From NCBI RefSeq assembly GCF_018350175.1, contig NC_058382.1, positions 38,378,001 to 38,442,000 on the forward strand: 64,000 nt of DNA, read 5' to 3'. The position numbers and the translations under genes are program-made. Positions 1 through 64,000 of this stretch are shown one piece after another. The notes beneath the pieces are model-generated. The model had not been told where the DNA came from. It saw only the letters and a list, made by a program, of their open reading frames with translations, and did not search any database. How positions within the stretch are numbered: position 1 is the stretch's first letter; each line of letters begins with the position of its first letter. The stretch is from Felis catus (Eukaryota).

Positions 1-39
1 TGATGTACATGTGAGGACAGAAGAAGTCAGTTAAAGGGG

Positions 40-280
40 TTAACAGATATTCAGTGCTTGCTCTGCACCAGACACTGTGTTTCTCCTGTCATAGTCTAGC
101 TAATTTGATTCTCAGAATGAGCCTAAAATGCAAACACTACTATGTTTTCTCTTTTGCAGAGGTGGTTACTGAGGATAAGAAAGTAAATAAGTTGCCAAGA
201 GTCACATAGAAAATAAAACAGACAGTGGATCTTAGATTAAAACCCGTATCGGCCTTAATTTAAATCTCGTGCTCTTCTCT
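40..280 (-). mobile_element. MIR SINE (ancient)
   Basis: Antisense MIR core TTTGCAGAGGTGGTTACTGAGG...AAGTTGCCAAGAGTCACA; boundaries approximate. Confidence 0.7.
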
Positions 281-454
281 TGTTCAGAAAATTGAGGCAG
301 GAGGGGTGTTCAACATCAGGGCACGTGAAGAAGAATCAGAGGAAAACCTGCAACCACTTAATTTTTTGGTGTACTTATTTAGTGTATTTTAAAATAATTG
401 TTGAACCTGAAGGAAAGAATGCACGCATACTCTGTGGATTGTTTTTTGTTTCCT

Positions 455-1330
455 AAAACCGTGTGAATAAATTGCTGAGATGGTGCCCACAAACCCTCGC
501 CCACCTTACTGTGCATTTCCTACAATAAATACATTCTTCTACGTGGCCACAGTACAATCCTGTCCATGAGTAATTTAACACCAATACATGAGTAACGTTG
601 AATTCTGAGACTTCCTTCAAGTTTTGCTAGTAGATGAAAAGGTGCCCTTTTACAACAAAGGGAAGCAGTCTAGAATTTAGTGTCTCTTTATTTCCCTTTA
701 ACCTGAGAGCATTCTTCTATATTTCCTCGCCCTCTGATGGCCTTATTCCTCTGAAGATTAGAAGCCACTTACATTGGAGAATGTTTCTCAATTAGAGCTT
801 ATCTGAAAATTTCTTATGAGCAGATTCAGGCTATGTACCTGTGGCGAGAATTCTGCAAAATCAGTGCTGCGTTGTTCTCGCTGCATCTCATCCCACGATG
901 CCCAGATCCTCTCTCCCCCATTGTAGGTTGAGGTTCACACTTGGATCTCTTGGTATAAACAGTGTCCAGCAGGCTTTTCCATTGTAAATGAGCCAGTTTT
1001 CCTTTACAATTTACAACTAGTCTATGGGGAGCTACTTTGAAACTATATACATAATCCAATTCTGATAAAACTTTCAATATATTCATTCATTATATAAGAC
1101 TGTAGAATAGTGATTTCATATTTTATTCAATGCATTGCAATTTGTTACTCCTGTTACCTATTCTGAGTCTCAAGTTTCCCTAAACTGATCAGAGCCCCTT
1201 CAATGAGATTTCTGTCTCCTTTTGAAATTCCCCACCGTCCATTAGTACATCTCTACTTTCTGATTTAAGATGCTCCAGACATGGTTTTATGCCATTCTCT
1301 ACCTGACCGGATTCTAACAAACTGCTCTGG
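455..1330 (-). mobile_element. Old L1 3' end (L1MC4/L1MC5-like)
   Basis: Motifs GAATGTTTCTCAATT..., AGATTCAGGCTATG, GAGCCCCTTCAA...CTGTCTCCTTTTGA, AAGATGCTCCAG typical of the antisense L1MC 3' UTR. Confidence 0.65.
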
Positions 1331-1944
1331 ACCACACAGCATTCTTGGACCTGGCGTGCATACCTACCTTCCTCAGTCTCACCTGAATTATCTGGCAAGA
1401 GAAGAGGAGGGAAGGATAAAGGGAAAGAAGGTGGGTGCAAAGAGTTTTGGCAGACCTTGCGACTGGAAAGAAGAATTCTGGATAACTGTCACAGCATGGA
1501 TGCAAAACAAGCATGGTGTATTAAAAGACATTCTCCTAATTCATTAAATACTTATAAAATGCAAGCCAGCTCAGTGGCAGGATGCAAGCCTAGAGAGATA
1601 GACTGATCCCAGAGTGTGAAGAACAGGGAGCTTCTGCTGAACACAGAGTCTGTGTCTGCTTCATTGGATGCCCAGTAAATATTTAATGAATGAATCTTTA
1701 ATGGATATTACGCATTCAAAATCACCACTGGGAAACAGCCTGGAGAAAGATAGAACTACGGAATCCTAGAAATATGATTTTTGGTTCCTGAAAGAATATC
1801 CTCACCTTGGATGCTGGTAAACTCCTACTCATTCTTCAAGTTTCTTGGGAATCTTTCCTAATTCTCAGCCATCTTTCAAGGTAGATGCTCCCTGATCTGT
1901 CTTCCTGCAACACTATGCACATTTGTATCTTAACACTGAATCAA

Positions 1945-2402
1945 CAAGGTTAGATTAACTGCTTATGACAGGAAAACACAGATAACCACGGCTTGAACAA
2001 GATGGAAATTTATTTCTCTCACATAATCTTACATAGACGAGATTAGACAGTTTCGTGACCATCGGTATTTTTATAAGTTGCTGCTTTGCAATTTTTAATA
2101 TGTCACCTCACAGTCCAACATGGCCCTTCAAACTCCAATCATCATGTCTGAATTAAAGAGGAAGACATAAAGAAAAGCGGGCTACCTCTCTACAAGGACA
2201 ACTCTTGGAAATTGTACATACAGCTACATTTAGTGTCAATTTAAGAGAAAGAAGTTACACGGTTATACCTTACTACACAGATGAGTAGGAAATGTAATTG
2301 AATTCATGGTTACCACTAGTCTAGGTAAATATCAGGGGTTCCTTTATTAAGGAAGAAAGGAGGAATGGATTTGGGGGAACAAATCCATTAGTCTGTGCCA
2401 AA
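1945..2402 (-). mobile_element. MLT1 (J/K-like) MaLR solo LTR
   Basis: GGCTTGAACAAGATGGAAATTTATTTCTCTCAC ... GGAAATGTAATT ... AAGGAAGAAAGGAGGAATGGAT...GTCTGTGCCA. Confidence 0.6.
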
Positions 2403-2769
2403 ATCATTAGCATATGTGTTAGGAGCATATGTTTATAAGTCCATTGCTCCCAGGTTGGATTCATGTATTCATTTGTACATTTATTCATTGAAAAAAATGT
2501 GTATCAATACCGACTATAACTTACCGCTCATTTGCACTGTGGTAGAGATGGACAAATTTCAGCAGGTTAAATGAAATGCTAGGAATTCCTTCAAAATATG
2601 TATAACCGTGAATTTCCCTTAAATCCCCAGTGTCTTCAGCAGTCTCTAGCACAAGATACACATTCAAAAACTGTTGTTAATTAAACGAAGGAAAAGATTA
2701 GAAGCAACATGGAGTTTTCTAGAAAACGATAGTCAAGAAGCCGAAACAATACAGAAGATGCAAACCCAG

Positions 2770-2970
2770 TTTCTGAAGGCAAACTCTTTGTGTTTAGTGC
2801 ATCTACCGGTGCCACTTACTGAGTGACCCTGGGGAAATTATTTAACTTTCTTTAGAATGGGAGTATAATAGCGATTCCTCATGGTGTTTCAGAGGGATCA
2901 AATTAGATGGTATGTGGCAGAGGCAGAGAAGAGTATATGACACATTGTAAACACTCAATAAATTTTGTTT
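2770..2970 (+). mobile_element. MIR SINE
   Basis: GCCACTTACTGAGTGACCCTGGGGAAATTATTTAAC ... CACTCAATAAAT. Confidence 0.75.
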
Positions 2971-3669
2971 TGCTAGGATGCACGTACAGAGGACTGCCTC
3001 TTTCTTATACTGCTCTTTTAGATCAGCCTCATTGGTTAATCTATTGAGCCCAGTCCTATCCCTTCAGCGATAGAGTCCCAAAAGTCATCTGTAGGCTACA
3101 GGTAAAATAGGTTTTCATCAGCACAAGGATGGAAATACCACCCTGTTCCTTGTGCTATCGCTGCTGCCAATTACTTAGCTAAAAATGTTACCAAAGAGGT
3201 ATTTTCAAATAGACTAATATCTATCTGCTCACATTAAAGCTGTTTCCCAGTTGCAAAGTATGATGGTTATAACCCATAATATATTTTTTTAAAGTTTAGT
3301 GAGGATGGGGGATAAAACCTAGAATAGATTACAGGGAGTATATAATGAACAGAATGCTAACAAAGTTTCTTTTTTTTTTAATTACATTCACATTTGAGAT
3401 CTAGAGACCCTAAGGTCTTGCACGAAATCACATGGTCCCTTCTTCTCCCTCTTTTCTTTCTAAAAGGAATCTCTTACTTTTGGGGGGGGGGCGGATAAAA
3501 AAAGAAAGAGAAGTTCCTATAAAGCAGAGTTACAAAGGAAATCCATCAGCTTAATGTTTTTCTACTAAAGAACAAGAAAGCAGGAAGAGAAATGTACCTG
3601 GATGTGTTGGCAGGGAGGAAAAGAACCAATATGTGTTGGTTATCTGCTGTTTGTCTAGACTGACGTCAA

Positions 3670-3885
3670 AGAGTGGATCAGAGTGCAGGCTCTGAGCTTG
3701 AGAAGGCAGTTTCAAATACTGGCTCTACCACTTACATAGTGATTATGAGAAAGCTGCTTAATTTGTCTGCACCTAAGTTTCCTCATCTGCAAAATAGGGT
3801 TAGTATCTATGTCATAAAGGCAAGATAGGCTTGCAAAACAATTATTCCATGTCTGACTCATAGCATGTATTGGAAAACATTAAGT
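3670..3885 (+). mobile_element. MIR SINE
   Basis: GGCTCTACCACTTAC ... AGTTTCCTCATCTGCAAAATAGGG core. Confidence 0.75.
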
Positions 3886-4061
3886 ATTTTACAAAGAAGA
3901 CAGTGGCTGAGAGAAGTTCAGAATTAAAGTCTCAGACAAACAAACAAAATCAAACAAGTCCTTACGCTCTATATCCAGCTATTTTCACTTAATTGTAATT
4001 ACTGTCAAGCCTCCCCACGTGATTTAAGAATACAGCTATATTTGAAAAGAATTGCACTAAG

Positions 4062-4480
4062 CTTAGCACTTAAAATTTAGCACCAAGGGGTGCCTGGGTA
4101 GCACAGTCAGTTAAGCATCCGACTCTTGATTTTGGCTCAGATCATTATCTCACAGCTTGTGGGTTCCAGCCCCGTGTTGGGCTCTGGGTTGACAGCTCAG
4201 AGCCTGGAGCCTGTTTCCAATTTTGTGTTTCCCTCTCTCTCTCTGTCCATCCCCTGCTCGCACTCTACCTCTCTCTGTCTCTCAAAAATGAATTAAAAAT
4301 GTCAAAAAAAAAATTTAGCACCTAGCAATATTACTAGGAAATCTTATTAAATAACAGATTTCCAGGCCTATCTCTGCAGATTTCTGACTCTGTAGGTTTT
4401 AACTGGAGCCTGAGAAGTTGGCATGAACAAGTACATAGGGCATGCTGGTTGATCTGGGAACTGCACTTTGAGACCACTGC
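4062..4480 (-). mobile_element. MER5A hAT-Charlie DNA transposon relic, split by a Can-SINE
   Basis: AACAGATTTCCAGGCC...TTTCTGACTCTGTAGG...CACTTTGAGACCACTG terminal; left end continues before the SINE. Confidence 0.7.
4087..4309 (+). mobile_element. Can-SINE
   Basis: GGGGTGCCTGGGTAGCACAGTC head, CT tract, A tail; TSD AAAATTTAGCACC at 4072-4084 and 4310-4322. Confidence 0.95.
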
Positions 4481-5299
4481 TCTGGACTCTACTGTTCCGA
4501 CTAGGATGAGTTTTCCCAGAAATGCTTTTTGACCCACCATATAACTAAGTCCCAGGTATGACTGCTCAAATGGTCTTGAGACATGCCTGGGTGGACATAA
4601 AGCCTACAACGACAATTGCAATTTTGCCAAACTTTGCTTTTGCTGTTCTCAACTAACCATCTGCCAAACCCGTTGCTCTGTGGAAAGTATTCAATTAAGC
4701 GAATACGTTTTGGGAAAAGTTATCTCTGAGCATTGAAAACATTTTGTCTTTACTGATGAGGTAACTTTTCTCTGTCCTTGAGACATTGTTGGAGTCATAT
4801 TATTCACAAGAAGGCTTACATTTGTAAGACAGACTCACAGGGGTCTGTCTAGTGGTGCCCATTAAGACACCAGGACATCCAGTGGAAAAAGAACTTGGGT
4901 AGAGGACTTCCTTCAAGAGGAGGCTACAGTTTTGCTACAGATATGAAGTTTACCACTGCCATGTGATCTCTGAAACAAATAAGCAGCTCCATCGTGAAGG
5001 GCTCAAGAAGCAATCCGGACTTTTGTGTTTGGTGGAAAGAGTTAGAAATGGAGATCCTGGAGTTATACTAAGATATACACCTACCTTACTTGGTTAAAAA
5101 TGAGGAGATACTATCTCCAAGCTTTGGAAAAACGAATCATGACTTTCTGCTATTGGCAGTGAATGACATATAACGTATACATGGACATTTTACATGATAA
5201 ATTTAGGGAGGTGATCCACACTTAATATTAAGTCCAGGTATGCCTGCACAACTACGTTTAAATTCTATCTCCACTACTCTATAGCACCATAACACTGAA

Positions 5300-5415
5300 C
5301 ATGCCATTACACCTCTCCAAACTCTGATTTCTGCTCCGTAAAATGCAATAAGGATAATTAATAACTGGGATGTTGTAAGGATTCAGAGATGTAACATAAA
5401 ACAAGCACTTACATG
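5300..5415 (+). mobile_element. MIR fragment
   Basis: CTGATTTCTGCTCCGTAAAATG ... GATGTTGTAAGGATT. Confidence 0.5.
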
Positions 5416-5733
5416 TATTATTTTGTAGGCAAGATGTGCTACCATTTAGTAAGAATTTATTGTTATATGTTATAGATATATATAAGCAAGCACTCTTTTC
5501 TCATATACAAATAAAGCATAATACAGACAGTATTTGTTAATACAATAAGCTAATACGTAAGGGGTTGCTTTCGGAATGGCATGGTTTTGTCTCTAGTTAT
5601 TGAGTTTTTATGGAAGAAAATAGCTTTCATCCTAAGCACAGGGGTGGGCAGTATCATGCTTTGATTTAGTCAATAAGAGTCACAAAGTGAGCAAGGCAGA
5701 GGAGAGTGGTACATAGATAGAGTTGTCAGAAAC

Positions 5734-5969
5734 NNNNNNNNNNNNNNNNNNNNNNNNNNNNNNNNNNNNNNNNNNNNNNNNNNNNNNNNNNNNNNNNNNN
5801 NNNNNNNNNNNNNNNNNNNNNNNNNNNNNNNNNNNNNNNNNNNNNNNNNNNNNNNNNNNNNNNNNNNNNNNNNNNNNNNNNNNNNNNNNNNNNNNNNNNN
5901 NNNNNNNNNNNNNNNNNNNNNNNNNNNNNNNNNNNNNNNNNNNNNNNNNNNNNNNNNNNNNNNNNNNNN
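5734..5969. other. Assembly gap (236 N)
   Basis: N run. Confidence 0.99.
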
Positions 5970-6129
5970 AAGGACCTTGTATGAGGATGTTAATAGCTGC
6001 TATTAGGCTTGGAATCAGCCCTTCCCTAAGAGGGAAACAAAAGTGCAGGTTTAGTGTCATTCGATCAGAGAAACTAATAGGATGGCTGTGAAATGCCATG
6101 ACAGAGCGGCCTCATGCACGACAAAAGAC

Positions 6130-6235
6130 CAGACAGAACCGGCCTGCCCAGATCTGACACCTTCTAGCTGAGGGTCTTGGGTAAGTTCTTAACCCTCTCT
6201 CTCAGTTTTTTCATCTGCAAAATGTAAATACCAAT
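6130..6235 (+). mobile_element. MIR fragment
   Basis: TCTTGGGTAAGTTCTTAACCCTCTCTCTCAGTTTTTTCATCTGCAAAATG. Confidence 0.75.
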
Positions 6236-6549
6236 CCATATACTGCTTTACATCAATTCCCTGTACCTATTTTTTGAAGCACACACGTGAAAGACAGGAA
6301 GGAAAGAAGGAAGAGGGTGGGGAGCAACAGAAAGACAGACAGACAAAGAAGCCTCTGTAGTCTGACAAAGATGCATATTGCGTAAAGACAAAAAACAGAA
6401 CCTTTTAATTCAAGACTTGGTAGCAATAGCCACAGTTTTTTCATCACTCCACCTATGACTTGTTCTCACAGTTTCATGTTTTGGGCTTCCTAGGAGGTAT
6501 CCCTTCAAGCTTTCCCAGAGACAGGCATCAAAAGAAGGAAAGCAGCCAG

Positions 6550-6760
6550 TGACTGAGTGCTGATGTTCCAAGTATAAAGTACAATTGCACTTAACACAGT
6601 AACCTTATGAGTTAGGCACTTTCGATCTTCAATTTTGCAAAGTGGAACCCAAGGTTAACAAGTTGATGTGAGGTATGTGGGGTCACAATATTGGTAAAAA
6701 GGAAATCTATGACTGTGAACCAGTCTAGCTTTAAAGTCTGTGTAACTGACTACCATTGGG
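6550..6760 (-). mobile_element. MIR SINE
   Basis: AACCTTATGAGTTAGG...TTTTGCAAAGTGGAACCCAAGG...GGTCACA. Confidence 0.55.
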
Positions 6761-8674
6761 TTCTGTGCTGCACCTGCCAAGTCTGGAATATCAGAAAATA
6801 ATTCAACATATTGTGGCAAGAGGTCGTCCTCAGGATCTCATAGCAGTGTATACCAGGCAAGATTTTAGCACTTGTTTAAAAATGTTCTATGAAAGAAGAT
6901 ACTCCTCATGCTCATACAGACTTCCCTTCAGACAAACCTCTTGCAGAAAGTTTATAGATCAAGTGACATTCTAGGCAATTAAGGCCTCAAAGAGCCTAGG
7001 GAGGATGCATACGTTTTCAAAAATAATTTCCACCGTGGCAGAAATGCAAATTGATTGAAGTTACAGTGTCACTCATAAAGTTTGCGAGTCTTTTTAAGAA
7101 TGACATTAAGCAGTGACAGACAATTGACAGGGACAGCCACTTCAACGGAGGTTGACAGAAGGACTGGAATGCCTTAAGAAGGAAAAAAAAATCCAGTGGT
7201 GGATATGCATAATGAGGGATTGTTTTCTTCCCATTCTTTCTCTTCCTATATTTTTAGATATACATGTCAATATATGCCTTTTCCTAATTTTAAAAATACA
7301 AAGCCTCTCCTTTATATTTATCTTTTAAGATCTCAGATAGCAATTAGTACTTTGCATTTAAACAAAAACACCTTAACTAAATAAAACAGAGTTTATAAAA
7401 CAGAACATATGGTGCCATCTGCAGAATAGTGCTGAGAATTTGGGGAAATATGGAGGTGACTACATTTTTCTCATCTACAACAGGCTCAAAATAAAGAGCT
7501 TAGAGTATTTTCTTGAAAGCTCTCAAGTGAGAATGTTTTGGACTGGTTTCTCATCATAAAACTAAATGAGCATAGATTAGCTTGTGACCAGATAATATTG
7601 AGCCCTTAGATCTGGAAAGAAACTTCTGCTGGTAAATTTTACAAGCATGAAACCTGGAGCACAGTTGGGCAAAAAGATCTGCCACCTTCACTCAGCCAGT
7701 AAATGTCAGAACTTGGACTGAACCTCAAGCCCCTGTCTGTTTTGCTTCACATCACTGTCACTCTTTAAAGGGAATATGGCTTCCGATTGAGATGCAAAGT
7801 TCCTCTGATCACTGTCTGAGCTAAGTGATAGCACTATATATATAGTAACATAATAGTAATGTGTAGATATGTAGTAATAGATATACTTACATAGAGTTTA
7901 AAGTACCATAACTGTAGTAGTTATACAATACGTATAACAATAGTGTTCTTACTGCACATAATTTAGGGGATTCTGGTGTGATACATGAAACCCATTTCAA
8001 TCCAATAGGGCTGAAGTTTGAGCACTCACCATGTGGCAATTACTCTGGACCTCAGGGCACAAAGAATAAGTCAAACTCCTGACCTCTTCAGAGGGCCTTT
8101 TTTCAACAATACATGTGCTTGTCTTATAATTACATTTTCTAGAACCTTGATAGTTACCTTCATTTAGCTTTAAAAATGTACTATAACAAACAAAAATAAA
8201 ATTAAAAAAAAAACACAGAAGATGCCTGACACTAGGATTTCTTCTATGTAATAGTGAGTTGCCAGGTTGAGGGGTGATCAAACAAGATAAACAGTATCTC
8301 ATTCACCTCTACATCCAATAATCTATTCTGAAGAGATGTTCTGTGAACCATGAACTCATGAAACACGAAGGAAGATCTATTTTCCTCCCTTCCTTATGAC
8401 GACTTGGCTGGCTGAGGAACTGCAAGAAGCAAAAGAGATTCCAGCTCACTTTATAAGATACTTAAGAGAGTATCTGTAGTGGAACATAGAATAAGACCAA
8501 GCAACAAATGGGTTTTCTAAATATAGGGTCTTACACTCAGTAGTGAGATATTCAATAGTGAGAGTCCAGGGAAGTAAGGGAAACCCTAGAAAGGCTTTCA
8601 GGCTTTCACACCCTGGACACGTCTTTCTCTGATTAGTAAGGTAGAGGGTAGAGGGATTTTAGTGCTCAAAGAAG

Positions 8675-8705
8675 TTTTTGTTTTTGTTTTTGTTTTTGTT
8701 TTTTG
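8675..8705. repeat. (TTTTTG)n microsatellite
   Basis: About 5 tandem units. Confidence 0.9.
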
Positions 8706-8854
8706 CTTGCTGTCCAACACCATTCCCATTGACAGCATAAAAAAGACAATTTGTCTTTAATAAACCCAGAAAAGAAAAATCTTAGGCAAACATGAGCTTG
8801 AGCTCTCTTTTTAAACCATCTTTCCTTTTTCCGTCTCACAACTTTTATGAGTCA

Positions 8855-9060
8855 GAGGACTTGATTAAGTGGACATTGGAATCGGATGTCCTGGTTCCAA
8901 TTCCATGCTTCCTAATTACCAGCTCTGAGACCTTGGGCAACTAAGCGCTCTGTATTTCTTTCATTAGCTTACAAATCATCATACTGATGCTTCTGAGAGT
9001 ACCCATATATATTTTTTGAATCATTAAGATATATGGCCTGAGAACATTACAAAATATTTG
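8855..9060 (+). mobile_element. MIR SINE
   Basis: CCTGGTTCCAATTCC...TTACCAGCTCTGAGACCTTGGGCAA. Confidence 0.65.
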
Positions 9061-9225
9061 AAATCAAGGCTAATTTTGAAAATCTAAGAAAAGTTAATGC
9101 ACACCTACCTCACGCTGCTATATTACTTCTGAAAGCAATAATACATAGTTTTCCATTTAAATATCAATAGATTATAATTAGTACAGAATTAAAAATCATA
9201 GAGGTAACAAATTTTGTCAAAAATC

Positions 9226-9582
9226 AGAGTGGAAGTTAAAAGCATAGTTTCTAGAGTGAGAGTCTAGACCCATCATTTGCAAACCATGTGACCTTGTTAC
9301 ATGCCAAATCTTAAGGTAAGTATATATATATACATACTGTATATATGTATATATACTGTATATATACTGTACATATACTGCATATATGTATATGTATATA
9401 TACATATAACATGATTAGTTGCCCAATAATGTTATATATATACATATATATGTCACATTTAATATTTGAAATCCAAATAGTGCTCATACCTACTTTAGAA
9501 GATTGTCTTGATTAGTAATAAAAATACAAATGTATTGAACACAATGCTTGACATATAGTGATCAATAAAAGTTATTATTGTT
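9226..9582 (+). mobile_element. MIR split by a TA-rich simple repeat (about 9318-9450)
   Basis: 5' half ends ATGTGACCTTG; 3' half CATACCTACTTTAGAAGATTG...TGCTTGACATATAGTGATCAATAAAAGTTATTATT. Confidence 0.65.
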
Positions 9583-9974
9583 AACAATCTTTGCTCATAA
9601 GCAAAAGCACAGCAATCAGTGATTTATTGGTGTTCATCAAATTTGCTATCTTATGGGGTATTATTGAGTTATTCAACCTCAACATCTAACAGTGTCCTTA
9701 GCAAATAATAGGATCTCAATCAATATTCGTTTAATGATTAAACAATGAATTTTCAAAAGCAGAAATAATATTTAACCTTAGTTTTACTCTCACTAGTAAA
9801 TTTCCAGTTAGTTTCCATTTACATATTGAGAGAACAATGCTAGTTGTGTGCCTATGAGTAAATCATTTTCTCTTCAACTTCCTCAATTTACTGAGACAAA
9901 TGGATGCAGTGGATAAATATGTGATTTATTTGAGAAATCTCTGCTGCAAAGTCAACTACAAATCACTGGGCTTT

Positions 9975-10323
9975 GGGGCACCTGGGTGGCTTCATCAGTT
10001 GGGCATACCACTCCTGATTTCAGATCAGGTCATGATCCCGGGGTCACGGGATCAAGCCCCACATCAGCCTCTGTGCTGAGTTTGGAGCCTGCCTAAGATT
10101 CTCTCTCTCTCTCTCTCTCTCTGACTCTCACTCTCACTCTCTCTCTCTCTCCCCCTCTGCTCCTCTCTCCCACTCATGCTCTCCCTCACTGTAAATTAAA
10201 TCTAAAAAAAAAAAAAGAAAGAACTAGTTGTACGATCCTCAAATTCTTCCCTCCACATCTCATGTTATTAGAAAAGAACAATATATGTGACTGCAAATGA
10301 GTAAACTTTAAACAAAAGAAAAA
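9975..10323 (+). mobile_element. Can-SINE (older type) with about 100-nt 3' extension inside its TSD
   Basis: Head at 9975, CT tract, A tail to about 10216, unique sequence, second A-rich tail; TSD ACAAATCACTGG(G/T)CTTT at 9958-9974 and 10324-10340. Confidence 0.9.
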
Positions 10324-10419
10324 ACAAATCACTGGTCTTTGTCTTTCCCTAAAAGTTTGAATTTTGAACAATAAAACCTATTTGGGACAACCATTCTTTC
10401 TTAAGAACTTGTAAATACA

Positions 10420-10641
10420 GGGGTCCCTGGGTGGCTCAGTCAGTCAAGTGTCCGACTTCGGCTCAGGTCATAATCTCACAGTTCATGGGTTTGAGCCCTG
10501 CATCCGGCTCTGTGCTGACAGCTCAGAGCCTGGAGCCTGCTTTGGATTCTGTGTCTCCCTCTCTCTCTGCTCCTCCCCCACTCACTCTTTGTCTCTCTCT
10601 CTCTCTCAAAAATAAATCAACATTAAAAAAATTGTTTTTAA
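10420..10641 (+). mobile_element. Can-SINE
   Basis: Perfect 17-bp TSD AAGAACTTGTAAATACA at 10403-10419 and 10642-10658. Confidence 0.97.
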
Positions 10642-10667
10642 AAGAACTTGTAAATACAATGTCATTG

Positions 10668-11042
10668 TCAAATACCATATGATCTGACTCATATGTGGAA
10701 TCTTAAGAAAAATAAAACATAAAGAAACAAACAGAAAGCAAAATCAGACCGATAAATACAGAGAACAAACGGTTGTCAGAGGGAAGGGGGTAGGGAGTGG
10801 GCAAGGTGGGCAAAGGGGAGTGAGAGATATAAGCTTCCAGGTATGGAATGAATAAGTCACAGGAGGAAAGGTACAGCATAGAGAATATAGTCAGCGATGC
10901 TGGAATAGCACTGTATGGCCATAGGTGGTGGCTTCACTTGTTCTGAGCTAGCAAAACATAGAGATGTTGAATCACTATGTTGTCCACCTGAAACTAATGT
11001 AACATCGTGTGCCAACTCTACTCAAAAACTTAAAAATAAACA
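10668..11042 (+). mobile_element. L1 3' end (carnivore L1_Carn-like), 5' truncated
   Basis: CAAATACCATATGATCTGACTCATATGTGGAATCT ... CACCTGAAACTAATGTAACATCGTGTGCCAACT plus A-rich tail. Confidence 0.9.
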
Positions 11043-11504
11043 AAATATCCTTTTACTTAGATGGATTTCATTGTTTCCTTATCAGTAAAAAAATATATCC
11101 ATTTTTACATGTGATCAAGTTTGAGTGAAATAGCTTCTATCTGATTAGGTAAAATTACACTGAATTCATCTTTGCTAATTGCAGTATGTCACCCCAATAC
11201 TGTCCTGAAGAAATTAGAAGCTCTTTTAGGTGCGAAAGACAATTCTTGCTGGGCAATTCTGCTGCCTATTATTTTCATTAAAATTGGTATTACAATGTAT
11301 TTCTTCAGGTATGTATTTCTTCAATGTCAATGTATTTCTTCCAACACACTGCTCTCCGAAACAGAGCCCAATTAGTGTGAGCAACTTGAATGGTTTACCT
11401 GTGACTTGCCTGGTTGTAACACTGAAATTCCCACATCAGGAGAAACCTCTCAGCTCTGGGCCAACAGACCACTGGTAACCCTTAATGAAAATAAAAGAAT
11501 GTAA

Positions 11505-11740
11505 GTGTATTTAGACTGGGGTGGTTTTGCCTCTCCCCACCCCTCACACCCAGTGGACTCTTGTTAATTCCTGGAGACATTTTTGGTTGCCATGACTTTT
11601 GGGGAGGGGTGGTTGCTACTGGTATCTGTGAGGTAGTGGCCAGAAATGTTGCTGAACATCCTACAATGCACAGCACAGGCCCTCACAAGAAAGAAGTGTC
11701 TGGTCCAAAATGCCAATCAGTGCCACTTTTGAGAAGCCTT
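11505..11740 (+). mobile_element. MER20 hAT-Charlie DNA transposon
   Basis: CTGGAGACATTTTTGGTTGCCATGAC ... AACATCCTACAATGCACAG ... TTGAGAAGCC. Confidence 0.9.
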
Positions 11741-12255
11741 GATGTGAATCCTTAAAATGCTGCTTTGATGCTCTGGAAGGTTTTGTGTTTCCTTGATCAA
11801 AGTTTATCTCCTTTCATATTTTTCCCTCTTTTAAACATTTCAGTTTCAACATGGGAATACTTATTTGTGAGGGAAAAAAAAATCTTTTGCTTTTTGGCAT
11901 CACCACAAATGAAATCAGCCTTCGGTGTTTTAGGAGTGAAACATCTATTTTTTACTCCAGCTTTGATCCATTAAACCAGCATCCCCTATTTGCCCTGTAA
12001 AATACCTTTAGGAAATTGATAATTTAAAGTCTTGCAGTCAGGCTATCACCCCTTGTAAATCACCTCCCTTCATCCTGGTAAAGATTTCATTAGTACTATC
12101 TTCCTCATTCCCAAACCTTGGCTTGTCCCCTCTGGAGGTCTATCTGGGATTCATTATTCACGTATTCAGTTTATACACCCTACATTTAAAAATTAATTGT
12201 TCTACATGTGTTTCTAATTTCACTGACTCCTATGGCTCTAGATTTCCAGGCCGAG

Positions 12256-12652
12256 TGTTATAGATACTATGGTGTTCTGCCCAGATCCTTCTTCAGGGTA
12301 GAAGCGCCCATTCCCTATCTCCTCCTCATCTCCTCAGTATTGCTGCCAGCAGCTCACAGCTGTTTCTCACTGGGCATTGTCTCAGCCACAGGTGATGCTT
12401 GGCTGACTCAGAGGTGCAAAGGCCCAGACACCTTGAATCAATGTGGGACAGTTCTAAAGGGCCAGTCCAACTTCAGAGCTCCTCATAGGATCTTCTGAGG
12501 CTTCCATTGCAACTTAGTTACCAGTCAGCTTCTCTCCCTGCTCAATTCTGCTTCAATCGCTTTCCTATAGGTGTTCTCGCCTGAGAATAATCCCCAATAA
12601 ACCTTTGGCCTGCAATTCTCCATCACAGTCTCACTGGAGAATTGATTCTAAG
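12256..12652 (+). mobile_element. LTR16-family (ERVL) solo LTR
   Basis: TG start, GCCCAGATCC, AAGGGCCAGTCCAACTTCAGAGCTCC, CCCCAATAAACC poly(A) signal. Confidence 0.8.
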
Positions 12653-13899
12653 TTGCCTGAGGGTCTGGCCCCAGGTTCCACTTGTTTTCAGGCCTAGCGG
12701 CCGAATTCTAACTTTGCTATTCTTGCCCCATTATCAACAAGACCATGTTCCAACTTGCATCTCTGCAGTCTGTATTCATGGTGAAAAGAGTAAGACAAAC
12801 GGCTTGAAAGTGTTAAATAAAATTGGGGTCTTTCTTACTATGAAATCACTAAACACCAAAAGTTTAGGATATCAGTCACATAGAACTGCGTTTGTATTCA
12901 TCCAAAACAGCAACTCCAACAAAACCCAGAATGTAATGTCACATCCATCTCTGTTAGCACATCTGTCAAGCTAAATTGCCACGCAGTTTTTTTAAAGCTA
13001 GGAGGAAGCATCAGCAATACAAGAAAATGCTTAGTGCTATCCAGACGTGGCTCCCTTTGTATAATTAAATTCCATTTCTTTTACAAATGAAAAATGAATA
13101 ATATTCTGGTTGACAGAAGTTCTACAATATTAGCGATGTGTTTTATTTACAATGACTTTAAACAAATGCATTTAATATTCTTGTAAGTGGTGAATCCTTA
13201 ACGTCATTACAGCGCCAGTCCCCCCATCCCCTGCCTCCATGTCTCCCCACTTTTTAAACCACTCATCCAAACACCTACCACCCTCTGCCATGAATCATAA
13301 GGCCCTTCCTGCCTTTCAATCTTCTGATTCTTGGAGCACAAACCTGATTCCTGCCAGGCACATATGAATAGTTCTGCCCTTCCATCAATCATTTGAAACA
13401 CTCAATGACTAGGCAGGAGAACTAAGTTCTTGCTTTTTTTCTTATCTTATTTTAAGGTGTCAAAAGTGGAATTAATGGGCCAAAGAAAGGTGCTATTAAA
13501 AGAAAATAGTAGACCTAGTAAATGAAGTGCATGATCCAGAGACGAGGAATTTACTCTCAATGTACCTGGTAAAGGTGTACTGGAAAAAGAGACCTGAAAA
13601 CCAATGTTATGAATTACGCATGAATATTACATGCCTGTTTCCTCTCTTGAAAGGTGGTTTTCCTAATGGTCACAACAGAAGGACTGAATATCCCAATTCA
13701 AACAGAGCCAAGTCTGTTTTCAATTCCTGGTCCACTCATGGACGAGTCTTGTATGTATATGGCCTAATTCATTAAAGAACTCCTTCAAATGTGTTCTGAA
13801 TGGGGTACTATTGTCCAGATTGACCAATGGGATTTTACCATTGGGAAAAATTATACCAATGGGATTTTAATGGAGGTGACTCATTTTTATGGAGATGAC

Positions 13900-14305
13900 T
13901 GAGTGCCAATACAGAGAGGTAAGTGTCATGGAAAGGGGAAGAAAAAAGTATTACTGACCATTTTGGCCAAGCAGTAGTAGGGGCAAGGGGAAGGCAAGGC
14001 CAGGGGCTTTTCTGAGGTTTCTGTAGGAAAGGCAAGGCAGGGCATGGCAAGGTTAAGAGTTTAGGATTGGCTACTTTGAATTATTCTGGTGGGCTCTAGG
14101 GTATAGAGACAGTCCCTAGTAGTCTGGTACCTGGCCCTGGTGTGAGTTAGGGCAGGGGAAATATTGGCTTGGTATGCCCAATGTGTACAGGAAGGGCATG
14201 TCCCAGGCAAGCTGTCCACCTCTTCCAGCAGTTAGCTAGCCCTGGGATGGGTGGTCTCTCCCCAGGTCTGTATGGCCCAAGGAGAGATGTCAAAACATCA
14301 TAAGA
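13900..14305 (-). mobile_element. ERVL-class LTR (MER74/MER73/LTR47-like)
   Basis: Reverse strand begins TATGATGTTTTGACATCT...CCCATCCCAGGGCTAGCTAAC; GTTTAGGATTGGCTACTTTGAAT; subfamily uncertain. Confidence 0.6.
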
Positions 14306-14509
14306 CACATAGAAAGTTGAACAAAATATAATTAATAACCCCCCAAAGAACCATTTCTTTCCAATGATTTAAGCACAGCACATCTCTTAAAACATGGTAA
14401 CAATGGACAATATAATGCTGACATTCTACTTGGTACTGAAAGAAACATCCTCTTTCCCTCACTGAATTTGGGAAGGAAGATGGCCCCTGGTCAAAAATAG
14501 AAGGTTCTT

Positions 14510-14722
14510 GGGGCACCTGGGTTGCTCAGTTGGTTAAGCATCCAACTTTGGCTCAGGTCACGATCTCATGGTTCGTCCGTTTGAGCCCTACAATGGGCTC
14601 TGTGGTGATAGGTCGGAGCCTGGAGCCTGTTTCGGATTATGTCTGTGTCTCTCTCTCTGCCCCTCCCTGGCTCATGCTCTGTTTCTGTTTCTAAAAAATA
14701 AATAAACATTAAAAAATTAAAA
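14510..14722 (+). mobile_element. Can-SINE
   Basis: Perfect TSD AAAAATAGAAGGTTCTT at 14493-14509 and 14723-14739. Confidence 0.97.
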
Positions 14723-15109
14723 AAAAATAGAAGGTTCTTCCAATCCATGGTTTCAGAGTTTCAGTGGGCCTTCTTCTATCTATGAATAAAACAAGGAAAG
14801 GGTGCTGAATGTTTCAGTTCTATAGGTGTTTCTGATTCTCTGCAGACCCAAAGTAAGCATAATGTGGTTATGTACACACAAGTGTGTCTGTGTGTGATTC
14901 AACTACTCACTGGGAAGTGGGAGACCTACAATACTCACACCCAGTTTTCTAAGGAGCATGTGTTACTAAAACTGAGAATGAATTGTCCTGAGGACAGATT
15001 CACATCGGGGAGAAGCATTAGTAGGAGGAAAGACATGTGGCAAGACCAAATACAGAGAATTATATGTAGAACTTTCTATGAAGTCAGAGGACCCAGGGAT
15101 GTTGAATAC

Positions 15110-15570
15110 TTCATAATTAATTAATTCAACAAGTTTATATTCAGTTCTACAATATTCTAGGAGCTGATCCAGTTACTAGGGATTATTAAAGTGAATAAGC
15201 TACACAAAGACACCCTGGTCTCTGTCTGTCCATGTGTATGTTGTACTAGGAGAGAGAGAGAGATGTTCTGTACCTATCTATACATTACGTATCGTTGGTC
15301 TGTTTTATTTTAAATGTGCATTTATTCTACATGTGTTAATGTTTTGAATGTATTTCATTATTTTTTTATAGAACATGTTGGCTGTTGGATGGACCAATGA
15401 CAGTAGCGATGCAACAGAAGAAATAGAACACCAAGAGAAGCTCTATCACAATAATCCAGGTAAAAGATGATAGTGGTATGAATTGGGTTGTTGTGAGTGG
15501 GTGTGGTAATCAGTGGGTATATAGAGAATATTTTTGGATGTTGGAACTTGCAGATTTTATACTGTAAGGA
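15110..15570 (-). mobile_element. L2 fragments
   Basis: ATTCAACAAGTTTAT antisense tail; CAATAATCCAGGTAAAAGATGATAGTGG. Confidence 0.65.
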
Positions 15571-17646
15571 TTCAGTAAATTCTAAAACAGTAGGCAGGTC
15601 TTTGAAGAAAACAGAAAGATAGGCAGTAAAAGGAAGTGTTGCTTTTTCTTACTCTCAATCCCCTGCTCCATTCTGGGCAGAAAATGTAGGATTCTATCAA
15701 TGTCACAGTTCTATCAATGCTGAAAAGTCCCTGGCAGTGACAAGCATCACAGTTGACAGAGAGACAGCATGATGCTGAAGAGCAGCTGCAGAGTGGGTGA
15801 ATCTGGGAGGTCATAGGATGAACCCTCCTCTTCCCCATCAGGTACTAAAGTGAGGTGACTTTGGATATGTGAAAATGTAAGGAGATTGGCTCCTAAGACT
15901 ATACCTGTGTAAATTATCCAGGAAAAGAAAGGAGACTCCAGTCCTCAGATGTGGCTCACAGTCTGCCTTGTTTTCTTATGTTTCTCTTGGGTCTTTGTGC
16001 ATTCTGTGATACACTGATGAGACTGTTTCAGCATCTTTTACAGGAGCCAGGTGAAGTAAACAGCTAATATGAGAGCATATCAATATGCTGATATGAATAA
16101 TAGAGCTCATTAAAACACAAACCTACTGACTCAATTGCCCATTTGTTGCAAACTGAAGAGAGACACAGCAAGAAAGACCAAGGCACATCTTGGTACTTAG
16201 AGCTTAGATAACATTATAGTGAAAAAGAGACTTCACGTCACATTCCCACAACGGGCTTTTTTTGCCCCCATAGCTTGATCTTCAGCTCTGTATTCTATGA
16301 CAAGGTAACATTTTTATGAACAAGTTAAATGTCTGTGATCAGCCTTTCTATGAAATTAGTTTTGTCCCAAATGTCTGTTTTTCCAGTTGTTAAATTACTT
16401 CACGTCATGCTCCAAGACTTATATAGTATACAACAATCAAACGGGAACAACACTTTGCATAGCATTAAATGCCAAATATTCTCTGACACTCCAGTAACTG
16501 AACGACAGCCAAAAAAATTTGTGTTTGCTAAGGTTCCTTGCTGTCCTGATTGCCAAGTGAGCCCAGCTTGGGAGATATTGGCTTGCCAAGTGTCAGTACG
16601 GTGTTAATATTGTTATTATTCTCTCTGAGAGAAGTATATAATGCCATTACCTCCAAAGGTATTATTGATAGTGAGGATTACCATTACAATCTGTATAATT
16701 ATTGCAGCACCAATAACTAAGTCCCCTTCATCAAATATTTATGTAACTTTGCTGGCTCCTTCAGCAATGCTGATTTTAAAGGTGTTTGGTGGACTGTGTC
16801 ATTGGATCTTTGCTACCCAGCTGAATATTTAATTCATATGTGGGTTTCCTAGGCACTTAAGAGTAAAGAAACCTAGGGCACTCATTAAGATTTTACTCCC
16901 AGGTTGAAGGGGATGAACCAGAGGGTGTTCACCTGGATGAGAATACGTCCTGCTACTTTGATCAGTTACATTTCCTACTTTCTATAATCAGGTAGGATAG
17001 CTTCTCCCCTGATTTGCATCCAGATTCATATAAGAATAGAAAGATAGGATATTCTAATTCAATGAAAGGGAAAAAGATGCGAAAATACATACTTGTATGG
17101 ATGGTCCAGATAGATATATCTATGATTTCACAAAGAACACACAAAAATATACTTAGTAGTTTGGAGCTCAATCTCTTAGCCAGTTTGGACCTTGGAAACT
17201 GAACCCTGACTTGTGCTATAACATCATAAAGAGCTTCGTGATCTATCCTAGATTTGATGCTCTGGGGATTCTGGATAGATTAACAAGGAAGATGAAGACT
17301 TGTCAGAAGGGTGTATACATGGGATGAGGAGGAGTATGATGCCATGGGTGTTGGAGTTGGGGGTATAATAGAAATGAGAGAAGAGGAATCAAACTAGGAA
17401 AGAGTTTCCATTTTCTGCAGGTTCTGTAGAGGAACTGTATTATCGCCCTAAAGCATAAAGTGAGGTTCTGATGCAAATCTCTCTTTAAGAGAGTAATGCT
17501 TAAAGACCTACGAGTATTTACTTAAGAAAGGGCAATAGGGTTATGTGCATTCTTAGCGTTAAATTAAAACAGTGTCTGGTGTGGTATTAAAAGCCCCCAC
17601 CACAATGGTACCATTGAAGGCGACGGGTCATTAGCCTTCATTAGCA

Positions 17647-17810
17647 NNNNNNNNNNNNNNNNNNNNNNNNNNNNNNNNNNNNNNNNNNNNNNNNNNNNNN
17701 NNNNNNNNNNNNNNNNNNNNNNNNNNNNNNNNNNNNNNNNNNNNNNNNNNNNNNNNNNNNNNNNNNNNNNNNNNNNNNNNNNNNNNNNNNNNNNNNNNNN
17801 NNNNNNNNNN
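17647..17810. other. Assembly gap (164 N)
   Basis: N run. Confidence 0.99.
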
Positions 17811-18288
17811 TCTTTGTGCTAGATAATAGGGGTGGCTGGAGAAGCTTTATGTCACTAATTTCAGAAACTGAATACAATCTCAGTATCTCAGCATGAGTAT
17901 TTTGAAAGCTCAGAGGAGAAAAAATGAAATAACATCAACTATTTTAGAATAGTGTAAAGGGAACAGCTTTTAAACTCCTTTTCATCAGTGTCTCATTTTT
18001 AGAAGCTACGTTTAAATGCACTGATGATAACATCAATTGATTTCTTTTTTCTTTGTGTAGGGGTTTTGGAAGTTGTTCAATATTTCCTGAATTAAAAAAA
18101 GTGTTTTCCCCAAAATTCCTTGTTTGATAATTTTGAGAAAGAAGTTTTAACTGAGTATCCCAAATGTGAAGAACAACAAAGTAGATGGTGAAGAAGACTT
18201 TAATAAAATTAGAGTACTGGTTATTTATTTTTAATGATTTATGTTTTGATTTTATGACAATTAAATAGCTCTGTTTGACCCAAACTCA

Positions 18289-18417
18289 NNNNNNNNNNNN
18301 NNNNNNNNNNNNNNNNNNNNNNNNNNNNNNNNNNNNNNNNNNNNNNNNNNNNNNNNNNNNNNNNNNNNNNNNNNNNNNNNNNNNNNNNNNNNNNNNNNNN
18401 NNNNNNNNNNNNNNNNN
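18289..18417. other. Assembly gap (129 N)
   Basis: N run. Confidence 0.99.
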
Positions 18418-18560
18418 TTCATCCATTAATTTGTTTATTCAATCATTCATTTATTTCAAAACATTTATTGAGTATCTACAAAATCCTAAACCCTTTAATA
18501 AATGCTGGATATTAACATGGAATAAGTTAACATCTCAGAATGCTACCATCTCTACAGGCT
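18418..18560 (-). mobile_element. L2 3' tail
   Basis: TTCATTTATTTCAAAACATTTATTGAGTATCTAC. Confidence 0.7.
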
Positions 18561-18856
18561 GAACGCATTGCAAGAGCAAAGTAGACCAGCAATAGCTACA
18601 GATGGGAAGAACATTAGGATGAGATGTAAGGTACAAAAGGAGCTGACACACAAGCCGAGGTGTTGATTTGGATGAATGTAAGTGGTTGGGAGGTAGCTTG
18701 AATCAGTCAGAAGAGACTACAAAGTTATTGCAATTTAGAATTTTACGTAAAATCTTTCTGCAGTTCTCTCCCCGCAAGGCAGTTTTAGTCCACAGCAATG
18801 TTATCTATTTTCCAAGGTATAAAATTATGTATCCAAAATAAAATATTTCCAATATC

Positions 18857-18912
<56 letters not shown>

Positions 18913-18922
18913 GTATCTATCT
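18857..18922. repeat. (CTAT)14 GTAT CTAT tetranucleotide microsatellite
   Basis: Direct count of units. Confidence 0.97.
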
Positions 18923-20049
18923 CCCTCCCTCCCTATTTATCTATCATCTCTTTCTCCCACATCTTAAGCATTCTGCCCTTTTTGCCCTTACTGCCTCCCC
19001 TGTTTATAGCCTAAGCATTTTATCAGATTATCTTTTTTGGAGGGAAGAGTACATAAAGAGTGATGGCAGGAATCTTTTACATAACTCACTGAACTGTGAT
19101 CCCCACATGAGTGAAGGCCTGGTGTACAAACTGAGAAAGCTAACTCCCCAGGGGTTTGCATATTGATGAGCTTTAAGGAATAAAAGATAGGGGCCTTGAA
19201 TGTGTAACCTCTATTCATTTCATTTTGTTTGGCAGAGATTGTAAGAAAGCTCATTGCAGTGAACTGTGACAAATGGAAACCTTGATTTCAATTGCATCAC
19301 ATTCTTGGTACCCATGGTAGGTGAGTTAAATGGCTATGCTTAATTTAATTAACTATTTCACAATCAGTTGCATATATCTTATTGTCTAACAACACTTAAA
19401 AGAATATCTATCAATAGTTATATATTTTAAACAACTATATCCTTTAAAAACAGCCAGTGCATTTGGATTCCTTACCTCAAACTCTGATATTCCACAGGTT
19501 TCCTTAGGCCAGTTAGCAAACAGCTATTTAATAAATATAAATCATTTGTGTTCTTACTTCTACTAGTGCAAATTATATGTTATAAACCAAACGATCGCTG
19601 AGAAGTCTTATTTTGCAAACAAATGTGGAAGAAAGGTATCAGTCTGCCAGAATAAAATTTCTTTCAAACTCATTTGTTATTTAAAGTATTTTAAAACTTT
19701 GTATATCAGTGAATACACATTTAATTTGTTCATCCCAATGATCTATCTCTGAGGGCCAAATCACTACTTTCTTTTTCTACATTAATAACTTCATATTCAG
19801 AAAAGTTGGCACTGAGCACATTGCTGAAACTGTTCAAATGTGAACGTGAGATATTTTAAACTTGGGCTTTGTTCCCCTAGTTCATGGGATGTCAAGTGTC
19901 TCAAGTAACAAAGAAAATCTTGTACATGTGGACATACCTTTGTGAAATTTTAACAAATGATACTTTAATGTCTCCATCTATAGACTTTCTCTAAAACCTG
20001 TCCAAATGACAGATAACAAAATTAAGACACAACCAATATTAATATCACT

Positions 20050-20290
20050 AAAGCACTTTTAAATATTCAGTACATCGTGCAGAGTGCTATGCTGTATGTT
20101 AATTGTTACAGCTATCCTGTGGAAGAGCTATTGTTATTATCTCCATTTCTCCATTGAACTCACTAAAGGTTGGAGAGGTTAAGTAACTTGCTCAGGGTGA
20201 TTTAGTCCAGCCCTGGTCAGGGAGACTCTAATGAAAGTACAACTCTCACTCTTGCTTCTGTCCATAAAGCACTGGTTTTATTGCCTCATA
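20050..20290 (-). mobile_element. MIR SINE
   Basis: TTATTATCTCCATTT ... GAGAGGTTAAGTAACTTGCTCAGGGT. Confidence 0.75.
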
Positions 20291-20784
20291 TATGCCATCT
20301 TAGAATTCTAAATCTCATCCTAAATCTGAAAGTCGTGTGTCTAGCTTCCTGATAGTGGCCGGGAGATTGCTGTTCTGTCACTCTCTATACAGAAACACGA
20401 AGGCCTGTCCTGGAAACCTGAACTCAGCAAACTTCTGTTCATATTACAGCCTTCACTCTTTAGTTTGTTGAACTGTTTCCAAGTTGTACATCTGTCTTTC
20501 TAAGCTGGTAGCTTGGGACAATGTTGGGACAACAGCAATAACAGTAAGACACCTTTCTAATTACCTTGACGATAAAATCGATTAATCAGAAGGAATGAGG
20601 AGTCTCTAGAAGCATGTGGAATTTCCAGAAACTAAAAATCAATCTTACTCTCTTTCTCTCCCCTAACCTCCCTAAATCTCTGATCTATGCTTCTTTATAC
20701 TTTCTATAGTCCTGGCTTCCAATGCTGTTCCATGCCTGATTTTCCTCCTTCAACTGACCACCATCAACAGAGTGATTCAGGAAA

Positions 20785-21180
20785 ATTTTTCTTTTAGTTC
20801 AAATTATTAAGAGAATGTACATACATTTCTGGATTCTCTACTCTATTGGCCTATGTATTCAACCCTCCACCATTTCCATAGTCTTGATTAATATAGCTAT
20901 ATAATAATCCTTGAAATTGAACAGACTGATTTGTCTTTTATTCTTCCTTTTCAAAACTGCATTCACTATTGTAGATCCTGTGCCTTTATATATAAATTTT
21001 AGAACAATCTTGTGTATGTTCACAAAAAATTGATGGAATTTTGAAAGGTACTGTGTTAAACCTGTGTTTTAATTGACATCTTTACTAAGTACGTCTTTCA
21101 ACTGATGAGCACAGCATGTCCTTTCACTTATTTATATCTTCTTTGATTTCTTTCATTAATACTGTGAAGTTTTCAGTGAA
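20785..21180 (-). mobile_element. Old L1 ORF2 internal fragment
   Basis: ATTTCTGGATTCTCTACTCT, GTCTTGATTA, TATAAATTTTAGAACAATCTTG, AATTGACATCTTTAC, TCTTCTTTGATTTCTTTCAT. Confidence 0.85.
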
Positions 21181-21272
21181 AAAACCATGGTGAAATATAT
21201 TAATACATTAACATGTTTCCCAAGGACCAAACCTCACTTTGTCAGAAAAGAAATAGTGAAAGAAAGGTTTTA

Positions 21273-21480
21273 GGGGCACCTGGGTGGTTCAGTCAGTTAA
21301 ACGTCTGACTCTTGGTTTTGGATCAGGTCATGATCTCACAGTTCATGAGATCAAGCCCCTCGTGGGACTCTGTGCTGACAGCGTAGAGCCTGCTTGGGAT
21401 AATCTCTTCTCTCTCTGCCCCTCCCCAACTTGGATGCTCTCTCTCTCTCTTTTTCAAAATAAATACATAAACTTAAAAAA
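21273..21480 (+). mobile_element. Can-SINE
   Basis: GGGGCACCTGGGTGGTTCAGTCAGTTAA head, CT tract, A tail; TSD degraded. Confidence 0.93.
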
Positions 21481-24338
21481 TATTTTACTTTAGCTTTGCC
21501 TATATATTAATCTTTTAGTTCCATCAGCTATGATTAAGGCGGATAGAGTTATAAAAGGATCAGGTGGTATTTAGGTTATCCTTGAATCACACCTACCATA
21601 CATGTTCTCTGTTGCTGACCAGTTCAAAGCAGAATGAGTGGGGTCAGCCCTCTACCTCACTCCCTAAATTGTTTACAAACTGTCTCAGTTCATTAGATTC
21701 CAATAAATTCAGGAGGAGGAGAAGAGCTAGATCTCAGAATTTCAGACATGTATTAATTGTCCAGAAGAGCAAATGAGATCATTGTCTCAGATGACACTTT
21801 GTATGTTTTGGAGAGCCTAGTTTTCTCTTCTGAAGATCACAGACTATGACAATAATTCGGGGGAGCCATGAAGTTGTATAGATTTTCTAGGAACTTGTGC
21901 TCATTGAGTCAACTGTGCCATTTCAAAATATTCTACAAAAAATAGCTTTAAGAACCATTCTTAAAGATGGAGAAAGATGGAACTATTCACACCAAGTATT
22001 AGTCAGCTTATCAGTGAAAGGAAGTTTATAGCAAGGCATAAACAATGGGTAATGTAGCTGGTGCTACACTATTTTAGACCTTAAACAGCTAGATGATTTG
22101 CTTCTTTGTGTATTACTCAGTAATGCTTGGTTAAACAGACAAAATAAGAGCTAAAGTCTCTGGCTTTCTGGAGACAGTAGAATCCCTTCCATTCTCCAGT
22201 GTCCCCTGCTAACCATCTCTGATAAATGCCCATTTCTTCTACCAAGTGTTTACTTGGGAAGTAAAGTTTCATTCAACTTTGAATACTCTCCTGTTGGTGG
22301 TGATGTGTGGGCTTGCTCAAGAGGCTCATTCTTGAGATGAGGGAGTTGGAAACAGTCAAGGGAAAGCAATGATAGAATGAATACAGTTAACAGATGCATA
22401 TCAGCACTGTTGACTCAAGGTAATTGTTCAGAGACCTTAAGCTCCCAGGTTGAGGTAGGGGGAAAAAAAAAGGACATATTTACTGTGCACCAGAGAGAAA
22501 GGCCAGGGCAGAAGCCCCTGAAAGTCAAGTGAAGATACACTGGACCCACTATACCTAATTAGCACCCTGTGTCTGATTCTTGGACATAGCTTGCTTGGAC
22601 ATACAACCTGTTGGTGTGCTCATATGGAAAACTCCATAGCCAGTGGAGAAAAATCTAAGAATTTGGTTTGGGAAAATTGAGATTCCTCAGTATATTGGAG
22701 AGGTATATTTGAGAGAGTTTTACCACTTGTGGACGTAGCTAGCCGAGAAACAAATACTTTTTTACTTCAATATTTAACTAAATAAAGGTAGATAAGTTTA
22801 CTGCCAACCTTAAAATTATGTACAACTATATCGATCAATTCTTTTTTATTACAGATGATAAAACTGATCAACAAATTGGGTGGCTTATTTAAAATTTCAA
22901 GATTAGTTTAGATAGTTCAAAACTGTGACGGAGTTTTGCAGATTTTCTTCCTAATGCTTTTCCCTTTATGCACATCATCTAAAAATTAAAAACAAAATGT
23001 CAACAAAGAAACAAAAAATTTCCTGTTTGGAAAAAAAAATACAATAGGGAGTTCAGGGACAATAATCTAAACATGTTCAATTGATGGTTTATTGAAAAAT
23101 TTAATCTTTCAAAACTCAAAACAGTTTATGTAATTTTTTACTGCATTTCCCATTGTGTCCATGTTTGGTTGTCTCAAAATTGAACACAGAAAAAAGAATT
23201 CTCATTTTTGTTCCTCTTTTTTTTTTTTAATTCCCTTTGTAACAGTAAGACACCGATATTTTCATGATTTTTTAAAAACACTTGGAATGGGCTATATCAT
23301 TTTTTTTTTTTTGCAGGCAACTTGAGACTTGAAATTTATCACATCACTAGTTCAGGAAAAAAGGAAAATGAGACCCCGCGATGGCTGAGTCAATCATCAA
23401 AACTTTAGCCACAATAGACAGGTAGAGTGGGGGGAGAGACAGAGTCTTTAGTTTGAAGCAAAGAGCTTATGGTTATTATAAGGGATACTATCCAAAGTCG
23501 GCTTAAATAAAGAGTGCTTTTTTTTTTTTTGGTTTTATCTTAGAATCATTTCATATTGCTTTTTGATTCCAGGAGATACTAGAGTATTCATGTATTGAAA
23601 AGTAATTCAAAGTTTCCACTAATAAGAAACTTATGGATCATACAGACTCGAATGAAAAGGAAAGGAAGACTGTCCTAAGACACCCAGAAATGTTTCTTCT
23701 CTGTCCCCAAACTATCTATCTGAATATTCTACAAACCACATCTCAGTTTGTACTATTTCTATAGATATCCTCAGTTCTCTCAAATGATGTTTTATCCAGA
23801 TGCTGATAGATACTCTCTTGAAATGTATTCCAGAACTTTCCCCTTGCATCTCCTTATTGATCATTTCCTTCATGTTGAAATTGTTCCAGCTCTTAAATTC
23901 TAAAACTCTGAAATTCTTTTGTATATTCTCTTTGTCCTAGAAAGCTTTCCTGACTGTACTTGCTGCTTCTTTTGGAAAGCTTGTCATGAAGAGCTGTCAC
24001 CTCTTCCTCTAATCTTTGATTTCTTTGCATACACAAGTATCAACTAATCTTTAATTTTTATAGATTTCACTTCCAAAACACTTGCCATGTGCATATTATA
24101 TGTGGGCACTTTGAACTCTCCTATGTCATATTTTGGCTGTTGCTCATCAGGTGAGTAACTTACATTTCATTTTCCAACACAGTGTTTCTACCTGCTGCTA
24201 TCGTCCATTATCAGTAGCATTCTAGTTTTGAAACTACTTGAATATTACTGAATCTGCCTGATATATGAAAACAGTGGACAACAGAAAAAAGTGCCTGTAG
24301 CACTGATACGTGGAGTATCATAAAAGTGTGATGAAACA

Positions 24339-24562
24339 GGGGCGCCTGGGTGGCGCAGTCGGTTAAGCGTCCGACTTCAGCCAGGTCACGATCTCGCGGT
24401 CCGTGAGTTCGAGCCCCGCGTCAGGCTCTGGGCTGATGGCTCAGAGCCTGGAGCCTGTTTCTGATTCTGTGTCTCCCTTTCTCTCTGCCCCTCCCCCGTT
24501 CATGCTCTTTCTCTCTCTGTCCCCCCCCCCAAAAAAAAAATAAATAAATAAACGTTGAAAAA
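24339..24562 (+). mobile_element. Young felid Can-SINE (SINEC_Fc-type)
   Basis: CpG-rich GGCGCAGTCGG...GCCAGGTCACGATCTCGCGGTCCG, AAACGTTGAAAA tail; TSD AAAAGTGTGA(T/C)GAAA. Confidence 0.97.
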
Positions 24563-24967
24563 AAAAGTGTGACGAAATTAAAAACAAATGGAAAATGTTC
24601 AAATGCCTATCAAAAACAATACATGCCTAGGGTTAGCTGGACCCTCAGTGACCTTAAGCCAGTTATCAATCTTTGATTTTGAAACAAAGAAACAAAATTA
24701 AGGAAATTATAAGAAATGCTAGTATTACATTATTGAAAATTGTATCTAAAATGAAAGGTAAAATCAGTGATTATAATATCACGTTTTACTTCTTTGGAGA
24801 TAGAATTGGCACAATAATTTGTAATTATAATATTTATAATTTGTATTTTTGAATTTTGGTTAACTTTTAATAAAAGTATTATTTGCAAGGTGGGCAACTT
24901 ATTATATGACTTTGTTGAGTTGATGAACATTATGATAGCTTCTCCTTGCCAGGATTTCTCCTTCTTC

Positions 24968-25101
24968 NNNNNNNNNNNNNNNNNNNNNNNNNNNNNNNNN
25001 NNNNNNNNNNNNNNNNNNNNNNNNNNNNNNNNNNNNNNNNNNNNNNNNNNNNNNNNNNNNNNNNNNNNNNNNNNNNNNNNNNNNNNNNNNNNNNNNNNNN
25101 N
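24968..25101. other. Assembly gap (134 N)
   Basis: N run. Confidence 0.99.
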
Positions 25102-25187
25102 TTTGGCGAAAATTAAAGCTCTGAGGATAAGGTATCTTCTTTATTATCACAGAAATAAACATGGTAGAATCTAAATTAACATTTAGG

Positions 25188-25633
25188 TGTCCATCAACTG
25201 ATGAATGGATAAAGAAATTGTGGTTTATATACACAATGGGGTACTACATGGCAATGAGAAAGAATGAAATATGGCCCTTTGTAGCAATGTGGATGGGACT
25301 GGACAGTGTGATGCTAAGTGAAATAAGCCATACAGAGAAAGACAGATACCGTATGTTTTCACTCTTATGTGGATCCTGAGAAACCTAACAGAAACCCATG
25401 GGGGAGGGGAAGGAAAAAAAAAAAGAGGTTAGAGTGGGAGAGAGCCAAAGCATAAGAGACTCTTAAAAACTGAGAAAAAACTGAGGGTTGATGGGGGGTG
25501 GGAGAGAGGGGAGGGTGGGTGATGGGTATTGAAGAGGGCATTTTTTGGGATGAGCACTGGGTGTTGTATGGAAACAAATTTGACAATAAATTTCATAAAA
25601 AAATAATAAAGACTATTAAAACTCAAAAAAAAA
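25188..25633 (+). mobile_element. Young feline L1, 5'-truncated (ORF2 C-terminus plus 3' UTR)
   Basis: Encodes CPSTDEWIKKLWFIYTMGYY...MLSEISHTEKDRYRMFSLLCGS* (L1 ORF2p C-terminus), G-rich 3' UTR; TSD TAAAT(T/G)AACATTTAGG at 25172-25187 and 25634-25649. Confidence 0.96.
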
Positions 25634-26449
25634 TAAATGAACATTTAGGATCTAAGGGTTTCATTATCATTTTTCCTTCTTTTTTTCTTTATTCTATCGT
25701 GTATGAATGTCATTAATAAAACCTACTAAATAAATGAACACCTTTTCATAAGATGCTAACCAAAAAATATTAATCTGGCATTAAAAACAGCTAAAAGACA
25801 ATTAAATGATCTACAGTGATCTCTGATTCTCAACACTTAGGGAGAATTTGCTTTCCCAATTTCCCCACAGTATTTTCCTCACACTGAAACCTTTCCCTTC
25901 CTTTAACCCCAATATCTAAAATGTCATTAAACCAAACCACACAGAGTTCTTGTGTCTCTTCCTTCACTTTTGACTCAACATTTTATTATGAGGACTACTT
26001 GAGTTGCTATATGTATTTCAACCTCTCTGCCCCCATGCATGCATCAATATCTGAATTATATACAATCAAAAAGATCAAGGTAGTTGATATGTGATATATG
26101 ATGAAAAGATCATTCTTTAGACATGAGGGAGGAGATATTTCATAAATTTTTAACTTACCTTAAAAATTCTTCCACAAAAATTTGCATTCTGACTGAGGAT
26201 CCATGAAAAAGGACAACGTGAATACCTGCCTCATTTTTCCACAGGAAGAGAAATGATGGCTTTGGTATATATTAGTAAAACAATTTGTGACAATATTTGT
26301 TAGTCCTAAAGTCATTATTTCATCCTGGGCAGTTCTCTAATCTGTTCATCTCTAACCCCTAGAAGAAGTTGTGGGCTGAATGAAGCGGGTAAGAAACATA
26401 GTAATTTCCAAGCATCTCTCCAGAGGGAAGCAAATGAAGACAGCAGTGT

Positions 26450-26640
26450 TTTATCTCCTCAAAGAGACTGAGTTGAATCTCAGCAAGATGTGGCATGTTT
26501 AACAGGTACTTAGTCTCATTAAACATTATACCCTTCTTCTTAAAACTGTGGATAATAATACTAATCTCGTACTGTGAGTTAGGAAAATAAAAGGTCACAG
26601 AAACACAGCACCTGGCAGAGTGGATTCTCAATAACTCTTC
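26450..26640 (+). mobile_element. MIR SINE
   Basis: GGATAATAATACTAATCTC ... CAGCACCTGGCAGAGTGGATTCTCAATAA. Confidence 0.6.
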
Positions 26641-27850
26641 TCCTTTATCTGTATCTTTAATTCCTAATGAAGCTTGTGGTTTCTACTCTCAAAACTTCTT
26701 AAGAAAATGTCTTTGAGTGAGGAAACAAAGTAATATATATTTTACATAGCTAATGTGTCAGCCAGTAAATAGAATGCCTGACAATATGCCGACTAAAGCC
26801 TAATAAACTTGAGAAAATTTTTGTAGGTGAAGTTTTTGATGGCAGTGAGAATACCAAGAGAATTAACATAAATGGGATCCAGGAACAGAAGTAGCTAACA
26901 GAGGATACTAGGAGTGGATGGGGAGCTTTCTCAACAATGGAGGTCATATTAAGAAAGGAACTTCATTCACCAATAAGATCTTGGTGTGAAGATACAAATG
27001 TGCTCCTGCAGTATTTTTTGTTGCTGATATTTGTTTTGTTGTTTCTCCTGAGCGTCTAATGTGGTAAACAAACATACATTTAGGTGTAGTTCTTCAACCT
27101 ACTGATTGGGAGAGAGGTCTTAGATAAAATGTTCCTTATCAGTTATAGTTCAATAATTTGGAAGGTTGCTAAGTTACTATGCTGTGGCATTTATTACTGT
27201 GTATTTGGAAATAAAATGGCTTGATAGCTCTCATTTTTCATTCTGGTGAAGTAACCCCATAATTTGCCATAACTAAGGTCAGACATAAACAAAATGCCCT
27301 CATCATCATTCTTCCTCCTTCCGTCCAACCATCCTGCACCAATAGTCAGGCCTCTCTCTCAACCAGACACCTGAGTTAGAAATGTAAACTCCTAATCCTT
27401 CTTCCGCTTCATGGACCCACATCCAATCTGGCATTCCTTCATCTCACCTGATCTCCCATTGCCACTGCCTCAGTTTGTAAGTTTTTTCTTAGATGTTTTC
27501 AATGGCCTTTTTCTTGGGATGGCCATTTTCAGGTTCTGTTCCGCTGATACCTCTATCACTCTGAAGAGCTATCTTTCTGAAACCTTAATCACCCCAGAAT
27601 TCTTGTTTGATTCTTTTCTATGGTAGTGAATGACAATTCATAATGTAAGAGCTTTAGCTATGTCACATGACTGCCTTTCCAGAATCTTAGAGGGCCACCT
27701 ACTCCTTTTGCAGCCTATTCCCAGCCATGCAGAATTGTCTGTCTTTTTCTAGCCATGATTTCTCAGGATTCTCCATCTGTGCCCCTGCGGTATCCTTCAC
27801 CTGGAATTCCCCATGTGTAAGTCTGCTTGGAAAACATATCTATTTTTAAG

Positions 27851-27948
27851 CTAATTATTTTTTTTAGTAATCTCTACCTCCAATGTGGGGCTCAAACCCC
27901 CAAGATCAAGAGTTGCATGCTCTTCTGACTAAGCCAGCCAGGTGTCCC
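27851..27948 (-). mobile_element. Short head-only tRNA-Lys-like carnivore SINE (no CT tract)
   Basis: Sense GGGACACCTGGCTGGCTTAGTCAGAAGAGCATGCAACTCTTGATC...GTAGAGATTACTAAAAAA. Confidence 0.88.
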
Positions 27949-28096
27949 AACATATACATTTTTTAGTGTATTTTTGATACCTTACTCTTTTGTGAATCCT
28001 TCAACGTCATCACTTGCCGCCACCACTAATAACCTCCCACATCCCTACCCCCTGCCACCCCACTAAATAAGGAGACAATACCACCCTCCTTCAGGC

Positions 28097-28340
28097 CACA
28101 CAGCATAGTGATGAGATGCTCTGATGCTAGTTAGACAGGCATGCATCCTGACTGAGTGATGTCCTCTCCATATTACTTCAGGCAGGCAAGTCAATCTCTC
28201 CAACCACAGTTCATCCTCAGAACAAAGAATGATCAAAGTATGCCCACCACATATGCTGTTGTGAGCATCCAGTGACATAAGTTTTGTAAATATTTTATTC
28301 AAGGTGTGGCAAACATGATGTGCTTAGTAAATGACTGCTC
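28097..28340 (+). mobile_element. MIR SINE, near full length
   Basis: CAGCATAGTG start; GCTGTTGTGAGCAT; GTGCTTAGTAAATG end. Confidence 0.75.
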
Positions 28341-29223
28341 TTTTTTTTACGACTACCAAACAACACAGATCACTGTGATAAATACTGATGGGCACCGTAA
28401 GATAATGACTTGTTAACATGCTATTTATTTTATAAGACTTCAAGTTCCTTGAGGGAAGGAACCACATTTTCTTCATTCCTGTACCCCTGGTTTCAGCAGT
28501 GGTTGAGAATACAATGCTTTTTGAATGCATGATTTTTTTTTCTAAAATAAGACCCCCTTTTCTTTTTCTTATGATATTCTCATTTATTGATATTCACATC
28601 CCTTGTGGGAAGTATTTTAAGAAAACACAACTGTGTTGTACTTCAAAAAGACATTTCTTGGATGCTGCATATAAGTGAGAATACCTCAGGAAACAGTTTC
28701 TACACAGCAGGTTGTTAGATTAAATGGGGACGCCCTTGGATTGAAAGCCCAGGCAGAAGCCAGTTTATTGCCTGCTGATCTGTGTAAGGTATACTATCCT
28801 AACCATTACCCACAGGTGTCTCCAAATACAATAAAACCCAATTACCTTGACAAAATCTACTAGTAAAAGGAGAATGACTAGTAACTAACTTTTTTTTTTT
28901 TAATCAAATGCTTTGGAAAAGACCCCTTGCTATCCAGAAGTGAATCAATATTACCCAACAGGGTTTTATAGGAAACAACACTGAAATGAAGAGCACTGGA
29001 TAATCTAATTCACATTAGATATACTACTTTGTTTTTTTTTTCTTTATGGGAGTTACTAAAATTAAATTATTGCACATAAGAACCAAAGAAATGTTCATAT
29101 ACATTGATCCAGTAAGTTTAGTATGGAAACTATTAGTGTAATCAAACAGATCAGTTATATCTATAGCTTTCCAATAGTTCTCTCCTTCAAAGAACTTTCA
29201 GCCTTAGAAATAGCATGTTAACT

Positions 29224-29455
29224 GGGGTGCCTGGGTGGCGCAGTCGGTTAAGCGTCCGACTTCGGCCAGGTCACAATCTCGCGGTCCGTGAGTTCGAGCC
29301 CCGCGTCAGGCTCTGGGCTGATGGCTCGGAGCCTGGAGCCTGTTTCCGATTCTGTGTCTCCCTCTCTCTCTGCCCCTCCCCCGTTCATGCTCTGTCTCTC
29401 TCTCTGTCCCAAAAATAAATAAAAAAAACGTTGAAAAAAAAAATTAAAAAAAAAA
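29224..29455 (+). mobile_element. Young felid Can-SINE (SINEC_Fc-type)
   Basis: CpG-rich; perfect TSD AGAAATAGCATGTTAAC at 29206-29222 and 29456-29472. Confidence 0.97.
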
Positions 29456-29499
29456 AGAAATAGCATGTTAACAAGGCATTATGTTATAGTAATAGTAAC

Positions 29500-29705
29500 C
29501 ATTTATGTGTGCACACACATATTGTTGTGTGTGTATATATGTGTATATATAACTAATTATATGTATTTATGTTTTATGTTACTTTTCTTATATATACTAT
29601 ATAATTTATGTAACATTAATAATCATATGCACACATGTATATATAGTACTACTTATAGGTATATAATTTATATGCATTATTATGTGCATACACACACATA
29701 AACAC
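29500..29705. repeat. TA/CA-rich low-complexity tract
   Basis: Degenerate (TA)n/(TG)n/(CA)n. Confidence 0.8.
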
Positions 29706-30283
29706 ACTAGTAGTTGGGTCCATTGAGAGAATAAATATATTCTCCAAAGTTGTAAAATGTTTCAATAAATCAAGTAACCAGGTGTTTTTTCTCTTTCAGT
29801 GTTCTGGTTTTAGGGTCTGGCATTGTAATTATTTTTTGAATGCAACTTTTCAGATTAAAAACTATCCCTGTTTAACAAGCAAAGTTCCAATACAGTACAC
29901 ATTTCATTATCATTGTCAAACATCAAATTACATTAAATCCTAGCTAATCTTCCATGACCTTGCCTACCACATTGTTAGTGATCACAAAGTACACAGATAT
30001 AGAAGATTCCTTTGAGAATATAGATAACACATATTAATAAATAGTAGGAGCAAGCCAGTGCCTTTTCAGATTGGCCAACTAAAGGCTTACAGGTGACTGC
30101 GCTCTAGCAGAGGCACAGGAGGTGAATCCCCAGTGGTAACAAGTGCACATTTTCCAAAGAGCATTGTGTTTTACAATCAGTCTTATAGTAACTGGAACAT
30201 TAATATTATTTAAGGGGTGACCTGACAGGTGGACATGTGCCAATCAAAGGTTTTGAAATGCTTTAAAATTCTTCAATCTTTTA

Positions 30284-30513
30284 TTTATTTATTTATATAT
30301 ATTTTTAATTGTCTGTTTATTTTTGAAAGAGACAGAGAGAGAGCACGAACAGGGGAGGGGCAGAGACAGAGAGAAGGAGATAGAGGATCTGAAGCAGGCT
30401 CTGTGCTGAGACCTGAGAGCCTAGAGCCCAACTGTGGGCTCAAACTCACGAACCATGAAATCATGACCTGAGCTGAAATCCGATGTTTAACCAACTGTGC
30501 CACCGAGCACCTC
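30284..30513 (-). mobile_element. Can-SINE
   Basis: TSD TAAAATTCTTCAATCTTTTA at 30264-30283 and 30514-30533. Confidence 0.96.
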
Positions 30514-30724
30514 TAAAATTCTTCAATCTTTTAAAAGGGAAACTTCAGTAATCACTAAATCATGGAGGTTTCTAATTTTATTTACCAATGTCCTGCAGGT
30601 AAGAACAATTATGTCCATTTTTACAGACTATGAAAATAAAAGCTCATAAATGACTGAACCAAAAATAACACTTCTTTGTCTTAACTCCAAAACTAATACG
30701 TGGGTATAAGGGTACTACAGGAAA

Positions 30725-30900
30725 CTCACATTTATTGAGCACTTATTACTTAGGAGGTATCATCGCACTTTTCTTATCTTTTTTTTTTTTTTTAATGTTG
30801 GTAGGTATTATCACACCATCTTACAGCTGAAATCCCTGAGTGCTGATATGGGGAAGGTAAAAAGCCTAGGGTCACATGGTAATAGAATGGCATAGCCTCT
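30725..30900 (-). mobile_element. MIR SINE
   Basis: CACATTTATTGAGCACTTA ... GGTAGGTATTATCAC...CTTACAG...GGTCACATGG. Confidence 0.7.
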
Positions 30901-31237
30901 ATCGGTAGTGGTAGTCTTCTTTATTTATTCAAACACTTTAAGTGACATATCTGAACTTCAAAGTCTAAAATAAGAACTTGACTCCAATTTTTGGTGTGAA
31001 TTAACAACTCTGATCATCCTAATGATTTTAGTCTACATAACATTCCCTCAAAATTTCAACTTCCTTTTTCCAGCCTTTGTAAGATGACTGATGTCAAATG
31101 TACCCAAATGTCAGACTTCTATTGATTGATCAGCAATGATAAAAGCTATTATTCATAGAAATTTTCTTATGTGTCAGCCACTATACATAGGATATATATT
31201 CCTTTATTTAATCCCTGGAGGAACTCAGTGAGGCAGT

Positions 31238-31555
31238 ATGGTAGACAGAATCTAAAGATACTTTCTTCTTCACTCTAAAAAACAGTCTTAGACATTAATC
31301 TTGATACTGTCATGGAGGGGCTTTGTAAATAGAATTAAAGTTACTAATTGCATATGAAATTAAGGTCACTAGTCAGTTGACTTCAAGAAAGGGAGATTAT
31401 CTTGGATTATCTGGGTGGGCCTAATGTAATCACATAAATCCTTAGAACTAGAAGAGGAATGCAGAAAAGATGAGACCAAGGGGAGATAAGAGAGATTCAA
31501 GGCATCAGAAAGGATTGACCACCTGTCACTAGCTTTGAAAATGAAGGAGGCCAGA
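31238..31555 (+). mobile_element. MLT1D/E MaLR LTR (5' part)
   Basis: GGTAGACAGAAT start; GGGAGATTATCTTGGATTATCTGGGTGGGCCTAATGTAATCACA. Confidence 0.85.
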
Positions 31556-32714
31556 AACTCCCTTTGCTAAATTTTTGAAGACTTCTGATATAAATCATAT
31601 GATTAAAAATGTGTTAGCAGTTTCCAAATATAACATAGTGCAAGGTTTCCAAATATGAAGGCTTTCAGTGATTATTATAAATTAAGAGCCTTTGCAACAA
31701 TAGCAATGTAAGATTCTATTTTGAACAGGAATTCCATTTGCACAAAAATATTTTGACATAAAAACAATAAAAAGGAAACTCTTACAGGGTCACATGTGCT
31801 CCCTAAACCACAGATTCAAATAGTTAATATTTCCTTTCCTTCCTGTTAACAGTGCTGTTAATAAAATTTTTCTCCACAGGTTGGTAAACACGAAGTTTCA
31901 TTTTGAGAGATACAGAGGGAGAGATATTGGTGCAAATTGGAAATGGAATGAAAAGGATATTTATACTGGTTTTAAATATTTCAGCATTCCTCATATGTCA
32001 TTTTTAACCAACTGATGAAAGGTATAGATGTCAGAATTTTTCATTTCACAAAAAACTGTGCTGTGTTTGCAATACTAGAAATCCTAAATATTGTGCTTCA
32101 TTCCATTTCCAATTTATGTTCGTGTCTTCCCCATGGCATCTCATAAGGTACCAATTGATATGCAGCATTTTTTATTAATAATAATTTCAATGCTAACTAG
32201 GATGTAGCAAGGATTCACCATCTGATGAAAACATACCATATAGTCTGTGTTTCCTTCATGTCAAACTGATGAATAAGACAAAAGGACCTATTTGTAATTT
32301 TGGGTGAAAGATGACAGATAATAAATAAAAAAAAGAAAACATATTTGATAGGTAAACAAACATTGATTCAAAGGGAAATTAAATCTTTGTTTTAGGCTAA
32401 AAGAGCCCAGATTCCCTCTTTACCATTTGCCAATGCCTCCCCCCCACCCCCCGCCATGTCATTTAACCTAACAGAACCACTAAAAGTTCCCTAAAATAAC
32501 ATATGCATAGGTAGTCTTTTTAATATATTTTTATAATTTGTATATTTAATGCATTTTAATATATTCTATGTTTTTAAAAATAATTCTGGCTCAGGCTATT
32601 ATGTCAGCTATGAATAACGCTTATCGATTAAATTGTTTATTCCCAATTATTCATTTCCTTCCTATATAAGACTTATATATTTTCTCTCTCTGTTCCCTTT
32701 TTAAAAACTTCCAG

Positions 32715-33176
32715 CAGAGATGCATGAATTACTTTACCATGCTATTGAGAGTAGATTGTCCCTATGACTTACTGTGGATAGTGGAATGTAGGGGGAAGTG
32801 ACACTCTGCCATTTCTGGGCTCTCATTTCAGCCCATGAGGTACCGTGTCGCTGCTCCGTCTTTTACCCTTTTGTTCATGTTAAGAGAAGTGCTCCCCTTC
32901 AAGGGTCCTTCAGCATGAGTCCCAGGGTGAGGACCTGGGTGAAGTGTAAACACGAGGGCCAGCCCTAGAGCTTGAAGCCAAGCCACCCATCCAGGAGCAG
33001 TCAGGATTAGAGCACCCACAGCAAACCTGAAGAGGTATAGATGAGTCCAGCTGAGATCATCAGAGTTGACCCAGTCCAACCAAGTACTCATGAAGTAACA
33101 GACGCTTGCTGTGTGCCACTTAGACCTTGTGGTTCCATATTATGCAGCAGTGTTGCAGAAATAGCCAACAGATACC
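32715..33176 (+). mobile_element. MLT1 (G/H-like) MaLR LTR
   Basis: GGAATGTAGGGGGAAGTGAC; CCAGCTGAGATCA; end TTATGCAGCAGTGTTGCAGAAATAGCCAACAGATAC. Confidence 0.75.
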
Positions 33177-34444
33177 CACCCCGTTTTTATACTTGAATAA
33201 ATTATCTTTTAATTTGCAAAGGTGCACACTTGATTTCCTCTGCTTTGGGAGGCACTCCTTCTCCATGTCAAGCATCATTTTTCTGAGTGTGTCATGTCTA
33301 CTATAATATCCATTACATTTTAGTGAAATATCTTCTCTGTGAATTTGTTTCTCTCAGATGATAAGTTACTGAAAGGCAAGGATTTTATCTTACAAAGTTG
33401 GGGGTCACTACCTGTCAGAGTGCCTCACATGTAGCTAGTGTTAAATACACTTTTCTGAATGATGGAATGCCTTGCTAGATGAATGTATTTTCTGTTCATT
33501 TGGTATGATTTTTCCATCTGGGTATTCAATGTGCTATATGCTTCTCTGGCAAGATTCCCCCTTAGAAGGAAGGTGAGAACATCTAACCTACTCAAAAATA
33601 GGTAGTAATGTCAGTGTCTTATCAACAACGGAAGCGTGATTTAGAGTATCCCCTTAGTTAATTCCAGAAGAAATCTCTTCTCCTCCCCCCACCCCCAAAT
33701 ACAATGAAGTGAACTGAAAAGCATTTGTTTTTAATGACTTGCAATGTACTGGTGTTTCAAAAAGTACATATTCAGAGAAATCACTTAATACTTGTAACAT
33801 TATGATTTTGAATCTCAGTGTAGGGTTGGAAAACTGATGACCGTGCTGCTGTGTGCTGTATATGCTAGCAATATAACAAAACCAATTAAAGAGGTTGAAT
33901 CATCTAAATTTTGACTAACAGCATTGTAAAGGAAAACTAGGAGAGTTGTGGCTTTCACTGAATGTAGCATCAGACCAAAGATTTCAGGCTGAATTTCAGT
34001 CAGGGCACATCTGATTCAAAGTAGAGATTGTAAATAGTTGAAGGAGTCTTTTGGAAAACCAAAAAGTTAATTGATTTCTAGGGTTTTGTTTTTCAATAAT
34101 TTTTAGTCTTTACTAAATTATGATCAGATGGTAATATTTGTAATATTTATGGAATTATTGATTGCTTTGTATTATAAAATATGTTAAATTTTCATGAATG
34201 GCCCGTGTATGCTTGAGAAATCATATTCTTTATTGTTAGGGTATAAAGACGTATATCCATACTGATTGTGCTAATACAGTTCATCTCTGTTTTTCCTTCA
34301 TTTTTTTGGTTTGTTTGATAGGTCTTCTACTGAGAAAAGCTTATTTAAGACTCATTATTAGTGTTTTATACCTATGAATCCTTACATAACTCTTATAACT
34401 TGGGGTATATAAAGGTGGTTTCTCTGTTATGTGGCACATATAAA

Positions 34445-34973
34445 TTTTTTTAAATATAATTTATTGCAAAGTTAACTAACATATAGTGTATATACAGTGT
34501 GCTCTTGGCTCGGGGAGTAGATTCCTGTGATTCATTGCTTATATACAATACCCAGTGCTCATCCCAACAAACCCCCTCCTGAATGCCCATCGCCATTTCC
34601 CCTCCCCCTGCCTCCCCCATCAACCATGAGTTTGTTCTCTGTATTTAAGAGTATCTTATGGTTTGCCTCCCTCTCTGTTTGAAACAATTTTTCCACTTCC
34701 CTTCCCCCATGGTCTTCTGTTAAGTTTCTCAAATTCCACATGAGTGAAAACATATGACACCTGTCTCTGACTGACTTATTTCACCTAGAATAATANNNNN
34801 NNNNNNNNNNNNNNNNNNNNNNNNNNNNNNNNNNNNNNNNNNNNNNNNNNNNNNNNNNNNNNNNNNNNNNNNNNNNNNNNNNNNNNNNNNNNNNNNNNNN
34901 NNNNNNNNNNNNNNNNNNNNNNNNNNNNNNNNNNNGTTATTATTGATAGTAATGCTATAATCATTGAGGTACA
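34445..34973 (-). mobile_element. Feline L1 3' end spanning a gap
   Basis: CCCAGTGCTCATCCCAACAA, AAATTCCACATGAGTGAAA, GACTTATTTCAC; resumes after the gap with TATTGATAGTAATGCTATAATCATTGAGGT. Confidence 0.92.
34796..34935. other. Assembly gap (140 N) inside L1
   Basis: N run. Confidence 0.99.
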
Positions 34974-35560
34974 GACACATACATATTTGTAATTAATCAT
35001 TGTCAATTGTGATATTTAGCATCAAAATATGTTCTTTGTCATGTATATTATGTTTAGGTTTGTATTCTTCCTTAACTAGTATCAGTGTTTCTGCAGCTGC
35101 ATTCTTACTGTCTTGCTGTTTTGTTTGATCGTTCTGTCTGGTATTTCTTAATCCTTTCTTCTTAGGGTTTTTCTATCCTAGTATTCAGTTTGTTTTAAGT
35201 ACGCCTTTTGTAAAAAGCATATATTTGGGTCTCTGTGAGTCTGATTGAGATTTGTTTTTGAATAGGTGAGGTAAGCCCATCCACATTTATTGATAAGACT
35301 GATAGTTTGGTCTCACCTCTGCCATGTTATTTTATCTTAAAATTAGTACTATATCTTATATCTCTTTCTCTACATGATATTTTTCTTGGCTCTTTATGTT
35401 TTAATTTATTACAATATTTAGGAAGCTTTATAGTTTTGTTTTAGTGGATACCTATTTACTTATACTTTTTAAAATGTTCTTTATCTCAAGTTTTTACACT
35501 TAGGTAATTTTTTATTTGGTTTTTCATTTGTTAATGATATCCTTTAATTCACACTCATTT

Positions 35561-35577
35561 TTTTTAAGTTTATTTAT

Positions 35578-35621
<44 letters not shown>

Positions 35622-35772
35622 GACATGGGTGGGAGAGGGGCAGAGAGAGCCAGAGGGAGAGAGAGAATCCCAAGCAGGCTTCAGTGAGGCTCGATCCCAT
35701 TAACCATGAGATCATGACCTGAGCAGAAACCAAGAGTTAGATGCTTAACTGACTGAGCGACCTAGGTGCCCC
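35561..35772 (-). mobile_element. Can-SINE with (GA)~19 tract and internal deletion
   Basis: TSD CACACTCATTT at 35550-35560 and 35773-35783. Confidence 0.95.
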
Positions 35773-36644
35773 CACACTCATTTCTTATAAAAGAATCACT
35801 TTATTTCACTTTCTACTTCTCTTCTCTTTCCATGTTTTAAGCGGCATTATTTCTACTTGTCAGAACCCACAAGATAATTTATATATCATATAGCATATTA
35901 TTCTTCCACCCTCAGCTGACGTTAGTCTTACAATATCTAACTAATTATATCTAATACAATTCCAATTAATATATTAATACATTAAATGCTTATTATTAAT
36001 CCTTTGTTTTAATTTCCCTAGACATATTTTCATTGGAAAAAGTTCATGTTCTAGCAGATTTCTGAAAAAAGTCTCATAGTTTTAGAATTCTTGTAACTCT
36101 TATTTTTAATAGCCTTGATATTTGAAAGACAGCTTTGTTGATAATAATGGAATAAAAAGGAATACAGAGCAAATTGTGTTTCATGATTTTTACCATTCAA
36201 TTTATTGAAAATACTTCTCCATTTTGCCCCCCCCCCCACACACCCTTTTTGTTTTTGTATGTTATTTTGGACAAGTCTAAAGTCAGCCTCATTCTTTTTC
36301 ATTTGTGAGATACTGTATCCTTTTGCTGGAAGTCCTAAGTATTTTTTTTAAATTTTACACACTATAACTTTTACTAGTATATATCAAAGAGTTGATAATC
36401 ACAGGATATTTTTTCCAGGTATGCAATGGGCCCTTTGCATATGTTGATACAGGTTTTATTTATTTATGTTTTTGGAATTATTTTTGTACTGCAGTTTTCA
36501 GATGAATTTTGTTGCATTATCTTAGCTTCCTTGGATACTCCAATTATACAGATGTTATTTTTTTCTTTGATTTTATTCAATTTCAAACACTTTTTTTTCC
36601 ACACAATTTTACTTATTTAACTTGTTCATGGCATTGATTTTTGC

Positions 36645-36837
36645 TTTTTGTAAAAGTTCATTTATTTATTTTGGGGTGGGGAAGGGCAGAAATAGAGGCG
36701 GGGAGAGAGAATCCCAAGTAGACTCCATGCTGTGAATGCGGAGCCCAACACAGGGCTCAAACTCATGAACCTTGAGATCATGACCTGAGCCAAAATCAAG
36801 AGTCAGAGGCTTAACTGACTGAGCCACCCAGGCACAC
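36645..36837 (-). mobile_element. Can-SINE
   Basis: TSD TGATTTTTGC at 36635-36644 and 36838-36847. Confidence 0.95.
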
Positions 36838-37799
36838 TGATTTTTGCCTTTCTAATGCTTTCACTCAAATAGCTTCCTCTTTGAGAGCTTTGTAATTTAG
36901 TTGTAATTTCTAATATGTCTTTGTCTTTTTTTCCTATTTCTTTCCAAATATCATTCATTTGTTTTCATTTCATTCTTTCATTTTTTTAATCTATTTCTAT
37001 TTGCATTCTTAAAATTTCTGATTCAGATTGTTTTTCACATCCCTAAATGCTGTGTGAGTATAATTAATTCAGTTTTGAACATTGTGCTACATAGGTTTTT
37101 TTGTTTTTTGAGATACACACACACACATGCACACACACAGATGATCAAGTCTGCCAGCTTGTAAAGGCTAGAAGATTGGTAGTTCAAGAGTGCCCTCTCC
37201 TGTCAGAGTACAAAAGTGTATGTCTTTCCTTTTATTTATTTATTTTTGGAAAGCAGAGGAGGGGTTGCATGATCTTTGATATCTTTTACTTTATCTTGCA
37301 GAATCCTGAATTCTCTCCTCTTGCTTTTTCTTCCTTTTCCATGTCCTTTTAAAGAGTGTCTCTTCCTTTCGCTCTCTCCCACCCTTCACACAAAGATTTT
37401 TGCCTTTTTCCTGCTTTGATCTACCTGAATGTTTTTTAAGCATTTTCAACAGAAAGTAGGCTTTCTCTTTCTGATGTAGTTTTAGAAAAATAAAAAGACC
37501 CAGACATAGCTCCTCTAATTTCTCTACACTAGAGTATTCTCCAAACTCTATTTGCATTTCCAAATTTTTGTGTGAGGATGCACAGAGAAAGCTGGCCAGA
37601 ATTTGGTGTTTATTTTTCTAGTTACAGGCAATGTAATTTTAGTTGTTCTCAATCTTCATGTGATGCTGACAGATTGAGTTTTTGTCATTGTATTTTTTCT
37701 TGTCCTTTATTGTTTATTTGTTGGAGAAATGGGGGGGGTAATCAAATTCACATAGCTGACATTGTCTTGACTACCCAAAATTATCTGCCTAATTTTTAG

Positions 37800-39280
37800 T
37801 AGGCATTAGGCATTGTTAATATCACATTAGTATCTGGATTCTCTTGCCTTCTTTCACAAATGCTGAATTTTATCTTGTTTGGCAGGTAAGTTACCTGTGG
37901 ACCAGTTTGAGACTTCCCAGGCTTGCTTCCTTTTAAACTTTACTAGTGTTGATCTATAGCAGTTCTTATCCTAGAGGTAGGTTTGCTCTACAACTAAGTC
38001 ATGACTCATCTACTACTACCAGATATTCTGGGCGTTCAGTGAACAGTCTTCAATCTAACTGGTCAGAAATAAATATATTGCCAGACTTAGGTAACCTCTC
38101 ATAATAATTTAGCTAATAGCTTTTCTGGTAGTGTACTTTTGGGTTTATGACATCGTCCACTACACATACACAATTTTGTATTCAATAACAGACCCATAGG
38201 GCTTCTTGCAGATATCTGCAGCTCTTTTTCTGCATGGCTGCATCCCATCAGTACTCTGAGTTTTGCAGCTACCTTAGACTATCTTAACTCTGATATCTGC
38301 TTCCTAATCTCAAAAATACTCCTTGCATTTGTAGGGTTCCTTCTACTTGTATGAGGTCTAGAAAGTTCCTCCAGACAATAGCTGGAGAAATTGTCAGGTT
38401 CACCTCATTTACTTCTTTTCTCTCAGGTGCCAGCCTTTGCTGCCTGCTGTATAATGTCAACTGAACTGTTGTTACTCACAGCATTTATGACACCAAATGT
38501 GTGGGCTGCTTTTTTTCTCCACACCAACCAATTCTCCAACTCTATGGATGCCAACTGAATGTCATATAATTCAGTTCAATTCTGATACTAACAGCTTGGA
38601 GTTATCACAGTCCCCACACAACTTGAGACATCATTTGTAAGTCCCAGGTTGTCACCGTACTTCTGACCAGCTAGCCACAATCCTCTCCTCAAGTCTGATC
38701 ATTTTAAAAGGTTCACAGAACTTCAGAAAGCATCTTACTTATGGGTTTATTCTAAAATATTCAACTCAGGAATAGCCAAATGGGAAGGAAAGATGCATAG
38801 GGAAAGGTATAGAGGGAGGCATGCGAGCATCCATGCTCTTTGCGGGCACACCACCCATCTGACACTTGTACTTCCATGTATTCAGCAAACCATAATCTCT
38901 CTGGACCTTGTCATTTAGGGGTTTCTGTGGAGGTTTAGTTAAGTATGTATGACTGATTAAATCAATGACCATTGGTGATTAGCTCAATATCTAGTTCTTC
39001 TTCTCTCCTTAAAGGTAAGTGGATAGGGATGAAAGCTCCAACTCTCTAATCATGCCTTGGTCTTTTGGGCAGCCAGACCCCAAGCTGAAGTGATCTAGGA
39101 CCCTGTCAAGAGCAGTCTTAGTAGAACAAAACATGTTCCTATTACTCTGGAGATTCCAAGTGTTCTGGGAGCTGCATGCCAGCAACTATGGGCAAAGACC
39201 AAAGATGCACTTATTGTACTGACAAAAGTTGTTTTATATATTTTGTATAGTTTCCTATTTAGATTGAAGACCTGAATAAG
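37800..39280 (-). mobile_element. Old L1 5' region (L1MC/L1ME-like), split by a MER21 LTR
   Basis: GGCAGGTAAGTTAC, GTCTAGAAAGTTCCTCCAG, CACCTCATTTACTTC...CTGCCTGCTGT; resumes GTTGTTTTATATATTTTGT after the LTR. Confidence 0.55.
38468..39225 (-). mobile_element. MER21-family solo LTR
   Basis: TGACACCAAATGTGTGGG, ATTCAGTTCAATTCTGATACT, TGATTAAATCAATGACCATTGGTGAT, CTCTAATCATGCCTTGGTCTTT. Confidence 0.88.
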
Positions 39281-39429
39281 TCACTCTATTATAGAAGTGG
39301 AAAATTTGAGTGTTGTTAAGTTTTAAAAGCCTTATCGGTGATACTAATGTGAAACCAGGTTTAAGAATCACTACTTTGGTTTCACAAGGAGTGATAAGAT
39401 GAAAGAATATAATGATTATCTTGATAATT

Positions 39430-40400
39430 AAGGATGCTATAAATAGCTAGTAGTCACTGAGTCTTTATTGTACTGTAACTGTTCAAAGCACTTTGAAATA
39501 TGAATTAATCAATATTAGTCTTTCAGGTCCCCTTTAATGAAACTCAATTCAATCTAGTTCAAGTAAAAGAGAAAGCTGAGCAGGGTTTAGGGGAAGAATG
39601 TATGGCTTCTTCAAGGACCAAGACTAGGGAATCAATGTGGATGCCAGGACACACATCTTCTCTCTTCTTTCCTCTTTCTTCTCTCTCTCTCTCCTCTACA
39701 TTGTTTATCTGTTAACTTGCTTTTGATTTCAAGTAAGATAAATCTTGAAACAACTCACTAAATAGTGATGACATATATTGACTAACATAGTAGGAAGTCC
39801 AGTGGTAGAAAAGTCTCCAGAATGTTTGCTTGAATACTCACCAATCTTTCCAAGAACTTGAGCTCTTTTTCACCTGTCTGCTCTGACAACTTCAATGTTT
39901 GTTTCATGTTCAGTATAGTGTGCTGGTAACTGCAGATGTTTTGTGAGATGCATGGAAGCACAACAACACACAGAGGATAAAAAAAAACAGACTGTATCTT
40001 CCTAATGAGGAAGATCTTCCGAGTAGAACATTTTTCATAATCGTTTAGTCAGAATGGGATGTACACCCACCTCATAATCAATTACTGGCTTGACTTGAGG
40101 GTGGGTAACCTCCTAGGCACTTTGGTAGACCTCATAAATCAGGGAGAATCCTCTCAAAAAAAGTTCAGATGTGTATTGGGAGCAGTCAACACCTGCAGCA
40201 GGGGGAGGGATCACTGTCAGAGAAGAGGAAGTTGAGTAGGACACCAACAACATGCTACCTATTATAAATCCCCTCGCACAAGTGATGTCTTTGAGGTTAA
40301 GTGTGTTTGACTAATCTGCTCAAATAACACAAGTAGGGGATGAAGGAGGTCCAACTGGAGACACTGACTCCAAAGTTGAAGCTTTTAGTCTATATTCAAT
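39430..40400 (-). mobile_element. Nested cluster: MIR interrupted by an MLT1 LTR, itself interrupted by an MLT1K-like LTR (about 39702-40200)
   Basis: MIR halves at about 39430-39512 and 40260-40400; MaLR motifs AAACTCAATTCAATCTAG, AGGAAGTCCAGTGGTAG, TCAGAATGGG...ATTACTGGC. Confidence 0.5.
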
Positions 40401-41114
40401 AAAATGTCTTAGAGATAAAATCTTTTGAACTTAAAATAGTATCAATGATCATTTGCCTTAACACATTTCAAATGAGTTTTTACGTTTCTCTTCCAGTCAT
40501 TTTTGCACATAGGAACCAAAAACCTGGGAAGGTATATTCTGTGCCTTCTCTCATATTTGGAAGCCCATAGGGTAACTTGAAGTCTGAGAGGGATCATTCT
40601 ATCTCCTCAAGTGATAATTTGAGGAGAAAGGCATTCTCCTCAAGGTGGAGAGAGTTGGTTTTCTCTCTGCATCTTAGAAAAAAAGTGTAGGGTGTAGAAG
40701 TCAGTGACAGCAAAAGAGAGGTCACATGTATCACATCAATGAGAAATCTTGATGGCTAAGTCAGCTCTCTACAGTTAGATTGCTCTTTGATTTTGGCAAA
40801 ACTTTCTCCCTTAGTGGGAGAGCCAGAAGGAAAAAGGCAGGCAAATAAAGGGGTAGCTTCAGTTTCCAGGGCTAAGAAGTGAACAGCACATGTATTCAAG
40901 ACCTAGTATGGGCTACTCTTCCTAGGAGCTGGAAAAGTGTTTACTATAGTGTGCCTAAGCAGCTGATTTACAGGATCCAAAATAAACTGCGAAAGAATAC
41001 AGGAAAGGAAGCTGACTTACTGAAAGATTTGTAAGCCCTCACAGAGAGCAAGTTGCAACAGAAACCTATGCAGAACTGGAGGCAGTTTCCCCGGGATTAT
41101 CCCGAGAATTGCTT

Positions 41115-41425
41115 TCTCTAGTGGATGCTCTATTGCATGACTAAGTTCTACCATTAAGGGCCAAGATACTCATTTCTCCAGCTGCTGAGAATCTGAGAAT
41201 AGACTGCTGATGGTTTAAGACTGAGTCCCTACCAGAAATTAACCATGACCATCCCCAAGTGTATGGTCCCTCTCTGGGGACAACTTGAAATCCAAAGAGT
41301 GATCTATGTAGGAGTATAGATACCCAGCCACCATGCCTCAATATGGAACAACTTTGAAGGGCCAGCCCAATTCTAGAGCTCTTTTTAGGACCAGCTGAAG
41401 CCTCCTCTGTACCTCATTGTACCTT
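41115..41425 (+). mobile_element. LTR16-family LTR, 3' truncated
   Basis: GGAACAACTTTGAAGGGCCAGCCCAATTCTAGAGCTC, homologous to 12447-12481. Confidence 0.7.
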
Positions 41426-41549
41426 AATGATACATTTGTTATTGTCTTTGGAAATTCCATGGACAGATGAGGCAAGGATTTCTTCTATATCCTACAACCA
41501 TGTGCATTGAAGTCTTTATCTTTTGATAATCTATAAAAGTATCTTTGTG

Positions 41550-42270
41550 TTATCTTTTATCTGCTTCTGATGGTAAGTCTCCCTGTCCTATTCCACTATA
41601 AATACAGCTGAGAGAGTAATCTTTCTGATGTGAAACTATAATCAGATGACAGACAGCCCCTAGCTATGTAAGAATCTTGCTATGTTTCTTCAGTTCTTCC
41701 ACTTTGTCCTCTAAGTTGCTTTTAGTGAGATCTTTCTAAAGTGGAATCATGATCAGGCCCCTCTGCTGCTAATTTTGTGCAATAGTCCCACTTGACCTTT
41801 ACTGTAAAGTCTAAACTCTGCCCTAGAAGTTCATTTAGGAAATGGCCTCTTAGCTCTGAGGCTAATGTGTTTTGTTCTCAGTGATACATAACTATCAAGT
41901 TATAGTGCTAGTGATAGGCTTTCCCTCTCCTGATCAGAGGTTTTCACACATTTTCTGTTAGAAAAACCCTTTTTTCTCTTCTCTGCCTGTACAGCTTTTC
42001 CCACTCTGTTTAGTTGTGATTTCTACTGAGAAGCCTTACATGATGCTAAGGACCATCTTGGTTTGGTTTAGATGTCCCTTCTCATGTCCTCATTGACTTC
42101 TACCTATACCCTCATAGTTATGTGTCCATTCCTCCCATATTCTGTATGCACCTTTTGCTTCTATACCAAAGGCAGGAAGGTCCATTCACAATGAGAATCT
42201 GATCATATCACACTTCTTGCTTCCGATTCACAAAACTGCATTACAAAAAACAATAGTTGCCTCTTTGATC
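41550..42270 (+). mobile_element. L2 fragments
   Basis: CAGCTGAGAGAGTAATCTTTCT, GTGAGATCTTTCTAAA, TAAAGTCTAAACTC, CTGAGAAGCCTT. Confidence 0.6.
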
Positions 42271-42283
42271 TTATAATAAAGAT

Positions 42284-42730
42284 TGTCATATTTTCACCCA
42301 AAAAGAGTCTGAGATGGAGATCTGCATGTAAGAAATTTATTGGGGAATATGCTTTAGATTAAAACTTATGGGTGAGTGAAAAAAGTAAGCCTGAACAGCA
42401 AGAGACATTGACCTATGCATGTAGTCACTACAATCTAAGGGTGTCACTGGAGATGGGACAGGTCTTTATAACTGTTCTATTTTGAGACATTTACACCTCT
42501 TTCTTGACCATCTACTATATGTGGCATATCCCAGGGAAAGGTAATGTGTTTGTGTAATGCAGCTCTCTTCTTTTGAGGGAATTCCTGGACAATGATTCAC
42601 CTGAGAACCTTCAGACACCAACAATTCCAGCAGCTTCAAGGATGTATGACTCAGCTCTGAAAAGTGGGAATTAGAGACTGGAGGGATGGTGACACACCTG
42701 AGTGGCACATCTTACACCAGTAAATCTACT
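42284..42730 (-). mobile_element. LTR16A-like LTR (3' LTR of the adjacent ERVL relic)
   Basis: GAGTCTGAGATGGAGATCTGCATGTAAGAAATTTATTGGGGA is the antisense LTR16 R/U5. Confidence 0.8.
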
Positions 42731-44832
42731 TTTGTCATATGATGTGCTCTGGAAGCACCTCCTCCGGGATTCTGGTTGCTCTATCTTCCTGGGGAAATTT
42801 ACAACAACAATGCTAGTGGATGCACTATGGCCTCACTACCGTGGCTGATCTTGAATCCGCAACTGATGCTCACCATCTCCTTCCTTTACTACCCATTTTA
42901 GATTCTGCTTAGCCTTGGCTAGCATCTGTGCTTGTCTTAGGTAGTTTACCTAGTCAAGTAACCCAGACTGTTATTCTGAGGGAGTCTTACCCTATAGCCA
43001 CCATGCCCTTCTCAGGCCACAGGTGCTTTGCTTGTCAATTTCCTATTAAATTTGGGCCAGGGGATACTGAGAGATGTGGCCGTGGATCTCTTGAATGCCA
43101 AATATATTCTCTGCTACCTTGTGGACTGAAAGTACCGTCTTCTCCTGATAATCAGAGTCAATAACCATAGCAAGGTTGGTAATTCCTTTCTGTAATTATT
43201 CATTTATTGGCATATATATCCTGAAATAACCAGATGTCAGCTATAACTAAACAATTAATGAGATTATGTCTGTGTTCTCTGGCAAAGATCAGGACTTCCA
43301 GACCTATCGAGTCCAGAGATGTGGTATGGGAAACACAAACTCCCCAAGGGGATCACTGGGAGTGATACATGTGGCCACTCCTACTTGCAACCAATATTTC
43401 TCAAGCCCACATATTATACCTACCAAGTACAGTGGAAAAGACAATGGTCATTGATTTGGGGTGTATATGGTATACTGATGGATGTTATCCTATATACTCA
43501 GGATCATCTCCAAGCTGTATTTCAATTACTGTTCTCATTGCTGTGTCAGTCTGACAGTTTGTATGCTGCATATGTAACATAAACAGTGGATTCCAAGGTA
43601 TTTGCCTTCTGCCATAACTTTTGCTCTTAAAAGGGTTCCTTGATGGGATGCAATGTTATGCAAATCCCATGTCAATGGTTCAGATCCTCTGTAAATTCTA
43701 GACAATGGGGCTGGTTGGGGCTCTGCAGGCATGAAAGGGAAACCCATACCAAGAGTATTTGCCAACTTCAGGAAAGATGAACCTCTTCTGTGTTAGGAAC
43801 ACTTCTGTGTTATAAACACTTGTGACTAAGTGGCTGGTTGGTGTTCTGAGTGATGAATGCCACACAAAGGGCTTAGCACTGGTCTTAGTTAATGGCAATA
43901 AAGATATTTGGTGGTGATAATTAGGTCAGCTTTGGTGTGTGGGCATCAATGAGCCCATGTGTTACTTCTATCTCTGCCAATATGTCTAAATTCATAAGAC
44001 CATTATTCTAGTACTTTTGATAGAAACATGCCAAGTTCAGCTAGGTGAGTAATGCTGTCTACTTTGTTGTTTAGTCCCTCTTCCCTGGTTGTATCAGTTT
44101 CCTACTGCTACTACAACAAATTGCCACAAACTTATGTCTTAAAATAATACAAATTTAGTAAATTATAGTTTTAGAAGTCAAAAGTCTGAAATGTGTATTG
44201 TGGGGTTAAAATCAAGGTGTCAGCAAGGTTTCCTTTGGAAGATTTAGGAATCTACTTCTTAGCCTTTTTCAGTTTCTACAAGATACCAGAATTTTTTGAC
44301 TCAATATCACCTGGCACCAACCATATTACTCCCAATTTCTGTTTCATTCATTCGGGTCCTCTGATGGTGACTTTCCTGCCTTACTCTTTCAATTGTAAGG
44401 AGACTTGTGATTACATTGGGTCAACCGAGATAAACAAAGATAATCTCCCCGTCTCAAGATCCTTAACTTAATGGCATGCGCAAAGTCCCTCTTGACATAC
44501 AAGATAATGTATTCACACATTCTAGGGGTTAGGAGGCAGACATCTTGGAGTAGGGGGCACTATCCTGCCTACCACAAAAGTGGACGTGTTCTATTGGGCA
44601 TTAACATGTGATATAAAGATATTCTCATTTGTGCTCTCCATAAATCCATCTACATATGTATATCTTGGATTTCTCTGATATTCCCATCATTTTTTTCTCA
44701 GTTGCCCAAATATTGCTCTATATGAAGATTAATCCATTGGCCTGCTAAATTTTGACTGCTCTTTCCATATGTCCATTGGTAGTTAGTGCCCCCCCCACAC
44801 ACATTGAACCAAGTCATCTGTGACTCAGCCCT
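42731..44832 (-). mobile_element. ERV-L internal relic (pol RNase H-integrase; ERV3-16A3_I-like), frameshifted
   Basis: Minus-strand peptides RFIFPEVGKYSWYGFPFHACRA and HNIASHQGTLLRAK...GIH match ERVL integrase RFVLTGIDTYSGYGFA.PAR.A and HSIASDQGTHFTAK...GIHW; FISHVNAQ-like RNase H motif near 44595-44620. Confidence 0.85.
44090..44576 (-). mobile_element. MLT1C/D MaLR solo LTR inserted in ERVL pol
   Basis: TGTATCAGTTTCCTACTGCT ... GTGATTACATTGGG...GATAATCTCCCCGTCTCAAGATCCTTAA ... CTGCCTACCACA. Confidence 0.92.
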
Positions 44833-44944
44833 GATTAATGGATGGTGAAAGGTGGGAAGTAGGTGAGGGTTCTTAAGGATATGCCTCTGCTTGTGAGGCA
44901 AGTCTTTTGAGTCATCTTTAAGTAAAGAGAAATAAAAACTGGCC

Positions 44945-45170
44945 TTTTTTAAATTAAAAAAATGTTTTAATGTTTATTTATTTTCAAGATAAAGAGTGAG
45001 CAAGCATGAGTGGGTGTGGGGCAAAGAGAGAGGGAGACACAGAATCCGAAGCAGGATCCAGGTTCCATGCTGTCAGCACAGAGCTGGATGCAGGGCTTGA
45101 ACTCACAAACTGTGAGATCATGACCTGAGCTGAAGTTCGATGCTTAACCGAATGAGCCACTCAGGCACCC
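44945..45170 (-). mobile_element. Can-SINE (inserted in tail of the next copy)
   Basis: Antisense head ...GAGCCACTCAGGCACCC. Confidence 0.95.
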
Positions 45171-45382
45171 TTTAAATATATATTTCTTAATGTTTATGTT
45201 ATTTCTGAGAGAGAAAGACAGAATATGAGCAGGGGAGGGGCAGAGAGAGAGAGGGAGACACAGAATCTGAAGCAGGCTCCAGGCTCCAAGCTATCAGTAC
45301 AGAGGGCTTGAACCCACGAATCATGAGATGATGACCTGAGCCAAAGTCAGATGCTTAACCAACTGAGCCACCCAGGTGCCCC
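45171..45382 (-). mobile_element. Can-SINE
   Basis: Antisense head ...GAGCCACCCAGGTGCCCC. Confidence 0.95.
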
Positions 45383-45896
45383 AGAAGCACCAGCCTTTAA
45401 AAAAAGTGGGTCACTTCTCTAGTTCCAGGGATACTAAAAGGATCTGGAATTCAAGATTTGTATATGAATGACTCAGAAGTTTACATGTCATCTTTTGGTT
45501 TTATTCCTTCTCAATTAGGGCCAGACATTAGTATAGCTGCAATGGAGAATTCAACTTCCTATGGAATTGAGATAGTCTTATAAATAAGATTTGGGCCTGA
45601 ACTTCAAAATTTTATGCCTGCAGAATTTAGGACTTGAAAGTCTCTTTACATGCGGCCATGGAAGTTCATTGACTGTGCGATAATAGAAAAAAAATCTGTA
45701 TCTATATCTACATATCTGTAGACTTTCTCCCAAGTTCCTGGCACAGAGGTCCTAAAATCACTGTAAATTCTTATGTGATAAGAGCACTAGGAGCATCTTT
45801 TGTTCTAATGAAGTCACTCTGGAGGGCTTCTGGATAACTCCTGGATAGGGGTTCGTCTCCAAAAATATCAAACTATGATTAGAAGCTTAGAATCTT

Positions 45897-46057
45897 GGGG
45901 CACATTCATGGCTCAGGTTAAGCATCCAACTTTGGCTTAGATCATGATCTTACAGTTTGTGAGTTCAGGCCTTGCATCTGACTCTCCACTGATGGTGTAG
46001 AGCCTGCTTGGGATTCTCTCTCTTCCCATATTCTCTGCCTGCCCCGCCTCCCCATTG
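45897..46057 (+). mobile_element. Can-SINE (tail lost in gap)
   Basis: GGGGCACATTCATGGCTCAGGTTAAGCATCC...GAGCCTGCTTGGGATTCTC. Confidence 0.9.
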
Positions 46058-46222
46058 NNNNNNNNNNNNNNNNNNNNNNNNNNNNNNNNNNNNNNNNNNN
46101 NNNNNNNNNNNNNNNNNNNNNNNNNNNNNNNNNNNNNNNNNNNNNNNNNNNNNNNNNNNNNNNNNNNNNNNNNNNNNNNNNNNNNNNNNNNNNNNNNNNN
46201 NNNNNNNNNNNNNNNNNNNNNN
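46058..46222. other. Assembly gap (165 N)
   Basis: N run. Confidence 0.99.
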
Positions 46223-46988
46223 TTACCTGCCATTTTCTAGAAGAGGGAGAGGGGCTATAAATGGAGTTAATAAGTGGTAACATTTAGGTGATGAAGCCTC
46301 TATAAAATCCCAGTAGTCTGAGATTTGGAGAGCTTCCAGGTTAGTGAATCTATCCACTTATGAACAAGTGACATATCCAAACTCCACAGAGAAAGAAGCT
46401 CCTGTGTGCAGGTCCCTCCTAGAACTCACCCGATATATCTTTTCATTTAGCTGTTCTTCAGTATCCTTTGTCATATCCTTTAATAATAAACTAGTAAATA
46501 TAAATAAGTGTTTCCCTGAGTTCTGTGACCTGTTCTAGGAAATAATTGAATCGAAGGGGTAGAAGGCCATGGGAACCTCCTATTAATAGCCAAATCAGAC
46601 AGAAATTGTGGGCAACTTGGGGACTCATTACTTGCTACTGAATCTGAAATGGGGGCAGTCTTATGGGACTGAGGCCTTAATCTATGGTATCTGGTGATAT
46701 CTCCAGGTAGATAGCATTAGAACAGGGTGAAATTGTAGAATACCCAACTGGTGTTGCAGAGAATTGCTTTGTGTGTGTGTGTGTGTGTGGGGGGGGACCT
46801 ACAACAACACACATCTGGTATCAGTGTTCTAAGTGTGATAGTAACAGGAGAGTAAAGGAGAAACACAGTAAGGAAGGCTGTTTTTGTTTTGTTTTGTTTG
46901 TACCAATTCATTGGCTTTCACACTTAGCCTTTAATTGTTGATTACCCATCCTCAACCTATTGTTACCTTATTCAATGTATCATTTTTT

Positions 46989-47259
46989 TTAATGTTTATT
47001 TATTTATTTATTTATTTTCCTTTTTTTTTTAAACTTTTTAAAAAAAAATTTTTTTTAACGTTTATTTATTTTTGAGACAGAGAGAGACAGAGCATGAACG
47101 GGGAAGGGTCAGAGAGAGAGGGAGACACAGAATCTGAAACAGGCTCCAGGTTCTGAGTTGTCAGCACAGAGCCCGACGCGGGGCTCGAACTCACAGACTG
47201 TGAGATCATGACCCGAGCTGAAGTTGGACGCTCAACCAACTGAGCCACCCAGGGGCCCC
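46989..47259 (-). mobile_element. Can-SINE with compound tail
   Basis: TSD core TGTATCATTTTTT at 46976-46988 and 47264-47276. Confidence 0.95.
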
Positions 47260-49014
47260 AGACTGTATCATTTTTTATAAAAATGGCCATTCATTCCTAT
47301 AGTCCTTATCTTTACTACTTTACTCCAACGTCTCCAACTGTCTGGGTAATTGTTCTTGTTAGTGCCTCCCACCTGCTGGTATCACATCTCAGTTCATCAC
47401 AGGTGAAGTTTGAACAATGACTCCTCAACAGCAGGCTGGTGGCTGGGTTCCAAGCCATGAGATATGAATACAACTGATTTATAACACTTCTAGAAGGAGG
47501 TCTTAATCAACCTTTGCACAAGTGTCTGTTCTTTCTCTTCCCCTGCCACAATTACTAGTGTCACAGATGGTGAGCCTATAACATGGTATATCTCTGAAAT
47601 ATATTTTACAGTGTTGTGCAAACAAGATTTGGAGTTAGGACCTTAATCCACACCATATAGTTTATTACAGGGAGTTTTATAAACAGGGTAAGAGTCAACA
47701 TGAACAAGAAGCCTTCACATGTGGAAAATAATTGAAAAGTAATATTTTGGTAAGACCAATTTAGTTAGGAGCAGTCTTTCTGAAATTGAGAGCAAGTGCC
47801 AATTAGCTGAAAATGAGTGATGAGTGATGTAAGAGGGAATTTTACAGGAAAAAAAAGGGCTGGTAACTAAAATCATTATCCAGTTTAAAAATTGTATCTA
47901 TCTACTCTACCTGTCATCTATCATCTCTTGAATCCAGATGATACTGCCAATGGTGCACCTGTGCCTAATTTGTGCTCACCATTTCCCTGTAGAATTCTCT
48001 GCAGCTGCTTCTAACAAGAGTTTTAATGTGCTCTTACAAAATTTCATGGCTGCAGAAGGCAAAATCCAACCCAAGAATACAAGCAAGTCAGGACTGTCAG
48101 GGCTTCAAGAGAATCGTCTTACACAAATCACTTCACAGTCATTCCCGTATGAGTAATACCTTTCCAAAACAAGAAATAAATGCAGTTTGTACTAGGGAGT
48201 GAAACTGAGTAGTATCACAAGGATTACCCAACCCGGTTACCATTATTGATGTTGCAGAATTGAAGTCATCAAGCTATAGCCACATTTTTCAAGGACTTAT
48301 AAAAACCTTTTAACTCCTGTCATGGTTCAAGTAGTTGGCAGAGCTCGAACTTGACTTTGAGCTTCAGATTTGGAAAATCAAGGAATTCAAAGTAAATCTC
48401 AGCCAGCATCCCTTAGCCTCCTGTGGCTTTCCCCTCAGACTATAAATGGATCCTGTTTTTGAAAGCAAGCCCAGATTTCCTTAAAACATGTTCCAGTCTC
48501 TTGAAATTCACTAAGAGTATATTTCAAATGAGGGCTGTGCTTTTCTCTGCACCCTCTTTTTGGAGCATCCTCTTTGCAAGCATTCCAGTGCCCTTGTATG
48601 GTTCATGCCACTCTTGCTGAGTACATGTCATGCCCATCATTACACATTTCAACCAGACTCCCCAGATGAATTACAGCCTGACTTTCCATTGGCCATATGT
48701 CAAAAGCGAGCTATTCAGGGTCAGTTTCCTTGAAAAGATCTGCCAACTGGTCTACTGGCCTCCTTAACAGCAGTGGAATTAGAGGAATCAAAAGAGAGGA
48801 TGAAGGTCAATATCATGGGCTCCATTTCCTTTCAGGACACTGCTTTTCACATCTTTCAGAGAATCTTTCATACTTTCCATTCTAAATGGACACTAACTAG
48901 AGATAGATTTATAGCATTAATATACTAACCACTTCATTCATTAGTTTCAAAGACGCAATCATTCAAACAATCAATACGTGCCAGCCACGTTCTGTCATTA
49001 CCATAAGTTTCTTT

Positions 49015-49490
49015 GGCTTTAGTGAAGTGAGATAATTACTTCCTTATAATGGACACCTACCTCTATGAATGCTACTAAAATGCCATTGCATCTGCCTTTT
49101 TGGGCAAATATATCGCATTCTTACCTCATATAAGTGTGCATTCACCCAAAAATGCCCTTTGATATTTTAGATGAATGGCTGTACACCCACATCTGTCTCA
49201 TCTCAATAGATACATTTTTTTTTCCTGAATGTGAGTTGAGGACTATACATTTATCTGTGTTAAATTTAATCACTCCAGCCTGTCAAGATATGATTTTTGT
49301 CACTTGGTATATTAACTATCCATTCCAACTTTGATAATGTAAAAAATCTGATCTGTGTTAGCAATCAAATCTTTCATCAAAATGTAGAATGAGAAAGATC
49401 TGAGAACAGAGTCCTAGTCTATCACTGGGAATGAGCTAACAAAGTCACTGGTGGACTAATAAGCATCCCTTCGATGTTTGGATACACACC
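49015..49490 (-). mobile_element. L3/CR1 LINE reverse-transcriptase relic
   Basis: GGACTATACATTTATCTGTGTTAAATTT, CTCCAGCCTGTCAAGAT, TATTAACTATCCATTCCAACTTTG, AGAACAGAGTCC match antisense L3. Confidence 0.7.
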
Positions 49491-50169
49491 TAACATTTTT
49501 AAAACTTTATGTTGGTCTCTGATAAAAGATTATACTTCCTCACAACAATGCTATGAAAGAAACACCGTTGCCCCTTTCTGTGCACAAGGAAATTGAGGAC
49601 TAAAGAAGAAAGTTACTTTCAGCAAGATCACATAACCTAAATATATTAAGAATGTATTTCCTTAGGCTTTTCTCCTCCTGTTCCTTGCTCCTGACCCTCC
49701 AGCCACATCTAACTGCTCACAGTCACTCTCTACTTCAGGAGTTTCAATAACTGTGCCTGGCACATATGTTGCTCCCATTATCCCTGAAATGCCTTTTCTC
49801 CATCACGTTTTTTTGCCTGCCAAACTCCTTTCCTGCCTTCGACGTCGAATTCTAGTGTTTTTGTTCCCTGCTTACGATAGGAATAAAGCATATTGTTGTG
49901 AGGGTTAAGAGATGCAATGCAGGTAAATGCTGTGACTAAAATTTCACTAACACTCATTAGTTTCACAATATTTTATTTAATCCTACAACATTACTTGAGG
50001 CATATAGTGTTATCCATTTTATAGCTTTAAAAAAATGCATGGTTTAAGGCCACATGAACAATAAGAGAGAGAGACCAATCTCTCTCGACGAGTAGGGATA
50101 GTGTATTAAGAGCTATGATAGACCACTGATATACAACCTAACACTCCACCACAGTTTACTAGGCTCTGT

Positions 50170-50615
50170 ATCACCTGGCCATGACCTTCCTTTTTTCACT
50201 CACCTCAGGTCTGCCTTTCCCCTTGCTCTCAACACTATAGCCATTGGCTTCTTATAGTTCCTCAAATAAATCCATCTTGCTCCCATGTCAGGGCTCTTGC
50301 TCTTGGTACTTCCTCAGCCTGGTTGTTAGGATGCCTTCTTTACACATGTGTCTGTTCAATTATCAGCTTTCATGACCACTCAAGTTAAATTATTTCCCTA
50401 ATTCCTAAGTAGCAATCTCATCACAACACTGTTTAATATCCTTCCTAGCAACCACAAATATCTCACTCATTTGTAGGTAAGCATTTTAAGACCTACTTCC
50501 TCTTCAAACATGCAAGGTTTATAAAGATAGGAGCTGTGTCAATTTTATTGACTACCATATCTCTGGGACATACACAGTACATAGTAGGTGTCTAATGCAT
50601 TTTTGTTGAATGATC
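50170..50615 (+). mobile_element. L2 3' end
   Basis: CTCCCATGTCAGGGCTCTTG ... CATAGTAGGTGTCTAATGCATTTTTGTTGAATGA. Confidence 0.8.
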
Positions 50616-50761
50616 CAAGAATAGGGTATTAAAAGAGCATGTGGGTGACCATTGAAATTTCACAGAGAGGAAGGGAAAGCTTTCTGGGGGAAGAAGCATG
50701 ATTATTAAAAGTTAAAGTAGAAAGTCATTAATCCAAACCACAGGAGTGGATAATGTACCAC

Positions 50762-51030
50762 AGGAGATTTCTAAACCATGGGAGAGTTTGCCACCTCTCC
50801 CTCCACCCCCCTACCACCCCCCACCCCACCAGCATGGAACGTTTGGCTGTGTCTGGATACATTTTTTGATGTGTTCTACTCGGGAGGAGTGCTACTGGCA
50901 TCTAGTGGGTAGAGGCCAGGGATGCTCCTAAATATCCTATAATAAACACACACCCGCAACAACACTACATACTGACAGAAAAGAATTACTTGCCCCCAAA
51001 TTTCCATAGTGCTGAGGCTGAGGAACCCTG
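50762..51030 (+). mobile_element. MER20 hAT-Charlie DNA transposon
   Basis: GCTACTGGCATCTAGTGGGTAGAGGCCAGGGATGCT ... GCTGAGGAACCCTG. Confidence 0.92.
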
Positions 51031-52488
51031 GCATAGCCTGGTGAACGTTTCTCAGCAACATTCTACCACCTCCCCAGTCTCCAATGGATACCTCTTCTTG
51101 GTCTGCACTCCCTGCTTCTTTGGTTTCCCTGTGTGGCTACATCCCTCCTGGAACACACTGAAGTCTTCCATGGAGTTTCTGAACTCCAAAGCTTCCGATC
51201 TTCCTTGAAGAAGCTGCCAAGGTCAGTCTTGCTCTGGCCTGAGATTTTACAGCTCAGACCTGGAGAGAGCTGATGTCTCTCTTACATTATCAAGGAAACA
51301 GGGCTACTTGAGTGAGGCACCCCAGGTACTCACCGAAGAGCATTAGAGAACACCGAGACCCATGATGTGAGGGTTCAAAAGTATAGGCTGAGAGATCACT
51401 TGGATTTTGCTGAAGCTGGGGCGTAGAGTATAGTCTACTTCTTCTGTCTGCTCATGTCCTCCCTGGTGAGTTCAACAACCCTGAAAAATTAGAATTGGCT
51501 TGATTCGACCAACTCAGCAGTGGATGAGTACCAAGGGGCTTTTTTCCCTTTTTATTTGACTTGCAGGAAACTGACTTCAATGAGATTTTATAGTCTCTTG
51601 AAGCCTGGGGACTTCCCCCGCCCCAAACTTTTGTCTTATAAAACCCTGATAAAAGTATAAAACAAAAATTGATGAATTTCAACAAGTTTAAGTGTTTTCA
51701 TTTACAGCAGCCTGTCAGGAGATGCTGGGCACATTTCATTTCTAATGATTTAATTCTAATTAGTATTTATAACTATAGTCTAATTTCAATAACACACTGT
51801 TAAATGAGTACAGAAATGTATTTATTGATTCACGCATAACAGCACAACATCATGCATTCAGATGTTGTTGAGATAGCTAGATAGATACGTACCCACACAT
51901 TTTCTACATTTTTTCACATTCTTTGATTATGATTCTTCTTTTTTTTAATGTTTCATACTGTGATAATGAGTCTTCTAAATTGCTATTTGTAATAAATTTA
52001 GGGTAAGATTATTCACTTTTCTTTGTATTTTTTTAGTTTATGCTCTGAGTGTGGGACCCTACAGAGAGCTACAAATTGAGAGAAACAAACATTTCAGAGA
52101 AAACAGACCTCCAGAGCTTTAGAAAGAGCAAAGAATTGACAATTTGAAGGACTTGAAGTATGCCAAATGGCCATCATAACTCACTCCACATTTCAAAAAG
52201 AAAAAAAACAAATCAAGATTTGAAGACTTTATAGAGTCTTTTGTTTGCTGAGAATGTTTTCATTTTGTGTTGGCTATAATTATTGTTAAAGATTCATTTT
52301 AAGAGCAACTTATCTCTCGTTGTAATTTATCATTTATTATGAGAAAGACAGTATGATGTCATCTCAGTTTTTCAATGATGACTGGCGGAATTACACGAGA
52401 TATTCAACATAAGGAGGCTTGTTGGTGGCAGAGCGAAGGACCCTAGAGTGTAAACACCTTTGCAAGCCATTTTACTCTATCCCCCTCC

Positions 52489-52705
52489 TTTTTTTTTATT
52501 AATGTTTTAAAATGTTTATTTATTTTTAAGAGAGAGAACACGAATAGGGGAGGGACAGAGAAAGGAAGAGACAAAGAATTCGAAGCAGGCTCCAGGATCT
52601 GAGCTGTCAGCACAGAGCCCCAGGCAGGGCTTGAACCCACAAACCGAGAGATCATGACTTGACCTGAGGTCTGATGCTTAACTTACCGAGCCACCCAGGA
52701 GCCCC
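52489..52705 (-). mobile_element. Can-SINE
   Basis: T tail, GAAGCAGGCTCCAGG...GAGCCACCCAGGAGCCCC. Confidence 0.94.
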
Positions 52706-53404
52706 TGCTCTAACCCAATTTTAAACATCATATGGTAGGGATAATTAACAATTAGTAGCTCAAAGCAAAACCAGGACATCATTCTTTAGGACAGTTTCTT
52801 GGAGAGGCTAGCTTGGTACAGAATCTGAGGATGTCAGAATTGGAAGGCTCTCAGAGATCTCCTATTTACAACACTCATTTCCTTAATTAGAAGATTATGT
52901 CTGGTATAGAGAACACAAAGATGTTCTTTTTCCATCTCAAATTACTGGAATGGTATCGTGCCTTTTAAATTATGGGGGGATCAAATTATTATATACAGTG
53001 AGCAAAAATGAAATCTACATGATTTCAACAATGGATCCTACTTATTCATGAATAATGTATGGATCTTCTAATCCAAGGTTCATTTCCTCTCAGTACTTTC
53101 AATATAAAAGTGTTTGTCCCATTTGTGGTTTATTTCTGGGCTAGAATTTACCTACAGTCTTATTATTATCATTTCAAAGTGCGAAACTACTCTAATGTCA
53201 ATGTAAGAGATTTTATTTAATTCTGTTTAAATAAACAATCAAACAGTTTGACAGCCTATAAAGAGACATTTATATACCGTATATAGCCATTGCTGAGGAA
53301 AAGGAAGCACACTCACTTTCTCCATATTTTTGTTTCCCCCCCAAGGCAGCTTGGTGTAAAGAGCACGGTTTTGGAATGTGGCAGGACTGAGTATGTTAAA
53401 TGAC

Positions 53405-53640
53405 ACTCCAGTATTCTTCCTGTTCCACGAACACGCCACACTTGTCCCCTACTCACAGTCTTTGCACTTGATAATGGTGACAATGGCTCAATTGATATTT
53501 GGTACGTTCTTCCCTACAACTTTTGCAGTCTTGACTCTTTTGCAGATGTTCTGCTTAAATATTCCTTCTTCATGGAGGTCTTATCAGATCAGCCTCTTTA
53601 AAGGAGGCTGCTCACATACTTTCAGTCTATCCTGTAAATT
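53405..53640 (+). mobile_element. L2 fragment
   Basis: CTTCCTGTTCCACGAACACGCC...TCTTTGCACTTG; TCTGCTTAAATATTCCTTCTTCATGGAGG. Confidence 0.65.
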
Positions 53641-55715
53641 CTGACACCCTCCATAACAAAATTGGACACATACTGGAAAATATGAGGTTACAAGACGCGT
53701 AAGCTTTGGAAAAACGCATAAACTGCATCAGTAATTTTTCTGTGACATAAAGGTATTAATGCCGCTTCTAGTCATGCCTACTTGCTTTTCTAAAGTAGCC
53801 TAAGTGCTTAAATAATCTGCCTCATTATGTGAAACACCTGAAAGTTCTTTTCATTTCATGTGAAAAAAAAGGAAGTTTAATACAACTAATAGGAAGTCAT
53901 TTTATGCAGCACCTGAACACTGAAGGGGGATCTAACAGACTAATGGGCACCACATTAATCCATGATATTACACAAGTAAAAGGAAGTGGTGCATTTGCTA
54001 TTTATGCTTGAAATCTGTGCGTAAACAATTCGAGGTGAGTGCAGGTGATTGATGAATAAAACATCACTGATCAAGCTGACTGCAACTACATTTTGGCTTA
54101 ATCCTGCTGGTTTAATTTGGTTTGGTGGTTCCCCCCCTTCTTCTGATGTTGTTTTCACCTGGGGTGGATAAATATATATTATGCATGTGGAAAAAAGAGC
54201 AACATAAATTTAAATACCTGGAACAGGTGACAAGAAATACTCAGCTGCTTTCAGACACTACACTTCTGTTAAGGAGAAATAAAAATAACTCCCCAATCCC
54301 AACCCAGGGACAAAAGTGTCTTTGACTCTTTAAAACACAGGTTCCTCTGAAAAGTTTAAGTCAATAAATGGGTGCATTTCCTCTACTCATTCTCGTGATG
54401 CTTCGAAAAATTACATGTGAGGTATTTTACAACACATACAAGACTTCACAAAACATTCTTCTTGGGAAAATAATCTTGAGTAATAATTCATGTAAAGTTT
54501 TAATGTCAGTGTAAAGTTTTAATGCCCAATGGCACTGACAGCTGAGCAAACTATCAAGTTAGTCGTAAAACTCATTCTGTCTGTCATAGTACAATAGGGT
54601 TTTTTTCCCCTTGCATGATTAATAATTTGTATATAAATGTAATACGTCTCTCGTTATGTCCAAGTCCTTCCTTATGTTGATATCCAAAGCTGGTTCCATG
54701 TTATAGGGGGAAAATGCAAACCAAAGCAAGAAAGTAAAAAAAAGACAAAGGATCCTTCTCTGCTTCAAGTTCTTTTTGTGCACCCTCACATTTATTTTGG
54801 TAATAAGTAAATACCAGTGCCATTTCCCCTCATTTTAGAATAAAAGTGCTTAGGTAACTTAAAATTGGAAAAAAAAACCCTAATAATTTGCAGATCTATC
54901 TCTTGTCTATTCTACTGTTACCCAAAGGAATAGTATGCTTCCATAAACCACAACTTAGTAAAATAATCTGGAAGCACAAATGCAAGTTGATTTAATGTAA
55001 CAGCAAAAATAAAATCAACATTATTCTTTTACTTAATATATCATAGCCAACACCAACAGAAAAAATATGGATTCACAAATTTAAAAACCTATATAAAGAA
55101 ATTCTTACATGAGCTAAACTTTAGCCTAACTGCTTATTACGTGTGAAATGTGATCTTTATCTGCTGTGCAAAGCCCCTAGCATTAGCGGTCATTACTTCT
55201 GTTCCTTCGATTGTACTTAAGTAGTACTTTTCCCCTTAACTATTCACTCAGTTTTATGCCCTATTTTTTACTTAATCTTAAAAACATACCAGTTTTCTTT
55301 CTCTTAAGGTGTTAGATATTTTAATGTTAAAACTGTGTTCAAATGGGAGCAAACACAATGCTAAATATCTTATAAAATTAAATGAATTTTAATAAGTGCC
55401 CTTAGTAGAATATTACACAATTCTAACAATTATCTTTCCGCAGGTTTGTAAAGACTTGAAAAAATGCTTATATATTATACTCTGCATATTATAGATCTCA
55501 ATATAATAAAATAATGATTATATAAATACATTATATATGTGTATATATATATATACACACACAATTCTATATTAAGAGACAAAGAGAGGGAGAGAAAGAA
55601 GAAGAGACCAACAGAGAGAGAGACAGTGACAGAAAGACAGAAAATACTGTAGATAAAATAAAAAGAAATCACCAAAAATTTTTGTGCTTGACATTTTGGA
55701 GCAATTATTACTTTA

Positions 55716-55932
55716 AAAAAATTAACATTTTTTTTTTTATTATTGAGAAACAGAAAGAGACAGAGCATGAGCACGGGAAGGGCAGAGGGAAGGAGAGACA
55801 CAGAATCTGAAGCAGGCTCTGGGCTCTGAGCTGTCAGCACAGAGCCCAATGCGGGCCGTGAACCCATGAACACTGAGATCATGCCCTGAGCAGAAGTCAG
55901 ATGCTTAACTGACTGAGCCACCCAGGCGCCCC
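55716..55932 (-). mobile_element. Can-SINE (tandem copy A)
   Basis: Antisense SINE abutting the tail of copy B. Confidence 0.96.
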
Positions 55933-55944
55933 TGTTTACTTATT

Positions 55945-56000
<56 letters not shown>

Positions 56001-56167
56001 CACGAGTGGGGGTGGGGCAGAGAGAGAGGGAGACACAGAATCTGAAGCAGGCTCCGGGCTCTGAGCTGTCAGCACAGAGCCCAATGTGGGCCGTGAACCC
56101 ATGAACACTGAGATCATGATCTGAGCTGAAGTCGGACGCTTAACCAACTGAGCCACCCAGGCACCCC
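55933..56167 (-). mobile_element. Can-SINE (tandem copy B) with long (GA)n
   Basis: Outer TSD GGAG(CA/TG)ATTATTACTTTA at 55698-55715 and 56170-56187. Confidence 0.96.
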
Positions 56168-56379
56168 AAGGAGTGATTATTACTTTAATAATAAAAGCCA
56201 CTACAATTCAAATTTTGTAAATTTTAAATTTGTATGTAATATGGACTAGATATATTTTTAGGAGATAAAGGCATAGCTGTTTTTGTTACTCTGATATTTT
56301 TCACATTGCTAATTACATATAAGAGCTTAAATAGTGTTTCTAATAATAAACAAATTAAAATATTTTAAGGAAAATTAAT

Positions 56380-56620
56380 AATTTTAATAGCTATCATGTA
56401 TTTATTATTTAACATTCCAGACCCTGTGATTTTGTATACATTATTTGGTTAATTTCCACAACCCTATGGGATAGGTCTTATAACGATTCTCATTTTGCAC
56501 ATTCAACATCTAAAAACTGAAAGGCTAAGCAACTTTCACGAAGTCAGACACCTGTTATGTCCCACCCGCCTTCCAAACAAGGCAGTCTCATTCCAGAATC
56601 CATGCTTTAAACCCTCCTCA
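56380..56620 (-). mobile_element. MIR SINE
   Basis: CAACCCTATGGGATAGG...CTCATTTTGCAC...AAAACTGAAAGGCTAAGCAACTT...TTCCAGAATCCATGCTTTAAACC. Confidence 0.75.
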
Positions 56621-56724
56621 AGATTGCCTCCCCAAACACACTTGATTCTACATCCTATCGCTTACTGATTGCAAGTGGTTGTTTGGGATAGTTTATTAAA
56701 TATTCTAAAGCCCTTGCATAGGGA

Positions 56725-57143
56725 TGTTTTGCGTTGAGTTGTTTCTCCCCAAAAGATACATTAAAACCCTAATCCCTGGTATTTATGTATGTGATTTTAT
56801 TTGGAAATAGAGTTTTTGCAGTGTCAAGATGAGGGCACACTGGACAAGTGTGGGCGCTAAATCCAATGACTGGTCTTCGTGTAAGAAAAGAGACTTACAG
56901 ACACAGGAAAGACAGCGGGAAGAAGGTCATATGATGACAGACACAGAGACTGGAGCATTGCAACTACATAACACAGCATACCAAGAAATGTTGGCAAAAT
57001 GCAGAAGCTAAAGCCCAAAGCCTTCAGAGGAAGTATGCCCTGGTGACACCTTGATTTCAGACTGCCAGCCTCCAGAATTTCTGTTGTTTTCAGCTGCCCA
57101 AATCTATGGCAATTTGGTAGGACAGCCTGAAGAAACTAACACA
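56725..57143 (+). mobile_element. MLT1B/C MaLR solo LTR
   Basis: TG...CA ends; TTATTTGGAAATAGAG, CTAAATCCAATGACTGG, GACACCTTGATTTCAGAC; TSD AGGGA/AGAGA. Confidence 0.92.
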
Positions 57144-57818
57144 AGAGATTACTGATCTGATAACAGTATCATACATGTGCATACTAGGTAGGAAAGTGGT
57201 GGCAAAAACTATGCCAAGGATTTTTTGACAGGAGTTCAGAAAGATTTTGGCAGTTTTGAGAAATTCATTCGACATGCGAGTTATAGGCAACAAATTGGTT
57301 GTGCTGCTTGAATGGAAGGTCCCATCTCTCATCCAAAAATGTAAGCATTTTGTAAAATTAAAACAAGTTATCTTGGGTGATATCATTAGACACGATGCAG
57401 AGGTAAATGACTAAAGGTTAAGTTGACTGTAGTAGGGTCAAGATGAAGCAAGAGAAAAATAAGAAAGAGATACCCAAGGAAGATTTTTGCATTAAAAAAA
57501 AAGAAGAAGACTAGGGTGAGGTCTGAGAAAACAGTAGAGGGATTGAGAGTTAGGAGAATCATTGAAAGTTTTGGCAGTATCTCAGATTTGGCAAAAAAAG
57601 CTTTATCTTAGGATGGACACTAAGAAACACTGAAATGAGATGTACACCTGATAACTGACCTTAACATATATTTCTAGAGTCAGGTTACAAATACACAATC
57701 CATTCTGGAGTCCAAGCTACAGAGAGAGAGAGAAAAAAATGGGTCTTTTTTTTTTTTTTTCAAAAACGAGGCATGGAGTGTCTGTGCAACAAGTGACCTA
57801 AAATGTTGCTTGAAGCAT

Positions 57819-58001
57819 GGGGCGCCTGGCTGGCTCAGTCGGTTAAACGTCCAACTCTTGATCTCAGCTCAGGTCATGAGCCCCAAGGAGGGCTGTGGGC
57901 TGACACTGCGGAGCCTGCTTGGGATAATCTTTCTTCCTCTCTCTCTCTGCCCCTCTTCTGCTCATGTGCTTTCTCTCTCTCTCAAAATAAATAAACTTAA
58001 A
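57819..58001 (+). mobile_element. Can-SINE with internal deletion
   Basis: Head GGGGCGCCTGGCTGGCTCAGTCGG; degenerate TSD AAAATGTTGCTTGAAGCA/AAAATATTGCTGAAAGCA. Confidence 0.94.
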
Positions 58002-58242
58002 AAAATATTGCTGAAAGCAGAAAAGACCAAGATAGACATGTGTGTACTGATAGTTTTGTTGCTGGATGTTCCTGGCAGTGGTCGGCAGAGACTTCACTGT
58101 AACTGCATCATATAAATTCTACTGATGGTGTCTGATATTTTGAGTGGCCTAAAACCACAGGTTATAAATAAATAAATAAATAAATATATATATATATATA
58201 TATATTCATGTATATATATATATTCATTTAAATATATACATA

Positions 58243-58547
58243 TTATTTTATTTTAGAGAGAGCATGTGANNNNNNNNNNNNNNNNNNNNNNNNNNNNNNN
58301 NNNNNNNNNNNNNNNNNNNNNNNNNNNNNNNNNNNNNNNNNNNNNNNNNNNNNNNNNNNNNNNNNNNNNNNNNNNNNNNNNNNNNNNNNNNNNNNNNNNN
58401 NNNNNNNNNNNNNNNNNNNNNNNNNNNNNNNNNNNNNNNNAAACTCAGCATGAGCCCAAAGGAGAACTTAATCCCACAACCCCAGGAACATGACCTGAGC
58501 TGAAAACAAGAGTTGGACGCTCAAGTGGCTGAACCACCCAGGCACCC
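58243..58547 (-). mobile_element. Can-SINE spanning a gap, preceded by (TAAA)n(TA)n
   Basis: Tail TTATTTTATTTTAGAGAG before the gap; head ...ACCACCCAGGCACCC after. Confidence 0.9.
58270..58440. other. Assembly gap (171 N)
   Basis: N run. Confidence 0.99.
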
Positions 58548-58624
58548 TTCTATGTATTTTATATCACTCTCAGCAATAATCTGGAAGCACCTTGATGGAT
58601 TTTTATAATCTTTAGAATAGCTAC

Positions 58625-59125
58625 TGCATTAGTTTTCTATTGCCAATGTAACAAATTGTTAGAAACTCAGAGGCTTAAAACAGCGCAAATTTATGATCTT
58701 ACAGTTGGGAAGGTCAGAAATGTGACACGGGACTCAGTGGGCTAAACTCAAGATGTCTGCAGGGCTGTATTCCTTTATGGAGGTTCTAGAAGAGTCTCTG
58801 CTTCTCTGCTTATTACCTTCTAGAGGCTTCCTACCTTCCTTGGCCCCCTGCCCTTGTCTTCCATGTTGAAAGCCAGAAAAATTGCATCTTTCTTATTCTT
58901 CTGTGGTCACATCACTCTGTGACCAAAGCTGGGACAAGTTTCTGGTTTAAGGATTCATGTGAGTACACCGTATCTATTATGATAATCCATAGCAATCTTC
59001 CCAATTCATGTTCTCTAACTTTAGTGACATCTGTAAATTCCTGATGCCACATAAAATGGCATAGTCAGAGGTTCTAGAGATTAGGTCAGAAGTGTCTTTT
59101 ATAGGCCATTATTCTGCCTACCACA
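58625..59125 (-). mobile_element. MLT1C/D MaLR solo LTR
   Basis: TGCATTAGTTTTCTATTGC...GGCTTAAAACAG ... ATTCTGCCTACCACA. Confidence 0.9.
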
Positions 59126-59970
59126 GTTGATAAAATATGACTCAATGTTTGGGATACCATTCATATTTTCACCATTCAATATTCTGATTACACAAAAATT
59201 AATCAATAGCATGGTTACTCATTAATTTATAATCTTACTCCTTGTTTGGATTTTTCAGATATCACGGTCTGCTTATAAATTTCTTATCACTAAGTGACAT
59301 ATTTGACTGACTGGAGATACTTAAATACATCTTGTTAATGCCTTTAATTTAGGTGATGGATAAGACAAGTTTACTTTATTCTGACTGTGGCATCCCATTT
59401 ATGGGCTACCCAACCACTTGGAGTAATAAATTCAGGTCAAGTGCTTGCTTTCCTGTATACATGTGCACATGTTTTTCTCCCTATTTTGAAAGCCCTTCTT
59501 GAACTGCTCATGCCTCCATCTACTTCAACTTCAGAAGAGACCTACATCAAGTAAAGAAACTGAATTAGGAATTCAGTATCTACTTACAGAGAAAAGTGCA
59601 GGCCAAATGGCTTCACCGGTGGGGTCTTCCAAAAACATCTAAAAAATAAACAATAAGAGCCTTTCACTTAATATTTTAGCTAATAACATTTCTCTACTCA
59701 CTCATTGAGGCTAGTATTACCCTGATAGCAAATTCAGACAAAGCCATCATAACTAAAATGCAAACTGATATTTCTAATGACACAGATGCAAAAATCTTTA
59801 ATATATATGTACAAATAATAACAAATGTTGGTAAGGACATAGAGAGGGGAAACTTCACACATTGCTATTGAGAATGGAAAATGGTTTAGACCCTTGGAAG
59901 AAGAGTTTGGCATTTTCTTCAAAATGAAGAAATAAATAACCAAATAAGTAACCAAAAGAAAGAAAAACAC

Positions 59971-60191
59971 GGGGCGCCTGGGTGGCGCAGTCGGTTAAGC
60001 GTCCGACTTCAGCCAGGTCACGATCTCGCGGTCCGTGAGTTCGAGCCCCGCGTCAGGCTCTGGGCTGATGGCTCGGAGCCTGGAGCCTGTTTCCAGTTCT
60101 GTGTCTCCCTCTCTCTGTGCCCCTCCCCCGTTCATGCTCTGTCTCTCTCTGTCCCAAAAATAAATAAAAACGTTGAAAAAAAATTAAAAAA
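59971..60191 (+). mobile_element. Young felid Can-SINE (SINEC_Fc-type)
   Basis: CpG-rich; TSD AAAAGAAA(G/T)AAAAACAC at 59954-59970 and 60192-60208. Confidence 0.97.
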
Positions 60192-60589
60192 AAAAGAAAT
60201 AAAAACACAAGTCCACACAAAGACTTGTATGCAAGTATTCATAGCAGCATCATTCGTAAGAGTCAAAACATGTCCACGAACTAGAGACTAGATAGACAAA
60301 ATGTGGTATATTCATACAACAGAATATTATTTGCCAGCACAAATGAATAAATGGCTGATACATTCTACAAATGAATTAACTTCAAGAACACGATAAGTGA
60401 AAAAGCCAGACAGTAAAAGAACATATACTGTATGATTTAGTTGATAAATAAATATACAGAGAGCACATCAGGGGTCAGCTGAGTTTGGAGAAATGAATGG
60501 ATATAGACTGTAAAGAGGCATGGAAAACTTGTGGGATAATATAAATATTTGAACTTCAATGAATAATACACTTCCAACAAATGCATTTC

Positions 60590-60630
60590 TTTTTTTTTTT
60601 TTAATTTTTTAATGTTTATTTATTTTTGAC

Positions 60631-60665
<35 letters not shown>

Positions 60666-60832
60666 GCATGAGCAGGGAGGGGTAGAGAGAGAGAGAAACA
60701 CAGAATCCTAAGCAGGCTCGAGGCTCTGAGCCATCAGCACAGAGCCTGACGTGGGGCTCGAACTCACAGACCGCGAGATCATGGCCTGAGCTGAAGTCGG
60801 ACACTCAACTGACTGAGCCAGCCAGGCGCCCC
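60590..60832 (-). mobile_element. Can-SINE
   Basis: TSD AACAAATG(C/A)ATTTC at 60576-60589 and 60834-60847. Confidence 0.96.
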
Positions 60833-61329
60833 TAACAAATGAATTTCATGGTACTTATGTTATACTTCAGAAGAGAAGCCAGGAATATCCTTCCTCTAAA
60901 TAAAAATGTATTGTGCATGAAACACATTTACACCAACACATTTTCAGCATGTCTTTTCATGACAATTATTTCTTGGAACATTTTTTTTAAGCTAGATCTA
61001 TTAAAAATAGAAGAATGGATACATGTCCCCCATCTTGGTCGGCTTCTTTTTGTCTTTTTGTCTAATGTTTTCCTGGGTCATCAGCTCAGTATTTCCTTGC
61101 CTACCTTCAGTGATGGGGATACACATGCTTAGAATTGTGCCTCACTTTAATAAAATGGTTTTACCAGGAGAAGCAGGTGACAGTCAGATGGTAATGGATG
61201 TGTACACTTTCTGATCACAGCATCTCACACTCTTTCCTATTAGGAAGTGGTTCTACACTAAATGTACCAGATCTGATGATCTGAAAACACATGCCTCTCA
61301 GGTTGCCATTACGTATAAATCTCACATTT

Positions 61330-61550
61330 ATCGGTGTAGTGGAAAAGCTATGGGTATTTTGAAACAACAGGTCCAAATCTTGATGGCACCACAGTTATCT
61401 GATGCATTTTGGTCAAGGTGTTTAACCTGCCTGAGATTCAGTTAATGTATTTGCCAGTGAAGATAATTCTGACTCCAGAGGTGGTGGCACAAGATGAAGT
61501 AATTATGTCCAGTGCCTGTCGTACAGTAGGAGCTCAATAAGTTGTTATGT
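61330..61550 (+). mobile_element. MIR SINE
   Basis: GGTGTAGTGGAAAAG start; CAGTGCCTGTCGTACAGTAGGAGCTCAATAA end. Confidence 0.75.
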
Positions 61551-61576
61551 GCTTTCAGTTTTTGTTGTTTTCCCCC

Positions 61577-61710
61577 ATATATATAGTGTTATATATGATT
61601 ATATATATAGCTTTATATATAAATATAGTTATATACATACATAGTTATATATAGTTATATATGTGACTATATAATTTAATATATAGTTATATGTATACAT
61701 AGTTATAGAC
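61577..61710. repeat. TA-rich degenerate repeat with recurring ATAGTTATA
   Basis: Motif recurs at least five times. Confidence 0.8.
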
Positions 61711-62538
61711 AAGTATTTCATGGAATATGCTTCAAAAACATCGATTTAATAGCAACAGGTATACTTAATGCCCTGCTTACAGTCAGTATTATATTTAGGA
61801 GATGAACACATTGAATGATGGTAATATGCTCCACTTCAACATAGGTTAAATAATAAAAACATCTAATGAATTTATGAATATGCCATGATGGATTATTAAC
61901 TTTGTAAAATCATCAAGTTATTTTTTTGTATACCCATGTTAACTGAGAGCATAAATACATGGCTACTTTATACGTTAAGTAAACCAGTCTTAGAATGCAC
62001 ACAGTTCATCCTGTGCATAAAATGCCAAACAAAGTATCATACTCGTATCTACTGGATAAGCCTTGAGCACTTCTTGGCTGGGCACTGATTATTTCAGCCT
62101 CTGTGTCGTTCCTTGTCCTAGTTTATTTAGATGTGTTGATACATTTTATTTCATTATAATCAAATTATGTTGGCCTGAGAGCCACCACTCCCTCATAGCA
62201 CATCACAATGTAGCTTTATATGACTTTGTTTAAATATGTCATGTGCATATTTTATAGTTTCATTATTTGAGAATAATCTATTGCTACAATTATTATCATT
62301 TTTTCACTTATAGGTGGCTATTTCAATTAATCTATCAGTTCTAAGGTTTGCAAGGGTATTTAAAGATACAAAGTACACTTATAAGCTAAGTAAAAAGCAA
62401 GTTAAAAAATTATACATATATGTAATTAAAGATTACAGAAGTTGAATGTGTAAATAATCAAGGGTAACATTTAAAACATTACCTAAATGCTAATAGAGCT
62501 TGTTATTTATCGATTCATTTATTTATTTGTTTAGTTGT

Positions 62539-62845
62539 TGTATTAGTCAACTTTGCTGGAGTAATGGAGGTCTTTAAAAAAATCTTACGTATTGTGTAAC
62601 AATAGATATTTATTTCATACTTTTTTTTTTATTTTGTCTGAAATGGACTTGGGCCAAAGAAGCCATCCCTGTTTTAGGTATGGCTAAGCAAAGAGTAGGT
62701 ATGGACGAATTGGAATAAACACAGAATGACTTTCAAGGTCCTGTTCACATTTCATTGGCCAAAGCATGTTCTGATGGGTGGGGCCACAGTGCCTTCCATT
62801 AGGAGATATGAAAGGCCATTGCAGGGAGAGGGAATGAATAATGCT
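62539..62845 (-). mobile_element. MLT1 (I/J-like) LTR fragment
   Basis: TGTATTAGTCAACTTTGCTG start; TCACATTTCATTGGCCAAAGCA. Confidence 0.6.
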
Positions 62846-62924
62846 CTTATCAGAATCAGGAGTGAAAAAGTGGAAGCAATACTGTAATCTACTATGTTTA
62901 CCATTATTTTCATTTTTCAATTGC

Positions 62925-63170
62925 GTTTAGCAAACATTTTTATTGTTCTTACAATATGCTTGTCACTGTTCTAAGTTTCAAATATATTAGCTTACTTAGC
63001 CTTCCTAACAGCCTTATGAGGGGAGTGCTGTTAATTATCTGTGGTTTCCAGATAAGAAAATTCTGACACAGTGAGGTTTAGTCAAGTTTCCCAAGGTTAA
63101 TAAGTTTGTAAGTGACTGAGCATCGACTCTAGCCTAGGTACCCTGACTCTAGGATCTATGCCTTTCAGGC
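62925..63170 (-). mobile_element. MIR SINE, near full length
   Basis: CACTGTTCTAAG...CTAACAGCCTTATGAGG...CAGATAAGAAAATTCTGACACAGTGAGGTT...CCCAAGGT. Confidence 0.8.
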
Positions 63171-64000
63171 TCTCCTAGACATAGGGCACTATAGCAGTAA
63201 CATGGGACTGCTCTTTTCTTCTTCATAATGTTCTCAAGTTTGAGAACTCTCCACAAAGTTTTTTATTTCTTTATTGTTCTAAAATAAATGAAACAATAGA
63301 GTCTGTGAGAACACACAACCTGTTAAGATCTCTTACTTCTTGTGAAAGGACTCAGGAGAAAGGACTTCACATTTCTGGAATCATGTGATTCAATCTTGGG
63401 CTTGCCTCACACCGTCACTCCTCCCCCCCACGACCCTGCAGTTTACAAGGTGGTTTTCCCTTTTCCCTTGTCTGGCCAGTGTGGAAAGTGACAAAGCTCT
63501 GATTCTCATTGTCCTGAACTGAGTCGTTTAACGTAACTACCTAACATCAAAACTGATAGATGGATAATTATACTGTCACAAGCCATGCACTTACAAAGAG
63601 TTAAGGTGAATGCACTAACAATGAATATGTCACCTCTTTGGCAGACACAGTGCATGCCTAAGTCAATAACGGGGGACTTCTGTGGTGTGTAACAGGTCAC
63701 ATTGTGTATTCTAATCCGTATTATTCTTGTGGCTGTTGTGGGAACAATTTGTTATTATGTATCGTCTTCTCCCTTTTTTCCCAGAAATATTACCACTTCA
63801 CTTTTATTGCCCTGATTTTTATTTCCTGGAGATGGAGTACTATGCAATCTAAATTAAAGTCATTTCTCAGTGATATGTTGCTTTATTTTCTTTATAGTAC
63901 TAATGACAAGTCAAGTATGATTATTTGCAAGTAATGTCTTGGTCAAATAAGAGTGATTTGATCCAAGTGCTTCCTACTAGAATGTTAGTATTTCAGAGAA

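Follow-up and report, generated by a model that had tools for sequence, protein, structure and literature searches.

Can-SINE 3' transduction in the cat genome, demonstrated by two parent-daughter pairs and very probably responsible for a SINE copy with a 93-nt extension

In the 64,000-nt stretch of cat DNA analysed here (the window), one Can-SINE has a target-site duplication (TSD) that does not close behind the A-tail of the element, but beyond a further stretch of single-copy DNA and a second A-rich tail. This raises the question of whether SINE and extension arrived together, or whether the extension was added to an element already in place. We consider it very probable that both entered as a single insertion by SINE-driven 3' transduction; the process itself is demonstrated in the cat genome by two parent-daughter pairs.

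The observation is real: Can-SINE, extension and two A-tails lie within one TSD (Table 1). The two TSD copies match at 16 of 17 positions; the SINE begins at 9975, directly behind the 5' copy, and the 3' copy starts 107 nt after the A13 run. A long TC tract, an AATAAA-like signal (degenerate, ATTAAA) and an A-tail mark the element as a Can-SINE, and its tRNA-related head and body match a high-copy family. Enclosed by the same TSD are non-element DNA and a terminal poly(A), the structure of a 3' transduction. The T+ type carries TCT3+ or T4+ before the A-tail; here TCT alone precedes A13, and this absence of a working terminator is a requirement for read-through in the window copy.

The distribution of T-runs is of particular interest. 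On the plus strand there is no TTTT from 9975 to 10361 (the first is at 10362), and the sole TTT of the extension forms its three last bases (10307-10309). A T4-free interior with a TTT end is the pattern expected of a piece ended by Pol III, the source of which would have T4 or more at that point. Among random 88-mers of similar AT content TTTT is absent in 43-45%, TTT stands at the end in 4-5%, and the first TTT falls at the end in 0.2%. In all these respects the sequence-only reading, which had described a 17-bp TSD with one mismatch displaced beyond the SINE tail, a tail without T-run, and a unique stretch without TTTT followed by a second A-rich tail, was accurate. It had missed a weak inner repeat (10209-10224 and 10310-10325, 14/16) and the resemblance of 10295-10328 to ordinary Can-SINE tails (about 88-91%). 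AGTAAA is a candidate poly(A) signal, with ATTAAA (10195) and AATATA (10280), the latter 24 nt upstream of the second tail, as alternatives. Rfam gave three matches, with E values of 1.4-4.4 and all far under the gathering score.

Table 1. Components of the window copy (9958-10340), and young daughter copies with the source loci traced for them.
Feature	Position	Strand	Basis
5' TSD copy	9958..9974	+	repeat search, swapped-flank controls
Can-SINE head and body, 5' full-length; old type without feliform insertion	9975..10102	+	paralog comparison
Polypyrimidine (TC) tract	10099..10187	+	read from sequence
ATTAAA (10195), a degenerate poly(A) signal, followed by TCT (10201-10203), a rudimentary terminator	10193..10203	+	
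First A-tail, A13; putative genomic tail of parent	10204..10216	+	
93-nt single-copy extension; putative parent TSD and 3' flank	10217..10309	+	
Second A-tail, decayed; putative remnant of non-templated poly(A)	10310..10323	+	
3' TSD copy	10324..10340	+	repeat search, swapped-flank controls
Daughter L243	G000:C17:200393086-200393161		
Source of L243: L248	G000:C2:33573028-33573080		
Daughter L280	G000:C39:9458669-9458754		
Source of L280: L282	G000:C10:35053266-35053321		

A displaced TSD could be a product of chance or of faulty assembly. The log-odds score of the TSD is 26.8; when upstream flanks were swapped, only one of 1,120 controls scored at least 24 at a distance of more than 60 nt, which led us to reject chance. 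The stretch is present in 20 runs from 12 studies, all of one organism, among the runs listed, and in all four runs examined a single contig spans 10219-10400. Because the stretch recurs across runs and contigs cross both the extension and the right flank, an assembly error is excluded. No read joints bypassing the insert were seen in four runs; with the repeat 10093-10230 skipped and a raw-read depth of 0-3, these reads say little about an empty allele. The runs included no outgroup species; two from a second organism share 0.01 of words and carry no weight.

To place the window copy among its relatives we used a sample of 1.414 Mb containing 560 full-length Can-SINEs, 275 of them with a TSD score of at least 18. 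The TSD lies more than 60 nt beyond the TC tract in 21 of these 275: in 13 the tail contains another SINE or the end of one, five have long simple tails, two are apparent chance matches and one is the window copy. With 13 of 21 cases, TSDs are usually displaced because something inserted into the tail afterwards, a cause that therefore needed testing at this locus. A long unique extension followed by a second tail occurs in none of the 274 other TSD-bearing SINEs in the sample.

SINE tails are insertion hot spots in their own right, a second full SINE being found in the tail region of 12 of the 275 TSD-bearing Can-SINEs. At one locus (L136, about 4380-4680; G000:C15 near 100034400) roughly 30 nt, probably the 5' end of U6 snRNA, sit in the SINE tail between repeated A/T runs. 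Short islands ending in TTT between two A-runs and inside the TSD are present at L184 (6245-6263, 17 nt) and in the tail of L011 (about 24 nt). A search for the source of the L184 island gave 15 matches against 13 for the control, none of them behind a SINE.

The window SINE is not young. Its closest paralog is 85% identical, the 40 copies scored out of 4044 candidates range from 82 to 90% (self excluded), and pairwise divergence for its type is 14%. Relative to the majority of the 29 nearest copies it differs at 14 of 131 sites (11 of 107 outside CpG columns). The feliform insertion is missing and box B carries an A; at this position A is tied to Caniformia and T is found in cats (PMC9599045). 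The same source mentions a feliform Can insertion, in agreement with the insertion-like motif in 347 of the 560 sampled SINEs. On account of the missing insertion and the box-B A, the window copy may predate the feliform-caniform split; it appears to be an old insertion, possibly from near that split, and dog may not serve as an empty-site outgroup. The motif is also present in the neighbouring SINE at 10420, an ordinary feliform-type Can-SINE (10420-10641 within 10403-10658) with a perfect 17-bp TSD. Beyond it, at about 10659-11040, lies sequence resembling what is presumably the 3' UTR and tail of an old carnivore L1.

DNA searches for a donor with 10217-10309, and a search with one translated frame, returned the self match only. 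A 22-nt pattern from the extension, with three mismatches allowed, matched 55 times, its reversed control 41 times; each of the 54 matches other than the locus itself was fetched and is unrelated, similarity extending in none. There is no local donor within 164 kb around the site, no paralog of 10219-10294 at 80% in contigs of four runs, and no extension in the 29 nearest SINE bodies, checked by eye. Because the sensitivity of the pattern is about 52-68% at 13-16% divergence, the search argues weakly against a donor and fairly well against a multi-copy subfamily. The sequence-only reading had expected that the extension might be found behind another SINE; within this limited sensitivity only the window locus was returned. 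It had also suggested that the window copy may have founded an extended subfamily, which we reject, these searches having yielded no second copy of the extension. Single-copy status likewise argues against a catalogued SINE consensus that contains it. No sign of function or progeny was found, and the window copy is a dead one-off.

On younger copies the mechanism could be put to the test. We searched the genome for a motif consisting of the tail of the youngest feline subfamily, a gap of 40-70 nt, and S-N-S-TTT-A10. The TTT-ended motif gave six matches, five with the TSD behind the second tail. A control motif ending in C/G gave 34 matches, of which 30 were fetched: the TSD was behind the second tail in two, 26 were ordinary, one had no TSD and in one the head was not located. 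The difference (5/6 against 2/30) is significant (Fisher p 3e-4), although in the background C/G endings outnumber TTT endings 18.7 times. Strand counts are skewed (0 and 6 for TTT, 13 and 21 for C/G), so the motif counts may be lower bounds. From the five cases, about 86,000 motif copies, a fraction of 0.20 for S-N-S before T4, and 32 of 61 copies keeping A10, we obtain a rate near 0.06% for young copies of the class searched, itself a rough lower bound.

TSD-enclosed extensions are present in two TTT cases outside the tracing, L239 (C1:16353689-16353785; seemingly the tail of another SINE, then 24 unique bases) and L244 (C21:1901876-1901962), and in L277 (C27:84389388-84389461), also outside it. 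At L264 (C16:91490012-91490100) the TSD of a young SINE and its following flank are repeated behind the A-run, an arrangement that resembles a tandem duplication.

Sources were searched for three of the five TTT cases and one of the two control cases, and each of the four extensions recurs just once elsewhere, as a copy on a different contig. For L243 this copy lies behind L248, a SINE of the same type with its own perfect 16-nt TSD. The L243 extension consists of the L248 TSD and flank up to the first TTTT, shortened to TTT; a new A-run follows, and then a TSD belonging to L243 itself. Between the two bodies 7 of 185 sites differ, and both carry a variant that is absent from 35 other motif loci and was seen in none of 72 survey copies (69 with another letter, three unscored). 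For L280 the source, L282, is again a SINE, and its TSD opens the L280 extension. The variant common to this pair is frequent (18/108). The source has no T-run at the point where L280 ends, its first T4 being at +218, and the L280 end had a different origin, perhaps trimming or cleavage.

The remaining two daughters, L240 and L242, have sources (L246 at C16:48382669 and L250 at C22:39772436) with no SINE, such that a parent SINE is present at two of four sources. These two sources start at T/A-rich, target-like sites and stop at T5 (L240) and TCT5 (L242), each the first T4 past the start. Parentless L1 transductions occur in dogs (PMC7980453, PMC13103737), and by analogy L240 and L242 may derive from polymorphic parents missing from the assembly. 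In three of the four traced cases the stop point is the first T4 or T5 of the source. Together these data demonstrate Can-SINE 3' transduction in the cat genome by two parent-daughter pairs, and show that in these young copies the element was copied together with the TSD and flank of its parent, as a unit to which a new A-run was added.

Target-primed insertion (TPRT) by L1 ORF2p is established. For the young copies we infer transcription by Pol III, non-templated polyadenylation, and ORF2p priming at the terminal poly(A). The same sequence of events can be proposed for the window copy. A parent with TCT only, the state seen today, would have allowed Pol III to read through A-tail, TSD and flank. 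The polymerase would have halted on meeting the first run of T4 or more, of which the TTT seen at the end of the extension would be the remnant. The RNA would then have been polyadenylated at the read-through end, much as polyadenylation at flank terminators is reported for mouse B2 RNA (PMC12101331). L1 ORF2p would have primed on this terminal poly(A), and not on the internal A13, inserting the whole RNA between copies of a 17-bp TSD. The read-through mechanism put forward from the sequence alone is thus supported by the parent-daughter pairs of younger SINEs and by the same marks in the window copy; for the window copy it is unproven, because the donor was not found and each step is drawn from anatomy and analogy. 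The analogues belong to a younger subfamily, and their extensions, of about 45-55 nt, are shorter than that of the window copy, which reaches about 106 nt past TCT.

The strongest competitor of transduction involves two events: an ordinary SINE inserted first, and L1 later placed an 85-nt polyadenylated RNA fragment (a class 1 TSIP, an orphan L1 transduction or an mRNA end) into its A-tail, creating an inner, A-rich TSD. SINE tails commonly receive later insertions, as the 13 of 21 displaced TSDs attest, and the distance from AATATA to the second tail is that of class 1 TSIPs (PMC5110952). The inner repeat could be the TSD of such an event, but it is at chance level when set against random tail-junction pairs, of which 488/1500, 23/190 and 65/190 score as well. 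The TTT end and the missing TTTT are left unexplained, and none of the four traced young look-alikes was shown to have arisen in this manner: two are SINE flanks, and two stop at T5 or TCT5. We regard two events as unlikely.

Still less likely is a template switch, in which ORF2p began on the end of an unrelated poly(A) RNA and jumped to the A-tail of the SINE RNA, generating one chimera. This would put both parts within one TSD, and chimeras that join L1 to small RNAs, to Alu or to parts of mRNAs are reported (PMC13174262). No source transcript was found in DNA, contig or one-frame translated searches, however; the T-run signature is not predicted, and the traced analogues have flank sources. 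A DNA patch, by which the tail and flank of another SINE were copied between the TC tract and the copy's own tail (10295-10323 being the original), draws on the likeness of 10295-10328 to Can-SINE tails and of 10187-10200 to 10288-10301, but both similarities are short, AT-rich and unscored, two switches are required, and no traced case is of this kind, making it extremely improbable.

It is likely that feliform Can-SINEs regularly transduce 3' flanks by Pol III read-through and polyadenylation, and, as the window copy would show, have done so since the time of an old carnivore subfamily. True source SINEs are hard to identify because copies are nearly identical; a transduced flank is a unique tag of its parent, and two parents could be named from four extensions searched. 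If the general claim holds, these flanks would barcode parents, and make active SINE sources nameable, genome-wide, even polymorphic sources that the assembly lacks. With tens of bases moved in about 0.06% of young copies of that class, the one covered by the motif search, the process is therefore a marker and a test of mechanism, and not a vehicle of exon shuffling.

How does this compare with known systems? Statements on published work here refer to the accessible parts of the sources cited. The 3' transduction of L1 and SVA is established (PMC4859970), with further sources including the parentless dog cases (PMC13141329, PMC13103737, PMC7980453, PMC13756887); the canine transductions in these last four are of L1 only, and L1 transductions alone appear in bioRxiv 10.1101/2022.02.16.480772. 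The feline copies share with L1 and SVA the two A-tracts, the source TSD inside the piece, the single outer TSD, and sources that are traceable or parentless. They differ in the carrier, a non-autonomous, tRNA-derived SINE, and in what fixes the end of the extension, which is a T-run acting on Pol III in place of the poly(A) site used with Pol II. In the literature searched, of which coverage was partial and the supplements of PMC9599045, PMC8466645 and PMC12101331 lay outside, no traced parent-daughter transduction of a tRNA-derived SINE was found, and the word 'transduction' is absent from the accessible text of PMC8466645.

The nearest published scheme concerns Can-SINEs themselves. Polyadenylation of Can RNA depends on AATAAA and the TC tract (Kosushkin 2022, PMC9599045), and the same source proposes capture of a terminator from the TSD in T+ retroposition, giving daughters with two rudimentary terminators from TSD T-runs. 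That scheme and our cases have in common a Pol III stop and polyadenylation, and daughters in which the terminator is shortened and the A-tail is new. The scheme was drawn up for dog Can_b2, and what is captured in it does not reach beyond the TSD; in the cat 45-93 nt of unique flank are involved and sources have been traced for young copies, although the supplements of that work may hold related cases. In mouse, B2 transcripts that pass a rudimentary terminator receive their poly(A) at terminators lying 28-97 bp further on in the flank, a maximum slightly exceeded by the 106 nt or so of the window copy, and T-only terminators stop mainly at T3-T4 (PMC12101331). The category C transcripts of that study are the type of RNA that the read-through model needs; they are described as RNA only, and the accessible text does not describe a retroposed product.

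For Alu, a genome-wide search (Halabian et al., bioRxiv 10.1101/2024.04.29.591526) covered 118,489 AluY in human and confirmed 3' transduction for none of them, and chimpanzee and rhesus gave no confirmed case either, earlier single reports cited there being an Alu-monomer case (Kojima) and AluSx-WaluSat. That study looked for a displaced TSD, a source of the same subfamily and a T4 after the piece, as was done here for the cat, and L243/L248 shows all of these, the 70-nt length filter excepted. The feline pairs provide genomic evidence of a difference between polyadenylating (T+) SINEs and Alu: once poly(A) has been added, the read-through transcript can be copied by L1 in full.
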